Of a DNA stretch of 64,000 bases, positions 1-64,000 are shown in pieces. The notes below the pieces were generated by a model. That model was not told where the DNA came from and made no database searches. It saw only the letters and a program-made list of their open reading frames with translations. The stretch is from Longimicrobiales bacterium. Its GTDB lineage: Bacteria > Gemmatimonadota > Gemmatimonadetes > Longimicrobiales > Gaopeijiaceae. A program made the translations under genes and the position numbers. How positions within the stretch are numbered: the stretch's first letter is position 1; each line of letters starts with the position of its first letter. Location of the stretch: contig CBDBCF010000001.1 in the NCBI GenBank assembly GCA_965202985.1, positions 2,368,001 to 2,432,000 on the forward strand. Direction: 5' to 3'.

Positions 1-977
1 AGCGGCCTGGCCCCGTAGCGCTCTCCTGCGGCAAGCCCCGGCTCGGGGAAGTCGCGGTACGGCAATCCCGCCACGGTCACCCTTGGCCTGCGCCCGCGCT
101 CCGTCCATGCGGAAGCGAGTTCGACCGGCGCCTTGGCCGCGCCGTCCGCCGAGGTCACGTGGACGGCCTCGTCCAGAACCGCCAGGCGCGCACCGCCCTC
201 GTCGTCGTAGTAGAGGAAGGAGCGGAGCCCGGCCGGCGTCGGCCCGTTCAATCCCGCCGCGGCCGCCAGTTCGGCCAGCGGATAGGTGCGCTGGTAGACG
301 CCGGGTCGGCGCGGGAAGAGGCCCAGCACGCCCGAGCCGTCGGGGTAGGGCACGACGACCGTTCTCGCGTCGGCGCTTCCGTCGTCGGCGCCCCCGTCGT
401 CGGCGCTCGACCCGTCCGCATCCCCGCCGCCGGTCATGTGCACCAGCTCGTCGCGGGTTCCGCCGATCCCCGCCTTCTGGGCCAGGGAGACCTTCGACCG
501 CGCGAAGGCGAACACTTCGTCGGGGCCGCCGTCGGGGGAGCCCACGCGAATCCGATCTCCCGGCGCCACGGCAACCGAGCCCAGCACGACATGGTCGGCG
601 CCCCTCCACCGGCGAGGCGTTCGCACCACAGCTACGGCGGACGCCGCCGTCGGATCCGTCGCCCGCACCACGATGCCGCCCGCCGAGTCGCGCATCAGGA
701 CCGCAACCGGATCGTTCCCGGCGCCCGGCAGGTAGTAGTCCGCCCGGTCGCGGTCGCCCGACACCTCGGCGACGACGCCTCCGCTGCGCGGCTGGAAGCG
801 CTGGCCCAGCAGCTTGACTTGGTACGACGCCAGCCTGTCCCCATGAAACCAGATCGACCCGCCCGCCACGACGCCGATCGCCAGGACCCAGAGACAGGCG
901 CGGCGACCCGGCGACGACCGGCGTGCCATCCACCCCGAACCGACGAGTGCGATCAGGCCCAGAAGCAGGACGCTCAT
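1..977 (-). CDS. Membrane-anchored hypothetical protein (partial, runs off window start); last visible gene of the GTPase operon
   Basis: Not in the ORF track because it has no stop in the window. ATG at 977 overlaps the upstream TGA (974-976). Reads MSVLLLGLIALVGSGWMARRSSPGRRACLWVLAIGVVAGGSIWFHG..., with two N-terminal hydrophobic segments, and stays open to position 1. Confidence 0.75.
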   Translation of the reverse strand, partial: MSVLLLGLIALVGSGWMARRSSPGRRACLWVLAIGVVAGGSIWFHGDRLASYQVKLLGQRFQPRSGGVVAEVSGDRDRADYYLPGAGNDPVAVLMRDSAGGIVVRATDPTAASAVAVVRTPRRWRGADHVVLGSVAVAPGDRIRVGSPDGGPDEVFAFARSKVSLAQKAGIGGTRDELVHMTGGGDADGSSADDGGADDGSADARTVVVPYPDGSGVLGLFPRRPGVYQRTYPLAELAAAAGLNGPTPAGLRSFLYYDDEGGARLAVLDEAVHVTSADGAAKAPVELASAWTERGRRPRVTVAGLPYRDFPEPGLAAGERYGARP

Positions 978-2995
978 GGACTTGGGACCTCGTCTGCGTC
1001 CGCCCGGCGGCTGCTTCGGCGCTCGGCGGCCTCGTCGGCGTAGAAGTCGGTTCGCGTGAGCAGGAAGAACCGCCACCAGTTCACGAAGACCAGCACGGCC
1101 AGCGACATCCCGGCGGCGGCGCAGATCAGCAACGCCGCCACGGCCGCTACGGGCTGGTTCCTGGCGTGGTGGCGAAGTCGCCGACTCTGGGCTCGGACGC
1201 CGCTCTGGGACCGCACCAGCGGGGCCATGTCTTCGGCGCGGTACACGTCGGAGGGTCGAAGGCCCGCGTGGGCGACGGCGGACTCGGCCGTCCGCACGTA
1301 GTCCGCCGCGTCGCGAGCGCGGATGCTGGAGAAGGCGGCCCCGCGTCGGAGCTGTTCGACCAGCTGCTCGGCGATGTCGTGGAAGACGGCCTCCGTCCAC
1401 TCCGATGCGTAGGTGCACGCGGCGGTCGGATCGATCCCGGCGTTCAGGTCGGCGGGAACCGAGCCCCCGCAGAAGGCGCGGGCGTGATTTCGGGCCTCGT
1501 CCAGGATCGCGTCGACCTGCACGTCGGGGCCGCCCGAGAGTCCGGCGCTTCTTCCGCCCCCGGCCTCCAGCTGGCGCCGGCGCCGCTCGTAGCGCGCGAC
1601 CAGTCCGCCGTGAAGGAACGCTCCCGACCTCTCCAGCCAGCGCTCCCGAACCGCCTTCGCCACGGGTTCGGCGGCTCGCTCGGGACACCGGGCCTCCAGG
1701 CGCGCGAAGGTGTGAACGGCCACGGCCGCCCAGGCGCTGTCGGCGGTCGCCCGTCCATCTTGTCGCAGTCCGGCGGCGACTCCCGCCAGCATCTCGCACT
1801 GCTCTTCCTCGTCCAGCCCTAGTGCGCGCGTCCACTCCGGCTCGTCGAGCACGCGCCACGCCAGGACGGCCCTGCTCGCGGCCAGCCGAGGGTCGGGACG
1901 CAACCGGTTGTAGTGGTAGACCCGTTGCAGGTTGGACGCCGCCCAAAGGACATGCTCGGGGACCCGGCCCCTTTGCCGTCGGGGCTGGGCGGCGGCCTGC
2001 TGGGCGTACCGGAGAAGGGGCGCCAGCGGGTCGCCCGGGTCCATGTCGAAGCGGTGGCGAGCGACCTCTCCGGCCAGACGCTCGGGATCGCGGAAGTCGG
2101 GCGTCGCCATGTAGGCCGACACGAGCCCGGCGTAGGCGTCCAGCGAGGTGAGGCCGGGTTGCGCGGTACCGGAGCACGAGAGAGCGCCGGGCGGCAGGTC
2201 GGTTCGACGGTGGTGCCCCCCTGGGCGGGCGCCGCGAGAGCCGTCCAGCGCGTAGCTGACCGCGTTGAGGGCGCGGCGGAAGTGGGCGACGGCGTCGACC
2301 GGCCGACCTCGACCGTGAGCCGCCATGCCCGCTAGGTAGCGAGCGTGGAACGCCAGGATCACCAGCGTGCGCGGGGCGCCCCCGGCACGAGCCGCGCGAG
2401 CGGCATCGGACGCGTGCACCGTGGGCAAAGGCCCGCCCTGGGGCTGCACCAGCGGGATCGATTCCAATGCGCGGGCCGCGCCGGCCCAGTCCCCGCCGGC
2501 GCTCGCGGCTCGGGCCAAGGCGTAGAGCGCGATCGGTCGGGCGGCGGCCGACAGCCCCGGAATCCGGTTCTCGAGCGCCTCGACCGCGTTCGCCAACCCG
2601 GTGCGACCGTCGGCGCTCGCGGCCTGCTCGGCTTGGCGGATCGCCCTGTCCAGGTCCCGTGCCTCGTCCGCCCCGGTGCCGGGCCATCCGGCCGCGCACA
2701 GGAACGGAGGCAGCGGAGGAGCCAGCAGATCGTCGGCGCGACGGGCCATTCCGCCGCCCTCCAGCACCGCGAATCGCCACGACGCGTCCAGGGCGCGGTC
2801 CAGCCGAGGGGGCTGGTCCAGGAACCGGTACGCGCGGACCAGCGTGGTCTCCGGCGACGACGACCCGAGCAGCGACCGGCCCACCCAGGCGCACGCGACC
2901 AGCACCGCGGCGCACGCCCCCGCAAGCACCAGGCGCGCCCTACTGCCGGGCGCGGTCCGGCGGGCGCCGGCGCCGAAGAGCGTCGTCCAGCCCAC
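974..2995 (-). CDS. Hypothetical helical-repeat (TPR-like) protein with N- and C-terminal transmembrane segments
   Basis: 3' part of ORF 974..4780, GTG at 2995 just after the GTPase stop. Hydrophobic LVLAGACAAVLVACAWVG and VAAVAALLICAAAGMSLAVLVFVNWW; TPR-like ALYALARAASAGGDWAGAARALE and ARYLAGMAAHGRGRPVDAVAHFRRAL. Confidence 0.7.
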   Translation of the reverse strand: MGWTTLFGAGARRTAPGSRARLVLAGACAAVLVACAWVGRSLLGSSSPETTLVRAYRFLDQPPRLDRALDASWRFAVLEGGGMARRADDLLAPPLPPFLCAAGWPGTGADEARDLDRAIRQAEQAASADGRTGLANAVEALENRIPGLSAAARPIALYALARAASAGGDWAGAARALESIPLVQPQGGPLPTVHASDAARAARAGGAPRTLVILAFHARYLAGMAAHGRGRPVDAVAHFRRALNAVSYALDGSRGARPGGHHRRTDLPPGALSCSGTAQPGLTSLDAYAGLVSAYMATPDFRDPERLAGEVARHRFDMDPGDPLAPLLRYAQQAAAQPRRQRGRVPEHVLWAASNLQRVYHYNRLRPDPRLAASRAVLAWRVLDEPEWTRALGLDEEEQCEMLAGVAAGLRQDGRATADSAWAAVAVHTFARLEARCPERAAEPVAKAVRERWLERSGAFLHGGLVARYERRRRQLEAGGGRSAGLSGGPDVQVDAILDEARNHARAFCGGSVPADLNAGIDPTAACTYASEWTEAVFHDIAEQLVEQLRRGAAFSSIRARDAADYVRTAESAVAHAGLRPSDVYRAEDMAPLVRSQSGVRAQSRRLRHHARNQPVAAVAALLICAAAGMSLAVLVFVNWWRFFLLTRTDFYADEAAERRSSRRADADEVPSP

Positions 2996-2997
2996 TT

Positions 2998-4413
2998 TCA
3001 GCCCCTGTCCCCGTCGGGTCGCGGGGCGGCGCGGCCCAGGGCGTTCCATGCGTCGGGTCGGAGACGGCGGTCCAGCCGGATCGCCGCGGCCGAAGACAGC
3101 CCCGGCACCCTCCACGGATGGCGGGCCAAGAAGTCCACCACGCCTTCGCCCCCGATCAAGGAGTCCGTGCCCGGTTCCGCGTCGGCGGCAGCGTCCAGCG
3201 GGTCCGGGTCGGGGCTTCGGTCCTCCAGCGCTTGGCAGAACGACCACTTGAAGTACCGCACTTCGCGCTCCAGAAACTTCAGGAAGTCGGGAAAGTGGGC
3301 GGCGGCGGTCAGCAGGGGCTCCGACTCGCCCGGTCGCAGTCCGGCGGGCGTCCGATGTCCCAGCCGGGGCAGGTCGGGCGTGTGCAGGCGGTCCCGGGTG
3401 CGTCCGACGTACAGGTCGGCCTTGGAAAGCACGACCGCGACCGGCCGGTCGTACTTGGTGGGCGCCCGCTTGAAGGCGTCGTCCACCTGATTCCGCGTGG
3501 GAGGCCGGTTCCCTTTCAAGTCCAGCCGTCCCTTGCGCCGGAGCCGTTCGGCGAACCGCGCCACGACCGCGTACTTGAGCAGCATCTTGTGAGCGTTCAC
3601 CATGCGCTCGGCGGCCGCCTCCATCTCCCTGCGCTCGCCGGCGGGGGGCACGCGGCGGCGGGGGTCGTCTCCCGGGTTCCAGCCCGACCAGACCACGGGC
3701 AGCGCCATGAGGAACGCGATTCCGTCCAGCCGCTGGAGGACGGGCCAGAGGAAGGCCCCCATCAGCTCCGGCAGCTCCCGCTCGTAGTCCCCCAGCACCT
3801 GATAGTCCTCGCCGGCCATGTCCACCAGGACGTGATGGTCGCGCCTGCCGGGCAGGTAGTAGATGTTGACGTCCCCCCGCTCGGTCTTGTTGTAGTGCAG
3901 GTCGGCGCCCGGCCTGTCCGCGGCCCGCTCCCGGAGGCGGTCGGCGAGCGTCGTCTTGCCGTGGCGCGGCAGCCCCGCGATGCCGAAGAGCTTGCCCCGC
4001 CGCCGCCGACGGTGCTCCGCGAGCGCCTCGACGGCGGTGCCTGCAGCCGACCTGTCGGCGGACTGCACCCTCTTGCTGTGCAGGCCCGGCGAGGGTCGCG
4101 GGGGCGGGATCGCCGAGTCGTCCGGTTCTTGGCGTGTGCGCTCCTCGGGCGGGTCGTTGAGCGCGTCGCTGGGTGGCGGAGCGGAACGGCTCGGGGCTTC
4201 GGGCGTCGAGTCCGCCGGGGGGCGGGCGTCGTCCGATGGCGAATCCGCCGATGCAGGGGTGTCGTCCGGGGCCGAGGCGTCGTCCGCGGCCGAGGCGTCG
4301 TCCGGGGCCGAAGCGTCGTCCGCGGCCGAACCGCGGCCCGCCCTTTCCCGCATGACCTCCTTCCGCAGCCGCTTCAGGGTCTGCGCGACTTGTCTGCTGC
4401 GCTTCTCGCTCAT
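2998..4413 (-). CDS. TRAFAC-class P-loop GTPase (double-GTPase/DO-GTPase-like) with low-complexity N-terminus
   Basis: G1 GLPRHGKTT, G3 DMAGE, G4 SKAD in ORF 2998..6501. ATG at 4413 overlaps the upstream TGA (4410-4412); an alternative ATG lies at 4449. Confidence 0.8.
   Translation of the reverse strand: MSEKRSRQVAQTLKRLRKEVMRERAGRGSAADDASAPDDASAADDASAPDDTPASADSPSDDARPPADSTPEAPSRSAPPPSDALNDPPEERTRQEPDDSAIPPPRPSPGLHSKRVQSADRSAAGTAVEALAEHRRRRRGKLFGIAGLPRHGKTTLADRLRERAADRPGADLHYNKTERGDVNIYYLPGRRDHHVLVDMAGEDYQVLGDYERELPELMGAFLWPVLQRLDGIAFLMALPVVWSGWNPGDDPRRRVPPAGERREMEAAAERMVNAHKMLLKYAVVARFAERLRRKGRLDLKGNRPPTRNQVDDAFKRAPTKYDRPVAVVLSKADLYVGRTRDRLHTPDLPRLGHRTPAGLRPGESEPLLTAAAHFPDFLKFLEREVRYFKWSFCQALEDRSPDPDPLDAAADAEPGTDSLIGGEGVVDFLARHPWRVPGLSSAAAIRLDRRLRPDAWNALGRAAPRPDGDRG
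4257..4330. repeat. 18-bp tandem repeat x4 encoding SAADDA/SAPDDA in the GTPase N-terminus
   Basis: gtcgtccggggccgaggc / gtcgtccgcggccgaggc / gtcgtccggggccgaagc / gtcgtccgcggccgaa. Confidence 0.85.
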
Positions 4414-6494
4414 TCGGAGGACCTTTCCCTGCTCCCACTCCAACGCCATCTCGTCTTCCGGGCGGGGCGCCGCGCCGACGAGGAACGGCGGGCCGGGGCG
4501 GAACGCCGATGAAGGAGGGCCGACCGGAGCGCCAGGAACACCGAGATCGGCGGTCCCGGCTCGTGTTCCATGAGGCGCCGGGCCAGGGAGGCGGCTCCAG
4601 GGCGGCCCGCCGCCGCCAAGGAGGCCAGGGCCGTCTTGCCCCAGATGCGCTGCTCGACCCACGCCAAGCGCTGGAGAACGCCGGCGTCCAAGGAGCGCGA
4701 CTGATCCGAGCCCAACGCCGCTTCGCCCGGAGCCGTGGTCGCTTCGCTTGCGCCGACCTCGGCCCGGCGCGCCGCCGCAAGCCCGAGCCAGACTCTTGCC
4801 AACAAGGTCTGCCAAGCCGGATGCGCCCTCCCGGGCCAAGCCAGGAAGACGCGAATCAGGTCCCGAGCCAAGCGGGAGCTCATCGGGTCCCGGAGGCCGG
4901 CGGCGTCCACCATCTTTGGCACGTCGGCGACCCGACCAAGCGGCTCGAGGAGCCCGACAACGATGCCGGCCAGCTTCGCGACCGTCTCGTCCCCGTCTTG
5001 CTCCCGCGTCCGCCCGACCGCGGCCCCCAGCTCCCCGGCGTCGACGCCCGCGTGGGCCAGCGCCCGGAGCCCCTCGACCAGGAGCACCAACCCCTCGGCC
5101 CGACGGCGCGTCCCCGTGCCCGCCAAGACGGCCAGCCGCGCCGCCCAGGAGCCGGGAACCTTGCCGCCGAACCCGCGAACCAGTCCGTCGAAGAAGCGCC
5201 GGTTGGTTGTCAGCAAGGGCTCGCGGAGAACGGCGTCGATCCACTCGGGCGGTCGGCCCGGAGGCCGCGCAGCCAAGTCGGCCGCGGCCAGCACGCCGAG
5301 CGCTCGCCACCGCTCCGCGCCCCGGGACTCGAGACGCGCGCGGTCCAGGAGGTCGACGGCCCCAAGCCGCGCCGGCGCCCAATGCACGACGTAGGGCTCG
5401 CTTGCCGCCCGAAAGAGAGAAAGGCCCCGCGCGTCGATCCGAGCGCTTGCCCTGCCGTACTCGGCCGAGTCGCCCAGGACCAGAGCGGCCCACGTCTCCA
5501 AGGGACCGCGTTTCGTGGACGCCGCTCCCGTTCCCCCAGTCCCCGTTCCCGTTCCCCGCCCCGGAACGGCGGCCCCGGGCACCAGGCACGGAGTCGGATG
5601 GCGTCCCCGCAGATCGAGCGTCGAGTAGAAGACGCGGACCCTGTCGACCAACGGCAGGGACAGCCACGCCAACCGCATTACGACGCAGGCCTCCCGGCGC
5701 GTCCCAACCACTTGGACGGCGCCGTCGCGGGAGACCTTCGCAGCCGGGGCGTCGGGAGTCGGGGCGCGGTCCGGAGCGCGGGCCGGGTCCGAGGTCGCGT
5801 CCACCTTCCGATACACGTCCACCAGCGCTTCGCGGACGGCCCGAACTCCACCAGCGGCGACGGCGGCTCGAGCCAGGCGGTCCACCTCGCGCAACCGGGC
5901 GCGCCTGATCCGGTCTCGATTCGGCCTGTACTCGGGCGTGGCCAACGGTTCCAGGCCCGCCGGCGCGGAGCGGCGAAGCTGCGCGAACCAAGCCGCCTCC
6001 GCGGGCGCTCCGGACGCCATCCCCGCCGCCGACAAGTCCAGGTGAAGCCCTTGGGGGAAACCGTCGATCTCGCGAAAGAGGGATTGGTCGAAGAGGAGCG
6101 TGTGGGTCGCGACGCGCGGACGGCGGGCGCGGGCTTCCTCGCGAGCGGGCCGAACGACGCCGGAGAGGCAGAAGCCAAGGCGACCGTCCAGCGGCAGGAA
6201 CGCCTCCGGCAGCCCCAGCGTTCCCATGGCGACAGCGTCCGTCTTCGGGTCGTCCGCCCTCGGGCCGCGGCCGCCCTCCCGAACAAGCACTGGCGGCTCG
6301 GCAGACTCCGCAAGCTCGGCGCCCCACGGCACCCGTTCTTCCAGCCTCCCCGCCCGAACCCGGTCCAGACCCCCGGTCCAGCCACAGGTCTCCCACGCCG
6401 GGTTGTAGGCGGAGGCGTTGGATGCGAACAGATGGCGATCCAGGCGGCGGTTGCGTCCCGCTGGATCGTGCTCGTCCGGTCCTGGCGCGGTCAC
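4410..6494 (-). CDS. GTPase-associated protein 1 (GAP1-N/GAP1-M-like) hypothetical protein
   Basis: GTG at 6494 overlaps TGA 6491-6493. N-terminal ...ARRPRVATHTLLF and middle LAWLSLPLVDRVRVFYST resemble GAP1 N and M signatures. Directly upstream of the GTPase. Family recognised by eye only. Confidence 0.55.
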   Translation of the reverse strand: MTAPGPDEHDPAGRNRRLDRHLFASNASAYNPAWETCGWTGGLDRVRAGRLEERVPWGAELAESAEPPVLVREGGRGPRADDPKTDAVAMGTLGLPEAFLPLDGRLGFCLSGVVRPAREEARARRPRVATHTLLFDQSLFREIDGFPQGLHLDLSAAGMASGAPAEAAWFAQLRRSAPAGLEPLATPEYRPNRDRIRRARLREVDRLARAAVAAGGVRAVREALVDVYRKVDATSDPARAPDRAPTPDAPAAKVSRDGAVQVVGTRREACVVMRLAWLSLPLVDRVRVFYSTLDLRGRHPTPCLVPGAAVPGRGTGTGTGGTGAASTKRGPLETWAALVLGDSAEYGRASARIDARGLSLFRAASEPYVVHWAPARLGAVDLLDRARLESRGAERWRALGVLAAADLAARPPGRPPEWIDAVLREPLLTTNRRFFDGLVRGFGGKVPGSWAARLAVLAGTGTRRRAEGLVLLVEGLRALAHAGVDAGELGAAVGRTREQDGDETVAKLAGIVVGLLEPLGRVADVPKMVDAAGLRDPMSSRLARDLIRVFLAWPGRAHPAWQTLLARVWLGLAAARRAEVGASEATTAPGEAALGSDQSRSLDAGVLQRLAWVEQRIWGKTALASLAAAGRPGAASLARRLMEHEPGPPISVFLALRSALLHRRSAPARRSSSARRPARKTRWRWSGSRERSSE

Positions 6495-7123
6495 GGGACA
6501 TACTCCGGGGGGATTTCGACGCCTGAACTGTCCGGCCCGGTGTCCAAGGCGCTGTCCGTTTCGAGGGCTTGCGAACTGTCGGCGGCGAGGCCCGGAGAGT
6601 CGGGCAGGCCCAGCGAATCGGGCAGGCTCAGCGAGTCGGGCAGGACGGCCCGCACGGTGTCCACGAGCGGCGCGACGGAGTCTCCGAAGACGCTTGGAGC
6701 GCCGGCCCCGCCGCCGGCCGCCCCGGCGGGCCACGGTCCCCACTGTCTTCCCGCCCACCACCCGGCGCCCACGAGCGCGACGGCGGTCAGGGCACCCACG
6801 ACGGCGGCAGCCCATGTCGGCCACGGCCTTGACCCGGCCTTGCCTCGGGTAGCGGCGTCGCCCTTGGCGCCGGCGTTGCCCTTGGCGCCCGCGTCGCCTT
6901 TGGATGCCGAAACCGGACCGTCGATTCCGAGGGGGGCCGCGCTCGCCATCTCCTCCCGCACCACCCGCCGCACGATCTCCTCCCAGTCGGCGGGCGCGGG
7001 CGCCGCGCTTCGAACCGCTTCCGCGACGGCCTCTCCGGCGTCTTCGCGGATCGCCTTCAGAGTCTGGCGGTAGAGCGCCGTCATCTCCTGTTCGCGCTCG
7101 TAGGTCTCCTGTTCGCGCTTCAT
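6491..7123 (-). CDS. Single-pass membrane hypothetical protein with repeat-rich linkers
   Basis: ATG 7123 overlaps TGA 7120-7122. Helical N-terminus MKREQETYEREQEM, KGDAG/KGNAG repeats, TM WAAAVVGALTAVALVGAGWWAG, LPDS repeats. Confidence 0.7.
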   Translation of the reverse strand: MKREQETYEREQEMTALYRQTLKAIREDAGEAVAEAVRSAAPAPADWEEIVRRVVREEMASAAPLGIDGPVSASKGDAGAKGNAGAKGDAATRGKAGSRPWPTWAAAVVGALTAVALVGAGWWAGRQWGPWPAGAAGGGAGAPSVFGDSVAPLVDTVRAVLPDSLSLPDSLGLPDSPGLAADSSQALETDSALDTGPDSSGVEIPPEYVP

Positions 7124-7548
7124 GGTTCCAGTCGCTCCGGCGAGAGGACGAAGGAGAACGACGATCCGCGGGGCAGGACGGCATCCAAGTCCGCAACCCC
7201 GAGCTGTTCCAGAAGCGCGGCCCGAGCGGACTGGTTGTTCTCCAGGTGATAAAGGCGCAGCACGTCGCGGGCGGTCATGTCCCAGGGCGCCGCCACGGTG
7301 GCCGTGTCCCGGCCCGCCATGAACGTCGCGGCCAACTCGGAGGCGTCGTTGAACGAGACGACCGAGGCCAAGGGGCTTGTCTCCGTGCTCACCATCGCCG
7401 CTTCCCGCAGCGCCGGTCCGAACGCCCGCCCAAGCAGATAGGCGACGCCGCACGCCGCAACCGCCGCCGCGCACCGGCCCGCCCGTACGAGCCGGGTCTT
7501 CAACGAGGGCCAAGCGTCAGTGCGCCGGGCGTCCTTCGTTTCCCTCAT
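7120..7548 (-). CDS. Small membrane-anchored hypothetical protein, first gene of operon
   Basis: ATG 7548 preceded by GGAGG. Hydrophobic CAAAVAACGVAYLLG, then a compact C-terminal domain. Confidence 0.65.
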   Translation of the reverse strand: MRETKDARRTDAWPSLKTRLVRAGRCAAAVAACGVAYLLGRAFGPALREAAMVSTETSPLASVVSFNDASELAATFMAGRDTATVAAPWDMTARDVLRLYHLENNQSARAALLEQLGVADLDAVLPRGSSFSFVLSPERLEP

Positions 7549-7642
7549 CGGCCATTCCTCCCCACCTTGCACAATCGCTACCGTTGGCCTGTCTTCCTAC
7601 GAAGCCGGCCCGGCGCTCGTTTCCCGCGTCCCGCAAAGAGCC

Positions 7643-10291
7643 ATGGCAACTCCCGCTCGCCGCCTTTCGCTTTCCTTCGGCCCGGCCCTGTGCGTCGCCC
7701 TGGCTCTGGCGTCCGCCTTGGCGCCGGTCCTGGCCTTCGCCGCCGTTGCCGCTCAGCAGCGTCGCGCCTACCCCGCCGCCGCTCACGGGGGGAACTACAT
7801 GCACAACTTCTACCTGCCGCCGGCCGCCGCCTCCACGCCCTGGTACCCGACGTGGCACCCGAGCGGCGAAACCCTGGCCGTGGCGATGAGCGGCTCGATC
7901 TGGGAGGTGGACCCTGCGACCGGAACGGCCACGGAGATCGTGCACGGCCCCAAGTACTACTCGTCGCCGACCTTTTCCCCCGACGGCGTTTGGCTGGCCT
8001 ACACCGCCGACGACAACGGACGCGCCATCGGGCTGGAGGTGCTGAACACTGCCACCGGCGAACGCCGTGTCCTGATCGACGACGAACACGTTTACGCGGA
8101 CCCCCGCTTCTCGCCGGACGGCGGACGGATCGCCTATGTGTCCACGGCCCCCAGCGGCTACTTCAACGTGTACGTCCGGCCCTTCGCGGACGGTCGCTGG
8201 ACAGGTTCCGCCGAAGCCGTGACCAGCGACAACTCGTTCGGTCGCGATCGCTTGTACTTCGGGTCGTGGGACATGCACATCTCGCCCGCATGGCTTCCGA
8301 ACGGGAGCGAACTGCTGCTGGTGTCCAACCGGGACGTGGCCCTGGGCAGCGGCAACGTCTACCGCGTGCCCGCGCGGGCCGGGGGCATCGACGAGCGACA
8401 GGAAGTCCTGGACGAACAGACCCTCTACCGCACGCAACCCGACGTGGCCTACGACGGCAAGCGCTTCGTGTATTCGTCCACTTCCGGGGCCGCCGACCAG
8501 TTCCAGAACTTGTACGTCCAGCCCACCGTCGGGGGCGAGCCGTACAAGCTGACGTTCTTCCAGCACGACGCCTTTCATCCGCGCTGGTCGCCGGACGCGG
8601 AATGGATCGCGTTCGTGGCCAACGAGGGCGGATTACCCCAGTTGCACCTGCTCGAGACCAACGGCGGCGCCTTGCGCAAGATCGAGATGCGGGAACGACG
8701 CTGGGCCAGGCCCACGGGAGTCCTGTCGGTGACAACCACGCTGGCGACCGGCGGCCCTTCGGCGGAAGCCGTGGCCAGCCGCGTGCACTTGACGGCGTCC
8801 GACGGCAAGTTCTACGCCCCGGTGGACGCATATGCCCGAGTCAGCCGCGCCGGCGACCGGATCTTTCACCACCCGGGCAGCTTCACGGTGGAGCTGCCCG
8901 TAGGCTTGGCCGAGCTGACGATCGTCCGCGGGTTCGAGACCGTGCCGGCTACGTTCGAGGCCGAGATCGAGGCGGGCGACACGACCACGGTGGAAGTCGC
9001 GCTGGAAGAACTGTCGGACGTGTCGGACGAAGGCTGGTTCTCCGGCTCCACGCATGTGCACATGAACTACGCCGGCAACTTGCGCAACACGCTGTCCAAC
9101 CTGATGGCGATGTCGGCGGCCGAGGACCAGGACGTCGTGAACGAGCAGGTCGCCAACAAGGACAACCGCGTGCTGGACCACCAGTACTGGCTGCCCGGCG
9201 GCGGCCCGCATCCGCTGTCCGAGCCCGATCGCGTGCTCGTCGTGGGACAGGAGTATCGTCCGCCGTTCTACGGCCACGTCTTCATGTTCGGACACCGGGA
9301 CCACCTGATTTCGCCCTACGCCACCGGCTACGAAGGCACGGCGATCGAAAGCCTGTACCCGAGCAACACCGACATGCTGCGCAAGGCCAAGGCCCAAGGC
9401 GCCACGACCGGATACGTGCACTCTTTCTACAACGGCGATCCGCTGGACGGGAACCTGGGCGGCGCCAAGGGGTTCGTCGTGGACGCTGCGCTGGCGGCCG
9501 CGGACGCGGTGGAATGGTCCACGCCCCAGGACGGTTGGCCGCCCTTGTACGCAGTGTGGAGCAACGGCATCCGCACCGCGGTCGTGGGCGGCGAGGACTC
9601 GATATCCAGCCTGCACGCCACGCCGCTCGTGGGCTCGATGCGGACGTACGTGCGGACGCCCGACGGCTCGCTGTCGATGGAAGGGTGGTTCCGGGGGCTG
9701 CGCGAGGGCCGAGCCTACGTGAGTTCGGGGCCGCTGCTGGAGTTCGCGGTGGCCGGCCAGGGGCCCGGAGGCCAGGTGGAGCTGGACGCGCCGGGGCAGG
9801 TTGCGGTGCGGGCGCGCGTGTGGAGCATCGTGCCGCTGGCGCGCGCCGAGCTGGTGTGGAACGGCGAAGTGGTGCAAAGCTGGGAGTTCGCCGGCGACCG
9901 GAAGACGCTGACCGTGGACGAGCGGCTGGACGTGCCCGGCAGCGGCTGGGCGCACCTTCGGGTCGAGGGTTATCCCGAGGAGCGCTGGCCTCTGGACACC
10001 ACGTATCCCCAAGCGTTCACGAACCCTGTGTGGATGCAGGTGGCGGGCCGGCCCGTGCGGAGCGCCGAAGCCGCCAGCTACGCGATTCGCTGGATCGACA
10101 AGCTGGAGGCGATGGCCCGCGAGTGGCCCGGCTGGCGGTCGGAACGCGAGAAGGCGCACGTGTTCGGGCAGTTCGAGGAGGCGCGGGAGGTGTATCGGCG
10201 GCGTGGGGCGGAAGCGACGGGGCCGGGCGGGGGGCGCGACCCGGGCGGGGGCAGGTCGCGCGAACGGCGAAGTGGCGACGGGAGCGGCTAG
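7643..10291 (+). CDS. Secreted TolB-like (PD40) beta-propeller plus CehA/McbA-family PHP metallohydrolase
   Basis: Signal peptide; repeated PxWSPDG/PxFSPDG motifs; C-terminal GSTHVHMNY, GQEYR, GGEDS and AFTNPVW. Start chosen at ATG 7643. Confidence 0.8.
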   Translation: MATPARRLSLSFGPALCVALALASALAPVLAFAAVAAQQRRAYPAAAHGGNYMHNFYLPPAAASTPWYPTWHPSGETLAVAMSGSIWEVDPATGTATEIVHGPKYYSSPTFSPDGVWLAYTADDNGRAIGLEVLNTATGERRVLIDDEHVYADPRFSPDGGRIAYVSTAPSGYFNVYVRPFADGRWTGSAEAVTSDNSFGRDRLYFGSWDMHISPAWLPNGSELLLVSNRDVALGSGNVYRVPARAGGIDERQEVLDEQTLYRTQPDVAYDGKRFVYSSTSGAADQFQNLYVQPTVGGEPYKLTFFQHDAFHPRWSPDAEWIAFVANEGGLPQLHLLETNGGALRKIEMRERRWARPTGVLSVTTTLATGGPSAEAVASRVHLTASDGKFYAPVDAYARVSRAGDRIFHHPGSFTVELPVGLAELTIVRGFETVPATFEAEIEAGDTTTVEVALEELSDVSDEGWFSGSTHVHMNYAGNLRNTLSNLMAMSAAEDQDVVNEQVANKDNRVLDHQYWLPGGGPHPLSEPDRVLVVGQEYRPPFYGHVFMFGHRDHLISPYATGYEGTAIESLYPSNTDMLRKAKAQGATTGYVHSFYNGDPLDGNLGGAKGFVVDAALAAADAVEWSTPQDGWPPLYAVWSNGIRTAVVGGEDSISSLHATPLVGSMRTYVRTPDGSLSMEGWFRGLREGRAYVSSGPLLEFAVAGQGPGGQVELDAPGQVAVRARVWSIVPLARAELVWNGEVVQSWEFAGDRKTLTVDERLDVPGSGWAHLRVEGYPEERWPLDTTYPQAFTNPVWMQVAGRPVRSAEAASYAIRWIDKLEAMAREWPGWRSEREKAHVFGQFEEAREVYRRRGAEATGPGGGRDPGGGRSRERRSGDGSG

Positions 10292-10364
10292 TGTTCGACG
10301 CGAAGCGCGGGGCTTGGCTGGGGGCGTCGGTCCTTCGGTCACGCGTTTCGTCGGATGATGCACT

Positions 10365-10392
10365 TTGACTGCAAACATACTCATGTCATACT
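10365..10392 (+). promoter_or_regulatory. Putative sigma70 promoter (TTGACT-N16-CATACT with extended TGn)
   Basis: AT-rich patch ttgactgcaaacatactcatgtcatact upstream of the next gene. Confidence 0.35.
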
Positions 10393-10403
10393 CAGTCCAC
10401 GAA

Positions 10404-11792
10404 ATGCGAGTGCATTCGGTTGGGCGATGCCCCGGGCGACAAAGCCGGTGCCCCGCGCGACGGTGCCGGTGCCCCGGGCGACGGTGCCGGCGAATCGCGC
10501 ACTTCGCATCAGCGGTTCGGCTCGGGATCGTGGCCTCGTCTGCGGTCGCCGCCTCGCCGGCGCTTTCGGCGTTGGAGCCGGCTTTCTCGGCGCTGGAAGC
10601 AGCGGCGGCTCAGGCTCGCCAGTCGCCGGCGATCTCGGGGCGGGTGGTGGACCTGGCCACGGGAGACGGCGTGGAGGGCGCCGTCGTTTCGCTTGTGCGC
10701 TTGGCGGGAGTTCGGCGGGCTGCGAGCGAAACCGTCTCCGGCCCCGCAGGGCAGTTTCGGTTCGCCGAGGCGCGGGTGGGCGAGTACGAAGTGGAGGTCG
10801 AGCACGTCGCCTACGGTGCGTTCGTGGACACGCTGGTGCTTGCGGAGGGCGAACGGATCGCGTTGCGGGTCGTGCTGTCCCAGACGGCCATTGCCTTGGA
10901 GCCCCTGGTGGTGGAAGCGGTCGGCGCCGAGACCAGACGGACGCGCGCACAGGGGACCGCGCCTCGCCGGCTGACGGCGGAGCAGCTGGCCCCGGTGGCC
11001 AGAACCGGCGTCCACTTGGTGGATGCGCTGGCTCGCCTGATGCCGGGGATGCGCGCCCGGAGCGGACGAAGCCAGCCGGGGGAGCTCGTGTGCTTGGAGT
11101 TCCGCAGCCCCGCTAGTCTGTCCGACTTCGGTTGCCTTGCGCCCGTGGTTGTGGTCGACAACGTGCGGCAAGCCAACGGCCTGATCACGCTGAACACCTT
11201 GCCGATCGACAACGTGCGCAGCGTGGAGGCCGTCCCCCCGGGAGAGGCCGGGGTCCGCTACGGCGCCGACTCGCGCTACGGCGTCGTCGTGATCGAGACG
11301 TGGTCGAGAGCGCCAACGGCCGAAGAGCCCGGGCGGCTTCCGGGCGCGCTGTACGACTGGTCCCTGGAGTCGGAGCCGTATCCGTGGACGCGGGTTCTGG
11401 GCGTGGCGGCGGCAAGCAATGCGGCGGGTCTCCTGGTCGGGTACGCAGCCTCCAAGTCCTGCTTGGACTTCGACGACCTGACCCGCCACTTCTCCGGGGC
11501 GCGGTGCGGCTTCTGGGGCAACTCGGGTGCCCGGCTGATGCTGTACGTGGTCCCGCAGGCCGGCGTGGGCTGGGCCGCGAGCCGGGCGGGCGCGACCGAC
11601 CTGTCCAGGGGCAGCCCGTGGAAGAACGCCGTTGCCGCCGCCGTCATGGCGTTGCCCGGGATGGTGCTTGCCCTGACCAACGACGAGGACGGATTCGCGG
11701 GATCGAAGGCGCTGGGGCTGACGATGGCCACCGTGGGAGCGCCCGCGGCCGCCGCCCTCGCGGACCGGCTGTTTCGTCGCACCGTTCGCTAG
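10404..11792 (+). CDS. Carboxypeptidase-regulatory-like domain plus TonB-plug-like domain with hydrophobic C-terminus
   Basis: ISGRVVDLATGDGVEGAVVSL...GEYEVEVEHVAY; plug-like PVVVVDNV...VRSVEAV...GVRYG...GVVVIET. Start uncertain. Confidence 0.65.
   Translation: MRVHSVGRCPGRQSRCPARRCRCPGRRCRRIAHFASAVRLGIVASSAVAASPALSALEPAFSALEAAAAQARQSPAISGRVVDLATGDGVEGAVVSLVRLAGVRRAASETVSGPAGQFRFAEARVGEYEVEVEHVAYGAFVDTLVLAEGERIALRVVLSQTAIALEPLVVEAVGAETRRTRAQGTAPRRLTAEQLAPVARTGVHLVDALARLMPGMRARSGRSQPGELVCLEFRSPASLSDFGCLAPVVVVDNVRQANGLITLNTLPIDNVRSVEAVPPGEAGVRYGADSRYGVVVIETWSRAPTAEEPGRLPGALYDWSLESEPYPWTRVLGVAAASNAAGLLVGYAASKSCLDFDDLTRHFSGARCGFWGNSGARLMLYVVPQAGVGWAASRAGATDLSRGSPWKNAVAAAVMALPGMVLALTNDEDGFAGSKALGLTMATVGAPAAAALADRLFRRTVR
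10428..10491. repeat. 21-bp tandem repeat x3
   Basis: tgccccgggcgacaaagccgg / tgccccgcgcgacggtgccgg / tgccccgggcgacggtgccgg. Confidence 0.8.
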
Positions 11793-11857
11793 CCTTACTT
11801 TGCGGCGCGTGCGGCCCACCGGTCGCCTGGTCGTAACCCCACACAAAAGGAGGACTC

Positions 11858-12364
11858 GTGTCGGCCAAGAGCTACGTAGCGGCGCTGGACCACGTCGTCG
11901 CCGGATCGAAGGCGCTTCTGGAAGCGGTTCCCGACGACCGGATGGACTGGCAGCCGCACGAACGATCCTGGACGCTGGGCAAGCTGGCCAGCCACGTGGC
12001 CAACATCCCCAGCTGGACCCAGGCCACGATGGCGATGTCCCGGTTCGACATCGCCGGCGACGGCAGCGACGCCCCCGCCCAGCCCGAGTACCGTTCCAGC
12101 GCCGAGCTGGTGGCCGCCCTGGAGAAGAACGCCGCCGTGGCGCGCGGCCTGATCGAGAACGCCTCGGACGAAGAGTTCGCCGCGCCGTGGACGATGCTCG
12201 TGGGCGGAGAGGAGCGCTTCACGATGCCCAAGGGCGCCGTCCTGCGCGGCTTCATCCTGGACCACCTGATCCACCACCGCGCCCAGCTCGGCGTCTACCT
12301 GCGCCTCCTGGACGTGCCCGTTCCCCAGACCCTGGGACCGACCGCCGACTTCCCGGAGATGTAG
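11858..12364 (+). CDS. DinB/YfiT family protein
   Basis: WQPHERSWTLGKLASHVA and HLIHHRAQLGVYLR; GAGGA RBS. Confidence 0.9.
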   Translation: MSAKSYVAALDHVVAGSKALLEAVPDDRMDWQPHERSWTLGKLASHVANIPSWTQATMAMSRFDIAGDGSDAPAQPEYRSSAELVAALEKNAAVARGLIENASDEEFAAPWTMLVGGEERFTMPKGAVLRGFILDHLIHHRAQLGVYLRLLDVPVPQTLGPTADFPEM

Positions 12365-12372
12365 GCCGCCCC

Positions 12373-13068
12373 GTGGACCCGGACCGCTTTTCGCTCCTGA
12401 CCTTCGACTGCTACGGCACGCTGGTCGACTGGGAGACGGGAATCCTGGACGCCGCGCGCCCCGTCTGTCGGGCTCACGGCGCGGACCCCTCCGACGCCCA
12501 GGTGCTGTCGGCGTTCGCCGCGGCCGAACACGTCGCGCAAGGCGGCCCCTACCGCTCCTACCGCGACGTGCTGGCGGACACCTTCCGTCGCATGGGCGGC
12601 GCGCTGGGGTTCCGCCCGAGCCGCCGAGAACAAGAGGCGTTCGCGGGTTCGCCCGGTCGCTGGCCCGTCTTCCCCGACACCGTCGAGGCCCTGGACCAGC
12701 TGGCCCGCCGCTACCACCTGGGGATCGTGTCGAACGTGGACGACGACCTCTTCGCGGAGACGCAGCTTCGGCTCGGGATCGAGTTCGACTGGGTGGTGAC
12801 CGCCCAGCAGGTGCGAAGCTACAAGCCGGCCCCCCAGCACTTTGACGAGATGGCGGCTCGGTCGAAGGTCCCCCGCGAGCGGACCCTGCACGTGGCGCAG
12901 AGCCTGTTCCACGACATCGCGCCCGCATCCGAGCTGGGCTACGCCACCTTGTGGGTGAACCGTGCGAGCCGGGTGCCGGGGGGCGGGGCGACTCCGCCGG
13001 CGGATGCGCGGCCGGATGGCGAGGTGGGGGACATGGCGGGGGTGGCGGGGTTGTTGGGGGTGGGCTGA
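12373..13068 (+). CDS. HAD-superfamily haloacid dehalogenase type II-like hydrolase
   Basis: FDCYGTLVDWE, SNVD, YKP, HVAQSLFHD. Confidence 0.9.
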   Translation: MDPDRFSLLTFDCYGTLVDWETGILDAARPVCRAHGADPSDAQVLSAFAAAEHVAQGGPYRSYRDVLADTFRRMGGALGFRPSRREQEAFAGSPGRWPVFPDTVEALDQLARRYHLGIVSNVDDDLFAETQLRLGIEFDWVVTAQQVRSYKPAPQHFDEMAARSKVPRERTLHVAQSLFHDIAPASELGYATLWVNRASRVPGGGATPPADARPDGEVGDMAGVAGLLGVG

Positions 13069-13071
13069 GGG

Positions 13072-13302
13072 GTGGAGCAGCGAGCAAACTCCCCGGATCT
13101 TCCCATCGGCACCCGTGTCGTCTACCGGGACGACCCCGGGATGCTTGGCCAAGTTATTGGTGGTCCTCGCATCCGAAACAATCGAAAAAAGTACCGCGTT
13201 CGTTGGGATCGCGGCACGGAGGGTTGGTACCCGGCCCGTGACCGTCAAGTCCACGCGGGCGCTTGGGATCGGGAGGTAGCACATGCAGACTACGAGCTAT
13301 AG
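13072..13302 (+). CDS. Small SH3/Tudor-like hypothetical protein (possibly a gene remnant)
   Basis: IGTRVVYRDDPGMLGQVI...KYRVRWD beta-rich pattern; overlaps the start of the DUF262 gene. Confidence 0.4.
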   Translation: MEQRANSPDLPIGTRVVYRDDPGMLGQVIGGPRIRNNRKKYRVRWDRGTEGWYPARDRQVHAGAWDREVAHADYEL

Positions 13303-15001
13303 CCTTCGTAGCCTGCTAGATGCTGTGCAGGCTGGTCGGCTTACGATACCGAGATTCCAGCGGCAGTTTATCTGGAAGGAAGCAGATGTGCGACGCCTTG
13401 TGGACTCGATAGCCCGCTCCTATCCAGTGGGCTCGCTGCTGCTTCTCGAAAAGAATCCAGCACTACAGCTCGCGTCGCGCAGAATTGAGGCGGAGCTTCG
13501 CGAAGCGGACGACTTGGACCCGGCCGATCCTTCGGCTGGGATAGATGCGGACTCCTATATTCTTGACGGGCAGCAGCGAATCACGTCCCTCACTCGCGTA
13601 TTCATGAACGCAGGCCTGAGGGTGGCGTACTATTTTGACTTGAAGGCCATTCTTGAAGAATTCGATTCGGAGTCACTTGACTGGATCAGAACGAGGCGTC
13701 GCAAGACCCGACCTGATCGAATCGAGGGCAACAGGCTATTGCGTGCCGATCTAGTGCTTGACCAGAAGAAGGCCAGTATATATGTCAATGAATACATTGA
13801 GGATTCACCCGATTTTGCCGATTGCAATCGTGACCGCAAGTGGGAAGCAATCGCAGAAATCAATGGTATCTTTGAGACCATAAGAAGATATAAGATCCCT
13901 GTTGTGACACTTGAGCAGGACCGCGGCATCGAAGCGATCTGCCGGGTGTTTGAGACGATCAACAGCACGGGCACTAGACTTAGCACATTTGATCTTGCAG
14001 TTGCTAGATTCTTCCCGAATCCAGACTTGCGAGAACTATGGGAACAGACACTCGTAGACTATCCTATACTGCAGCAATTTGGGGTCAACGGCGAAAGAGT
14101 ACTGCAGGTATTGTACTTGGTGATTGCTACCCGAGATGGTCGGTCTGCTGAACTGTCACGAGGGACACTGCTGGCATTGCCGCCGGACCGATTAGCGAAG
14201 AACTGGGAGTGGTCGGTAAGTATGCTCGCGAGCACATACGAGTGGGCGAGGGCGCAGGGAGCACGTCCCAAATCGTCTGGAGGCCCAGGCACTTTGCCCA
14301 ATACCATGATTCTCGTCGCCATCGCCGCCGTTAAGGCTTTGCACAGACCAAACGAGGAAGTATTTGCTGATCTTGATTTTATGCGTAGATGGTATTTTAG
14401 TCAGATTCTGCAAAAAGGTTATTCGTCTCGCGCATCGAACTATCAGATAGGCTTGTTTTTCAATGCGTTGAAGATGTACGTTCGCGAGGGAATTGTTCCA
14501 CCAGTTCGAGACGTTGCCGAATTGAGTGTGGACGATATCCGGAGACTCAGGCCAGCAGACGTAAGGTACAAGGTACTGCAGAACATATTTGCCATGTCGG
14601 TACGACAGGACTTGTTGACCGGTGATATGATTACTTCCGAATCCGATCTCGATGATCACCATATCTATCCATATAACGCGGTCAAGAAGCATGGACTTGA
14701 CAAGAATGTATTGAATTCGATCTGTAATCGCATTCCGATACTTGCTAGGACAAACCGTTCACTTGGAGAAGGATATCCTCACGAATACTTTGGCAGTTTA
14801 GCCGAGAGGGCACGGGCGAGTGGGACGATAGACGGCCTAAGGCGACGACTTGGAGATTGCATGATACCGGGGGACCCGAAGGAACCTGATTGGCCCAATC
14901 GCTTCTTGATCGAGAATGTTGATGATTTTATGCGTGAGCGATCCGAATTGATTCGACATCGGGTGAAAGAAATAATCGGCACGGCGTTGCAAGGGGACTA
15001 A
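13283..15001 (+). CDS. DUF262 (ParB-like) plus HNH domain protein, GmrSD-like modification-dependent restriction nuclease
   Basis: IPRFQRQFIW, LDGQQRITS, VFETINSTGTRL; C-terminal DDHHIYP...N...N; GGGAGG RBS; visibly lower GC than flanks. Confidence 0.85.
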   Translation: MQTTSYSLRSLLDAVQAGRLTIPRFQRQFIWKEADVRRLVDSIARSYPVGSLLLLEKNPALQLASRRIEAELREADDLDPADPSAGIDADSYILDGQQRITSLTRVFMNAGLRVAYYFDLKAILEEFDSESLDWIRTRRRKTRPDRIEGNRLLRADLVLDQKKASIYVNEYIEDSPDFADCNRDRKWEAIAEINGIFETIRRYKIPVVTLEQDRGIEAICRVFETINSTGTRLSTFDLAVARFFPNPDLRELWEQTLVDYPILQQFGVNGERVLQVLYLVIATRDGRSAELSRGTLLALPPDRLAKNWEWSVSMLASTYEWARAQGARPKSSGGPGTLPNTMILVAIAAVKALHRPNEEVFADLDFMRRWYFSQILQKGYSSRASNYQIGLFFNALKMYVREGIVPPVRDVAELSVDDIRRLRPADVRYKVLQNIFAMSVRQDLLTGDMITSESDLDDHHIYPYNAVKKHGLDKNVLNSICNRIPILARTNRSLGEGYPHEYFGSLAERARASGTIDGLRRRLGDCMIPGDPKEPDWPNRFLIENVDDFMRERSELIRHRVKEIIGTALQGD

Positions 15002-15035
15002 ACGGAAATGTTGTGCAAGGTCCTATAGGGAGACC

Positions 15036-15803
15036 TCAAACCGAGTTCGCGATCCGATCCAGGAACTCCCGTTCGGCCTTGGTCAGGGTTTTGATGCCCT
15101 TGTCGGCGATCTTGGCGAGCAGCTTTTCGACCTCCTCGCGGTTCACCTCGTGGAGGCGGTCGGTGGGGATGCCGTGCCAGCGCGTCATGGGGTCCGGCTC
15201 TTTGTTGGCAGGCAGGTGAGAGTTGGTTTTTTCTTGGACGCGGACATTGCGGCGGCGCTCCCACGCCTTCAGGAAGACCCAGGCGGCCGCCACGCCGCCC
15301 AGGTGCGCAAAGTGCGCGACGCCGTCGCGGGCGCCCGAGAAGCCGGCGAAAAGGCTGGATGCCACCATGAACAGGGCAAGGATGCGGGCCTGGACCGGGA
15401 GGACGCCCCAGATGTAGATCTGCTCGCGGGGCCAGTACCGGGCGAACCCCAGCACGACGCCGAACACGGCGCCGGACGCGCCGATCATGGCTCCGAACGG
15501 CGCAAAGGGGAAGAAGGCCACGGCAACGACGGCGCCGGCGATGCCGCAAAGCAGGTAGAACCGAATGAAGATCGTGCTGCCCAGCCGCTCCTCCAGCCTG
15601 GGGCCGAAGAAGAAGAGCATGAGCATGTTGAAGAGGATGTGGGTGAACCCGGCGTGGAGGAACATGTACGTCAGGAGCGTCCAGGGCCGCGCCAGCGCCT
15701 GCGCAGGGGCGAATTCGAACCCCTGCACGATCGCCGGGGCGCCCTGCGCCAGCAGGAACACGAGCACGTTGGCCGCAAGCAGGCGCTTGACCCACGGCGT
15801 CAT
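15036..15803 (-). CDS. Rhomboid family intramembrane serine protease
   Basis: HILFNM, GASG, AHLGG; C-terminal EVEKLLAKIADKGIKTLTKAEREFL domain. Confidence 0.9.
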   Translation of the reverse strand: MTPWVKRLLAANVLVFLLAQGAPAIVQGFEFAPAQALARPWTLLTYMFLHAGFTHILFNMLMLFFFGPRLEERLGSTIFIRFYLLCGIAGAVVAVAFFPFAPFGAMIGASGAVFGVVLGFARYWPREQIYIWGVLPVQARILALFMVASSLFAGFSGARDGVAHFAHLGGVAAAWVFLKAWERRRNVRVQEKTNSHLPANKEPDPMTRWHGIPTDRLHEVNREEVEKLLAKIADKGIKTLTKAEREFLDRIANSV

Positions 15804-16786
15804 CAGCACGGCGCGCTTCCTCCCTCGCTGCCGGCGCCTGTAGGGAGGTCGGCCACGCCCCGGCGCCGTCGGGCCTCGACCTCGCCGGGCAAGAGGACCG
15901 ACCAGACGAAGGAGTTGACGGGCGTGGGCACGCCGCACTCGGCGCCCAGGCGCGCCACGGCCCCCGGCCAAGCTTCAAGCTCCGACGGGAGGCCGGCCGC
16001 GATGTCTCGTTGCAGCGACGACGTGCCGTCCGGGGGGAAGGAGCCGGCCATCGTCATGGCTTGCCGCACGGCGCCCTCGGGCAGGACTACGCCGCGGGCG
16101 GCGGCCAGCGCCACGACCTCTTCCATGGCGCGTCGGAGCAAGTCGCGGCTTTCGGGGACAGCGAGAACGGGGCCGAACGGCGCCCGGCAAGCCGCGCACA
16201 CGCTGCCCAGCGAGGACACGAACAAGAATTTGAACCAGAGCGCGGCGTCGATGTCCGGCGGGACCTCCGCCTCCACTCCGGCCTCGGTGAGCGCCGCCAC
16301 GAACGCCTGAACCCGAGGCGAAGCGCGGCCGTCCCACTCGGCGACGGCCACGTAGGGCTCCACGCCCATGTGATGGATCGCGCCGGGCGCCGAAACCTTG
16401 CTCATGATCCGCGTCAGCCCCTTGCCCGTCCGCTCGCGGCCCACGGCGGGCGACAGGACTTCGTGGGCGTCCACGCCGTTCAGCAGGGGGACCACCAGCG
16501 TGGCGGGTCCCAGCAGGGGGCCGATTCGGGCCGCCACCGCCGGCAGGTCGAACGACTTGACGGACACGACCACGATGTCGGCGGGGCCGATCTCGACCGG
16601 GTCGTCGCTGGCGGCCCCGGGAGAGACCTGGAAGGTGCCGCCGGGGGTGCGCACGCGAAGGCCGTCCGCACGGATCGCCGACAGATGGGAGCCGCGGGCC
16701 ACGACAGCGACCTCGCACCCCGCGCGGGCCAGCACGGCGGCGTAGTAGCCGCCCACGCCGCCCGCGCCGTAGAACGCTACCCTCAC
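15803..16786 (-). CDS. panE: 2-dehydropantoate 2-reductase (ketopantoate reductase)
   Basis: GAGGVGG, VKS, NG, WFKF, SSLQRD, ELE. Confidence 0.88.
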   Translation of the reverse strand: MRVAFYGAGGVGGYYAAVLARAGCEVAVVARGSHLSAIRADGLRVRTPGGTFQVSPGAASDDPVEIGPADIVVVSVKSFDLPAVAARIGPLLGPATLVVPLLNGVDAHEVLSPAVGRERTGKGLTRIMSKVSAPGAIHHMGVEPYVAVAEWDGRASPRVQAFVAALTEAGVEAEVPPDIDAALWFKFLFVSSLGSVCAACRAPFGPVLAVPESRDLLRRAMEEVVALAAARGVVLPEGAVRQAMTMAGSFPPDGTSSLQRDIAAGLPSELEAWPGAVARLGAECGVPTPVNSFVWSVLLPGEVEARRRRGVADLPTGAGSEGGSAPC

Positions 16787-19700
16787 GACGGTGGGGCCGG
16801 GGTCCGCGCGACGCCGCCGGACCCAGCGCTCCCGCTCCCGGACCCAGCGCTCCCGCTTCCGGGCCTCCTCCCCGGCGTCCACGGCGCCCCAGCGGCTTCC
16901 AACTCCGCCTCCAGCCGGGCCACTTCGTCCATCAAGCCGGACATCTCCTGGCCGACGGCGCCGAACTCCCGGGCGGCCACCTCCAGACTTTCCCGCTGCG
17001 TGTCGGTGGGCGGTTGCCGCGTGCCCCAATGCCCGCCGGCGATCTGTCCCAGCCGCCCCAGCACCGAGGGCGCCGACGGCTCGTTCAAGCGCCTTCGGGT
17101 CGGGTCGCCCTGGAGACGCGCGACGATCCCCGCCAGCCCGCGCTCCACCTCGGCCAAGCGACGATGCACCTCCGCACCCGCCGCCGGCGTCTCGGCCAGG
17201 GCGGCCCGCATGTGGCGCAACCGGTCTCGTACGCGGCCCGTTTCAGCGGCGGCGCCCCGAGCGCGGCGCAACAGGTCGCCGGTCTCTTCCTGGAAGGCCG
17301 TGGCGGCGGCGAAGTCCGTGCCGGGCGCGGCGTTGGGAACCGGCTTGACGACGAACTCCTGGGGCGCGCCCAGCGGTTGCAGCGACCCGTCCGCGTCCGC
17401 CAGCGCCAGCTCGGCCCGGTACCGGCCCGGAGGCGCCAGCGGTCCCCGGGGTGGGCCAGCCCATGGCGGCACGAAGCCGGGCACGCGCAAGTCCACGGGG
17501 TCGGGCGGGGGCCGACGAAGGTCCCATGCAACGCGGTGCAGCCCGGCCCCGGCAGGCCCCTCCAAGCGGCGAACGGGTCGTCCCTCCGCATCGGCAATCG
17601 AGAGCACGACCTGCGGCTCGCGGTCGAGCGCCTCCTCCGCCAAGCGATCCCAGCCGGGGAAGGGCACGTCCTGGCCTTGTTCCCGCAACGCTTCTTCCTC
17701 GGCGCGCCGAACGTCGCGGGGCGTCCGGGCCGTCTCGGCCAAGTAGTACGTGAAGACGGCGCCGAACGGAGGGTTGGGCGCCGTGTAGTCGGTCGTGCCC
17801 AGCGTGGGCTTGCCGGGTGCTTGCATCGGCACGTTGGGCACGTACCACCAAGCGTCGCGCACGGGGAAGAGCACGGCGCTGTCGTTCGCGTCGTCGCCGT
17901 CCGGCCCGGCGTCGGCGTTGGCGTCGCTTCCGGCGTCCAGGGCGCCCGCGGCCATCTCCCGCAGCGGCCCGTAGTCGTCCAGCACGTAGAACCCGCGGCC
18001 GAACGTCGCGCCAACCAAGTCGTCGTCGCGGCGCTGGATCTCCAGGTCGCGGAAGGCGGCGGGCGGCACTCCGGCGCCCAATTCGATCCAGTCTTCGCCT
18101 CGGTTCGGCGTGAAGAAGACGCCCAATTCGGTGCCTGCAAACAGCAAGTCCGGGTTCACGTGGTCCTGCTCCACCGACCACACGACGGCGTCGTCCGGCA
18201 GGTCTCCCGAAATCGACCGCCACGAGCGCCCAAAGTCGCGGCTCTCGAACAAGTGCGCCCGGTAGTCGCCCTCCTTGTGCGCGTCGGCGGCCGCGAACAC
18301 GGTTCCCGCGTCGTGCAGCGACGCCTTTACGTCGTTCATGAAGGCCCGCTCGGTGACGCCGGGCAAGGGCGCGGCCCGCCGCCACGTTTCGCCGCCGTCC
18401 TCGGTGGCCTGCACAAGTCCGTCGTCGGTGCCCACGTAGAGCACGCCTTCGTCCACCGCCGACTCGGTGATCGTCGAGACGGTGGAGTACAACGACATCG
18501 CGGTGTTGCCGTACAGGGCGTCCACGCTTCGCACGCGGCCCGCCATGGGCATTTCGTAGCGGTTCGAGTTGCGCGTCAGGTCGCCGCTGGCCGGCTGCCA
18601 GGAGTCGCCGCGGTCGTCGCTTCGCCACAGCCGTTGCGAGGCGTAGTAGATGCGTCCGGCGGCGTGGCGGCTCGCAACCAAGGGCGAATCCCAGTTCCAG
18701 CGCTCGGGCGGATCGCCGGGCGCGGGCATGGGGCGGATGCCCACGAGTTCCAGGTTGCGCAGGTCCAGCCGTTGCAAGTTGCCCTGCTGCGACTGGATGT
18801 AGGCGATGTTCGGGTCCACCGGGTCGAAGGCGCACGCATAGCCGTCGGCGCCCAACGGAACGGACCAGTCCCAGTTGCGCACGCCTTCGACGTCGAGCGT
18901 TCGCGACGGCCCCAGCAGCGTGCCCAAGTCTTGCGCGCCGCCCAAGATGTTGTAGAACGGCTCGGCGTTGTCCAGCGCCAGCTTGTAGAACTGGGAGATC
19001 GGCAGGTTGGGGAAGTGGCGCCAGGTGACGCCTTCGTCGAAGGTCTCGTACAAGCCCGCGTCGGTGCCGGCCAGGATGTGCTTTCCGTTGGCGGGGTCGA
19101 TCCAGAAGGCATGGTTGTCGCTGTGCTTCTCGCGGCCGGTGCCCAGCACTTCGAAGCTCGCACCGCCGTCTCGGGTTGCGCGCACGAACACGTCCATCTG
19201 GTAGACCAAGTCGGGATCGTGCGGGGACGCTTCGATCTCTTGGTAGTAGTGCGGCCCCGTGCCGCCGGAGATGTACGAGTTGCGCCGCTCCCAGCTCTCG
19301 CCCCGGTCGATCGAACGGTAGAAGCCCGCTTCGTCCGGCGCGGCCTCGATCGTGGCGTAGACCACGTTCGGCGTGGCGCCGGAAACCGCCAGCCCGATCT
19401 TGCCCATGTCGCCCTTGGGCAGCCCTCGGTGCAGCCGACGCCACGTCTCGCCGCCGTCGGTGGACTTGTGCACGCCCGACCCCGGGCCGCCCGCCAGCAA
19501 CGCCCATACGCTGCGGCGACGCTCGTAGGTGGCGGCGTACATGACGTCGGGGTCCGACGGATCGAACTCCACGTCGGTGACGCCCGTGTCGTCGTCCACT
19601 TGCAGGACGGCGCGCCACGTGACGCCTCGGTCTTCCGACTTGTACAAGCCGCGCTGGCCGCCCGCGGACCAAAGAGGACCTTCGGCGGCGGCGAACACGA

Positions 19701-20256
19701 TGTCGCCGTCGCGCGGGTCCACCAGGACCTTCCCGACATGCTCCGAGTCCTCCAAGCCCATGCGCTGCCACGACTTGCCGCCGTCCAAGCTGCGGTAGAC
19801 GCCGTCTCCCCAGGCCACGTGACGGCCGCTCACGTTCTCGCCGGTTCCGACCCAGACGACGTCCGGGTCCGACGGGTCCACGGCCACGGCGCCGATCGAG
19901 TAGGACGGCTGGTCGTCGAAGACGGGCGTCCACGAGGTGCCTGCGTTGAGCGTCTTCCAGAGTCCGCCCGAGCCGACGGCCACGTACCAGGCGGACGGGT
20001 CGCGCGGATGCACGGCGATGTCGGCGATGCGGCCGCCCATTACCGCCGGGCCGATGCCGCGCAACGCCAAGCCGCCGGCCGCGTCGCGCATGCGTTCCAG
20101 GGCGTCTGTGGCGGTGGCGGGCTGCTGGGCGTGGGCCGGCAAGGCGGCGGCCGACGGCAGAACGACCAGGGCGACCACTGCCGCCAGCGCAGTCGATGCG
20201 GCCGGGCGCGGGGCAAGGGGAACGGCGGTTGAAGCTTGGGCGGGGCAGGCGTTCAT
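16783..20256 (-). CDS. Secreted VPS10/sortilin-like BNR-repeat glycosyl hydrolase
   Basis: Signal peptide, IGPAVMGGRIAD, many SxDGGxTW Asp-box repeats, coiled-coil C-terminus. Confidence 0.88.
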   Translation of the reverse strand: MNACPAQASTAVPLAPRPAASTALAAVVALVVLPSAAALPAHAQQPATATDALERMRDAAGGLALRGIGPAVMGGRIADIAVHPRDPSAWYVAVGSGGLWKTLNAGTSWTPVFDDQPSYSIGAVAVDPSDPDVVWVGTGENVSGRHVAWGDGVYRSLDGGKSWQRMGLEDSEHVGKVLVDPRDGDIVFAAAEGPLWSAGGQRGLYKSEDRGVTWRAVLQVDDDTGVTDVEFDPSDPDVMYAATYERRRSVWALLAGGPGSGVHKSTDGGETWRRLHRGLPKGDMGKIGLAVSGATPNVVYATIEAAPDEAGFYRSIDRGESWERRNSYISGGTGPHYYQEIEASPHDPDLVYQMDVFVRATRDGGASFEVLGTGREKHSDNHAFWIDPANGKHILAGTDAGLYETFDEGVTWRHFPNLPISQFYKLALDNAEPFYNILGGAQDLGTLLGPSRTLDVEGVRNWDWSVPLGADGYACAFDPVDPNIAYIQSQQGNLQRLDLRNLELVGIRPMPAPGDPPERWNWDSPLVASRHAAGRIYYASQRLWRSDDRGDSWQPASGDLTRNSNRYEMPMAGRVRSVDALYGNTAMSLYSTVSTITESAVDEGVLYVGTDDGLVQATEDGGETWRRAAPLPGVTERAFMNDVKASLHDAGTVFAAADAHKEGDYRAHLFESRDFGRSWRSISGDLPDDAVVWSVEQDHVNPDLLFAGTELGVFFTPNRGEDWIELGAGVPPAAFRDLEIQRRDDDLVGATFGRGFYVLDDYGPLREMAAGALDAGSDANADAGPDGDDANDSAVLFPVRDAWWYVPNVPMQAPGKPTLGTTDYTAPNPPFGAVFTYYLAETARTPRDVRRAEEEALREQGQDVPFPGWDRLAEEALDREPQVVLSIADAEGRPVRRLEGPAGAGLHRVAWDLRRPPPDPVDLRVPGFVPPWAGPPRGPLAPPGRYRAELALADADGSLQPLGAPQEFVVKPVPNAAPGTDFAAATAFQEETGDLLRRARGAAAETGRVRDRLRHMRAALAETPAAGAEVHRRLAEVERGLAGIVARLQGDPTRRRLNEPSAPSVLGRLGQIAGGHWGTRQPPTDTQRESLEVAAREFGAVGQEMSGLMDEVARLEAELEAAGAPWTPGRRPGSGSAGSGSGSAGSGGVARTPAPPS

Positions 20257-20285
20257 CGGGACTCCGGTGTTTGTGGGCGGGCCAT

Positions 20286-20942
20286 CTACTTGCCACGCGG
20301 GCCGGGGGGGCGCAAGGGCGCGACTCCGGTCAGGCAATGCTCGTCTTGGTGGTCCAGACGGCCTTGGTGGAACACCACGTGGAGCAGGGTTCCCGCCACG
20401 AACGCCTGGTAGAGTTCGGCGCCCGAGCCTTGGCCCAGCGGGTCGACCGAGGCGCCCAGCAGATAGCCTACCCCCGTGGAGGCCATAAGCACGCCGACGC
20501 CCAGGCTGGCGGCCTTGACCCCGTGACGCGGGCGCACCACCCACCAGATCGCAAGTCCGTCCATCGCCTTGTGCAGCGCCACCGCCGTCCCGAAAGCCAG
20601 CCCCGCGCCTCCTTCCCCGGCCGAGAACGCCGCTCCCTCCAGCAATCCGTGGAGCGCAAACCCCGAGATGCCCGCCACCGTCGCCGCGTCGTCGGCCCGA
20701 GTCGCCCAGCTTCCGAACAAGCGTTCGACCAGCGTCACCGCGCCGAGTCCCGCGACCGCCGCGACCGCTTCCCAGTGCCCATGTCCCTCCAGGATGCCGG
20801 GCAAGACGTGCCAAATCACGAGTGCGGGCACGCCCACGTACACCACGCCGTCCACAAACCGTGCCGAGCGCTGGCCGTCCCCGTGCAAGACGACGTACAC
20901 GAGCACGCCGACCAGGGGCGCCATAGAGGCGACGAACACCAC
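20286..20942 (-). CDS. ZIP-like metal transporter / membrane protein
   Basis: Multiple TM segments; ALHGLLEG, ALHKAMDG, LLHVVFH. Confidence 0.55.
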   Translation of the reverse strand: MVFVASMAPLVGVLVYVVLHGDGQRSARFVDGVVYVGVPALVIWHVLPGILEGHGHWEAVAAVAGLGAVTLVERLFGSWATRADDAATVAGISGFALHGLLEGAAFSAGEGGAGLAFGTAVALHKAMDGLAIWWVVRPRHGVKAASLGVGVLMASTGVGYLLGASVDPLGQGSGAELYQAFVAGTLLHVVFHQGRLDHQDEHCLTGVAPLRPPGPRGK

Positions 20943-21090
20943 GATCGGTTCGTCCCGCGCTCAGGCCCGCAGCGGTGTGGAGTCCTGCCCTGGCGTCATC
21001 GTTCCGAGTATCCGGCCGCGGGGGAGTTGCCACGCAACCGGCGGGGCCGCTCGCGCACATCCAAAGCTAACCACCAGATTCGTCGCCAAC

Positions 21091-22740
21091 ATGTCCGCCA
21101 CGTCGTCAGCAAGCCGAGGGTCGAGCCGAGGGTCGAGCCGACGGGGCCGGTTGCGCCTCGATCCCCAGGTGCTGGTGTTGGGCGGTGGCCCGGCGGGGTC
21201 GGCGGCGGCGGGACTGCTGGCCACGTGGGGACTGGACGTGCAGCTGGTGGAGCGACCCCCATCGCCCGGCACCGAGGCTCGGTCGCTGGCCGAGTCACTG
21301 CCGCCCAGCGCGCGCAAGGTGCTGGGCGCGACGGGGCTGTCGCACGTGGTGGAGGCGGAGGAGTTCCATCCCAACCGGGGCAACACCGCCCTCTGGCGCG
21401 GCGAAGCCCGCAGCGACGACTTCGGCGGGCAGGCGACGGGCTTTCACGTGCTGCGTTCCCGCTTTGACGCCGTGCTGCTTCGGTCCGCGGCCGGGGCGGG
21501 CGCCGTGGTGGTGCGCGGCACGGCCCGGGCTCCCGGTCGGACGGGAGAAGGCTGGACCGTGCCCGTGGACTTGGCCGGCGGCCGTCGGATCGCGGTGCGT
21601 CCCATGTGGCTATTGGACTGCACGGGCCGGACGGGTTTGGTGGCCCGGCGCTGGCGAACCCCCGAGCGCCAGGCGCCGACGCTGGCCGTGGTTCGGCGCT
21701 ACCGGGCGAGCAACGGCTGGCGCGAGGTGGAACCGGCGCACGCCGTGGTGGAGAGCCATGGATGCGGCTGGGCGTGGTCGGTGCCCACTTCGCCGACCGA
21801 GCGCCACGTGGCGGTCATGCTCGACCCCCAAGTCCAGTCGCCAAGGCCGAGCGGCGCCGACCGGGAAGCGAGCTCGAAGGCGTTCGCGGACGGCATCGGA
21901 CGCACGTCGCTGTTGCGGAGCGTGGCCGGGGCGGCGCGTGCCATCGGCCCGCCGTGGGCCGTCGCCGCTTCCATGTACACGGCGCGCGAGTTCGCCTCGG
22001 GGCGGGCGCTGCTGGTGGGCGACGCGGGTTCGTTCGTGGACCCCATGTCGTCCTACGGGGTGAAGAAGGCGCTGGCCTCCGCGTGGCTGGCGGCGGTGGC
22101 GGTTCTCACGTCGATTCGCGACCCGCAGATGGAGCAAACCGCCGTGGAGTTCTTCCGTCGGCGCGAGCGGGACATGTACAGGGCCCTGCGGGACGGCATG
22201 GCGTCACACCTGGCAGTGCCGGAACCTGCGGACGCCCCGTTTCCCGACTCCGACGTCGGCAGTCCCGATTCCGCCGGTCCCGACGCCGCCCCATCCGACT
22301 TCTGGCACAAGCGAGCCGCCTGGCTGGCCGACGCGCCCGACTCCGGCGTCGCGACCACGTCGAGCCCTGCCCGCCTTCGCTCGGACCCGGCCGTCGCGGC
22401 CGCGCTTCAAGCCCTCCGCAGCGGCTCGGGGCGCGTGCGCGAAGGCCGCCTTGCGGTCGCCGATCGGCCCCGCGTCTCCGGCAACCGGATCGAGACGGCC
22501 CCGATGCTGGTCTCGGAGCGCTTCCCCGAGGGAGTCGGCCACCTCCGGGGCGTTGACATGCTTCGATTGGCCGAACTGGCGCCCGCGGCCGACAACCCCG
22601 GCGCCTTGTACGAGTCCTACTCCGCTTGGGCCGACCGCAGGGGGGAACCGACCCCGGCGCTGGCGGACGTCGTGGGCGCGCTGGCGGTCCTGGTGGCCGA
22701 CGGCGTGCTGGCCCTCGTTGACGAAGGGCCGGGCGCGTGA
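21091..22740 (+). CDS. qhpG: FAD-dependent monooxygenase (tryptophan-halogenase-like), QhpG
   Basis: GGGPAG, AESLPP, WAWSVP, GDAGSFVDPMSSYG; immediately upstream of qhpA. Confidence 0.75.
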   Translation: MSATSSASRGSSRGSSRRGRLRLDPQVLVLGGGPAGSAAAGLLATWGLDVQLVERPPSPGTEARSLAESLPPSARKVLGATGLSHVVEAEEFHPNRGNTALWRGEARSDDFGGQATGFHVLRSRFDAVLLRSAAGAGAVVVRGTARAPGRTGEGWTVPVDLAGGRRIAVRPMWLLDCTGRTGLVARRWRTPERQAPTLAVVRRYRASNGWREVEPAHAVVESHGCGWAWSVPTSPTERHVAVMLDPQVQSPRPSGADREASSKAFADGIGRTSLLRSVAGAARAIGPPWAVAASMYTAREFASGRALLVGDAGSFVDPMSSYGVKKALASAWLAAVAVLTSIRDPQMEQTAVEFFRRRERDMYRALRDGMASHLAVPEPADAPFPDSDVGSPDSAGPDAAPSDFWHKRAAWLADAPDSGVATTSSPARLRSDPAVAAALQALRSGSGRVREGRLAVADRPRVSGNRIETAPMLVSERFPEGVGHLRGVDMLRLAELAPAADNPGALYESYSAWADRRGEPTPALADVVGALAVLVADGVLALVDEGPGA

Positions 22741-24749
22741 TACATCAACAGGGCTCGCCACGGCGTGGTCCCGGCCGCGCCATCCCGTGCCGCAGGAGGA
22801 CGCCGATCTCAATTTCCCGTCGGGACGCTGGACCCGCGTTGCGCCCGTCCGCCAGAACGCCGTGCCGCGCCGCCAGGACGCAGCGCCACGCTGCCTGTAC
22901 CACACGCCGCGCCGCTTGTACCGCACGCCGCGCCGCCCGTGCCCCATGTCGTGTCGCCTGGACCGTGCGTCGCGTCGCCTGTGCAACCGCAACCGCCTTG
23001 GCCGTCGCAGCCGTTCCGGCGCCCGCCGCCGCAATTTCGGCCGTCGCGACGCCGACCCAGGCCGTCGCCGCACAGTCCGACTCCGCCGGCATTCCCGTTC
23101 GCGACCAGGGCGTGATCGACGCCTGCCAGCGCTGTCACGCGGTGGACGACGCCGGACGGATGAGCCGCGTCTCCTTCATGCGCAAGACGCCCGAGGGGTG
23201 GCAGCAGTCGATCCGCCGCATGGTGACCCTAAACGACATGGAGCTGGACCCGGAGGTCGCCCGACGCATCGTCCGCTACCTGTCCGACCATCACGGGCTG
23301 GCCCCCGAGGAGCTCGAACCCGGCCGGTTCGAGGTCGAACGTCGCCTGATCGAGTGGACCTACGAGGCGGACAAGGACGTCGCGTACACGTGCAGCCGCT
23401 GCCACTCCATGGGCCGAGTCGTCACGCAGCGCCGCACCAAGGAGGAGTGGGAGCTCCTCATGGCCATGCACCGGGGCTACTACCCGTTGTCGGACACGCA
23501 AGGCTTTCGGCGGATCGGCCCGCCGCCCCCGGACGCCACCGACACGCGCCATCCCATGGACAAGGCGGTGGCCCACTTCGCCCAGGCGTTCCCGCTGGAG
23601 ACGCCCGAATGGACGGCTTGGTCGGCCACGATGCGCCCGCCTCGACTGGAGGGAACGTGGGCGTTCCGAGGGCACGACCCCGGCCGCGGACCGATCTACG
23701 GGACCGTCTCGATCTCGGCGGGCGACGACTCGTCCAGCTTCTTCACCGAATCGTCCTATGTGAACGCCCGCACCGGCGTCGCATCGAGGGGTGCCGGGCG
23801 TGCGGTTGTCTACACCGGCTACCAGTGGCGCGGTAGGTCGTTCACCGGCCGGCCCCAGGGCGCGGGCAACGCCAACGCCGCCCCCGACGCGGCGCTGCGC
23901 GAAGTCATGATGGTGGACCGCAGCCGGGCCGAGATCACCGGCCGCTGGTTCCGGGGCGCGTACGACGAGTTCGGGCCGGACGTGACCTTGGTGCGCGCCG
24001 ACGGACCTGTCCTGCTGGGCCTCTACCCGGTGTCGGCCCGCACGGGGGCTCGCGACGTGAGCGTGCGCATCTACGGCGCCGACTTGGCGGACATGGGCGC
24101 GCCGGAGACGGGGCCCAGCGCGGTGGACATGGGACCGGGAGTGGATGTGCTCGCGGTTGAAGCGGGCGAAGGCGACTTCGTGCTGGCCAGGGTTGCCGTG
24201 GACGAGGACGCCGCCCCCGGCGCGCGCGACGTGTACGTGAACGGACGAGCCGTGCCCGGCGCCTTCACCGTGTACCGCCAAGTGGACCGGATCGCGGTCG
24301 AGCCCCGTGCCGGGATGGCGCGGCTGGGAGGCGGCGCCCACTTCCCCAAGGGATACGCGCAGTTCCAGGCCACGGCGTTCGCCAACGGCCCCGACGGCAA
24401 GCCCGAGACCGCGGACGACTTGGACTTGGGCCAGGCCGACGTGACTTGGTCGCTGGAAGAGTACGCCGCCGTCTTTGACGACGACGACCTGGAGTACGTC
24501 GGAACGCTCGACCAGGACGGCCTCTTCGAGCCGGCGCTGGACGGCCCCAACCCGCGCCGCTCGGGCGAACGCAACAACGTGGGCGACGTGTGGGTGGTCG
24601 CGACCTACCAAGGCCCGGGCGACAACGAAGTGCGAGGCCGCGCGCACTTGGTGGTCACCGTTCCCTTGTACATGCGCTGGGAGCCGTGGCGCGTCCAACA
24701 GACCTGGCCGCCCCCGCCTCCGCCCCCGCCCCGGAGCACGGGACGATGA
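22737..24749 (+). CDS. qhpA: Quinohemoprotein amine dehydrogenase alpha subunit (di-heme c)
   Basis: CQRCH and CSRCH heme motifs, RKTPEGW, YTGYQWRG, ARLGG, LVVTVP. True start may be GTG 22965. Confidence 0.9.
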   Translation: MIHQQGSPRRGPGRAIPCRRRTPISISRRDAGPALRPSARTPCRAARTQRHAACTTRRAACTARRAARAPCRVAWTVRRVACATATALAVAAVPAPAAAISAVATPTQAVAAQSDSAGIPVRDQGVIDACQRCHAVDDAGRMSRVSFMRKTPEGWQQSIRRMVTLNDMELDPEVARRIVRYLSDHHGLAPEELEPGRFEVERRLIEWTYEADKDVAYTCSRCHSMGRVVTQRRTKEEWELLMAMHRGYYPLSDTQGFRRIGPPPPDATDTRHPMDKAVAHFAQAFPLETPEWTAWSATMRPPRLEGTWAFRGHDPGRGPIYGTVSISAGDDSSSFFTESSYVNARTGVASRGAGRAVVYTGYQWRGRSFTGRPQGAGNANAAPDAALREVMMVDRSRAEITGRWFRGAYDEFGPDVTLVRADGPVLLGLYPVSARTGARDVSVRIYGADLADMGAPETGPSAVDMGPGVDVLAVEAGEGDFVLARVAVDEDAAPGARDVYVNGRAVPGAFTVYRQVDRIAVEPRAGMARLGGGAHFPKGYAQFQATAFANGPDGKPETADDLDLGQADVTWSLEEYAAVFDDDDLEYVGTLDQDGLFEPALDGPNPRRSGERNNVGDVWVVATYQGPGDNEVRGRAHLVVTVPLYMRWEPWRVQQTWPPPPPPPPRSTGR

Positions 24750-26176
24750 CGACGTTGCTTGCCCAGCGCGAGTTCCACCCCTTCGAGGCCGCCGGCGAGA
24801 CGTTCGTCTACCTGGTGCCGTCCGCGGGCGTGTTTCACTTGGACGACGTGTCGCGCGCGGTCTTGGAGGCACTTGACCACGGCCCGGCCAGCGAAGACGA
24901 CTTGGTCCGGGCGCTGGGGGATCGCTTCGGGGCCGACGCCGTGCGAAGCAGCGTGGCCGAACTGTTGCGCGTGCGTGCCGCCGGCCCCTCGACGGCGCCC
25001 CCGGACCAGACGCCCCGCGTCCTGCCCCAAGCCGGCTTTCCGCTCACGACGCTGGTGCTCAACGTCACCAACAAGTGCAACTTGGCCTGCACCTACTGCT
25101 ATGAATACGGCGAGGACAAGATCGTGGACACGGCGTGCGACCCCGCTCCCGCCTACATGAGCGAAGAGACGGCGCGCAAGAGCGTGGACTTCATGTTCGA
25201 GCAGTCGGGCGCGCTGCCGGTGGCCCACTTGACGTTCTTCGGGGGCGAAACGCTGCTCAACTTCAAGGTCCTCCGGAAGACGCTGGCCTACGCCAAGCGC
25301 AAGGCCGCCGAGGCGGGCAAGGAAGTCGACTTTTCCCTGACCACGAACGCCACCCTGTTGCGCGAAGAGGTCGTGGAGTGGCTGGCCGAGAACCACGTGG
25401 GCGTGACCGTCAGCATCGACGGCCCCAAGGATGCGCAAGACAAATTCCGCGTCTTCAAGAACGGGGCCGGCACCTACGACTACGTGCTGCCCAAGATCAA
25501 GATGCTCCTGGAGCGCCACCGCTCTCGGCCGATCGGTGCCCGCGTGACACTGACCCGCCACACCTTGGACGCCACGCGCATCTTCCGCCACTTGCGCGAC
25601 GAAGTCGGGTTCTGGGAGGTAGGCTTCGCGCCCGTCACCACTGCCGGAGGCCGGGGATACGCCATCGAGGACACGGGATTCGACCGCATGTTGGAGCAGT
25701 TCGAAGCGCTGGCGGCCGATTTCCTGGAGTACGCCGTCGACAATCGCCACCACGGCTTCTCCAACGTGAAGGACACGCTGGAGGAGATTCACAAGGGCGT
25801 CAGCAAGGCGTTTCCCTGCGGCGCCGGCTTGGGCCTCATGGGCGTGGCCACCGACGGCGACGTGGCGCTTTGCCACCGCTTCGCCGGCTCCGACGACCAC
25901 AGCATCGGCTCCGTGCACGAAGGCGTGGACCGCAAGCGCCAGTTCGAGTTCCTGGGACGCCATCACGTGGCCCACAAGACCGATTGCAGCCGGTGCTGGG
26001 CGCGTCCCTTGTGCGCCGGCGGCTGCTACCACGAGGCCCACGTGCGCTACGGCGACACGGGCAAGGCCAACCTTCACTACTGCGACTGGATACGAAGCTG
26101 GACGGACACCTGTCTCAAGGTCTACGGCGAAATCGCCGTCAAGAACCCGACGTACCTGCGGCAGTTCGACGCATGA
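24746..26176 (+). CDS. qhpD: Radical SAM/SPASM thioether-crosslinking maturase
   Basis: CNLACTYC, FFGGE, SPASM cysteines CGAG...CHRF...CSRC...CAGGC...C; N-terminal RRE-like region. Confidence 0.92.
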   Translation: MTTLLAQREFHPFEAAGETFVYLVPSAGVFHLDDVSRAVLEALDHGPASEDDLVRALGDRFGADAVRSSVAELLRVRAAGPSTAPPDQTPRVLPQAGFPLTTLVLNVTNKCNLACTYCYEYGEDKIVDTACDPAPAYMSEETARKSVDFMFEQSGALPVAHLTFFGGETLLNFKVLRKTLAYAKRKAAEAGKEVDFSLTTNATLLREEVVEWLAENHVGVTVSIDGPKDAQDKFRVFKNGAGTYDYVLPKIKMLLERHRSRPIGARVTLTRHTLDATRIFRHLRDEVGFWEVGFAPVTTAGGRGYAIEDTGFDRMLEQFEALAADFLEYAVDNRHHGFSNVKDTLEEIHKGVSKAFPCGAGLGLMGVATDGDVALCHRFAGSDDHSIGSVHEGVDRKRQFEFLGRHHVAHKTDCSRCWARPLCAGGCYHEAHVRYGDTGKANLHYCDWIRSWTDTCLKVYGEIAVKNPTYLRQFDA

Positions 26177-26204
26177 ACGCGCGCCTGCACCAAGGAGTCG
26201 AGCG

Positions 26205-26612
26205 ATGGAGCACTTGAAAGCAGTCAACCGGAAGGCCGAGCGCATACGCAGCTTCACGGCGGGGGCCGGCGGCGAGGCGGATGCCGTCGGCGCGGATGCC
26301 GTCGGGGTCGAAGGCGCGGACGCGGCCCAGGACGCCTTGGATGTGCAGGCGCTTGAAAGCGGGCCGCCCGCGCCGCTGGGACCGCACATCCCGCTGGGTT
26401 GCTCGTTGGTGTTCGCGCCCGGCTGGGAGGTGGACTCCAGCGGCGGCACCGCCGGGCTCTGCCAGCCGGTGGAGCGCGACCTGTTCGACTGTCACCTGGC
26501 GTGCTTCTGGCCGGCCCATGTGCCCGACCAGCTGAACCACGCGCCGGACTGGACAGGCAAGTGCGCGTCCGCCCAGAAGGACTGGCGCAAGATCGACCTG
26601 ATTTTCCCGTGA
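26205..26612 (+). CDS. qhpC: Quinohemoprotein amine dehydrogenase gamma subunit (CTQ precursor)
   Basis: MEHLKAVNRKA leader; core GCSLVFAPGWEVD...LCQPVERDLFDCHLACFWPAHVPD...DWRK. Confidence 0.95.
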   Translation: MEHLKAVNRKAERIRSFTAGAGGEADAVGADAVGVEGADAAQDALDVQALESGPPAPLGPHIPLGCSLVFAPGWEVDSSGGTAGLCQPVERDLFDCHLACFWPAHVPDQLNHAPDWTGKCASAQKDWRKIDLIFP

Positions 26613-27784
26613 CGGGTTTCGCCGCCCGCCGTCCGTCGGGCGTCCAAGCTTTGGTGCTGTTGCTGGGCGCCGGGGCTGCGGCGGCACTGGCCGCCCCGGT
26701 CGGAATGGTCGTGCCCGACGCCCTGGCCGCCCAGGCCCAGGAAGCCCCCAGAAGCGGCGGCGCAGGCACGATCTACTGGGCCGGCTACGACCATGCCATC
26801 CACGTCATCGACGAGCGCACGCTGGACGTGGTGGACAAGATCCCGGTCACGACGGGGATCCCCATCGGTCTGACCTTGTCGTCCGGCCGAGACCGCTTGT
26901 ACGTGCGCGACGCCGAGTTCGAGGAGATCGAGGTCGTGGACCTGGCCGCGCGCAAGTCCACCGGCAGCTTCACGTTGAGCCGAGGCCGATCCAAGGTGCG
27001 CATCTGGGGCTTCACCGTCGATCCCAACGAAGACTTCGCCGTCTTGACCACGATCCGCTACACCAAGCGCATCGACCGCTGGGAGATAGACGACCCCGTG
27101 ATGCTCAAGTACGACCTTCGGCGGGGCGAAGTCGCCGACACGATCCCCTGGCCGTCGGGCGAAGAGCGAGAACGCGCGCGCCTCATGTTCTCTCCGGGCG
27201 GCGAATACTTGTACTTCTTCGGCAGGGACGTGCTGGTCCTCGAGACGGAAAACTTCACCGAAGCCGACCGTTGGGAGCTGTCGCGCCCCATCGAGGACGG
27301 GCTGGGCCGCTTCAGCTTCGGCTTCCCGACCAGCCTTCACGACGAACCCGGCTTTCACACGGGCCTCTTCTCGTTCACCGATCCGGTGCAGAACCGCAGC
27401 ATGATGGGCATTGCCCGCGTCGACTTGGCCAACAAGCAGTTCGACTTCTTCACCTTGGGACCGCGCCGGCGCGTGAGCTTCGAGCTGGCCCCCGGCGGCG
27501 ACAAGGCGTACGGCCTGGTGCAGCAGATCGGCAACTACGAGTTCTGGACGTTCGACTTGGAGGGCAGGCGAGTGGAGAGCCGACACCGCTTCCCCGGCCG
27601 TCCCCGAATGGCCTTGGAGGTCAGCTCGAACGGCGAACTCCTTTACGTGTACAATGCGGGCGCGACAATAGACGTCTACGACGCCGACACCTACGAACTC
27701 CTGCGAACCGTCGTCTACGACGCCGACATGACCGACTTCGTCATGATCCCGGAGGGCATGGGCGCCGGCCCCGCAGCACGCTGA
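26609..27784 (+). CDS. qhpB: Quinohemoprotein amine dehydrogenase beta subunit (beta-propeller)
   Basis: GTGA overlap with qhpC; signal peptide; YVTN-like propeller ending IDVYDADTYELL; position in cluster. Confidence 0.75.
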   Translation: MTGFAARRPSGVQALVLLLGAGAAAALAAPVGMVVPDALAAQAQEAPRSGGAGTIYWAGYDHAIHVIDERTLDVVDKIPVTTGIPIGLTLSSGRDRLYVRDAEFEEIEVVDLAARKSTGSFTLSRGRSKVRIWGFTVDPNEDFAVLTTIRYTKRIDRWEIDDPVMLKYDLRRGEVADTIPWPSGEERERARLMFSPGGEYLYFFGRDVLVLETENFTEADRWELSRPIEDGLGRFSFGFPTSLHDEPGFHTGLFSFTDPVQNRSMMGIARVDLANKQFDFFTLGPRRRVSFELAPGGDKAYGLVQQIGNYEFWTFDLEGRRVESRHRFPGRPRMALEVSSNGELLYVYNAGATIDVYDADTYELLRTVVYDADMTDFVMIPEGMGAGPAAR

Positions 27785-29577
27785 CGACGCAGGAATCGCC
27801 CACGGGACGCGCCCCGAAGCACCCGCACCTGCGCCGCGGACTGGCCTACGTTCAACCCTACGCCGGCCGACTGGCGGTCATAGCGGTCTTGAACTTGGCG
27901 GGCACCGCCTTGGCCCTCTACGTGCCCTATCTGTCCAAGGCGCTGGTGGACGACGCCCTGCTGGGCCGCGACTTGGGCGCGCTCGGGCGGGTCGTTGCGA
28001 TCTTTGCGGCGGTCACGCTGGCCAGCTTCGCGCTGAACGTGGTCAGCGGGCTGCGCTACACGAAGGTGTCCGCGGCGATCCTCTTCGACATGCGGCTCGC
28101 AGTGTACCGGCATTTGCAGCGCTTGTCGCCCCGGTTCTTTGCGCGTGCGCCAATGGGCGACGTCATGTCGCGCATCAACAACGACGTGGGCGAAGTGCAG
28201 CGCGTGCTGGCGGACCTGGTGCTGGCGTGGCTGGGACACGCGGCGTTCCTGACGGGCACCGTGTTCATGCTGGCGTGGCTGGACTGGCGTCTCTTCCTGG
28301 CGGCGGCGGCCGTGTTGCCGGCGGCGGTTTGGACGCTTGTGCGCTATCGGCGGCGGCTGGAAGTGCGGGTTCGCGTCATGCGCGAGCGCAGCGCCGAGAT
28401 CGGAAGCTTCCTGCTGGAGACGTTGCGGGCTGCGCGCGTCGTGGCTGCGTTCAACGCCCAGGAACGCGAGGCGCGCCGCTTCCGTCGCCGCAACGACGCC
28501 TTCGTGCGCGCGCTCGTGGCCATGCAGCGCTTGCGCTATCTGGCCGGGGGCGTTCCCGGGCTGCTGCTGTCGGCGGGCGCTGCCGTGGTGTTCCTGTACG
28601 GCGGCGTGCGCGTGATCGACGGGGCCATGACGCTGGGCGACTTCACCGCGTTCATGGCCTATCAAGTGCGCTTGGCGGGGCCTGTCCAGGGCTTGATGGG
28701 ACTGTATGCGGGCCTGGCGGCGGCCCGCGTCTCGCTGCGGCGCGTCCACGAGTTGATGGACGAGCCCGTGGAGGTCGCCGAGGCCGCGCGGCCCCAGCGG
28801 CTGGGGTCGGTTCGCGGCGAAGTGGCGTTCGAGGACGTGTGGTGTGGCCACGGCAGGGGCGGCCCCGTGCTGGAGGACTTTCGCTTGGCGGTTGCCCCCG
28901 GCGAGGTGGTGGCTCTCGCGGGCGCTTCCGGGAGCGGCAAGTCCACCGTGGCGGCCCTGCTGGTGCGCCATCTGGACCCGGACCGCGGGCGAGTCCTGCT
29001 GGACGGCGCCGACGTCCGCCGGATCGCCTTGACCGAACTGCGAGCGAGCGTGTCGGTCGTGGAGCAGAACCCCTTCGTCTTCAACGCCTCGATCTTGGAG
29101 AACGTTCGGTACGCCCGCCCCGACGCCGACAACGCCCAGGTCGTGGACGCCGTTGAGCGCGCCGGGCTGGGCGACTTCGTGGCCGCTCTGCCCCAGGGGC
29201 TGGACACGGAGGTGGGCGAGCGCGGCGAAGCCCTGTCGGCGGGAGAACGGCAGCGCATGGCGATCGCTCGGGCGTTGCTGGCCGACCCCGCCGTGCTGGT
29301 GCTGGACGAGGCCACGAGCGCCTTGGAACCTGCCGCCGAAGCCCGCGTGGCCGACGCATACGGCCAAGCCATGCAAGGCCGCACCACGCTGTTGATCACG
29401 CACCGTCCCAGCTTGATCGAGCGGGCGGACCGCGTGGTCGTGCTGGCGGGCGGGCGGGCCGTGGAGGAGGGGCCGCCCCGCGAGCTGGCCCGTCGCGGGC
29501 GCGCCTTCCAGGCCGTGTTCGGACGAACTGCATCGCCGCCATCGTCCCCGTCGTCGCCGCAAGTCGTCCGGCGGTGA
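27781..29577 (+). CDS. qhpF: ABC transporter, fused permease/ATPase (QhpF-like)
   Basis: TM domain, GASGSGKST, LSAGERQR, LDEATS. Start uncertain (in-frame CTG at 27781). Confidence 0.8.
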   Translation: MTTQESPTGRAPKHPHLRRGLAYVQPYAGRLAVIAVLNLAGTALALYVPYLSKALVDDALLGRDLGALGRVVAIFAAVTLASFALNVVSGLRYTKVSAAILFDMRLAVYRHLQRLSPRFFARAPMGDVMSRINNDVGEVQRVLADLVLAWLGHAAFLTGTVFMLAWLDWRLFLAAAAVLPAAVWTLVRYRRRLEVRVRVMRERSAEIGSFLLETLRAARVVAAFNAQEREARRFRRRNDAFVRALVAMQRLRYLAGGVPGLLLSAGAAVVFLYGGVRVIDGAMTLGDFTAFMAYQVRLAGPVQGLMGLYAGLAAARVSLRRVHELMDEPVEVAEAARPQRLGSVRGEVAFEDVWCGHGRGGPVLEDFRLAVAPGEVVALAGASGSGKSTVAALLVRHLDPDRGRVLLDGADVRRIALTELRASVSVVEQNPFVFNASILENVRYARPDADNAQVVDAVERAGLGDFVAALPQGLDTEVGERGEALSAGERQRMAIARALLADPAVLVLDEATSALEPAAEARVADAYGQAMQGRTTLLITHRPSLIERADRVVVLAGGRAVEEGPPRELARRGRAFQAVFGRTASPPSSPSSPQVVRR

Positions 29578-30371
29578 GCGTCCGAGTCTGCGTCGATTCG
29601 CCCCCGCTGGCCGGCTTGTCCGGCACGGGCGTGTCGGTGGCCGTCGTCGACAGCGGCGCGAACCCGGACAACCCTCATGTGGGAAGGGTGGCGGGCGGCG
29701 TGGGCATCGAGCTCTCCGGCGCGCCGTCGGCGGACTGGGTGGACCGCCTGGGCCACGGTACCGCCGTGTTCGCGGCAATCCAGGAGAAGGCGCCCCAAGC
29801 CGAGCTCTACGCGGTGCGCGTGTTCCGCCGTCAGCTGGCAACCAGCGTTCGGGCGCTGGCGGGGGCGCTCGACTGGGCGGCCGAGCAGGGTGCCGGCTTG
29901 GTGAACATGAGCCTGGGCACGCCTAGGGAAGAACAGGCGGCGCATTTGGCGGCGGCCCTGGAGCGGCTCGCGGTGGCGGGCGGCGTGGTGGTGGCAGCCG
30001 TGCGGTCGGAGGGACAGCGATGGTGGCCCGGTACGCTGCCGGCAGCGCTTGGCGTCGTTGCGGACCCCGACTGCCCCCGCGGATGCGTGGACATCCGAAC
30101 CACCCAATCGGGCCGTCGGTTCGTGGCCGCCTCGCCCTATCCGCGACCGATCCCCGGCGTTCCCGTCGAGCGGAACCTCAAGGGAACCAGCTTCGCGGTC
30201 GCCAACGCAACCGGGCTCGTCGCCCGCGCCCTGGAAGGCTTCTCCGGCCGAATCGACCGCAAAGCCGTTCTGGATCGTCTGGGATCAAGAAACCAAGTCC
30301 TTGATGCGTCCCCTGGTCCCCAGTTCCGTGCTTGCTCCAGAAGCAAGCCGTCGCCACATTCCAGGCCATGA
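29574..30371 (+). CDS. qhpE: Subtilisin-like S8 peptidase (QhpE leader peptidase)
   Basis: Catalytic triad VVDSG / GHGT / GTSFA. Confidence 0.85.
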   Translation: MSVRVCVDSPPLAGLSGTGVSVAVVDSGANPDNPHVGRVAGGVGIELSGAPSADWVDRLGHGTAVFAAIQEKAPQAELYAVRVFRRQLATSVRALAGALDWAAEQGAGLVNMSLGTPREEQAAHLAAALERLAVAGGVVVAAVRSEGQRWWPGTLPAALGVVADPDCPRGCVDIRTTQSGRRFVAASPYPRPIPGVPVERNLKGTSFAVANATGLVARALEGFSGRIDRKAVLDRLGSRNQVLDASPGPQFRACSRSKPSPHSRP

Positions 30372-33106
30372 GCCCCCAGCGAGCCCCACCGACCGCTCCG
30401 ATGTTGGACGGCCTCCCGGAGGGGTGGGTCGGCCTCGTCGCCGAAGCCGCGCGTCGCGGCTATCTGGAGTTGGAGTCGAACGAGTCGCGGATTCGATACA
30501 ACTGTGCACAAGTCCGGGAATGCTCGTACGCGAATCCGGAGGAGCGCGTCCGGGCCGGCGTCTATGCTTGGCTGATCATCGATCAAGGATATGCGCCCGC
30601 AGCAATCAAAGTGGAAGTGCGTGTGCCGCGACGAACGCCCAGCGACTACGCCGATGTAGTCGTCTATACGGACCCGGAGTGTCGCGTCCCGTACTTGGTT
30701 GTGGAGACCAAGGCGCCGAATCAATCCGAAGCAGCTTTCCTGCAGGCCGTCGAACAGGCGTTCGGAAACGCCAACTCGCTGCGAGACACCAACTTCGCGC
30801 TGGTCGACTCCGGTGACAGGTCCCAGCTGTTCGAGGTCGCAGGACATCCACACGACGAACGCGAGGCCAACTGGCTAGGCGGTCGCGACAACTTGCCGGA
30901 GGCGTACGGCGCCGTTTCAGCCTTCCGCTTGGTTGCCGGCGATAGCGAGCGCGACATCGAACCCTGCACGGCCACGCAGGTCGAAACGCTGGTGCGGCGC
31001 GTCCACGGCTTGATCTGGGCTGGCGGGAAGCGGGACCCCTTTTCGGCTTTCGACGAATGGTGCAAGATGCTGTTCGCCAAGATGTACGACGAGCGACACA
31101 CTGCAACCGGCACGCCTCGACGGTTTCAAGTAGGACGCGGGGAGAGCGACGTATCGGTAGCCAACCGGGTTCGCCGATTGTATGTCGAAGCCCGGGCAAG
31201 AGACGAATCGATCTTCGCATCCGACCTGCTGCTGCCGGACAACAAGGTCGCGCAGGTTGTTCGGGAGATTCAGCAAGTGGCGTTCGCTCAAACCGACGTG
31301 GACACGCTCGGCGCGGCGTTCGAGGGCTTCTTCGGATCTGCGTTTCGCGGCGAACTCGGCCAGTACTTCACCAGACGGGAAATCTGTCGGTTTGTTTGTG
31401 CGCTTTTGGAGCCGACGGAACGCGACAGGGTCCTGGACCCCACCTGCGGCAGCGGCGGTTTCCTGCTGGAGACGCTGATACAAGTCTGGCGCTACATCGA
31501 CGACGCCTTCGTAGGACAGTCCCTGGGTCGCCAGCGGAAGTACGACTTTGCATGGCAGAATCTGTTCGGCATCGAGATTCACTCCACGCTGGGACGGATC
31601 TGCCAGACCAACTTGCTGATCCACAAGGACGGCCACACCAACGTCGAAGTCGGACGAAGCTGCCTGGACAGCGTGTTCGACAACAAGACGCTCGACCCCG
31701 ACCGACCGTCGTTCACCGTGATCGTCGGCAACCCGCCCTTTGGGGACAAGGTCAGGAAGGGCGATGCGGACCAGCTCGGCAACAACCGGCTGTCGGCCTT
31801 CGAGCTTGCCGGCGACAACCATGCGACGTCGGAGGTCGTGATCCTCGAGCGCTCGATCAAGTGGCTGGCGCCCGGTGACGGACGGCTCGGGGTGGTTGTT
31901 CCCGACGGCGTGCTCAACAATGCCAGCGAGACCTCCAAATGCCCGGCCCTGAGGCGGTTTCTGTTCCGCAACACCCAAATCCTTGCGATCGTGTCGCTGC
32001 CGGATCATGCTTTCCGTCGCAGCGGTGCGCAGAACAAGACAAGTCTGCTGTTTGTTCGCCGTTGGTCCGAGAGCGAGCGGAAGAAGATGGAGGAGGCCGT
32101 CGCGCGCCACTTGGGAAACGCACAAGTTTCGCCTGGAGAAGACAACGATGCGGCTGCCCTCAACCAAGCGATCGGTTCGGCTCTGCAAGAAGTGGACTAC
32201 CGTGTCTTCTTGGCCGAGGCCGACGAAATCGGCTATACCCCAACCGGAGTTTCGACGGCGCACAACGACTTGTACTCGGGCGCCGGATTCGATGTGGAAG
32301 AATCGGAAGATACAATTCTCGGCCAGTACAGGCTCTTCCGCGACCGGCCCCATGCCTACCGAACGTGCAGTCGTCCCGCGTGCACGTCCCTTGCCGCCAG
32401 CGAGCTCTTTGCCGGGCATCCGTCCCATAGGATCGACGCCAAGTACTTCACCTTCAAGAGTACGGAAGATGTCGTCCGCGACGCCGGCCTGCACCGATTG
32501 GGCGAACTGGTTGCTCGGCGCCGCGAGAGCCTCGTTCCAAACGACTGGCCGGAGCGGAAGTTCAAGACGATCACATTGACCCTGGAAGGCGAAATGAGGC
32601 CCCGCGAAGCTGGGAAGGGCCGCAGCCCGCCGGGATGGCACGGCTCGTACTTTCCAGCTGGCCAGAGGTGGTTTGTTGTGCGCAAGGGAGACATTGTCGT
32701 GTCTCGAATCGACCTGTGGAAAGGATGCATCGGCGTGGCGTCGGCCGCCTTTGACGGGGCCATCGTAACCGGTGAGTTCCCCGTGTACCGAGTGCGCCCG
32801 GAACACACGGGGCTGGTGGACGGTAGATACTTGCAGCTTCTGTTGCGCAGTCAGTACTTTAGACGCGCTATTCGAGCAGTTACGACAGGTCACTCCAACC
32901 GGAGGCGAACCCAGGAATCGGATTTCCTTGACCTGCTCGTGCCCCTGCCGCCCCTTGACGATCAAGTGCGCATTGCCGACGCAATGGATGGGGTGAAGCG
33001 CCGTCGGGACGAAGCGAGCGCCGACCTGCGTCGTCGCCTGAACGCCTTCGACCGGGCGGTGGAGGGGCTGTTCACGCCGGCAGCGCTGCGGGAGATCGCC
33101 GGCTAG
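30368..33106 (+). CDS. Single-chain Type IIG-like restriction-modification enzyme (PD-(D/E)XK nuclease + N6-adenine MTase + TRD)
   Basis: PEERVR...ADVVVY...VVETK, GQYFT, DPTCGSGGFL, NPPF; HsdS-like C-terminus (GDIVVSRI...PLPPLDDQVRIA). ATG 30368 overlaps the qhpE stop. Confidence 0.85.
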   Translation: MSPQRAPPTAPMLDGLPEGWVGLVAEAARRGYLELESNESRIRYNCAQVRECSYANPEERVRAGVYAWLIIDQGYAPAAIKVEVRVPRRTPSDYADVVVYTDPECRVPYLVVETKAPNQSEAAFLQAVEQAFGNANSLRDTNFALVDSGDRSQLFEVAGHPHDEREANWLGGRDNLPEAYGAVSAFRLVAGDSERDIEPCTATQVETLVRRVHGLIWAGGKRDPFSAFDEWCKMLFAKMYDERHTATGTPRRFQVGRGESDVSVANRVRRLYVEARARDESIFASDLLLPDNKVAQVVREIQQVAFAQTDVDTLGAAFEGFFGSAFRGELGQYFTRREICRFVCALLEPTERDRVLDPTCGSGGFLLETLIQVWRYIDDAFVGQSLGRQRKYDFAWQNLFGIEIHSTLGRICQTNLLIHKDGHTNVEVGRSCLDSVFDNKTLDPDRPSFTVIVGNPPFGDKVRKGDADQLGNNRLSAFELAGDNHATSEVVILERSIKWLAPGDGRLGVVVPDGVLNNASETSKCPALRRFLFRNTQILAIVSLPDHAFRRSGAQNKTSLLFVRRWSESERKKMEEAVARHLGNAQVSPGEDNDAAALNQAIGSALQEVDYRVFLAEADEIGYTPTGVSTAHNDLYSGAGFDVEESEDTILGQYRLFRDRPHAYRTCSRPACTSLAASELFAGHPSHRIDAKYFTFKSTEDVVRDAGLHRLGELVARRRESLVPNDWPERKFKTITLTLEGEMRPREAGKGRSPPGWHGSYFPAGQRWFVVRKGDIVVSRIDLWKGCIGVASAAFDGAIVTGEFPVYRVRPEHTGLVDGRYLQLLLRSQYFRRAIRAVTTGHSNRRRTQESDFLDLLVPLPPLDDQVRIADAMDGVKRRRDEASADLRRRLNAFDRAVEGLFTPAALREIAG

Positions 33107-33179
33107 TCGAATTCGCCGGAGGCCGACGGGTCCCGTAGGTTCAGAGGAAACTCGCGTTCGTACCCGAAGAGGAAAGCTC

Positions 33180-35627
33180 ATGACGCCGCAATCCAGACGC
33201 CGTTCCACGACCGTGCCGGGAGCCGTTGTCGCCTTGTCGGCCGCGGCCGCCTTGCTGGCCGCCGCCCCCGCGCCCGCCCACGCAGCCGCGCGGCCCCAGG
33301 CGTCCGCCCAGGCCCAGGCCGCCGCCCAGCCCCAGCAAGCCGTGGACTACCACCGCGCCGAACTGCTGCTTCGCTGGCATACGTCGTCGCTGGTGGCGGG
33401 CGGGGCCGTGTCGCCCAACTGGATCCTGGACACGGACCGGTTCTGGTACCGGAACAACAACGGGGCGGGGCACGAGTTCACCTTCGTGGACCCGGCGACC
33501 AACGCCAAGCGGCCACTCTTCGACCACTACCGGCTCGCGGCGGCGCTCTCGATGGCGGCGGACACCAGCTACGTGCCCGAGAAGCTGCCGTTCGAGACGT
33601 TCGAGTTCGTGGAGCGGGACGAGAGCCGGATCGAGTTCACGGCGGCCAAGAAGCGCTTCGAGTGCGACATTCGCCAGTACCAGTGCGAGGTCGGCGACAC
33701 GCTGCCGGACGCCCGGTCGTTCGTCGAGTCGCCCGACGAGCGCTGGGAGGCGTTCGTCATGGACCACAACGTGTACATTCGGTCCGCAGCCGCCCGCGCA
33801 GGGAACGGCGAAGCCGAGGACGCCCCCGCCGTGGACACCATCCAGCTCACCACCGACGGCGAGGAGTTCAACGGCTACGGCCTCAACTACCCGCGGCCCA
33901 ACCAAGTCAAGAACAAGACGCCCCGGCGGCCCGGCGTGCACTGGTCGCCCGACTCCAAGAAGCTGCTGGTCCAGCGCACCGACCAGCGGGACGTGGAGCA
34001 CCATCACTACGTGTCGTACACGCCGCAGCGCACGGTGCACTACTCCCAGCCCTACGCCTTGCCGGGCGACTCGGTGGTCCCGCTGCCGGCGTTTCACGTG
34101 CTGGACCTGACGGCCACGCTCGCGGAGGCGGGCGCGTCGCCCCCGGCCCCCGCGAACGTGCGCGTCGAGCTGGAGCCCCGGCCCAATCGCCTGAACCTGG
34201 GCGGCTCGCAGGTCGACTCCCTGTGGTCGGCCGACTCGCGTCACGTGTACGTCAGCTGGGAGACCCGCGCGTCGAAGAGCAACCACTTGGCCCAGGTGGA
34301 CGCGGCCACGGGCGAGTTCACGATCATTGCCGGCGACAGCTCCAAGACGTTCGTCGAGACCAGCCAGCGCAACCCGACTTCGTGGTTCGTGTCGGAGACG
34401 ACCGACGACGCCTTCTGGTGGTCCGAGCGCGACGGTTGGGCGCACATCTGGCGGTTCTCCAAGGACGGCTCGGTCAAGAACCAGGTCACGTCGGGGCCGT
34501 GGGCCGTGGGCGCGATCTGGCACGTGGACGAAGCCGCCCGGCGCATCTACTTCACGGCGTACGGACGCGAGGAGGGTATCCCGTACTACGGCCGACTGTA
34601 TCGGGTCGACTACGACGGCAACGGCCTGGCGCTCGTGGCCGGCGAGGTGGGGAACCACCGCATATCCGTGTCGCCGTCGGGCCGGTTCTTCGTGGACAGC
34701 TATTCGACGATCGGCGACCCGCCGGTCAGCCTGTTGCGGCGCCTGGACGGCGGCGGCGTGGTGCGCACGCTGGAAGAGGCGGACGCCTCCAAGCTGGAAG
34801 AGGTGGGATGGCGTCCGCCCGAGGTGTTCTCGGTCAAGGCGCGGGACGGCGTGACCGACATCTACGGGCTGATCTACTTCCCCGACGACGTGGACGAATC
34901 GCGTCTCTACCCCGTGATCGACCACATCTACCCCGGTCCCCAAGTGGGCAGCGTCGGCTCGTGGATGTTCAAGGCGGGCGGCGAAGACTTTGCCCTGGCC
35001 AAGCTGGGGTTCGTGGTCGTGCAGCTGGACCACATGGGCACACCGCACCGTTCCAAGGCGTTTCACGACATCTACTACGGCGACTTCAACGACAACGGCC
35101 TGCCCGACCACGTGACCGCGATCAAGCAGCTGGCCGCCCGGTATCCGTTCATGGATCTGGACCGGGTCGGCATCTACGGGCACTCGGGCGGCGGATTCGC
35201 TTCCACCGACGCCATGATGAAGTACCCCGACTTCTTCAAGGTGGCCGTCTCCGGCGCCGGCAACCACGACAACGCCAGCTACAACATCTACTGGGCGGAG
35301 AAGTACCAGGGCCTGCTGGTGAAGGACTCGGCGTCCGGCGACAACAACTTCACCGAAGAGGCCAACAAGAGCCACGTGGCCAAGCTCCAAGGCAAGCTGC
35401 TGCTCATGCACGGCGACATGGACGACAACGTGCATCCGGCCATGACCGTGCAGCTGATCGACGAGCTGACCAAGGCCAACAAGGACTACGACCTGGTGTG
35501 GGCGCCCGACCGCGCCCACGGCCTCAACGAGCCCTACTTCGTCCGCCGGCGCTGGGACTACTTCGTGCGCCACCTGCTGGGCGCCGAGCCGCCCAAGGAG
35601 TACGAGATCAGGCGGCCGGAAGGGTAG
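33180..35627 (+). CDS. Secreted S9B dipeptidyl peptidase IV family protein
   Basis: DPPIV-N propeller, YPGPQ, GHSGGG, HGDMDDNVH, catalytic His in RAHG. Confidence 0.9.
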   Translation: MTPQSRRRSTTVPGAVVALSAAAALLAAAPAPAHAAARPQASAQAQAAAQPQQAVDYHRAELLLRWHTSSLVAGGAVSPNWILDTDRFWYRNNNGAGHEFTFVDPATNAKRPLFDHYRLAAALSMAADTSYVPEKLPFETFEFVERDESRIEFTAAKKRFECDIRQYQCEVGDTLPDARSFVESPDERWEAFVMDHNVYIRSAAARAGNGEAEDAPAVDTIQLTTDGEEFNGYGLNYPRPNQVKNKTPRRPGVHWSPDSKKLLVQRTDQRDVEHHHYVSYTPQRTVHYSQPYALPGDSVVPLPAFHVLDLTATLAEAGASPPAPANVRVELEPRPNRLNLGGSQVDSLWSADSRHVYVSWETRASKSNHLAQVDAATGEFTIIAGDSSKTFVETSQRNPTSWFVSETTDDAFWWSERDGWAHIWRFSKDGSVKNQVTSGPWAVGAIWHVDEAARRIYFTAYGREEGIPYYGRLYRVDYDGNGLALVAGEVGNHRISVSPSGRFFVDSYSTIGDPPVSLLRRLDGGGVVRTLEEADASKLEEVGWRPPEVFSVKARDGVTDIYGLIYFPDDVDESRLYPVIDHIYPGPQVGSVGSWMFKAGGEDFALAKLGFVVVQLDHMGTPHRSKAFHDIYYGDFNDNGLPDHVTAIKQLAARYPFMDLDRVGIYGHSGGGFASTDAMMKYPDFFKVAVSGAGNHDNASYNIYWAEKYQGLLVKDSASGDNNFTEEANKSHVAKLQGKLLLMHGDMDDNVHPAMTVQLIDELTKANKDYDLVWAPDRAHGLNEPYFVRRRWDYFVRHLLGAEPPKEYEIRRPEG

Positions 35628-35701
35628 GGGGCAGGACCCCGCAGCTCGGAACACGGCTTCGCGCGCCCACTTCGGGCAGGTCGAGGAACGCGCCGGTCTC
35701 C

Positions 35702-35729
35702 TTGAATCCGCGGCGGCTTCCCTTATCTT
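35702..35729 (+). promoter_or_regulatory. Putative sigma70 promoter of tRNA-Ile (TTGAAT-N16-TATCTT)
   Basis: cttgaatccgcggcggcttcccttatcttt about 55 bp upstream of the tRNA. Confidence 0.4.
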
Positions 35730-35782
35730 TCTCGTCCGGCATCGGAACAGGCGCGGCCCCGGACAGGGGGCTCGCCGCACAG

Positions 35783-35856
<74 letters not shown>

Positions 35857-35927
35857 TTTCCCGCAACCCTGCGGTCCGCCGGCGAAGACGCCCGTCGGGG
35901 ACGAGCGCCCCGGCCCGCAGAATCCTC

Positions 35928-37130
35928 GTGTCCTGGACAACGGCCATGGTGACTGGACTTGCCGCTGCACTCCCGGTCGTGGCCTTGGCGGCTTCGGCCG
36001 TCGCTTCGCCCGCCCGCCAGGAGATCGTCGAGCTTCCTGCCGAGGACCGCGTGCTGGACTCGGCCTTCGAGGAGGTCTACCGAGTCGGCTCCTTCGGCGG
36101 CGAGGAGTGGGAGACGTTCGGCGACGTGGCGGCCATGGCGTTCGACCAAGCCGGCAACCTGTACGTCGCGGACGGTCAGGCGTTGCGGATCGTGGTCGTG
36201 GACCGCGAGGGCGCCTTGGTTCGCGCCTTCGGAGACGCCGGGGAAGGACCGGGCGAGTTCGGCGACGGGCCGCTGACGATGACCGTTCGGCGGGACGGTC
36301 GCGCGATCGTCTACGAGGTGGAGCGAAGCGCGTTCCAGGTCTTCGGCGCAGACGGCGCCTTCGAGCGGATGGTTCGCGTAGGCGGCGGTAACGGGTTCGT
36401 CATCTTCCAGCGCATGCAGGCCATGCCGGGCGGCGAAGTTCTGGCCGGCACCGACATTGCCACCATGTCGGGACCGAGCGGGGGCAGTCCCTCTAGCCGG
36501 TTCGTCGAGCGCTTCCTGCTGGACGGCGACGAAGCCGTGCGCGACACCGTGGCCCAAGCATGGCGGGCCGAAGGAGGCTTGGCGTTGGCGCCCAGACTCT
36601 ACGCGGGGGCGCTGCCGGACGGCGTGGCCTTCTCCGATTCCACCGCCTACGCCATCAAGATCGCGACGCTGGAGGGCGACGTGTCGCGGGTCCTGACCCG
36701 GCCGTTTCGCCCGGCTGCCATGAACGACCGGATACGCGATGCAGAGCGGGAGCGCCAGATGGGCAACGTGGGGGGCCTCGTAGAGCGGGGCGAAAGGAGC
36801 GGAGGCGAGCAGGGTGCCATGATGGGACGCATGGCCGAGTTCTTGCGCCAGCGCGTGGAGGCGTTGGAGTTCTACTCCGAGTTCCCCGTGGTCGGCGACA
36901 TGAAGACGACCTGGGACGGCACGATCTGGGTCCGGCGCAACGGCGCGCTGCCGGGAGAGGACGGTCCCATCGATGTGCTCAGCGCCGAGGGTCGCTATGT
37001 GGGGACCTTTCCGGGCGCGCCCGCCATGCCCGGCGCCTTCGGTCCGGACGGACTGGTCGCCTTCGCGGAAGAGGACGAGTTCGACGTGCCCGTCGTGGTG
37101 GTGAGACGGTTGCCGTCCGAGGTTCGCTAG
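35928..37130 (+). CDS. Secreted 6-bladed (NHL-like) beta-propeller protein
   Basis: Signal peptide, [19 protein letters not shown]-terminal [13 protein letters not shown]. Confidence 0.75.
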
Positions 37131-37157
37131 GTCCAAAACACCAACGCCCGATAAGCC

Positions 37158-38504
37158 ATGACGATCCCCGGAACCGCTTTGCCGCCCGCCGACGCCTCCC
37201 TCCTCAAGCGCGAGACGAGGGCGGGCGTGACCACCTTTGCCACCATGGCCTACATCGTGGTGGTGAACCCGCAGATCCTGGGTGCCGCAGGGATGCCGGC
37301 GGACGGTGTCATGATGGCCACGTGCCTGGCCGCGGCCTTGGGGTCGATCCTGATGGGCGTGCTGGCCAACTACCCCTTCGCGCTGGCGCCGGGGATGGGC
37401 TTGAACGCCTTCTTCGCATACACGCTGGTCTTGGGCTCCGGGCTGTCCTGGCAGGGGGCGCTAGCGGCCGTCTTCGTGTCGGGAACGGTGTTCGTGATCC
37501 TGACGCTGACCCGCGCAAGAGAGGCCGTCATCAACGGTATTCCGGCCAACCTGAAGCGGGCGGTCAGCGGCGGCGTGGGCCTGTTCATCGCGCTCATCGG
37601 CTTCAAGAACGCAGGTCTCGTGGTCTTCAACCAGGGCACGGGCACGCTTGGCCGGATCGCCACCAACTACTTCGAGGACCCGGCGCTGCAGGAGGCGCTT
37701 CCGTTCGGAGTCTCCTTCGAGGCCGTCGGGCTTGCGCTGTTCGGGCTGGTGATCACGGCGGGCATGGTGGCGCGCAAGGTGCCCGGCGCCCTCCTGTGGG
37801 GCATCCTGGCCGCCACTGCCGCCGGCATCCCTCTGGGCGTGGTCGCCCCGTCCGACTGGTCGCTCGTGGGCATGCCCAGCGGGCTGGGCCAGACGTTCCT
37901 GCAGATGGACTTCGCCGAGCTGTTCGCCTTCGGCTTGGTGGGGGCCGTCTTCACCTTCACGTTCGTGGACCTGTTCGACACGGCGGGCACGCTGGTCGGC
38001 GTGGCCAGCAAGGCCGACATGCTGGACAAGGACGGCAAGCTGCCCAGAGCCAAGCGCGCGCTTCTGGCCGACTCGGTGGCCACGATGGCGGGCTCCGTCA
38101 TGGGCACCAGCACGACCACCACCTACGTGGAGAGCGCCGCGGGCGTGGCGGAGGGGGGACGGACGGGCTGGACGGCCGTCACCGTCGGCGTGCTGTTTCT
38201 GCTGGCGATCTTCTTCGGTCCGCTGGTGCAGATGGTGCCTTCGGCGGCTACGGCCCCGGCCCTGATCCTGGTCGGCGTCTTCATGATGGGTCCGGTGTCG
38301 CGGATCGACTTCAAGGACCCGGTGGAGGCGATCCCGGCGTTCTTGGCCGTGGCCCTCATGCCGCTGACCTTCAGCATCGCCGAAGGCATCTCGGCGGGCA
38401 TCATCGCGTGCGTGCTGCTCCGACTGATCAGCGGCCGGACGAGCCAGATCAGCCCGACCCTGTGGGTGCTCTTCGTGCTGTTCGTGGCTCGCTACTTCAT
38501 GTAG
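37158..38504 (+). CDS. NCS2/AzgA family purine permease
   Basis: AGVTTFATMAYI, APGMGLNAFF, DLFDTAGT, YVESAAGV. Confidence 0.92.
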   Translation: MTIPGTALPPADASLLKRETRAGVTTFATMAYIVVVNPQILGAAGMPADGVMMATCLAAALGSILMGVLANYPFALAPGMGLNAFFAYTLVLGSGLSWQGALAAVFVSGTVFVILTLTRAREAVINGIPANLKRAVSGGVGLFIALIGFKNAGLVVFNQGTGTLGRIATNYFEDPALQEALPFGVSFEAVGLALFGLVITAGMVARKVPGALLWGILAATAAGIPLGVVAPSDWSLVGMPSGLGQTFLQMDFAELFAFGLVGAVFTFTFVDLFDTAGTLVGVASKADMLDKDGKLPRAKRALLADSVATMAGSVMGTSTTTTYVESAAGVAEGGRTGWTAVTVGVLFLLAIFFGPLVQMVPSAATAPALILVGVFMMGPVSRIDFKDPVEAIPAFLAVALMPLTFSIAEGISAGIIACVLLRLISGRTSQISPTLWVLFVLFVARYFM

Positions 38505-39761
38505 CCAGGCGGAGCGCCCCGCCCCAGCCTTCGGAGGCGCACCCGCTGAACCCCAAGGCTGTCCTCGCTGCTCGTCAGCACCAGGTCCCCGCGAGCATCC
38601 CACACGCGGTCGGTTCCCGGGTGCTCGACGACGAACAAGACGCGGTCGTGTTCGATGTCGCGGACTTGCCACTGCACGGTTTCCGCCCCCGGCAGCCGCA
38701 GGAGCCGCAGCCAAAGTCGTTCGTCGGCATCTACGAACACGGTATCGACTGCGGGCGCAAGCGATCTGGCCGGGGTTGTTGCGTACGCTTCCGAAATGTC
38801 CTGTTCGGTTGGCGGGTCCCAATCGCTTGGCACGTTTGGAACAATGGTGCCGGCGGTCGCCATTCCCCGAGCCAAGAGCTTGAAGAACGTACTTCTGCGT
38901 GCCATCCAATCTGCTCTGGCGGCCTCCACTTGGTCCGGTGACACGGGCACCCTGTCCGGCAAGGTCGAACGCCGGACCACGTCCCCGGTCTCGTCGAAGA
39001 CCATGATGGCGGACCCGGCCGTTTCCACGACCAGAAGTCCGTTGCCGTATGATGCCTGATGCGCACGATCTCCCAGCAGCACCGGACTGGAGAACGGTAT
39101 GTCCCTACCGGCAATTCGCCCGATGTAGATCTCGTCGCCTAGGACTGCCGCAAACGACTCCCCGACGCCATCCCGGACCCGCACGTAACGCGCCGAGTCC
39201 CGCCGCGCTCCGACGAGTTGCCGCGCTCCGGCGGACCGCCCCGCTGCGGAGGGCTGATCGTCGTCCCGAAACAACACCGCACCGTCGCGGAACACGGCCA
39301 CCGGCTTGGCCCTCATGTTGCTAAACAACCTCGGATCGTACCGGATCGACCCCAGCATTTCCCCGGACGATGAGTACGACGTCAGCCGCCGCGTGGTCGG
39401 ATCCCACACGGCCACGCCCTCCGGGGTTCGCAAGACGGCCTCGATGTGCCCGAACTCCCCCGGTCCAGTCCCGTCGCCGCCCCGGACCTCCACCTCGCCG
39501 GTTTCGTAATCCACGAAGTACAGATTGGTCTTGTCGCCGACCAGGAGCCTACCCCCCGGCAACGTCATGCTCCCCGTGAGCGTCCCGATCTCCAGCGGCT
39601 CGCCGAACGCTGGATCTTGCGAGTCGTAGATCACGGGAGCCGCTGGCCCCAAGGTTCGCACCGGCGCGTTCGTGCCCGACCCCGCTTCGGCATCGGACTG
39701 CGTCCCGCACGCAAGGATTCAGCATCAGTACCGCCGATCCCACCAACGCGCGCTGCTTCAT
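38492..39761 (-). pseudogene. Beta-propeller lipoprotein with a +1 frameshift in the signal peptide
   Basis: Main ORF 38492..39661 (GTGPGEF motif). Removing one A at about 39718 joins MKQRALVGSAVLML to ILAC-GTQSD..., restoring a lipobox. Confidence 0.65.
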
Positions 39762-40522
39762 CCGTCGGACTCCAGTCGCTTGATCCGATTGCGGACCTCG
39801 TATCCCATCGAGCGGATCAGCCGGGCCTCGTGGGCGTCCAGCGTGGTTCGGCCGAAGACGGTGCGCAAGACGCGCATGACGCTCTCTGGCTTCCGGGCCT
39901 TGAAGAAGCCGGCCCGCGCCAGCCCTTCTTCCAGCGCCCGGTACATCTCCTCGAGCTCGGCCGTCCGCGCCGGCCCCAGGGACCGCTTGCCGGCGGGAAG
40001 CTCGCCCGTCCCGCGGCCCGCGGCCAGCAGCAGTTCGTAGGCCACCAAGAGCACGGCCTGGGCCAGGTTCAGGGACGAGTACCCCGGCGCCGTCGGAACC
40101 ACCAGCACGTCGTGGCAGCGGTCCAGGTCCTCGTTGGAAAGCCCCCTGTCCTCGCGTCCGAAGAGCAGCGCCACCGTGCTCTCCGCGGCCCGCCGCAAGA
40201 TGATCGGCGCCAAGTCGCGGGGGCGGCGATAGTTGCGTCGCGCCGTCCGGGGCCGGGCCGACGTGCCCACGACGTAGGCCGCGTCCGCCAGGGCGTCCTC
40301 CAAGGAAGCCGCCTGCCGCGCGCCCTCGACGATGGCGTCGGTGCGGTGCGCGATCCCGGTGACTCGCCGGGCGTCGAACTCGGCCGGCTCCACCAGCACA
40401 AGGCGCTCCAAGCCCATGTTCGCCATGGCCCGCACGACGCCCGCGATGTTGACCAGGTCCTGGGGCTGGTGTAGCACGACGGACACGCGGCCCGCCGCAA
40501 TGGCATCCGGCGAGCCGCTCAC
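39758..40522 (-). CDS. SPOUT RNA methyltransferase, TrmJ/LasT family
   Basis: NIAGVVRAMANMG, FGREDRGLSN, SSLNLAQAV. Confidence 0.9.
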   Translation of the reverse strand: MSGSPDAIAAGRVSVVLHQPQDLVNIAGVVRAMANMGLERLVLVEPAEFDARRVTGIAHRTDAIVEGARQAASLEDALADAAYVVGTSARPRTARRNYRRPRDLAPIILRRAAESTVALLFGREDRGLSNEDLDRCHDVLVVPTAPGYSSLNLAQAVLLVAYELLLAAGRGTGELPAGKRSLGPARTAELEEMYRALEEGLARAGFFKARKPESVMRVLRTVFGRTTLDAHEARLIRSMGYEVRNRIKRLESDG

Positions 40523-41751
40523 GAGTCGCCCTCCTCCGCGTCCCCGTCGCGAGGCTGGGACGCCCGCGCCGACACCAGAGTTGCGGCCAGGATCAGTCCC
40601 GCCGCCGCCAAGTACGGCAGCGCCAGCCTTTGGTCGAACAGGACGCCGGCGCCGGCGGGTCCCAGCACCCGAGCCAGCGACCCCACGCTCTGACCGATCC
40701 CCAGCACCGCCCCCTGCCGCTCCGGATGCGCTGCCCGCGACAGCAGCCCCAGCACGCTGGGCACGGCGCAACCGTACCCGACGCCGACCAGCACCAGCCC
40801 GCCCATCAGGCCGGGCAGCGTCGGCGCCAAGCCCATCAACAGCAGACCGGCCCCGAACGGCCCCGCGCTGGCCAGCAGCAGGCGACGCTCGCCGGTACGG
40901 GGAACCACTCTGCGCACCAGCCCTCCCTGCACGATCACCGACACTAGGCCCAGCAGGGCGAACAGGACGCCGGCTTGGCGCGCGGCTCGGGGGCCGTCCA
41001 GCGCCAGACGCTCCGCGGCCAGGAGCGACAGGGTGGGCTGCAAGGTGGAGAACGCCATCGTGATGCACAGATAGGCCGCAAGCACGATCCGTATCTGGCG
41101 CGAGGAAGCGGCTTCGGCCAGCGCCGCCCCGAAGTTGAAGCGGGACGCGCGATCCGCGCCGGCGCCGCGTGGCCGAGACTCCGGCAGCCACAACAGGGCG
41201 GCCAGCGCGTTGGCCGCGCACAGCCCGGCCGCCACGTATCCCGGCGCGGTCGGCGAACCCGGCGACGCTCCGGCCAGGAACCCGCCCAGCGCCGGGCCGA
41301 TCACGAAACCCAGGCCGAAGGCGGCGCCGATGAGCCCCAAGTTGCCGGCCCGGCGCGAGGGCGTCGTCACGTCGGCGATGTACGCTTGGGCCACGGGAAT
41401 GGTCGAACCGCCGATCCCGCCCACGATCCGCGACAGGAAGAGCATCGCCAAGGAGTCCGCCCGCGCGAACGCCACGTAGGCCAGGCTGCTGCCCAGCAGC
41501 CCCAGCACCAGGACGGGCCGCCGCCCCACACGGTCCGACAGCCGCCCCCACAGTGGCGCCATCACCAGCTGGACCAGCGAGTACACGGCCACCAGGAGCC
41601 CCACGTGCAGCCCCTCGGCCCCGAACGACCGCGCGTAGATCGGGAGCAGCGGCAACACGATCCCGAACCCCACCAAGTCCACCAGGACCGCCACGAAGAG
41701 CAGTCCGAGGCGGCCTCGCGGAGCCGCCCCCCCGCCGGCTGCGCCCGTCAG
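40519..41751 (-). CDS. MFS transporter, TetA/DHA1-like
   Basis: DLVGFGIVLPLLP, GRLSDRVGRRP, AYIADVT, GFVIGPALGG. Start either CTG 41751 or GTG 41694. Confidence 0.88.
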   Translation of the reverse strand: MTGAAGGGAAPRGRLGLLFVAVLVDLVGFGIVLPLLPIYARSFGAEGLHVGLLVAVYSLVQLVMAPLWGRLSDRVGRRPVLVLGLLGSSLAYVAFARADSLAMLFLSRIVGGIGGSTIPVAQAYIADVTTPSRRAGNLGLIGAAFGLGFVIGPALGGFLAGASPGSPTAPGYVAAGLCAANALAALLWLPESRPRGAGADRASRFNFGAALAEAASSRQIRIVLAAYLCITMAFSTLQPTLSLLAAERLALDGPRAARQAGVLFALLGLVSVIVQGGLVRRVVPRTGERRLLLASAGPFGAGLLLMGLAPTLPGLMGGLVLVGVGYGCAVPSVLGLLSRAAHPERQGAVLGIGQSVGSLARVLGPAGAGVLFDQRLALPYLAAAGLILAATLVSARASQPRDGDAEEGDS

Positions 41752-41754
41752 GCG

Positions 41755-41934
41755 TCAGGCGTCCGGTTCGTCGCCGTCCGAGGAGTCGTCCCCGCGCCCG
41801 GCCTTGATCGAACCCTTGAAGTTGCGGATGCCCGAGCCCAGGCCCCGAGCGATCTCGGGGATCCGCTTGGCGCCGAAGATCAGGACGACGACGCCCAGCA
41901 CGAAGGCGATCTCGCCGACGCCTATGGTTGGCAT
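41755..41934 (-). CDS. tatA: Twin-arginine translocase TatA/E subunit (not in ORF track)
   Basis: Manual translation: MPTIGVGEIAFVLGVVVLIFGAKRIPEIARGLGSGIRNFKGSIKAG... Confidence 0.92.
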   Translation of the reverse strand: MPTIGVGEIAFVLGVVVLIFGAKRIPEIARGLGSGIRNFKGSIKAGRGDDSSDGDEPDA

Positions 41935-41979
41935 CGTCCGTCCGCCGGAAGGCGTCGCTTAGGCGCAGGAAGGCGTCGC

Positions 41980-43143
41980 CTATCCACGGAGCAGGTCCTT
42001 GGCGATCGTTTGAAGCTGCATGTTGTCGGTCCCTTCGTAGATGGTGCCGATCTTGGCGTCGCGGTAGTACTTCTCCACGGGATACTCGCGAGTGAAGCCG
42101 TATCCGCCGTGCAGGTCGATGCACAGGGACGAGACGTACTGGGCCATCCTGGACGCGTGGAGCTTCGCCATGGCGGCCTCTCGCAGAAAGCGGGCGCCCG
42201 CGTCCTTCAGCCGCGCCGCATTGTACACCATCAGCCGCGCCGCCTCGATCCGGGTGGCGATCTCGGCCAGCTGGAATTGGACGCCCTGGAACGACGCCAC
42301 CGGGTGGCCGAACTGCTCCCGCTCCTGCACGTAGCGCAGGGTGTGGTCGAAGGCGCCTTGGGCCAACCCGACCATCTGGGCGCCGATCCCGATCCGCCCC
42401 TCGTTCAGCGTCTCGATCGCCACCTTGTAGCCGCGGCCCGGCTCGCCCAGCACGTCGGCCGCGGGCACGCGCACGTCGTCCAGGATCAGCTCCGTCGTGG
42501 ACGACGCGCGGATCCCCAGCTTGTCCTCGCGCTTGCCCACCGAGAACCCCGGCGCGTCTCTCTCCACCACGAACGCGGTGATGCCCTTGTAGCCGCGCTC
42601 GGGCTCGACGTTTCCGAAGACGATGAACAGCCCCGCCTCGGCGCCGTTGGTGATCCACATCTTGCGGCCGTTCAGCACCCAGTCGTCTCCGTCGCGCACC
42701 GCCCGAAGGGCCAGGGCGAATGCATCCGAGCCGCTTCCCGCTTCCGACAGGGCGTAGGCGCCCACGGTGCCCGCCGCCAAACGCGGCAGCCAGCGGCTCT
42801 GCTGGTCCGGCGTCGCCCACCTGAGCAGGGCGTTGGCCACCAAGGTGTTCTGGACATCCACCAGCACCGCCACCGAAGGGTCCACCCGCGACAGTTCCTC
42901 CACCACCAGCGTCGCGGTGAAGAAGGAGCTCTCCGCGCCTCCGTAGCATTCGGGGATCTCGATCCCCATGACTCCCAGCTGGAACAGGTGCGAGATCAGC
43001 TCGGCCCCGATCTCGTGGGCCGCGTCCATCTGCGCCACTCGGGGCGCCACCTCGGACTCCGCGAACTCGCGCACCGCGTCGCGGAACATCGCCTCTTCTT
43101 CGGAAAGGGTCGTGAGCGCTACCGGACGGGCCAGCGTGGTCAT
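41980..43143 (-). CDS. Acyl-CoA dehydrogenase (short/branched-chain type)
   Basis: ALSEAGSGSD, GRKMWITNG, KLGIRASST, IYEGT; GGAGA RBS. Confidence 0.93.
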   Translation of the reverse strand: MTTLARPVALTTLSEEEAMFRDAVREFAESEVAPRVAQMDAAHEIGAELISHLFQLGVMGIEIPECYGGAESSFFTATLVVEELSRVDPSVAVLVDVQNTLVANALLRWATPDQQSRWLPRLAAGTVGAYALSEAGSGSDAFALALRAVRDGDDWVLNGRKMWITNGAEAGLFIVFGNVEPERGYKGITAFVVERDAPGFSVGKREDKLGIRASSTTELILDDVRVPAADVLGEPGRGYKVAIETLNEGRIGIGAQMVGLAQGAFDHTLRYVQEREQFGHPVASFQGVQFQLAEIATRIEAARLMVYNAARLKDAGARFLREAAMAKLHASRMAQYVSSLCIDLHGGYGFTREYPVEKYYRDAKIGTIYEGTDNMQLQTIAKDLLRG

Positions 43144-43390
43144 GCATTCTCCTTCGGGGCAGCCGTGGGACAGGGGAACGACCAATCTAACGCCCCGCAA
43201 CCCGCCGCCGCACGCCCGGACCGGCGCCCCCCTCGCGCTGGACACGGCGCCGCACGCGGACGGGTTGACGCACGCGCGCGTCGTACCTTTATATATTCCC
43301 GGCCCGCGACCGGACGTTCGCGACCGACCGGTCCGCCCCCGCCCGATCACCGAACCCCAGCCCAGACAAACCACTGCGGAGAACTGCCCC

Positions 43391-43780
43391 ATGTCCGACA
43401 TCCCCGACGGACTGCGGTACACCACGGAGCACGAGTACCTCAAAGAAACCGCCGAAGCCGGCGTCTACTTCGTCGGGATCACCGACTACGCCCAAGGCGA
43501 GCTGGGCGACGTGGTGTACGTGGAACTCCCCGAGCCCGGCGACAGCTTCGCGCACATGGAGACCTTCGGGACGATCGAAGCCGTCAAGGCGGTGAGCGAC
43601 CTGTACTCTCCGCTGGCCGGCGAAGTGGTGGCGGTCAACGCCGCGCTCGACGACGACCCGTCGCTGGTCAACAACGACCCCTACGGCGAAGGCTGGATGA
43701 TCAAGCTGCGGCTGGACGATCCCGGCGAAGTCGAGGAGCTCATGGACGGGGCGGCCTACGAGGTGCACGTCGGCGCCTAA
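43391..43780 (+). CDS. gcvH: Glycine cleavage system H protein
   Basis: [27 protein letters not shown] (lipoyl-Lys), DPYGEGW. Confidence 0.96.
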
Positions 43781-43808
43781 GCGCATCTCTGCGCCTTCCC
43801 ATCCGAAC

Positions 43809-46715
<2,907 letters not shown>

Positions 46716-46720
46716 TCCCC

Positions 46721-47407
46721 TTGGCCAAACTGACCTTTCGCGGCCACGCCACCTTCACCGCGGAGACGAACGACGGGACCCGCCTGGTGGTGGACCCCTA
46801 CTTCGACGAAAACCCGGCCGCCGACGTGAAGCGCGCCGACGTGGGTCCCCTGGACTACGTGTTCTGCACGCACGGTCACACCGACCACTTTGCCGACGCG
46901 ATACCGCTTGCCTTGGAGACCGAGGCGACGTTGGTGTCCACTTACGAGATCGCCGCGTTCGCCGAGTACAAGGGCGTCGAGAAGGCGCATCCGATGCACG
47001 TCGGGGGCGGCTGGGACTTCCCGTTCGGTCGGGCCAAGATGACCGTGGCGGTGCACGGAGGGCAGGTCCACGGGGACGAGACCGGCCGCTACACCACCGT
47101 GCCCGGGGGCTTCCTGCTGAACCTGGACGGGACCCGCGTGTACCACGCCGGCGACACCGGGCTGACCCTGGACATGCAGCTGCTCAAGGGCGAAGTGGAC
47201 GTGGCGCTGCTGCCGATCGGCGACAACTTCACCATGGGGCCCGAAGACGCGGCGCGCGCCGTGGAGTTCGTCGAGCCCCGGCTGGTGGTGCCGATGCACT
47301 ACGGGACTTGGCCCCTGGTCGAGCAGGACCCGGAGCGGTTCCGGGACTTGGTGGGCGACCGGGCCGCCGTGAAGGTCATGGAACCGGGAGAGGACTTGGC
47401 CCTCTGA
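46721..47407 (+). CDS. UPF0173 metallo-beta-lactamase-fold hydrolase
   Basis: THGHTDH, YHAGDTG, PIGDNFTMG, PMHYGTW; TTG start with AAGGAG RBS. Confidence 0.9.
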   Translation: MAKLTFRGHATFTAETNDGTRLVVDPYFDENPAADVKRADVGPLDYVFCTHGHTDHFADAIPLALETEATLVSTYEIAAFAEYKGVEKAHPMHVGGGWDFPFGRAKMTVAVHGGQVHGDETGRYTTVPGGFLLNLDGTRVYHAGDTGLTLDMQLLKGEVDVALLPIGDNFTMGPEDAARAVEFVEPRLVVPMHYGTWPLVEQDPERFRDLVGDRAAVKVMEPGEDLAL

Positions 47408-48213
47408 CGCCTCCGCAGGGGGGCGCGCTCCGCTGGCGGATGCTGGTGGACGATCCCCGTACCGGCGCGGCCAACATGGCTCGCGACCATGCCCTTGCCG
47501 CCGCCTCCGCCAAGGGGACGGGCACGGTTCGCTTCTACCGATGGGCGCCGGCCACGCTGTCGTTCGGCCGCAACGAACCCGTGACCGTCGGCTACCGCAA
47601 GCTGCTGCGCGACCATCCGGAGATGGGCGTGGTGCGACGTCCCACCGGCGGGCGCGCCGTCATCCACGACCGCGAACTCACGTACGCCGTCGTGTTCCCG
47701 ACGCGCGCCATGGGGGGAATGCGGGAAGCGTACGGCCGGATCAACGCCGGCCTGGTGGACGGGTTGCGCCGATTGGGCGTGGACGCTCGAAGCGCTCCCG
47801 GCGACCCCGCTCCGGCCGGTCCCGGCGCCGGTCCGTGCTTTCTGGGGTCGGTGGCGGGCGAAGTCGCCGTGGGGCGACGCAAGCTCGTGGGCAGCGCCCA
47901 GACGCGCCTTGGGAGCGCCGTCCTCCAGCACGGGTCTCTCTTGTTGGAGGCCGACCAAGGCCCGCTCGTCCATGGACTTGGCGCGGCGGAGAACAACGGG
48001 CGTCCATCCAACGGCGTCGCTTCGCCGGTGACGTTGGCGGAGCTGCTGGACCCGGTTCCCTCGTGGGAGGCGCTGGTGCAGGCCCTGGGGCGGGGACTGG
48101 CCGGGGCGCTGGGCGGCGACTGGGAGGAAGGCGGGATGAGCGACCGGGAGGCCGCCCTGGCGGAAGGGCTGGAGGCTCGATACGGTTCCCACGAATGGAC
48201 GTGGCGAAGGTGA
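47404..48213 (+). CDS. Lipoate-protein ligase / LipM-like octanoyltransferase
   Basis: NMARD, RRPTGGRAV, KLVGSAQ, LQHGS. Start uncertain (CTG 47404 or ATG 47440). Confidence 0.85.
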   Translation: MTPPQGGALRWRMLVDDPRTGAANMARDHALAAASAKGTGTVRFYRWAPATLSFGRNEPVTVGYRKLLRDHPEMGVVRRPTGGRAVIHDRELTYAVVFPTRAMGGMREAYGRINAGLVDGLRRLGVDARSAPGDPAPAGPGAGPCFLGSVAGEVAVGRRKLVGSAQTRLGSAVLQHGSLLLEADQGPLVHGLGAAENNGRPSNGVASPVTLAELLDPVPSWEALVQALGRGLAGALGGDWEEGGMSDREAALAEGLEARYGSHEWTWRR

Positions 48214-48252
48214 CGCCGCGGCGGGTCGGGCGCGTCCCTCTTGCGGCCTATG

Positions 48253-48281
48253 TTGACTTTGCCCCCGCGGGCGTTCATCTT
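48253..48281 (+). promoter_or_regulatory. Putative sigma70 promoter (TTGACT-N17-CATCTT)
   Basis: ttgactttgcccccgcgggcgttcatctt about 105 bp upstream of the exbB-like gene. Confidence 0.45.
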
Positions 48282-48385
48282 GCCAAGTCTTGCACGTCGG
48301 CCTGCGATGGCCGAAAATCCACCGTCGCGCCGGAGGGCGCGGCCAACGCCAACCATCTGCACAGGACCGAAAGCGGGAGGTTCCT

Positions 48386-49093
48386 TTGACCAGCTTCACG
48401 ACAATCTACGGAGCGATCCTCCAACTGCCGGGCGTCGAAGCCCCGGACCTCACCTTCACCGAGCAGATCGCGCAGGCGTGGCAGGACGCCGGGATCATGC
48501 GCTGGCCTTTGGGCTTGTGTCTCCTGGTGGGGATCATCGTCATCATCTGGAAGTTCTTCGACCTCCTGAGCAAGAGCGGCTCGACGAGGAAGATCCTCCG
48601 GGAGGTGGACGAGCTTCTGAGCCAGCGCCGCACCAAGGAGGCGTTGGAGATCACCCGCGAGTCGAACTCGCCGGCGGCCAACATCCTCTACGCGGGGCTG
48701 GACCGGCAGGACGAGGGGACCGACCGCGTCACGAAGGCGATCGAGAACCAGGGCCTGATCGAGCTCAGCAAGCTGGAGAGCGGCTTGGTCGTGCTGGCCA
48801 CGCTGACCAACGTGGCCCCGCTGCTGGGCTTCCTGGGCACGGTCATGGGCATGATCGCCGCCTTCCAGGCGATCGAGCTGGCGGGCGAGGTGGACGCCCA
48901 GACGGTCGCGTCGGGGATCAAGATCGCCCTGACCACCACCGCCGCCGGCCTGGCGATCGCCATCCCGGTGAGCATCGCCCACAACTACTTCGTCTCGCGG
49001 ATCGACCACCTCGTGATCGACATGGAAGAGTCGGCGCAGAAGATGATCGACGCCCTCTTCGCCATGCAGGCTGGCAGGTCCGCCGGCGGTTGA
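48386..49093 (+). CDS. MotA/TolQ/ExbB proton channel protein
   Basis: APLLGFLGTVMGMI, GIKIALTTTAAGLAIAIP; TTG start after GGGAGG. Confidence 0.92.
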   Translation: MTSFTTIYGAILQLPGVEAPDLTFTEQIAQAWQDAGIMRWPLGLCLLVGIIVIIWKFFDLLSKSGSTRKILREVDELLSQRRTKEALEITRESNSPAANILYAGLDRQDEGTDRVTKAIENQGLIELSKLESGLVVLATLTNVAPLLGFLGTVMGMIAAFQAIELAGEVDAQTVASGIKIALTTTAAGLAIAIPVSIAHNYFVSRIDHLVIDMEESAQKMIDALFAMQAGRSAGG

Positions 49094-51606
49094 TGGCCGC
49101 TTTCCGGCGCGGAAAGCCGGAGCAGCACCGAATGGGGGTACCAAGGAGGGGGGTCGCGCTGGGGGGCGTGGTCCCCCTTCTTGCGTTCGGATGCATGGCC
49201 GTCGGCGCCTCCTTGTGCGCCGGCGCAGCCCAGACCGCCGGCGCGGGTCCGAGTTCGCAGGTCCCCGAGACCGTTCGTCGCGACCTGGAGGCCGGGCGCT
49301 ACTGGAACGCCAGCCGCGCCCTGAAGGACCACTTGGCGCCGGTGGCGTCGGCGTCGATTCCGGACCGGCTCGTGTTGGCGGACGCCCACGCCGGCTGGAG
49401 GAACTGGGCGGGAGCTGTGGAGGCGCTCGTCGCCGGGGGTCCCGACACCGACGACGCCCCAGCCCGCTACTGGTACGTGCTGGGGACCGCCCGCCACATG
49501 CTGGGCGAGGCCGAGGCGGCGGCGGAGGCGCTGGCACGGTTCGTCGCCTCGTCGCCCGGAGGCTCTTCGGAGGCGGTTGCCGCGCGGTCGCGCCTGGTCC
49601 GGTTGTGGGCCGAGGCCGGGGCAGGGGCGTTGGTGGAGGTTGCTTCCGCAGGCGGCGGGGAAGACGCGAGGGGCGGGGCCAGTGCCGAGGCCGGGGCAGG
49701 GGGTGTGGATTTCGGGCGCGCCAGCGACGTCGCGGACTCGCTTGCGCAGGCCGTGGCCGAGCTTCGGGCGGTGTCGCCGGCGGTGGCCGGCTGGACGGCG
49801 CTGGAGGCGGCCCGGACTATGGCCGGGGCGGGGGCTGCGGAGGCCGTGTCGCGCCTGCTCGGCTTGGTGAGCGATGCGGAAGTGCGAAGCCGGGGGTGGA
49901 GCCTGGAGATCGACGCCTGGTTGAGCGCGGCCGACACCGCCAAGGCGTTGGAGGCGCTGGTCGAGTTGCGTCGGGCAGGAGACGGAGCGAGTGCGTCGGA
50001 CGGGCCGGACGCCGTGGCGCTCTTGGGCCGGGAATGGCGCTACCGACGGGCGCTGGGGGACGCGGAGGGCGCCGTTCGCGCCATGAAGGGCGTCTTGACG
50101 GGCACGACCCGGGGCACGGTGGCCAAGGACGCCGCGCTTGCCCTGTGGGAGGCGCAGGGCGCGCAGGGCTTGGACGCCGACGAACTGCGGCGCGTCGCCA
50201 CGGCGGCGGGCGCCGGCCGCGAGTACGGGACTGCCGTGCGGGCTTGGCGGGCGGCCCAAAGCGCCGGAGCCGTGCTGGAAGAATCCGAGCGAATGGCGCT
50301 TGCCCGGGCGCTCAACGGCAGTCGCGACCGGAACGGTGCCGTGCAGATCTACCGCGACCTGTCCGTGTCCTCCGACGCCGCGATCGCCGCCCGAGCGTTG
50401 CGCGCATGGGCCGACATCCGCCGCGTGCAGGGCCGTCGCCAGGACTTGGCCACCTTGGAAGACCGTCTTGTGGACCGATTCCCCGGCAGCGCCCAAGCCC
50501 TGGACGTGGTCTTCTTCCGGGCCGACGACCACCACGACGCCGGTCGTCTGACCCAAGCCAAGGACCGGTACCGACAGGTCGTGTCGATGTCGCCGTCCGC
50601 CGACCGCGCCGGCCTGGCGCGAATGAGGTGGGGCCAGATTCACGTCTCCAACGGCGAGCTTGATGCCGCGGCCGAAGTCTACCAAGGCTACTTGGCAGAA
50701 TTTCCGAACGGGCGGCGATGGGAAGAGGCCGCCTTCTGGGGTGCCCGTGCGGCTCGGGCGGTCGGCGACATGGCCTGGGCCGCCGCCGCGACGGCCCGCC
50801 TGCGAGCAGAAAGTCCCCTTTCCTACTACGTCGCCGTCGGCGGGGACCCGGAGAACGTGTTCGCCGCACTGCCGGAGGGTTCCGCGTTGGAGGACCCCGG
50901 TTGGCTGTCTTGGGAGCTGGAGGTCTTATCGCTACTGGAAGAGGCGGGGCTGGACGAAGGCGCCGCCGCGCACCTGGACGCCATGATCAAGACCGCCTGG
51001 GAGTCGGACGATGTGCTGCTTCGCCTGGCGGTCGCCTTCGGCGAGGAAGGGCGTTCCCGCGACGGCATCAACTTGGGATGGGAGCTGCGTCGCCGAGGGA
51101 AGGCGTGGGACCGGCGTCTGCTGCGGGTCGTGTTCCCTTTTCCGCACTCGGACTTGGTCGGGACTCGGGCGCGCGAGCTGGAGCTGGATCCGTACCTCTT
51201 GGCCGCGATCGTTCGCCAGGAGAGCGCGTTCCAGGCCGACGTCGTGTCGGCAGCCGGCGCCGTCGGGCTCATGCAAGTCATGCCGGCGACCGGCAAGGAG
51301 CTGGCTCGCAAGGTCGGGCCACGCGGCTTTCTGCAGGAGTTCCTGACCGTGCCGGAGCTGAACGTGCACCTGGGCGCCGCGTACTTGGCGGACCTGCTCC
51401 GCCGCTACGACGGCGACATCCCCTTGGTGCTGTCGGCCTACAACGCCGGCCCCACGCGGGCCAACCGTTGGCGGCGACTGCCCCAAGCAGGCGATCCGTT
51501 GCGCTTCACCGAACGCATCCCCTTCCGGGAAACGCGCGACTACGTGAAGAACGTGACCCGAAACCGAGCCCTGTACCGATGGCTCTACGGACCAAGGCCG
51601 CAATGA
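49093..51606 (+). CDS. Soluble lytic transglycosylase (Slt70-like, TPR plus SLT domain)
   Basis: AIVRQESAF, GAVGLMQVMP, AYNAG, ETRDYV. Confidence 0.9.
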   Translation: MAAFRRGKPEQHRMGVPRRGVALGGVVPLLAFGCMAVGASLCAGAAQTAGAGPSSQVPETVRRDLEAGRYWNASRALKDHLAPVASASIPDRLVLADAHAGWRNWAGAVEALVAGGPDTDDAPARYWYVLGTARHMLGEAEAAAEALARFVASSPGGSSEAVAARSRLVRLWAEAGAGALVEVASAGGGEDARGGASAEAGAGGVDFGRASDVADSLAQAVAELRAVSPAVAGWTALEAARTMAGAGAAEAVSRLLGLVSDAEVRSRGWSLEIDAWLSAADTAKALEALVELRRAGDGASASDGPDAVALLGREWRYRRALGDAEGAVRAMKGVLTGTTRGTVAKDAALALWEAQGAQGLDADELRRVATAAGAGREYGTAVRAWRAAQSAGAVLEESERMALARALNGSRDRNGAVQIYRDLSVSSDAAIAARALRAWADIRRVQGRRQDLATLEDRLVDRFPGSAQALDVVFFRADDHHDAGRLTQAKDRYRQVVSMSPSADRAGLARMRWGQIHVSNGELDAAAEVYQGYLAEFPNGRRWEEAAFWGARAARAVGDMAWAAAATARLRAESPLSYYVAVGGDPENVFAALPEGSALEDPGWLSWELEVLSLLEEAGLDEGAAAHLDAMIKTAWESDDVLLRLAVAFGEEGRSRDGINLGWELRRRGKAWDRRLLRVVFPFPHSDLVGTRARELELDPYLLAAIVRQESAFQADVVSAAGAVGLMQVMPATGKELARKVGPRGFLQEFLTVPELNVHLGAAYLADLLRRYDGDIPLVLSAYNAGPTRANRWRRLPQAGDPLRFTERIPFRETRDYVKNVTRNRALYRWLYGPRPQ

Positions 51607-52199
51607 CGAACCCTCGATTCACGATGAAGCAAACGCCGTTGTCGCTGGTTGCCCCCATTGCTGTTGCCGTCGTCGTCCTGGCGGTGCCCGGTTGCGCGCC
51701 CATGGGCGACGAGCCGACCGACCCCGACCCCGACGTCTCGGCACCGACGGCCAGTGCCCGCCATCTCCCAAACGACGCCGACCGGGAAGCCGTCCTGGCC
51801 ACGGTCCAGTCGATCTTCGACGCCCTGGCCGCGGGCGACGGCGAGACGCTGCGGCGCGTCATGCACCCCCAGGTCCTGATGCACTCGGTGGAGCGCTCCG
51901 CCGACGGCGCCAGAAGCATCTCCATGTCCACCTTGGAGGACCTGATCGCCCGCGTGGAGGGCAGCGACGCCGTGCTTACCGAGCGCATGTTCGACCCGGA
52001 GGTGCGCGTCAGCGGCGATCTTGCCATGGTGTGGACGCCCTACGACTTCTACGTGGGCGACCAGCTCAGCCACTGCGGCGCCGACGGCCTCCTGCTGGCG
52101 CGCAACCCCCAAACGGAGAGGTGGCAGATCATCTCGCTGTCGTGGACCCGTCTGCAACCGCCCGAGTGCGAGCTGCATCCGGAGGGGCCGCCGGGGTAG
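51603..52199 (+). CDS. NTF2/SnoaL-like lipoprotein
   Basis: Lipobox-like VPGC; EVRVSGDLAMVWTPYDFY...SHCG. Confidence 0.75.
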   Translation: MTNPRFTMKQTPLSLVAPIAVAVVVLAVPGCAPMGDEPTDPDPDVSAPTASARHLPNDADREAVLATVQSIFDALAAGDGETLRRVMHPQVLMHSVERSADGARSISMSTLEDLIARVEGSDAVLTERMFDPEVRVSGDLAMVWTPYDFYVGDQLSHCGADGLLLARNPQTERWQIISLSWTRLQPPECELHPEGPPG

Positions 52200-52286
52200 G
52201 GAGGCGGGGGGCGGGCGGCGTAGGTCGGGCGTTGTGGGGGTAGGCGCGGCCGCTCCGCGGATCCTGGGGCCGGCCGCTTCTTCTTT

Positions 52287-52320
52287 TCTGCGATATTTGC
52301 TATATTCGCTATATCGCAGA
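52287..52320. promoter_or_regulatory. Perfect 10-bp inverted repeat flanking an extended -10 element (putative operator/promoter)
   Basis: TCTGCGATAT-N14-ATATCGCAGA; the spacer holds TG-C-TATATT; AAGGAGGA RBS follows. Confidence 0.7.
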
Positions 52321-52348
52321 ATTCTCACGCACAAGGAGGAACCGCCAT

Positions 52349-53525
52349 ATGACCCACATGGACAGTCGCCCGCAGTTCGCCCTCTTATGTCGCCCGGCGC
52401 ACCGACTTCGAGTTCGGCGACCACATCGCGAAGCGCTTCCGTCGCCGCTGGGGCACGGACCCCTACCGCCAGATCGTCGGAGGCGACGGCGTCGACGCGT
52501 TGCCAAGACACGCCCGTGCGCCAAGTGCCATGCTGCCGATAGACTGGGACGCGAGCGGTGCCACGGCGGTCGTCGTGCTCATGGATCGGTTCTTTGCGGC
52601 CCAAGGAGCTTGGGTCGATTACGTCCGTGAGCTTGCGGAGGAGGCAGATGCTCGCGGATTCGCCTGTCGCGTCTTCCCCGTCGCGATGGAGTCGGAAGTT
52701 CTGAATGCCCTGGATGGTCAGCTCCCCATTCAGGCCCTTGATTGGACGGAATTCGCTACCAGCGACTCGGACCGCGAGCGGCGCCTGATTTGCGAATTGC
52801 TCCACCAGTTCTGCAGAATGCTCCGGTACCGACTACGGCCGAAGCCGTACCAGCCAGCGACCTTGGACGACTACATGAGGGAGAAAGTCCGCATTTTCAT
52901 CAGCTACCGTCGCGACGATCAACAGGGCCGGGAAACCGCTCGGCGGATCCATGAATGGGTCCACAGCAACAGCGACCTGGACACCTTCTTCGACGTCGTC
53001 AGCGTACCGCCGGGCGTGCCCTTCTCGGAAGTCATCTACGATGCAATTCCGGACTCCGTCATGGTTGTCTGCTACTCGGACTCGTATTCTTCAAGCCAGT
53101 GGTGCCGTCGCGAGGTCGTCGAAGCAAAGCGACATGGAATCCCCATGATCGTCCTCGACTGCCTCCAAGACATGGACCCACGCATGTTTCCGTATCTCGG
53201 GAACGTGCCGGTAATCCGCGTCGACCCCGAACAGGGGTGCCCCTGGGCCGAACGAGTCGTCACCGTGCTGCTTGAAGAAGTCTTCCGCGATCTACTTTGG
53301 AAGTGCAGAGTGGCTCCTTTCGAGCACGAGGATGCTGGAGTAGCCTTTACGTCTCGGAAGCCCGAACTGTGTTTGCTTGCAGCCTTCTCCAGATCGGGCC
53401 GGACCCGGCCTTCCGTCGTTTATCCCGGACCTTCGATTGGTGCAGAGGAGGAAAGGTTGTTTGCCGACATCGACCCGAGCGTGCAGCTTCACACGCTTGA
53501 CGATTGGACACGGAGGCACGCATGA
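52349..53525 (+). CDS. TIR domain protein (frameshifted near the 5' end, at about 52385)
   Basis: IFISYRRDD, TFFD, SSQWCRRE (catalytic Glu retained). The RBS-linked ATG 52349 joins ORF 52500..53525 only if one T at 52385 is skipped. Confidence 0.8.
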
Positions 53526-54346
53526 ACACGGCTCTGCATCCACCGCGAGCCATCGCCGTCTCGGTCTCCGACAGCCCGGACACCGACGGACTGGGAGTCA
53601 GCGTGGACCATGTGTGGGACACGTTCGTGGAGCTTGTCATAGAACTTCTGGCCTCGGGAGTGGACTTGGCCTACGGCGGCGACCTTCGCGAGCGGGGTTT
53701 CACCGAAGTGCTCTTCGAGCTGGCAGGACGGTACCGGCGACCCGGCCAAACGGCGATTCGCGTGACCAACTACTTCGCGTGGCCTGTGCACATTCGGATG
53801 TCCACGAGCGACTTGGACGAAGTTGCGGCCAGCGTGGACCACGTCGCGCATCTGGCCTTTGTCGGACTCAACGGCACACGGATGTCTGCCGACGTGCGCC
53901 GAAAGCTCCCGTCATGCGAGCCAAGCGATAGGGACTGGCGGTCAGGTCTGACAAGCATGCGGACGACGATGCGAACCGAGACAAGCGGTCGAATAGCCAT
54001 CGGTGGCCAAGTCGAGAACTACAAGGGCAAGATGCCGGGCATTGCCGAGGAGGCATTGCTGTCGTTGAAGGCCAGGCAGCCCTTGTTCCTGGTGGGAGGG
54101 TTCGGCGGTTGTACTCGCGACATAGCGGAGACGCTCGGTTTGGTCGATCCGTGGAACGACCCTCGGGATTGGCCGGAGCGCCAGCGCTTCGAGGGCTACA
54201 CGGCCGACGACTTGATGAATGGCCTCACGGACGACGAAAATCGAACACTGGCTCGGACGCCCTTCATCGGTCAGGCCCGGCAGCTCGTCATGCTAGGCTT
54301 GCACCGGCTGTTCCACCACGACAGCCGTGTTCCTCTGTCTTCGTGA
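53522..54346 (+). CDS. Stand-alone SLOG (SMF/DprA-LOG superfamily) domain protein
   Basis: [26 protein letters not shown]...[19 protein letters not shown] overlap with TIR. Confidence 0.8.
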
Positions 54347-56889
54347 TTGAGCCACGCAGCGTCCCAGCTACGCTCCGAGCCATCCGCGAGGTCATGGACC
54401 TGACGCAGGAGGAGCTTGCCGAGCGACTCGACGTGTCCTTCGCCAGCGTCAACCGCTGGGAGGGCGGCAAGGTCAAGCCGCAGCGAGCGTCCAGAGAGGC
54501 CATCGCGGCACTGGCCGAGGAGGCCGGCGTTGACTGGATGGCGGCGAATTCCGAGAACGCCCCAGAGGGGTCTGCCGAACCACACAGCCCTGCGCGACGG
54601 CGGAAGACGAGGAAGAGCGGCCGCGCGGCCGAGACCTCGGGGGCGTCCGACACCGCGGCCATGGAGAAGATGCTGTGGAGCGCCGCCTGTTCGATCCGCG
54701 GCGAACGGGACGCAGCGAAGTTCAAGGACTATCTGTTGCCGCTCCTGTTCTTGAAGCGCCTGTCCGACGTATTCGACGACGAGATCGCTCGACTCGAAGC
54801 CGAGTACGGGAACGCGGACGTTGCCAGGGAGATCGCCGAGGAGGATCACGACCTTCTTCGCTTCTACTTGCCACCGGAGGCCCGCTGGGCGGTGATCAGC
54901 GGCCGGAAACCTTGCGAATGGCCACGCGGCGGCGCCCCGAGGGACGTCGGGGAGCATCTGACCAAGGCCGTGCGGGCGGTCGTGCGCGAGAACCCTTCCC
55001 TGTCCGGCGTCATCGATGTCGTGGACTTTGCGGGGGAGCGCAACGGCGAGCGCGATGTCAACCCGGCCAAGCTCGCACAGGTCATCGAGACTTTTTCGGA
55101 CCCCGACTACCGCCTTGGCCTTGCAGACGTCCAGCCCGACTTTTTGGGCCGCGCCTACGAGTTCCTGCTGCGCAAGTTCGCGGAGGGATCGGGCAGAAGC
55201 GGAGGCGAATTCTTCACGCCGACGGAGGTCGCCTTCCTGATGGCGCACATCATGCGCCCAAAGCCTGGCGACAAGTGCCACGACTACGCCTGCGGATCGG
55301 CCGGCCTGCTGCTCAAGCTCCAGCTGGTCGCCCAAGAACTTGATCCCACGACCCGCGTGCCCCTCAAGCTGGCCGGTCAAGAACTCCAGGCCGAGAGCTA
55401 CGCCACTGCCAAGATGAACGCCATCATCCACGACATGGACGTGGAGGTCGCGCGCGGCGACACGATGATCAACCCGAAGTTCAAGACCGCCTCCGGCAAG
55501 ATCGACACTCACGACATCGTGGTTGCCAACCCAATGTGGAACCAGCCGTTCAATCCGGATACCTTTGCCAACGACCCCTTCGACCGTTTCCGTCCCGCCG
55601 GAGGGCCGACCAGCGGAAAGGGCGACTGGGCATGGCTCCAGCACACGCTGGCGTGCTTGAACGAGCGGGGTCGCGCCGCCGTGGTGCTGGACACCGGCGC
55701 CGTGACGCGCGGCTCCGGCACAAAGCACGAAGACAAGGAGCGGAACATCCGCAAGTGGTTCGTGGACAACGACCTGATCGAGGGCGTGATTCTCCTCCCG
55801 GACAATCTGTTCTACAACACGACGGCCGCAGGTGTGATCGTGGTGCTGTCGAAGGACAAGCCGCCGGAACGGAGGGGGAAGGTGGTGTTGCTGGATGCTA
55901 GCGACTGGGCGCGCAGCGGGAGAGCCAAGAACCATTTGCCCCAGGCGGCTATTCCGGCTTTGGCCGCCATGTTTCTAGATGCAGATACGACGATCCATCA
56001 GGTTGCAGTTGTGTCGACAAGTGAGATCGCAGCAGTAGACTATAGCCTTATTCCTAGCCGATGGACGACGCAGACACGTACAAGAACAACAAACGGCGAT
56101 CAATTGGATGATCTTGTAGCCTCCCTGAGTCGATTGTCTTTGGAGCATTCTAGATTGGAGCAAAAAATGTTGTCGATGCTTGCATCTCTGTCCATGGACC
56201 ATGTAGCGGCTCCACTCTCAGACTGGCGGCATACGGAGATAGGCGACGTAACGATTCCAGTCTCAGTTTGGAATCCTCGACGTGAGCCTCGACCATCAAT
56301 TCGGTACGTCGACGTTTCCGGTGTATCGCGCGATACACTCACAATCACGAAGGAAGTCGAGTACCGACGCCCCGAGACCATACCCAGCCGGGCGCGCAAA
56401 ATCGTGCATGCCGGAGACACGATCTTTGCCACTATACGTCCGGCATTGCGGCGGATAGCACAAATCCCTGATCGACTTCATGGAGAAATAGTATCGACGG
56501 CCTTCTGTGTATTGAGGGCCGATCCCAACGTAATTGACTCCGATTACCTGTTTCATGTAATGCAACTCGACACAGTCGTCAGCGACATTTCGTCGTTGGA
56601 AACAGGTGCAAGCTATCCCGCTGTTCGTGACACTGATGTCCTAGCTCAGCGAATACCAGTGCCACCACTAGCGGAACAGCGGGTAATCGTATCTGTCCTG
56701 AGCGGAGTCAGAGAAAGAGTTCGTCTGTATCGCACCCAAGAAGGTGTCACGGGACAACTGTACAGAGCATTGTTGCATAGGATTGCTACTGGCCGAACTC
56801 GAGTGATCGCCGCGCGGTCTCAGGATCAGGGATGCCGTTGGATCGGAAAGAGTCGCCCCCGGACAGCAGGAGTATCCCATGACCACTGA
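54343..56889 (+). CDS. hsdM: XRE-HTH + Type I HsdM methyltransferase + single-TRD half-HsdS fusion
   Basis: [49 protein letters not shown]-terminal PSRAR...GDTIF...VSTAF...[15 protein letters not shown] overlap with SLOG. Confidence 0.88.
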
Positions 56890-58282
56890 CCAACTCGCCC
56901 TTCTTGTCGAATTCGGCGAATCCGAGACGTTGGAACTGAAGACGACGACAGGCGGCCGCCGCGAGGCTGCGCGGACCATATGCGCTATGCTCAACCAGCG
57001 CGGCGGCTACGTGATGTTCGGGGTCAAGCCGGATGGTGCGGTCGTGGGACAGCAGGTCAGCGACCGGACATTGGAGGAACTTGGCGCGGAGATTGGCCGG
57101 ATTCAGCCGGCGGCCTACCCAGAGGTGATTCGCGTGAATGTGGCGAATGGGCGCGACGTGGTCGTCGTGCGGGTGAAGGCGGGCGAGGGCAAGCCGTACA
57201 CCTACCGAAGCCAGGGCTACCGGCGCGTGGGCAACGTTACGCTGCCGATGTCGGCGGACGAGCATGGTCGGGCGGTCTTGGAGCGGTACCACAAGAGCGA
57301 CCGCTGGGAGAACCAGGAAGCTGGAGGATGGTCGATCGACGACCTCGACGGAGACGAGGTTCGGAATACGGTCGCAGAGGCCGTGCGGCGGGAACGGTTG
57401 GACGAACCGGAGCGTAGAGGTGTCGAGGACCTGTTGCTCGGACTGGGCCTGATACAGGGTGACGTGGTGTATCGGGCCGCCGCCGTGCTGTTCGGCAAGC
57501 GCGAGCGCTTGGAGGTGGACTTTCCTCAGTGCTTACTTCGCGTGGCTCGGTTTCGCGGGGTGGATCGGTCGAAGTTTCTCGACAACCGCCAGTTCGCTGG
57601 CAACGCTTTCGAACTGTTGCGAGCGGGCGAACGGTTCCTACGCGAGTGGGTGCCCATCGCGGGACGGTTCGACCCGAACCGGTTCGACCGAATCGACGAG
57701 CCCTTGTACCCGGCCTTGGCGACCAGGGAGGCGCTGGCGAACGCTCTCTGTCACCGTGACTACGCCGTCTTCGGCGGTTCCATCGGACTGGCTATGTACG
57801 ACGACCGGTTGGAGATCACGTCGCCCGGCCCGTTGCACTTTGGATTGACGCCAGAGGATCTTTTTGAGCCGCACCGGTCCCGGCCGTGGAATCCCTGGAT
57901 CGCCCGAACGTTCTATCGCAGAGGCATCATCGAGACGTGGGGCACGGGGACAATCAGGATGGCCGAGACGGCAGTCGCTGCCGGGTTGCCCCGTCCCGAG
58001 ATCGAGGAGCAGGGCGACTCCGTGATCGTCCGGTTCCAACACGGACAAGTCGGCCCCGAGGGTGTCGCGGAAGGGGCGGTTCCGGCGAGGACGGAGGTGC
58101 TGGTGCTTCTGGATGGTGCTGTTGGGGGCATGACCCGCAGGGAGATCCTTTCGGGGATGCGGGGTAGCGTGAGCGAGGCGCAGCTGCGAAGAATGTTGGA
58201 GGAACTCCGAGACGAAGGGCTAGTGCAGTTGCGTGGTACGGGCTGGTCTGCTCGGTGGATGCGGACTAAGGCGTCAAGGTGA
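56879..58282 (+). CDS. Schlafen/AlbA_2 domain + HATPase_c_4 + wHTH protein (RecG-C-like)
   Basis: [18 protein letters not shown]...[32 protein letters not shown]-terminal wHTH; AGGAG RBS. Confidence 0.85.
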
Positions 58283-58302
58283 TTGTTGGTCGGTTGCCAC
58301 AG

Positions 58303-58500
58303 TGGCGGGAATTGACGCCAAGATGGCGTCGCGGAACACGCCAAGATGGCGGGAATTGACGCCAAGATGGCGTCAAGAGGTGCCAATGACGCCAAGATGG
58401 CGTCGCGGAACACGCTAAGATGGCGTTGAGGGGGCGCTAAGATGACGCTCCAGGGGCGCCAAGATGGCGTTGGGGAGCGTCAAGATGACGCCAAGATGAC
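58303..58500. repeat. Intergenic array of about 9 palindromic repeats, consensus GACGCCA-AGA-TGGCGTC
   Basis: AAGATG core at 58320, 58343, 58364, 58394, 58417, 58439, 58461, 58482, 58493. Confidence 0.9.
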
Positions 58501-58506
58501 CTTCCC

Positions 58507-61485
58507 GTGACTGCCCGCCGGATCGACGAGGGGGCCGTCGCGCAGTTTCCGATGGTCCGGCACGCGCAGGAGGTCGGCTGGACGCCGCTGGAGCCCAAGG
58601 TGGCCACCGCCAAGCGGGGAGGTCGGGACGGCGCCTTCTTCCGCGACGAGCTTGAAGTCGCCATCCGTCGCTTCAACCCTTGGCTGACCCCTGACGCCGT
58701 CCGGTCCGTCGTGGAGAGGATCGAGGCCACGCCGCCGACGGTCGAGGGGAACCGCCAGATGCTGGGCTGGATGCGCGGGGAAAGGCAATGGTACGACGAG
58801 ACGGAGAGGCGGCAGCGGTTCGTGCGGCTGATCGACTTCGACGAACCGAACGCCAACGTCCTTCACGTCACGTGGGAGTGGTCGATCAAGCCGCCTGCCC
58901 GGCGTCGGGGAGCGCGGGCGGACCTCATGTTCGTCGTCAACGGGTTGCCCGTGGCGATCGTGGAGAACAAGAACCCGAAGCAGGCCGACGCCATCGAGCG
59001 GGGCCTGAATCAGCTGAAGCGGTACGAAGCGAGCACGCCGGAGCTGGTCGGCTCGGCCCAGCTCTTCAACGTCACGCACATGCTGGACTACTGGTACGGG
59101 GTCACGTGGAACCTGTCGCGCCGCTTCATGGCGCGCTGGAAGGAATCGTCCGGCGGCAAGGGCAAGCGCGGCTTCGACGACAGCTACCGCTTCGCCGTTC
59201 AGTCCTTCTTCGAGCCGACGGACTTCCTGCGGACGCTCCGCGACTGGATTCTGTTCTACGTCGAGGACGGCGAGACGCGGAAAACGGTGTTGCGACAGCA
59301 CCAGCGCCGGGCCGCGGCGCGCGTGGTCGAACGATGCGCCGAGCCGAGGAAGCGACGGGGTCTGGTCTGGCACACCCAAGGTTCGGGCAAGACCTTCACG
59401 CTCCTCACGGCGGCCCGGCTGCTGCTCCAGGACCGTGCGCGCTTCCAATCGCCCACCGTCATTGTCGTGGTGGACCGGATCGACCTTGAGGGGCAGCTCC
59501 GAGAGTGGGTCGAGCGTCTGCTGGGCGAGATGCAGCAGCAGGACATCGCGGTGCACCAAGCCGGCTCCAAGGCCGAGCTGGCGGAGCTGCTCCGGACCGA
59601 CAGGCGCGGGCTGATCCTGTCGATGATCCACAAGTTCGAGGGGCTCGACAGGGACGCGAACACGCGCGACAGCGTCTTCGTCTTCATCGACGAGGCGCAC
59701 CGATCCGTCGCCCGCGACCTGGGCACCTACCTCATGGGCGCGGTGCCGAACGCCACCATCGTCGGCTTCACCGGCACGCCGATCGCCAAGACCGAGCACG
59801 GCCAGGGGACGTTCAAGATATTCGGGGTCGACGACGAGAAGGGCTATCTGCACAAGTACACGATCGCCGAGTCGATCGAGGACGAGACCACGCTCCCGAT
59901 CCGCCACGTCATGGCGCCCAGCGAGACGACCGTGCCGGCCCAGCAGCTGGACGACGAGTTCTTCGCCCTAGCCGCCGCAGAGGGCGTCACCGACGTAGAC
60001 GAGCTCAACAAGGTCCTGGACCACGCAGTCGGGCTGCGCGCCTTCCTGACGGCCGACGACCGCGTGGACAAGGTTGCGGCTTACGTCGCCCGCCACTTCC
60101 GCAAGAACGTGCAGCCTCTGGGGTACAAGGCATTCCTGGTCGGCGTGAACCGGGAGGCTTGCGCCAAGTACAAGCTGGCGCTCGACAAGCTGCTTCCGCC
60201 GGAGTGGACTGTGCCCGTCTACACCGAGAACCCCGACGACGTCGTGAAGCGGCCGATCGTCGCGGAGCTTCAGCTGTCGCGGGACCAAGAGGATGAAGCG
60301 CGGCTGATGTTCAAGAAGACGGGCGAGAACCCCAGAATCCTCGTCGTGACCGACAAGCTGCTCACGGGGTTCGACGCGCCGCTGCTGTACTGCATGTACC
60401 TGGACAAGCCCATGCGCGACCATGTGCTTCTGCAAGCGATTGCCCGCGTGAACCGGCCTCACGTGGACCCCGACACCGGCGCCCGCAAGCGGATCGGGCT
60501 CGTGGTGGACTTCGTGGGCGTGCTTCAGGCGCTGGAGAAGGCGCTGCGCTTCGAATCGGCCGACGTGAGCGGGGTCGTCGAGGGCATCGACGTGCTTCTT
60601 GGGGAGTTCCGGGACAAGCTGGCCCAAGCAGAGGCGAAGTACCTCTCCCCGGCGGCTGAGGGAGCCGCCGACGCTTGGCTGGAACAGCGCGTCTACGAGC
60701 AGCTTCGCGATCCGGCCGCGCGCAACGAGTTCTTCGATTCCTATAAGGAGATCGAGGCGCTGATGGAGATACTGTCGCCCTCCGACGAGCTGCGCGACCA
60801 CCTGGATTCCTACAAATTGCTGGCCGGCCTCTACGCGGCCACGCAGGTTGCGTACGCCCGCAAGGTGGACTACGTGGCCGACCTGGCCGCCAAGACGCGC
60901 GTCATGGTTCAGCGGAACGCGGTCACGGAAGGGCTGGGCCACGCCCCGCGAGCGGTCACCTTCGACCTGAAGACGGTGGAGGCGCTACGGGGCGGGCCGG
61001 AGCGCGACGAGGCCAAGGTGTTCAACTTGCTGCGCGGGATGCGGAGGGCGATCGACGACAACGCCGAGCTGGCCGCCGTCCTGTTGCCGTTGCAGGAGCG
61101 CGCCGAGCGCGTGCAGCACGACCTGGAGGCGCGCAGGATATCGTCGGTGGAAGCGTTCGAATTGCTCGCCGGGCTGGCCAAGGAAAAGGACGACGCGCTT
61201 GTCGCGGCAGAGGAGAGCGGGCTGTCCGCGAGAGCCTTCGGAGTCTACTGGGAGCTGCGGAACGAGTCGTCCCTGACGAAGGTGGGAATGTCGGCCATGG
61301 AGCTGGCCCGCTTGGCCGACGACCTGCTGGTCCGCTTTCCCAGTGCGAAGCGCAGCGTGCAGGAGAACCGCTTGTTGAGGGGACACTTGTACAGTCCGCT
61401 GCTCAAGCTGACCGTCGGCGATCGCAAGCGACTCGTGGACCGCATCATGGACCTCGTGCTGGGCGTGTCCGGTGACGACGACTGA
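58507..61485 (+). CDS. hsdR: Type I restriction endonuclease subunit R
   Basis: [57 protein letters not shown]. Confidence 0.95.
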
Positions 61486-61798
61486 CGCCCTCCGCAGCCG
61501 CGTACATTCGTGGGCAACCCGCCTCGACGTGCAACCCAAGTCGATTCGGATTCGACGGATGACGCGGAAGTGGGGCTCCTGCTCCACGGCGGGCAACGTG
61601 ACGCTGGCCGCCGACTTGGCCGACCAGCCGCCGGGGTTCCAGGACTTCGTGGTCGCTCACGAACTGCTCCACCTCCGGGTGCCCAACCACAGCAAGCTGT
61701 TCAAGGCGCTGATGACGGCCTACGTGCCCGACTGGCGAGAGCACGACCTCCGGCGGCGGGGGCCGACTTGCGCTCTCGGACGCGACGCATCACGTTGA
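61472..61798 (+). CDS. Minimal YgjP/M48-like metal-dependent hydrolase
   Basis: [21 protein letters not shown]; typical position after hsdR. Confidence 0.85.
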
Positions 61799-61961
61799 AC
61801 CAACTCGGTGCGCCGGGCATAGGAAGGAGGCGTTTCGGCAGCGAAGCCGTCGGCCGGGGACAGGACATGGCGCCGTTCCCGCCCAGCCAAACAGGGCGAT
61901 TCGTTGCTCGTCGCAACGAGTTGCGATGCTAGAACCTGTGAATTTCCTGCGGAACTTCGGG

Positions 61962-62810
61962 CTAGCGCTTCGGCATAACCTTGAAGAGATGACCGGAAGG
62001 ACCCAGCAGATACGCAAGTCGCCGTCTGGCCGAGACCGGCAGCAGGGGTCCAAGCAATCGGTATCCGGTGTAGTAGAAGGGTACCGGCCGTTCCTGGATC
62101 ACGGTCCACCCGTTCCGGACAAAGTGGGCGCGCCACCAAGCGGGGCGAAGGAACCACGGTTCGGTGAAGGCGTTGCCGCGCACTCCGACGGATTGGGGCC
62201 CTATGCATCTCCGCAAGACCTCGGCCGTTGCGCGCCTCGCGGGCGGGGCGAACGGCGGGGCGGGATGATGGGACGCCGGAGCGTCTTCGCGCCGCATCAG
62301 TCGTTCCATGGCCGATTTGAGCACGAACAACTGATAGAACACGAGACGCCAGATGCCCCAGAAGTGAGTCGGAACGACATGGACGCACGAACCGCCGGGC
62401 CGAAGGATCCGCGCCAGTTCTCGGTGCAGGGCGCGGGGGTCCGCGACGCACGGCATCACCATGCTGGACAGTGCGACGTCGAACGACTTGTCGGCGAACG
62501 GCAATCGGCGACCATCGTACTGCATGACGTCGGCAAACATTCCGGGCGCGTGACAGGAGCTCGGAAGGTCCACGGAAACCACGGGGTAGCCTCGTTGGCT
62601 CAGAAGGTGCGCTTGGTAGCCCGTGCCGCCGCCGATCTCGACAATCCGCGTCCCGTGGGGTATGGACTTCACGATCTCCGACAGCTCGAACCGCCGGACC
62701 CAATGGAGATAGTCGACAAACCAGCGCGCGTTCCAGTCGATGGGCCGCAGCAAGGCGGCACGGTTCACGTGCCCGATCCCCCCGACGGGCCGGACCGATC
62801 TTCGAACCAC
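61962..62810 (-). CDS. Class I SAM-dependent methyltransferase
   Basis: VEIGGGTG, LPFADKSFD, RILRPGG. True start may be GTG near 62768. Confidence 0.8.
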   Translation of the reverse strand: MVRRSVRPVGGIGHVNRAALLRPIDWNARWFVDYLHWVRRFELSEIVKSIPHGTRIVEIGGGTGYQAHLLSQRGYPVVSVDLPSSCHAPGMFADVMQYDGRRLPFADKSFDVALSSMVMPCVADPRALHRELARILRPGGSCVHVVPTHFWGIWRLVFYQLFVLKSAMERLMRREDAPASHHPAPPFAPPARRATAEVLRRCIGPQSVGVRGNAFTEPWFLRPAWWRAHFVRNGWTVIQERPVPFYYTGYRLLGPLLPVSARRRLAYLLGPSGHLFKVMPKR

Positions 62811-62857
62811 GAACGGAATTCCGTCAGCGTCATCGGCACGAAGCGCGAGTCGACGCA

Positions 62858-62997
62858 GTGGAGAATCCCCAACACCGCCTTGAAGAAGCGTCGGGCCGGC
62901 ACCGGAGGCCGCCCTCGGTGCCCCTTCGGCCTGGACTCACCGGGAAAGTGGTGGCGAATTCGCTCCCACTGCTTTCGCTCAGCTTCACGTGCATCAT
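62858..62997 (-). mobile_element. IS5-family transposase N-terminal remnant (frameshifted, truncated)
   Basis: MMHVKLSE/(frameshift)/QWERIRHHFPGESRPKGHRGRPPVPARRFFKAVLGILH resembles the IS5 N-terminal pattern L(T/S)xxQW..I...P.....GRP....R....AVL.IL. Confidence 0.6.
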
Positions 62998-63069
62998 GCC
63001 TAAAGGTACCCAATTCCACGCTGCCCGGCAACCACCCTATTTGAGCCGCACCGGTCCCGCCTGTGGAAT

Positions 63070-63739
63070 CCGTGCTGTCCGAGCAGGTCGCGCGTTTCGC
63101 ACTCGGAGAAGTCGCCCAAGCGCAGGGACTCGGCCTTGATGCTGAAGGCGCTGCCGCCCGCAACCATCGTCTTCGCCGAACTGGAGTAGATGCGATAGTC
63201 GCGCACGTCCCGGACGCCGCACAGGACAACGCTTTGTGGGAACCGCTCGGGTCGGTGGGGATAGTCTGCCCGAAGCTGACGCAGCACCGACAGAAGGGTG
63301 TCGCCGACCAGCGAGTCGATTTCGTCGATCAGCAGCACCAGGGGCTTCTCGTTCGTCTTGGCCCAGCGGGACAGGGCCTCGCCAAAGCTGCCAGGGCCGT
63401 ACTCGGAAAAGATGCTGGACCAGTTGGCCGCCATGAAGCGATCTCCTGTCGCACTGGCCTGACGGGCAAGCTGACCCGAGTCGCACGCTCCACGTCTTCG
63501 CGCATCGCTTGTCCGGCTTCGACGTTGAAGTGGACGCAGCGGTAGTTGCCCTCGGCGTTGAGCAGGTCCTGGAGCGCCAGCATGGCGGACGTCTTGCCGG
63601 TCTGCCGGGAGGCGTGGAGCACGAAGTAGCGCTGCCGGTCGATCAGCAGCCGGAGTTCAGCGAGATCGAGCCTGGCCAGCGGCGGAATGCGGTAGTGGTC
63701 CTTCGCCGTCACGGGGCCGGACGTGTTGAAGAAGCGCAT
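63070..63739 (-). pseudogene. AAA-like ATPase pseudogene (frameshift near 63472, truncated near 63070)
   Basis: MRFFNTSGPV...HASRQTGKTS in one frame; LLIDEIDSL...CGVRDVRDY...AESLRLGDF in another; C-terminal half missing. Confidence 0.8.
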
Positions 63740-63756
63740 TCTCTCGATCGGCAAGA

Positions 63757-64000
63757 TCACATCCCCCAGACTGCGATCTCGGCGCCGCTCTCGGCGGTGC
63801 GGACGTCGCGGAACACCTTTTCGTCCCAACTGCGTTCTTTGTTCCGATCGAAGACGACCAAGTGTCCGGCCTCGGTGCCGCAGCGGTCCATGTACGCCGC
63901 CGTCTGCTCCACGCCATCGACCACGGTGCGGTCCAGGCCCCGGCGCTCGCGGCGAACCTTGCACTCGACCACGTACTTGCGCGTCCGCTTGCCGTCGCCC
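63757..64000 (-). CDS. C-terminus of an AAA ATPase / PD-(D/E)XK nuclease-like protein (partial)
   Basis: YVVECK...GVEQTAAYMDRCG...GHLVVFDR...VWGM. Confidence 0.75.
   Translation of the reverse strand, partial: GDGKRTRKYVVECKVRRERRGLDRTVVDGVEQTAAYMDRCGTEAGHLVVFDRNKERSWDEKVFRDVRTAESGAEIAVWGM

Follow-up and report, generated by a model that had tools for sequence, protein, structure and literature searches.

A seven-gene Longimicrobiales operon that links a DO-GTPase-like protein to a predicted SEDS-PBP pair

What does a GTPase control when it is encoded beside a GAP1-like partner and a row of membrane proteins? The original prediction read this operon, at the left end of the window (the whole stretch of DNA analysed, 64,000 nucleotides), as an envelope-associated form of the conflict systems built on DO-GTPases and GAP1 proteins. 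The envelope association is right. However, two of the genes encode a predicted, divergent SEDS protein and a class B PBP-like protein, and the operon probably, though by no means surely, encodes a GTPase-controlled accessory peptidoglycan synthase.

Layout and distribution of the operon

The operon consists of seven tightly coupled genes in the order g1 to g7:

g1: 7120..7548, minus strand, 142 aa, anchor with a small, possibly LysM-like domain
g2: 6491..7123, minus strand, 210 aa, single-TM protein
g3: 4410..6494, minus strand, 694 aa, likely GAP1-like partner
g4: 2998..4413, minus strand, 471 aa, likely DO-GTPase-like protein
g5: 974..2995, minus strand, 673 aa, predicted scaffold anchored at both ends
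g6: 1..977 in the window (its first third), minus strand, 1046 aa as a whole (G000:C1:2365837-2368977), predicted SEDS homologue
g7: G000:C1:2363150-2365840, entirely outside the window, minus strand, 896 aa, coupled behind g6, predicted class B PBP-like transpeptidase

The starts at window coordinates 7548 (g1), 7123 (g2), 6494 (g3), 4413 (g4), 2995 (g5) and 977 (g6), all on the minus strand, were verified, as were the junctions, which are 4-bp ATGA/GTGA overlaps with the sole exception of g4 and g5, which are 2 bp apart. The operon had been expected to run past the window, and it does so by 4.85 kb. Its gene count had been put at six; g6 extends 2164 bases past the left edge, and g7 follows it. 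In all seven genes, GC3 is 0.83-0.89 vs a GC2 of 0.54-0.61, and dN/dS is 0.19-0.54 in 14/14 pairwise tests (every gene against two relatives), indicating purifying selection. The seven reading frames are therefore real genes. None of the seven proteins matches a Pfam or NCBIfam model above cut-off, and literature searches found no description of the seven-gene operon.

TM segments were called by hydropathy with a threshold of 1.6. They are found in g2 (103-121), g5 (20-38 and 619-637), g6 (12 segments) and g7 (5-23). Four of the first six proteins had been described as TM-anchored, which holds for g2, g5 and g6. At 1.55, the g1 segment falls narrowly short of the threshold, but those of 10/10 homologues score 1.78-2.95.

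Synteny was checked across genomes, and gene order is held in 9/9 related genome loci as far as the contigs reach. The GTPase gene, g5 and g6 adjoin in all nine, and g7 comes next in all 7 loci that reach it. One genome (G059) retains g4-g7 at 25-33% identity. In locus L017, g7 is frameshifted, which is either genuine or an assembly error. The spread is patchy, with strong matches in 5/401 Gemmatimonadota genomes and 5/61 relatives. In the 401-genome survey, 241 genomes matched and 236 were excluded, their best E being 4.5e-8 or weaker. The listed matches of the excluded genomes cover the front half of the model only, mainly its proline-rich linker; this set includes L036 and L038, whose matches cover the P-loop part.

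Distant metagenome loci carry a second GTPase with its partner in 5/8 cases. Neither a second GTPase nor a second partner was found in the source genome or in the nine genome loci. The SEDS gene comes next in 5/8 distant loci, and two further loci stop at the contig edge. In locus L072 the GTPase and a weak g5 match are present but a SEDS match is missing, so the linkage between GTPase and SEDS is not absolute. A sulfatase gene is inserted in L068; otherwise the distant loci have the same output genes.

The predicted GTPase and its likely GAP1-like partner

Judged by its sequence, g4 is likely a TRAFAC-type, DO-GTPase-like P-loop protein and is predicted to be a switch-type GTPase. The G1, G3 and G4 motifs are intact, as predicted (G147-K153, D198-E202 and S330-D333, respectively), and T177 stands at G2. 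In the GTPase family, G147, G152, K153, G201 and D333 are invariant in 81/81 members, and E202, the Walker B glutamate (DxxGE) expected of the TRAFAC GTPase in DO-GTPase/GAP1 systems, is kept in 80/81. The G4 lysine is retained by just 47/81. Kinship with the double-GTPase class was borne out: hhalign relates g4 to DO-GTPases, with 97% (E 9e-11) and 90% against the two GTPases of one true GAP1-N1 locus, and PF19993 is matched at E<=0.01 by 10/81 family members, all distant ones. Neither g4 nor 47 close family members match Pfam DO-GTPase1/2 above cut-off; the second GTPase of the distant loci passes the DO-GTPase cut-off in 2/5. g4 clusters with the downstream GTPase of the two-GTPase loci (support 97/94). 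An N-terminal zinc ribbon is found in 40/81 members and is absent from g4.

g3 is likely a soluble GAP1-like partner that regulates g4. The GAP1 assignment, originally made by eye, stands only through intermediates. hhalign matches g3 to the GAP1-like gene of the distant loci at 95%, and 4/5 of those proteins match GAP1-M (E 3e-4 to 7e-3); members of the group also match N1 or N2, and all of these matches lie below cut-off. Direct comparison fails: g3 has no Pfam GAP1 match, reaches 0.3% against two true GAP1-N1 proteins, and was not recovered by hmmsearch with a profile built from the GAP1-like proteins of the distant loci. The distant group itself reaches 0.9% against true GAP1-N1. Among 301 genomes of the phylum, GAP1-N2 was found in none and GAP1-N1 in two, the source genome not being one of them. 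Atlas places g3 near unnamed clusters only (0.92, low recognition).

The predicted architecture of g3 is a longin N-domain (13-195), an alpha/beta middle and a helical-repeat C-terminus (AF2 model, pLDDT 75.7). The best VIA match of the model is an archaeal longin (Z 8.0, rmsd 3.7, 131 aligned), and residues 14-367 partially match the GEF domain of DENND1A (Z 5.2, rmsd 5.0, 216 aligned). A predicted longin N-domain is shared with the longin/DENN regulators DENND1A-Rab35, FLCN-FNIP2 and C9orf72-SMCR8 and with TagF of type VI secretion. However, Z is just 5.2-8.0 with identities of 3-12%, similarity of fold does not establish function, and the partner of g3 is a DO-type GTPase rather than Rab or Rag. 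Foldseek returned nothing at E<=0.001 for g3. Complex prediction for g4 (125-462) with g3 (14-375) scored 0.13 against a mark of 0.32. A literature search for a paper tying GAP1 to longin/DENN proteins found none.

How closely does this module follow the known systems? In the sections of Kaur, Burroughs, Iyer and Aravind 2020 (PMC7159879) drawn on here, DO-GTPase/GAP1 systems share with it the TRAFAC-type GTPase with a glutamate following Walker B, zinc ribbons (found in half of the g4 family), membrane components, a patchy spread and, probably, an adjoining three-part GAP1-like partner. By the same sections, the operon differs in having one GTPase, a GAP1-like gene upstream of it, and no GASH, FNIII, tubulin, vWA, Hsp70 or kinase gene; two GTPase paralogues occur in 38% of the systems and are not obligatory. 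A search for additional components in the adjacent sequence yielded the rest of g6 and g7, and no second GTPase, vWA, tubulin-like or kinase gene among the seven. Neither GASH (N1 type) nor FNIII repeats (N2 type) gave a Pfam match in the 7 operon proteins and 30 proteins of the distant loci. The output is a fixed SEDS-PBP pair instead of a variable effector, and such a pair is absent from the main text of the 2020 paper.

The operon could still be a conflict (defence) system as defined by Kaur et al. 2020, with the SEDS-PBP pair as a captured decoy or physical-barrier effector freed by a GTPase threshold on infection. The kinship of g4 and g3 and the patchy spread fit this, as do a helicase-UvrD cluster ~4 kb downstream of the operon and a GmrSD-type gene ~5.7 kb upstream. 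We nevertheless consider it unlikely. The gene set is the same in 9/9 genome loci within contig reach, with no variable effector seen, and for this reason the reading as a classical conflict system is weak. Upstream neighbours common to 4/9 related loci (L011, L012, L013 and L015) point to a settled chromosomal site, and no plasmid match was found among 72,556 records. Furthermore, captured modules are typically inactive according to the 2020 paper (PMC7159879), whereas the catalytic residues of g6 and g7 are retained.

A second group with a diverged P-loop GTPase is formed by the FtsZl1/vWA/GTPase operons (Makarova and Koonin 2010, PMC2875224). In the part of that text consulted, they have a TxKD-like motif, sometimes a cysteine-rich domain, and an envelope-related setting, and they contain tubulin-like, vWA, kinase and OmpA genes, which the seven-gene operon does not. 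The text of that paper mentions neither FtsW nor penicillin. Among the seven operon proteins, no FtsZ-like 1 or vWA match was found with Pfam and NCBIfam.

A predicted SEDS-PBP pair and its anchored companions

The first six genes had been credited with membrane proteins of no assignable function, which does not hold for g6, nor for the added g7. g7 is predicted to be a membrane-anchored class B PBP-like transpeptidase. The motifs S387xxK390, S447xN449 and K761TG stand in order in 11/11 sequences, down to ~28% identity, behind the N-terminal anchor at 5-23. All 51 PDB sequences matched by a g7 profile are named as PBPs, the best match having E 4.5e-6.

g6 is predicted from alignments to be a SEDS homologue whose large extracellular loop carries the catalytic acid. 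Two TM segments are followed by a beta-rich, predicted periplasmic domain and then by the divergent FtsW/RodA-like domain. PF01098 is passed by 2/17 g6 homologues, both scoring E<=1e-55 on the g6-family profile, and matched below cut-off by two more; g6 itself has no match. hhalign gives 60% (E 9e-5) for g6 vs FtsW and only 6% for a 13-sequence g6 profile vs FtsW, and a PDB search with that profile retrieved no SEDS chain. The SEDS fold has ten TM segments; the AF2 model of g6 is poor (pLDDT 57, <50 across much of the loop region), and with it VIA found no SEDS protein and Foldseek nothing at E<=0.001. The SEDS catalytic aspartate of the LPEAHTD motif is D297 in FtsW and D262 in RodA (bioRxiv 10.64898/2026.02.13.705525, part used here). 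The corresponding predicted column, E931, is acidic in 73/73 sequences (E in 61, D in 12), and 11/73 read D-F there, as in HTDF; this register combines hhalign with alignment by eye and needs one inserted residue.

SEDS proteins act with a cognate class B PBP (PMC8078798, part used here). Like RodA-PBP2, FtsW-FtsI and SpoVE-SpoVD, the operon couples a SEDS-like gene with a transpeptidase gene, with the acid column in g6 and SxxK/SxN/KTG plus the anchor in g7. It differs from these pairs in that both proteins lie under the family cut-offs, the SEDS domain of g6 is fused to ~560 extra residues, glutamate replaces aspartate, mreBCD and dcw context is absent, and the pair is tied to a GTPase module and is non-essential by distribution. 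Since the genome retains FtsW-FtsI and RodA-PBP2, encoded elsewhere, g6-g7 is a third pair.

The divergence of g6 raises another reading. It may be a glycosyltransferase of SEDS fold that handles a different lipid-linked glycan, or a scaffold without catalytic activity, with g7 acting on peptides alone and the envelope being modified without new peptidoglycan strands. The SEDS motifs are strongly altered (QPSE.AK and PLP..SYGG are not kept; glutamate for aspartate in 61/73), the family has its own invariant motif TGKNxYLLGxDS, and the additional periplasmic domain is big. However, the constant partner is an intact DD-transpeptidase-like gene, and the invariant acid, Arg660 and DxG740-742 stand at SEDS-like places, making this reading quite improbable.

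g6 71-148 and g7 181-237 align weakly with FHA domains (8% and 5%). FHA domains bind phosphorylated residues through GR and SxxH; the g6 and g7 segments have neither and are predicted to be periplasmic by the positive-inside rule. These segments, together with Acinetobacter TagF, which Foldseek lists among the matches of g3 (E 0.092, prob 0.87, TM by target 0.37), would suit a wall-remodelling accessory of a secretion or appendage machine under type VI secretion-like control. The missing residues and predicted location speak against it, and the seven genes lack any Pfam or NCBIfam secretion-system match. We regard such a role as very improbable.

The remaining proteins are anchored. g1 has an N-terminal anchor and a small domain with no Pfam or PDB match; its LysM lead comes from hhalign (13%, E 0.002 across the whole domain; alignment of 11 homologues, 5 of them from distant two-GTPase loci) and from Atlas, whose matched cluster (0.85) is 20% LysM. 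g2 has a charged helical segment, its single TM and a variable tail, and occupies the position of the second GTPase and GAP1-like gene in the distant loci. Could g2 be what remains of the tail of a second GAP1-like protein? Sequence comparison gave no support (0.2%), and this idea was dropped. g5 is predicted to be a helical, TPR-like periplasmic scaffold. Its two anchors were as described earlier; the TPR signal is weak (PF07719, E 0.0019, under cut-off). A g5 homologue follows the GTPase in 9/9 genome loci and 6/8 metagenome loci, one of them weak.

A proposed GTPase-controlled wall synthase

In the favoured reading, a GTPase-controlled accessory synthase, the seven products probably form one membrane complex. 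Longin/DENN proteins set the nucleotide state of eukaryotic GTPases, and g3 may do so for g4. This switch would turn on the private g6-g7 pair: g6, the predicted glycan polymerase, would use E931 as its catalytic base in polymerising lipid II, and the cross-links would come from g7 through S387, giving local peptidoglycan synthesis apart from FtsW-FtsI and RodA-PBP2. g2 and the double-anchored g5 may relay the signal across the membrane, in a place akin, by analogy, to that of FtsQLB or MreCD in the housekeeping pairs. g1 perhaps holds the complex on the wall. The weakest step is the purpose, for which conditional wall patching or thickening under attack or envelope damage is the likeliest candidate. 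A more specific version, in which a small GTPase and its longin/DENN-fold exchange factor switch, in eukaryotic style, a dedicated synthase that patches or walls off an attacked envelope site, is offered as a doubtful though not idle suggestion.

The activators of known SEDS-PBP pairs are cytoskeleton-linked. Hard-wiring such a pair to a GTPase module would, if true, be a new mode of wall-synthesis control. DO-GTPase/GAP1 systems would gain an output measurable in the tube, namely lipid II polymerisation with and without GTP. The seven-gene form is the smallest version among the loci compared, which suggests that a single GTPase with a single partner suffices, and it would be easier to rebuild. 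The longin/DENN-like fold of g3 suggests a biochemical role for GAP1. If the eukaryote-style switch is true, GAP1 proteins in general would be prokaryotic DENN-like GTPase regulators, and defence here would build wall rather than kill the cell.

Structure and conservation of the operon

The six minus-strand gene starts of the original prediction (7548, 7123, 6494, 4413, 2995 and 977), with their overlaps and the 2-bp gap, were all borne out when the sequence was checked. The operon does continue beyond the window, as had been proposed: g6 extends 2164 bases over the window edge, with a full length of 1046 aa. The count of six is superseded, since the genome contig shows a seventh coupled gene, g7 (896 aa), joined to g6 by an ATGA overlap. 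The products are an anchor with a small domain (g1), a one-TM protein (g2), a GAP1-like partner (g3), a DO-GTPase-like protein (g4), a double-anchored TPR-like protein (g5), a divergent SEDS (FtsW/RodA-like) protein (g6) and a class B PBP-like transpeptidase (g7). Their codon bias and dN/dS values of 0.19-0.54 (14/14 tests) show that the genes are real. No TM segments were predicted in g3 or g4. Charged loops suggest a periplasmic position for the g6 beta-rich domain (45-455), g1's small domain and the bodies of g5 and g7. FHA-like and LysM-like resemblances in the operon proteins are weak leads.

The GTPase profile was run over GTDB genomes, and nine loci were obtained from 226 pattern matches. 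Gene order is kept among them wherever the contigs extend, and g4, g5 and g6 are present in 9/9. Eight loci contain g1 and g3, and the contig of the ninth begins at g4; g7 is present in seven, and the other two contigs stop before it. g2 was matched in four of eight loci, and two further ORFs in the same position align. One genome, G059, retains g4-g7 at 25-33% identity. Strong matches occur in only 5/401 genomes of the phylum, a denominator that includes four unpublished genomes (G116, G234, G212 and G037). These four enter nothing else here, apart from G037, which was also among the 61 relatives compared. Relatives with a name all belong to Gemmatimonadota, in several cases to Longimicrobiales. 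The loci L011, L012, L013 and L015 share upstream neighbours with the operon described here. At L017:16446-18929, two frameshifts break g7, which is either real or an assembly error.

The GTPase and its GAP1-like partner

No curated family model matched g4 above cut-off. A search of 1.84 billion representatives returned 107 matches, and 80 of these were aligned with g4 (81 rows; mostly short fragments were left out). Almost no variation is seen in the P-loop, the G2 threonine, DxxGE or the G4 aspartate; the G4 lysine is retained in 47 members, a zinc ribbon is found in 40, and 10 show weak DO-GTPase2 matches. Kaur et al. (PMC7159879) take a glutamate in Walker B, together with frequent zinc ribbons, as the defining features of DO-GTPases. 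Against the pair of GTPases in a true GAP1-N1 locus, the g4-family profile scored 97% and 90%. g4 is predicted to be GTP-specific.

The GAP1 call for g3 stands in part. g3 has no direct GAP1 match, but its residues 121-362 match, at 95%, the gene that holds the same position in distant loci. Among five such counterparts there are sub-cut-off matches to GAP1-M in four, to GAP1-N1 in one and to GAP1-N2 in one. Against the call, this group scores just 0.9% against true GAP1-N1, and its HMM failed to detect g3. Kinship of g3 to GAP1 is quite probable. The g3 structure model (pLDDT 75.7) has a longin-type N-domain (top fold-search match Z 8.0, rmsd 3.7, 131 aligned). The N-terminal part is covered by 9/50 fold-search rows, and we take all nine to be longin, roadblock or DENN-related. 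DENND1A, one of the nine, matches residues 14-367 with Z 5.2, although Z values at this level may mirror a common arrangement. Fold searches thus place a GAP1-like protein near longin/DENN domains and, weakly, near T6SS TagF; our literature searches found no paper that makes this connection.

The SEDS-PBP pair

In g7, the motifs S387xxK390, S447xN449 and K761TG are kept in 11/11 sequences. Its profile matched 51 PDB sequences, PBPs without exception (best E 4.5e-6); shallower queries gave E 0.13-1.4 only.

We found 61 long homologues of g6; among 17 scanned, PF01098 was above cut-off in two and below it in two more. In the E931 column of 73 aligned SEDS segments (13 from the loci and 60 of the 61 matches, with some overlap), the residue is E in 61 cases and D in the other 12. 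Where it is D, the segment reads LRDFA, resembling AHTDFI; the Asp of LPEAHTD is described as putatively catalytic in FtsW and RodA (bioRxiv 10.64898/2026.02.13.705525). The g6 structure model was poor and its fold searches brought up no SEDS protein, and small g6 profiles missed SEDS. We hold it quite unlikely that g6 is inactive or acts on something other than peptidoglycan. The source genome carries FtsW-FtsI and RodA-PBP2 at separate loci, assigned by context and motifs. Residues 780-820 of g6, outside the window, form short imperfect repeats of ~10-15 residues in a SEDS-domain loop, and g6 of L012 and L019 has unrelated insertions in other loops.

Related systems and proposed function

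Used as queries against metagenomes, 12 distant GTPases brought up eight loci. In five, the counterparts of g3 and g4 are preceded by a g1-like gene, a GTPase with a zinc ribbon (GTPase A) and a first GAP1-like gene; two of the five GTPase A proteins exceed the DO-GTPase2 cut-off. SEDS lies downstream in 5/8 and PBP in 4/8, with two contigs stopping at the GTPase and one within SEDS. g4 clusters with the downstream GTPase B (support 97/94) in a 23-row tree that was rooted at the midpoint and carries long-branch warnings. GTPase A was not found in the source genome or the nine related loci, and the simplest explanation would be that Gemmatimonadota lost it. Two g6 homologues carry the names Acidobacteriota or Thermoanaerobaculia. 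In L068 (L068:5429-11149) a sulfatase gene separates the GAP1-like gene from the GTPase, and no second GTPase was seen upstream, making it another single-GTPase variant. At L070:5363-6987 the first GAP1-like gene is split into two ORFs, either genuinely or by assembly error. L072 is without the SEDS-PBP pair: at L072:1847-6129, an unrelated membrane gene comes after the GTPase and a weak g5-like gene, and no SEDS/PBP match was seen. From this locus, the GTPase module may take another output.

Two features near the operon may concern defence.

Window 13283-15001, plus strand: GmrSD_N (DUF262-type) protein, E 1e-31
G000:C1 (genome contig) about 2349000-2359100 (L001:3-9087), plus strand: helicase of 2255 aa with an MrfA-type zinc-binding domain, then a UvrD-like helicase

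The first is likely a recently acquired defence gene, its stretch having a GC of 0.50-0.56 vs about 0.72. The helicase pair, 9-19 kb left of the window and about 4 kb beyond the operon end, is possibly a defence island. Beside such neighbours, the operon could be a conflict system in which the SEDS-PBP pair serves as a decoy or barrier. Checks for a GASH/FNIII component and for a variable effector were both negative, so the operon is not classed with GAP1-N1 or GAP1-N2 systems; the conflict reading is unlikely. Classical GAP1-N1 systems were found in 2/301 genomes of the phylum, at L028:3439-9949 (G043) and L029:5906-8732 (G255). In L028, a calcineurin-like gene and a helical gene accompany two GTPases and GAP1.

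The operon is real and conserved, and our searches did not find it in print. The terms RodA, penicillin and transpeptidase are absent from the main text and two supplementary files of PMC7159879, and a term search of the paper and supplements gave no FtsW either; its gene-neighbourhood source data, which may lie outside those two files, could list such loci. Our literature search, covering few subscription journals, found no description of a GTPase module combined with a SEDS-PBP pair. The operon resembles a DO-GTPase/GAP1 switch operating with a SEDS-bPBP pair, and we lean towards a GTPase-controlled accessory peptidoglycan synthase. A role as a secretion accessory is improbable. Sequence, gene order, motifs and homology are established; the mechanism is proposed as follows. 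g3 would control the nucleotide state of g4, g2 and g5 would pass the signal on, and the predicted enzyme activity of g6-g7 would provide accessory peptidoglycan synthesis.

Follow-up and report, generated by a model that had tools for sequence, protein, structure and literature searches.

Phased repeats at the 3′ end of a Schlafen-GHKL gene as probable binding sites for the winged helix of its own product

In the 64,000-nt stretch of Longimicrobiales DNA analysed here (the window), a dense series of short repeats lies between a Schlafen-type gene and the type I restriction gene hsdR, raising the question of which gene these repeats serve and by what means. The surrounding operon is ordered: TIR; SLOG; XRE-HsdM-half-S; the Schlafen (AlbA) gene; the array; hsdR; and a short YgjP-like gene. 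The upstream neighbour of the Schlafen gene (54109..56889, + strand, start codon approximate) matches Pfam HTH_3, HsdM_N, N6_Mtase and Methylase_S, and carries an N-terminal XRE HTH and a C-terminal S half with a single TRD, which implies a symmetric target. The downstream neighbour is hsdR (58507..61485, + strand; Pfam HSDR_N, PADLOC REase_I). A first-pass annotation described the array as about nine helically phased palindromes. It proposed either operator-like sites for a dimeric binder (the XRE domain of HsdM, the winged helix, or wHTH, of the AlbA protein, or the half-S enzyme) or an RNA hairpin series gating hsdR, for example delaying restriction until methylation is established.

The main array spans 58314..58498 on the + strand. 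Nine AAGATG cores start at 58320, 58343, 58364, 58394, 58417, 58439, 58461, 58482 and 58493, giving the spacings of 23, 21, 30, 23, 22, 22, 21 and 11 bp that had been claimed. The sequence GACGCCAAGATGGCGTC recurs at 58314 and 58388, with a further copy at 58358; the 9-bp stem at 58356-58376 and the palindromic variant with both arms changed at 58477 are likewise present. An underlying 11-bp period is borne out by GRYGYY half-units in 11-bp steps across 58422-58466. The description as an array of palindromes holds for the nine cores but only in part for their symmetry: clear palindromes occur in six of the nine units, and the perfect stems around AGA measure, core by core, 7, 5, 9, 7, 1, 1, 5, 6 and 2 bp. 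Between the end of the last core (58498) and the hsdR GTG lie 8 nt, not the 6 bp first given. The most fitting description is of an 11-bp unit, GRCGYCAAGAT, repeated head to tail, with one AAGATG core mostly every two turns and GC-rich half-units in between; near self-complementarity of the GC half gives rise to the dyads. A first, degenerate unit, GGCGTCAAGGT (58270..58280, + strand), lies over the stop codon of the Schlafen gene, and the main block starts 32 nt after that stop.

Chance is ruled out as the origin of this clustering (Poisson p ~5e-19 per 200 bp, ~2e-14 genome-wide). In the 3.86-Mb genome containing the window (G000), this is the sole cluster of at least four AAGATG within 200 bp, and paired matrix matches occur nowhere but in this array. 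The genome-wide search for the unit that the first-pass annotation had called for thus returns a single cluster, and a REP/BIME or generic dispersed repeat, which needs many genome copies, is rejected. A period scan of the whole genome was too strict for the number of arrays in G000 to be inferred, returning four matches and missing the window array itself. Contigs from four sequencing runs of four studies cover the array, some with 21-24 nt gaps inside, so it is no assembly artefact. The runs that share most carry sponge or marine metagenome labels, and no RNA data are among the listed runs that share the locus. Contigs from two runs (X6 and X9, over window 58032-58430) match as far as the GHKL domain extends and again in the array, with a gap between; these strains have diverged in linker and wHTH but share a similar array.

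The gene preceding the array (56879..58282, + strand) encodes a 467-aa protein with a Schlafen domain (AlbA_2, PF04326, E 1e-17), a GHKL ATPase domain (HATPase_c_4, PF13749, E 7e-22) and a C-terminal winged helix. The AlphaFold model has a pLDDT of 90, replacing an earlier model built from five sequences (pLDDT 57), and its best fold match is DIP2311/3LMM (E 4e-24). Alignment of homologues places the Schlafen catalytic motif at E14-x4-E19-x-K21 (56918..56941, + strand), in agreement with the Ex4(E/D)xK definition given in PMC13056530. Among 97 aligned homologues, E14 and E19 are invariant and K21 is present in at least 90%; E284, N288 and G355 of the PF13749 region are also invariant. The winged-helix domain (58085..58264, + strand) has no Pfam HTH family match above cut-off, and the modelled secondary structure contains three helices (residues 403-412, 420-426 and 433-445) followed by a beta hairpin of wing strands (449-452 and 459-462), the arrangement expected of a C-terminal HTH. 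The gene is therefore a member of the Schlatpase-HTH, or pSlfn HisKinase-HTH, class. As described in the accessible portions of the sources, that class (preprint 10.64898/2026.05.29.728809; PMC13056530; DIP2311, PDB 3LMM; TrlG, PMC7554251) shares with the window gene an SLFN domain with Ex4ExK, a PF13749 ATPase, a C-terminal HTH and a context of defence islands and type I RM. HisKinase-HTH fusions make up 19.2% of prokaryotic Schlafens (PMC13056530), and the homologue TrlG is conditionally growth-restricting (PMC7554251). In the same accessible text, tRNA cleavage and ATP-driven oligomerisation are demonstrated for other Schlafen fusions only (PMC13056530; preprint 10.64898/2026.05.29.728809). 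Twelve AlbA_2 matches are found in G000 alone.

If the array served hsdR, it should follow hsdR among relatives. Of three same-genus genomes, two (G001 and G003) keep the gene and the array with a changed array length, and in both, as in G000, the array fills the gap before hsdR; the two-unit pattern has a match in G003 and none in G001. The wider comparison drew on 179 loci (171 further and 8 initial, not dereplicated, window included), of which 134 were kept because the query matched to its C-terminal end with at least 150 nt downstream. A 10/11/21/22-bp signal at -40 to +330 of the stop codon exceeds all 100 shuffles in 97 of these 134 loci, as against 2 of 115 controls, and no comparable period peak lies upstream of or inside the gene in the 134-locus set. 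The array units themselves differ widely between loci.

The neighbouring genes are far less constant. Next genes were counted where 1.5 kb or more of downstream sequence was available (109 loci, 82 of which have an array): hsdR comes next in 28 and is not next in 54, and hsdM lies upstream, within the sequence examined, in 21 and not in 61. A scan of downstream ORFs (109 of 143 candidate pieces, from 70 of 75 loci) identified the next gene as HsdR in 25 of 70 array loci and HsdM in 3, with a convergent gene on the other strand in 12. Conversely, the first-pass annotation had suggested looking for similar arrays upstream of hsdR homologues; none is found at the three hsdR loci lacking the Schlafen gene that 400 genomes provided. 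The Schlafen-type gene occurs in many phyla and neighbourhoods. Judged from these neighbourhoods, the array belongs to the Schlafen gene and not to hsdR, and sites for the HsdM XRE domain or the half-S enzyme are unlikely given how seldom hsdM lies upstream.

For 77 non-redundant arrays, filtered by score and by a start within 62 nt of the stop, unit spacings are 10 bp in 175 instances, 11 bp in 162, 12 bp in 31 and 21-23 bp in 27; many homologous arrays are pure tandem 10- or 11-mers. Copies per array range from 2 to 30 with a median of 5 and a mode of 4 (28 of 77), a mode biased by the score filter. In 66 of the 77 loci the first site precedes the stop codon or follows it by no more than 25 nt, a figure inflated by the filter on start position; in the other 11 it lies 26-59 nt downstream. 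Once registered, the units share an A (0.83) and then a T (0.74) after a GC-rich half, the window unit being registered one base off. On this comparison, palindromy is a local trait of the window; what the family has in common is a direct repeat, head to tail, with one helical turn per unit. The G001 array contains about 35 consecutive G (L002, ~1180-1220), possibly a sequencing artefact.

Taken together, period and position suggest a DNA element read by the product of the gene that it adjoins. If so, the unit should change with the DNA-reading domain, and several correlations of unit sequence point that way. The unit covaries with residues 419-420, 438-441 and 453-458. Once core identity is controlled for, similarity of the units is correlated with the recognition helix (0.35) and the wing (0.43), and not with the AlbA, middle and GHKL regions (-0.05 to 0.06). 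Partial r is 0.64 at DNA-facing wHTH positions, against 0.04 in the rest of the wHTH and -0.09 in the core. For a strictly defined set of helix and wing positions it is 0.60, a value that none of 300 random wHTH subsets attains. These contact sets were chosen after the per-column results had been seen, and the pairs are not independent. Individual cases point the same way. Where position 439 is D (37 loci), all 11 loci with K437 have C at unit position 3, as against 1 of the 26 with other residues. Loci L081 and L115, whose cores are 98% identical, agree in only 41% of residues 422-462, having swapped wHTH tips, and carry different units. Between the window and G003, 13 of 15 contact positions are kept against 24 of 37 non-contact positions, and the unit is unchanged. 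In 1130 distant pairs, units match in at least 9 of 10 bases in 11 of the 104 pairs with contact identity of at least 60%, and in none of the 1026 below it.

Other comparisons are less discriminating. Nearest-neighbour prediction recovers 7.60 of 10 unit bases from contact positions vs 7.47 from non-contact positions (p 0.54), with 7.05 from the core and 4.8 at random; contact and non-contact positions are not separated here, so unit and wHTH could simply be physically linked. Independent pairs number only three, two in the same direction and none opposite, which is not significant. In a clade with the array in its linker (n=32), helix and other wHTH positions perform alike (r 0.57 vs 0.55; core 0.28). 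Cognate recognition of the unit by the wHTH is likely on this sequence evidence: because the unit changes together with the DNA-reading domain, the array is most likely the Schlafen protein's own binding site.

A second placement of the array is informative about its nature. When 158 distinct loci were sorted by wHTH type (L056 and incomplete loci left out), 83 of 102 short-tail loci had a downstream array, 19 failed the array test and 2 had a weak linker signal. By contrast, all 30 loci with a Fic-like_C-type or related wHTH, a sister clade, have the array within the coding linker, 3 of them weakly downstream as well. The 26 unclassified loci divide into 14 with a downstream array, 5 with a linker array and 7 with neither. 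In 10 of the 30 linker arrays the period is 11 bp, which breaks codon phase, such that successive copies encode different peptides; the array is therefore a DNA element, and this change of peptide from copy to copy points to selection on the DNA. Two further wHTH-ending ORFs in G000 (C1:1744180-1744858 and C1:2050762-2051443) carry repeats of 11/12 bp in the coding linker but lack them downstream.

We accordingly favour, at a probability of roughly 75%, the reading that the array comprises cognate binding sites for the wHTH of the upstream Schlafen-GHKL protein; of the options raised at the outset, operator-like sites for this wHTH are the one that the period at the stop codon and the covariation support. 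Each 10-11 bp unit, with its GC-rich half and AT-containing half, would be read by one wHTH, with the proteins lined up head to tail along a single face of the helix. As a specificity cassette, wHTH tip and array would be swapped together between enzyme cores. Winged-helix regulators are known to use tandem direct-repeat boxes, such as the 11-bp boxes of PhoB, the 10-bp boxes of OmpR and the direct-repeat boxes of LexA. The arrays resemble these in having head-to-tail wHTH sites one helical turn apart with GC-rich and AT-containing halves, and share their 10-11 bp period. They differ in that the known boxes lie at the promoters of a regulon, and the array lies at the 3′ end of, or inside, its own gene, occurs once in the genome, and changes with the wHTH. 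No sigma-70-like site lies within the array. A cognate pair elsewhere (up to 5 kb on each side) occurs in 1 of 89 loci and in none of the other 88, leaving no upstream operator to act on and eliminating bracketing by an upstream copy as a general arrangement. Upstream single cognate sites are at chance level (5 of 84 loci), and upstream pairs at p <=0.05 occur in 11 of 84 loci, mostly low-scoring. Together with the convergent next genes, this suggests that the array would act like a direct-repeat operator of a winged-helix protein but departs from such operators in its position relative to promoters.

How, then, could such sites act from the end of a gene? The most likely function would be a transcription roadblock. 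Protein bound at the array may stop RNA polymerase as it reaches the end of the gene that encodes this protein, or in the linker; polymerase stalled before or at the stop codon would give incomplete messages, and these and their protein would be discarded. The result would be promoter-independent self-limitation of a conditionally toxic putative tRNase that inserts into many operons. In the window, the roadblock would throttle hsdR too, as a side effect. LacI bound at the operator in the end of lacI is reportedly such a roadblock, cutting its own message short with tmRNA tagging, and the likeness is that a protein at the end of its own gene would shorten its own message. That case concerns one auxiliary operator of a metabolic repressor; the array is multi-site and phased, belongs to a nuclease-ATPase and has no nearby partner operator. 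The arrays that start 26-59 nt downstream are too far away to hide the stop codon and count against the proposal; the main block of the window, 32 nt after the stop, falls in this range. The whole statement, cognate sites together with a self-limiting roadblock, is thus held tentatively, at slightly below an even chance.

The main alternative would be a use of the same sites as a safety catch. Here the array would dock the protein head to tail at its own locus and keep the Schlafen domains from forming an active tetramer; loss of the array DNA, through degradation of the chromosome by phage, cleavage or loss of the element, would free the putative tRNase and lead to cell death or arrest. In the available text of the preprint (10.64898/2026.05.29.728809), the same Schlafen-GHKL module in SLFN-pAgo is held locked when packed head to tail in a filament, and its active form is an ATP-driven tetramer. 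That filament autoinhibition and the caging of Retron-Eco1 suggest that a nucleic-acid scaffold could hold the module inactive, the scaffold there being guide RNA or msDNA and here, putatively, the chromosomal locus itself. The intact catalytic motif, both placements of the array and the convergent neighbours would fit, as would a copy-number mode of four, were that mode not biased by the score filter. Four or five sites hold only a few molecules, however, so that self-limitation would be needed as well. HisKinase-type pSlfn have also been tested in E. coli, and in the part of PMC13056530 available, protection is reported only for DUF262 and Ig-like fusions. A Fic-wHTH gene also has an array (see below), so the array is not specific to a Schlafen switch. 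We consider the safety catch unlikely. The same low standing is given to a joint reading, in which wHTH tip and phased array would form an exchangeable lock-and-key cassette that keeps the tRNase inactive on its own locus and frees it once that DNA has been destroyed or lost. What is sensed would then be whether self DNA is intact, not a phage protein; the well-known low-complexity linkers of TPQV/TPEV type that precede the Fic-like_C wHTH would be this DNA element in translated form; and Fic and other effectors would use the cassette too.

The array could instead be a neutral minisatellite, formed by slippage at the end of the gene and inherited with the wHTH merely by adjacency. Copy number does vary from 2 to 30, also between strains, and the nearest-neighbour test did not separate contact from non-contact positions. 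Against this, the period is held to 10-12 bp despite unrelated unit sequences, near-identical units in distant pairs are confined to high contact identity, and 11-bp repeats are retained within coding sequence, making this origin quite improbable. Similarly low is the chance that the repeats are sites at which the gene recombines or is mobilised, or that they are an operator looping to a partner site far away: the spread of the gene through many phyla and neighbourhoods and the swapping of wHTH tips between cores would suit this proposal, but the near absence of cognate pairs within 5 kb, the chance level of upstream sites and the lack of a second cluster in G000 do not.

Least probable of all is an RNA hairpin series, or HsdM/HsdS sites, gating hsdR, which the fold of the window array (z -6.0), double changes in 3 of 7 pairs among 8 units and the location before hsdR in three genomes would favour, but which the variable neighbours contradict, as do the family median z of -0.6 (78 arrays, 18 at or below -2), the restriction of two or more perfect 6-bp stems to 4 of 77 arrays, and a sole Rfam match, CsrB, at 30.7 bits against a gathering score of 71. 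A delay of restriction is disfavoured too, as a repressor roadblock would be empty on entry to a naive cell and would have the opposite effect. Other known array types were also set aside. A CsrB/RsmB sRNA would present GGA loops in repeated hairpins, and the loops of the window array are AGA. A CRISPR or other guide array would have constant repeats parted by unique spacers, beside an effector gene; the intervals here are degenerate copies of the unit, and no such Rfam family matches. Plasmid or phage iterons are rejected in that no Rep family is found among eight flanking proteins scanned. Plasmid searches returned no match at the cut-offs used. In type III toxin-antitoxin RNA arrays the toxin is preceded by structured repeats at least about 35 nt long; the present arrays have a period of 10-11, lie downstream or in the gene and show no conserved fold. 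PrrC-type accessory anticodon nucleases lie between hsdS and hsdR; the window resembles these in placing a putative tRNase at the hsdS-hsdR junction, but the domains are unrelated, and at most homologous loci the gene has no adjacent RM gene.

Several loci suggest that such arrays extend to wHTH genes beyond Schlafen. In L035, a Fic-wHTH gene (3314-4450) is followed by an array of its own, built of a different unit, and stands immediately before a Schlafen gene that has another array. An upstream wHTH-ending gene followed by short repeats of about one turn passes the test in L102 (2-2000; HRDY motif, DIP2311-like), and a similar arrangement in L191 (1-450) fails it. Of three viral relatives, two have short repeats by eye that fail the shuffle test and the third sequence ends early; the Fic-wHTH query was found in 0 of 401 genomes. 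A second short array of the L035 Fic type stands in L047 (~4310-4360) after the Schlafen array and before hsdR, with no Fic gene between, and is possibly the orphan of a lost gene. In G000, about five direct repeats with 11-12 bp spacing (C1:2500724-2500845) lie upstream of a minus-strand gene (C1:2500087-2500765) that we take from its sequence to be LexA-like; they are possibly a direct-repeat SOS box.

The protein class is already known, and the array is absent from the literature found: a search in which most subscription papers fell outside coverage returned no published description of Schlafen-linked arrays. The accessible text of the class publications (preprint 10.64898/2026.05.29.728809; PMC13056530; PMC7554251) does not mention a DNA array, HTH ligand, autoregulation or trigger for this architecture, and that of the preprint and PMC13056530 gives no ligand or trigger for HisKinase-HTH Schlafens. 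Should constructs that end at the stop codon lack the array, the missing cognate sites may be a reason for clones that are toxic or without phenotype. Tandem peptide linkers in Schlafen-wHTH proteins may be reinterpreted as DNA sites, and the natural pairs of helix/wing and unit would amount to a small recognition code. Such arrays are easily misassigned to the downstream gene, here hsdR. Were the lock-and-key reading true, one of the commonest prokaryotic Schlafen architectures would be controlled by a DNA element in its own gene.

Further features of the window were observed. At the head of the operon (52500-54346), the TIR-domain gene is followed by the SLOG (LD_cluster2) gene in a Thoeris-like pairing, with a ThsB match of E 1.6e-12. 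The TRD region of the HsdM fusion is 98% identical to the window in G001 and 72% in G003. The YgjP-like metallopeptidase ORF after hsdR (61472-61798, 108 aa) covers profile positions 114-201 only. Overlapping short minus-strand ORFs at 63000-63964 appear by eye to be pieces of one ATPase-like gene; the one piece scanned has no Pfam match. Tandem repeats of 18 and 21 bp at 4261-4329, 6588-6644, 10428-10490 and 22841-22937 are probably coding, and a tRNA-Ile(GAT) lies at 35783-35856.
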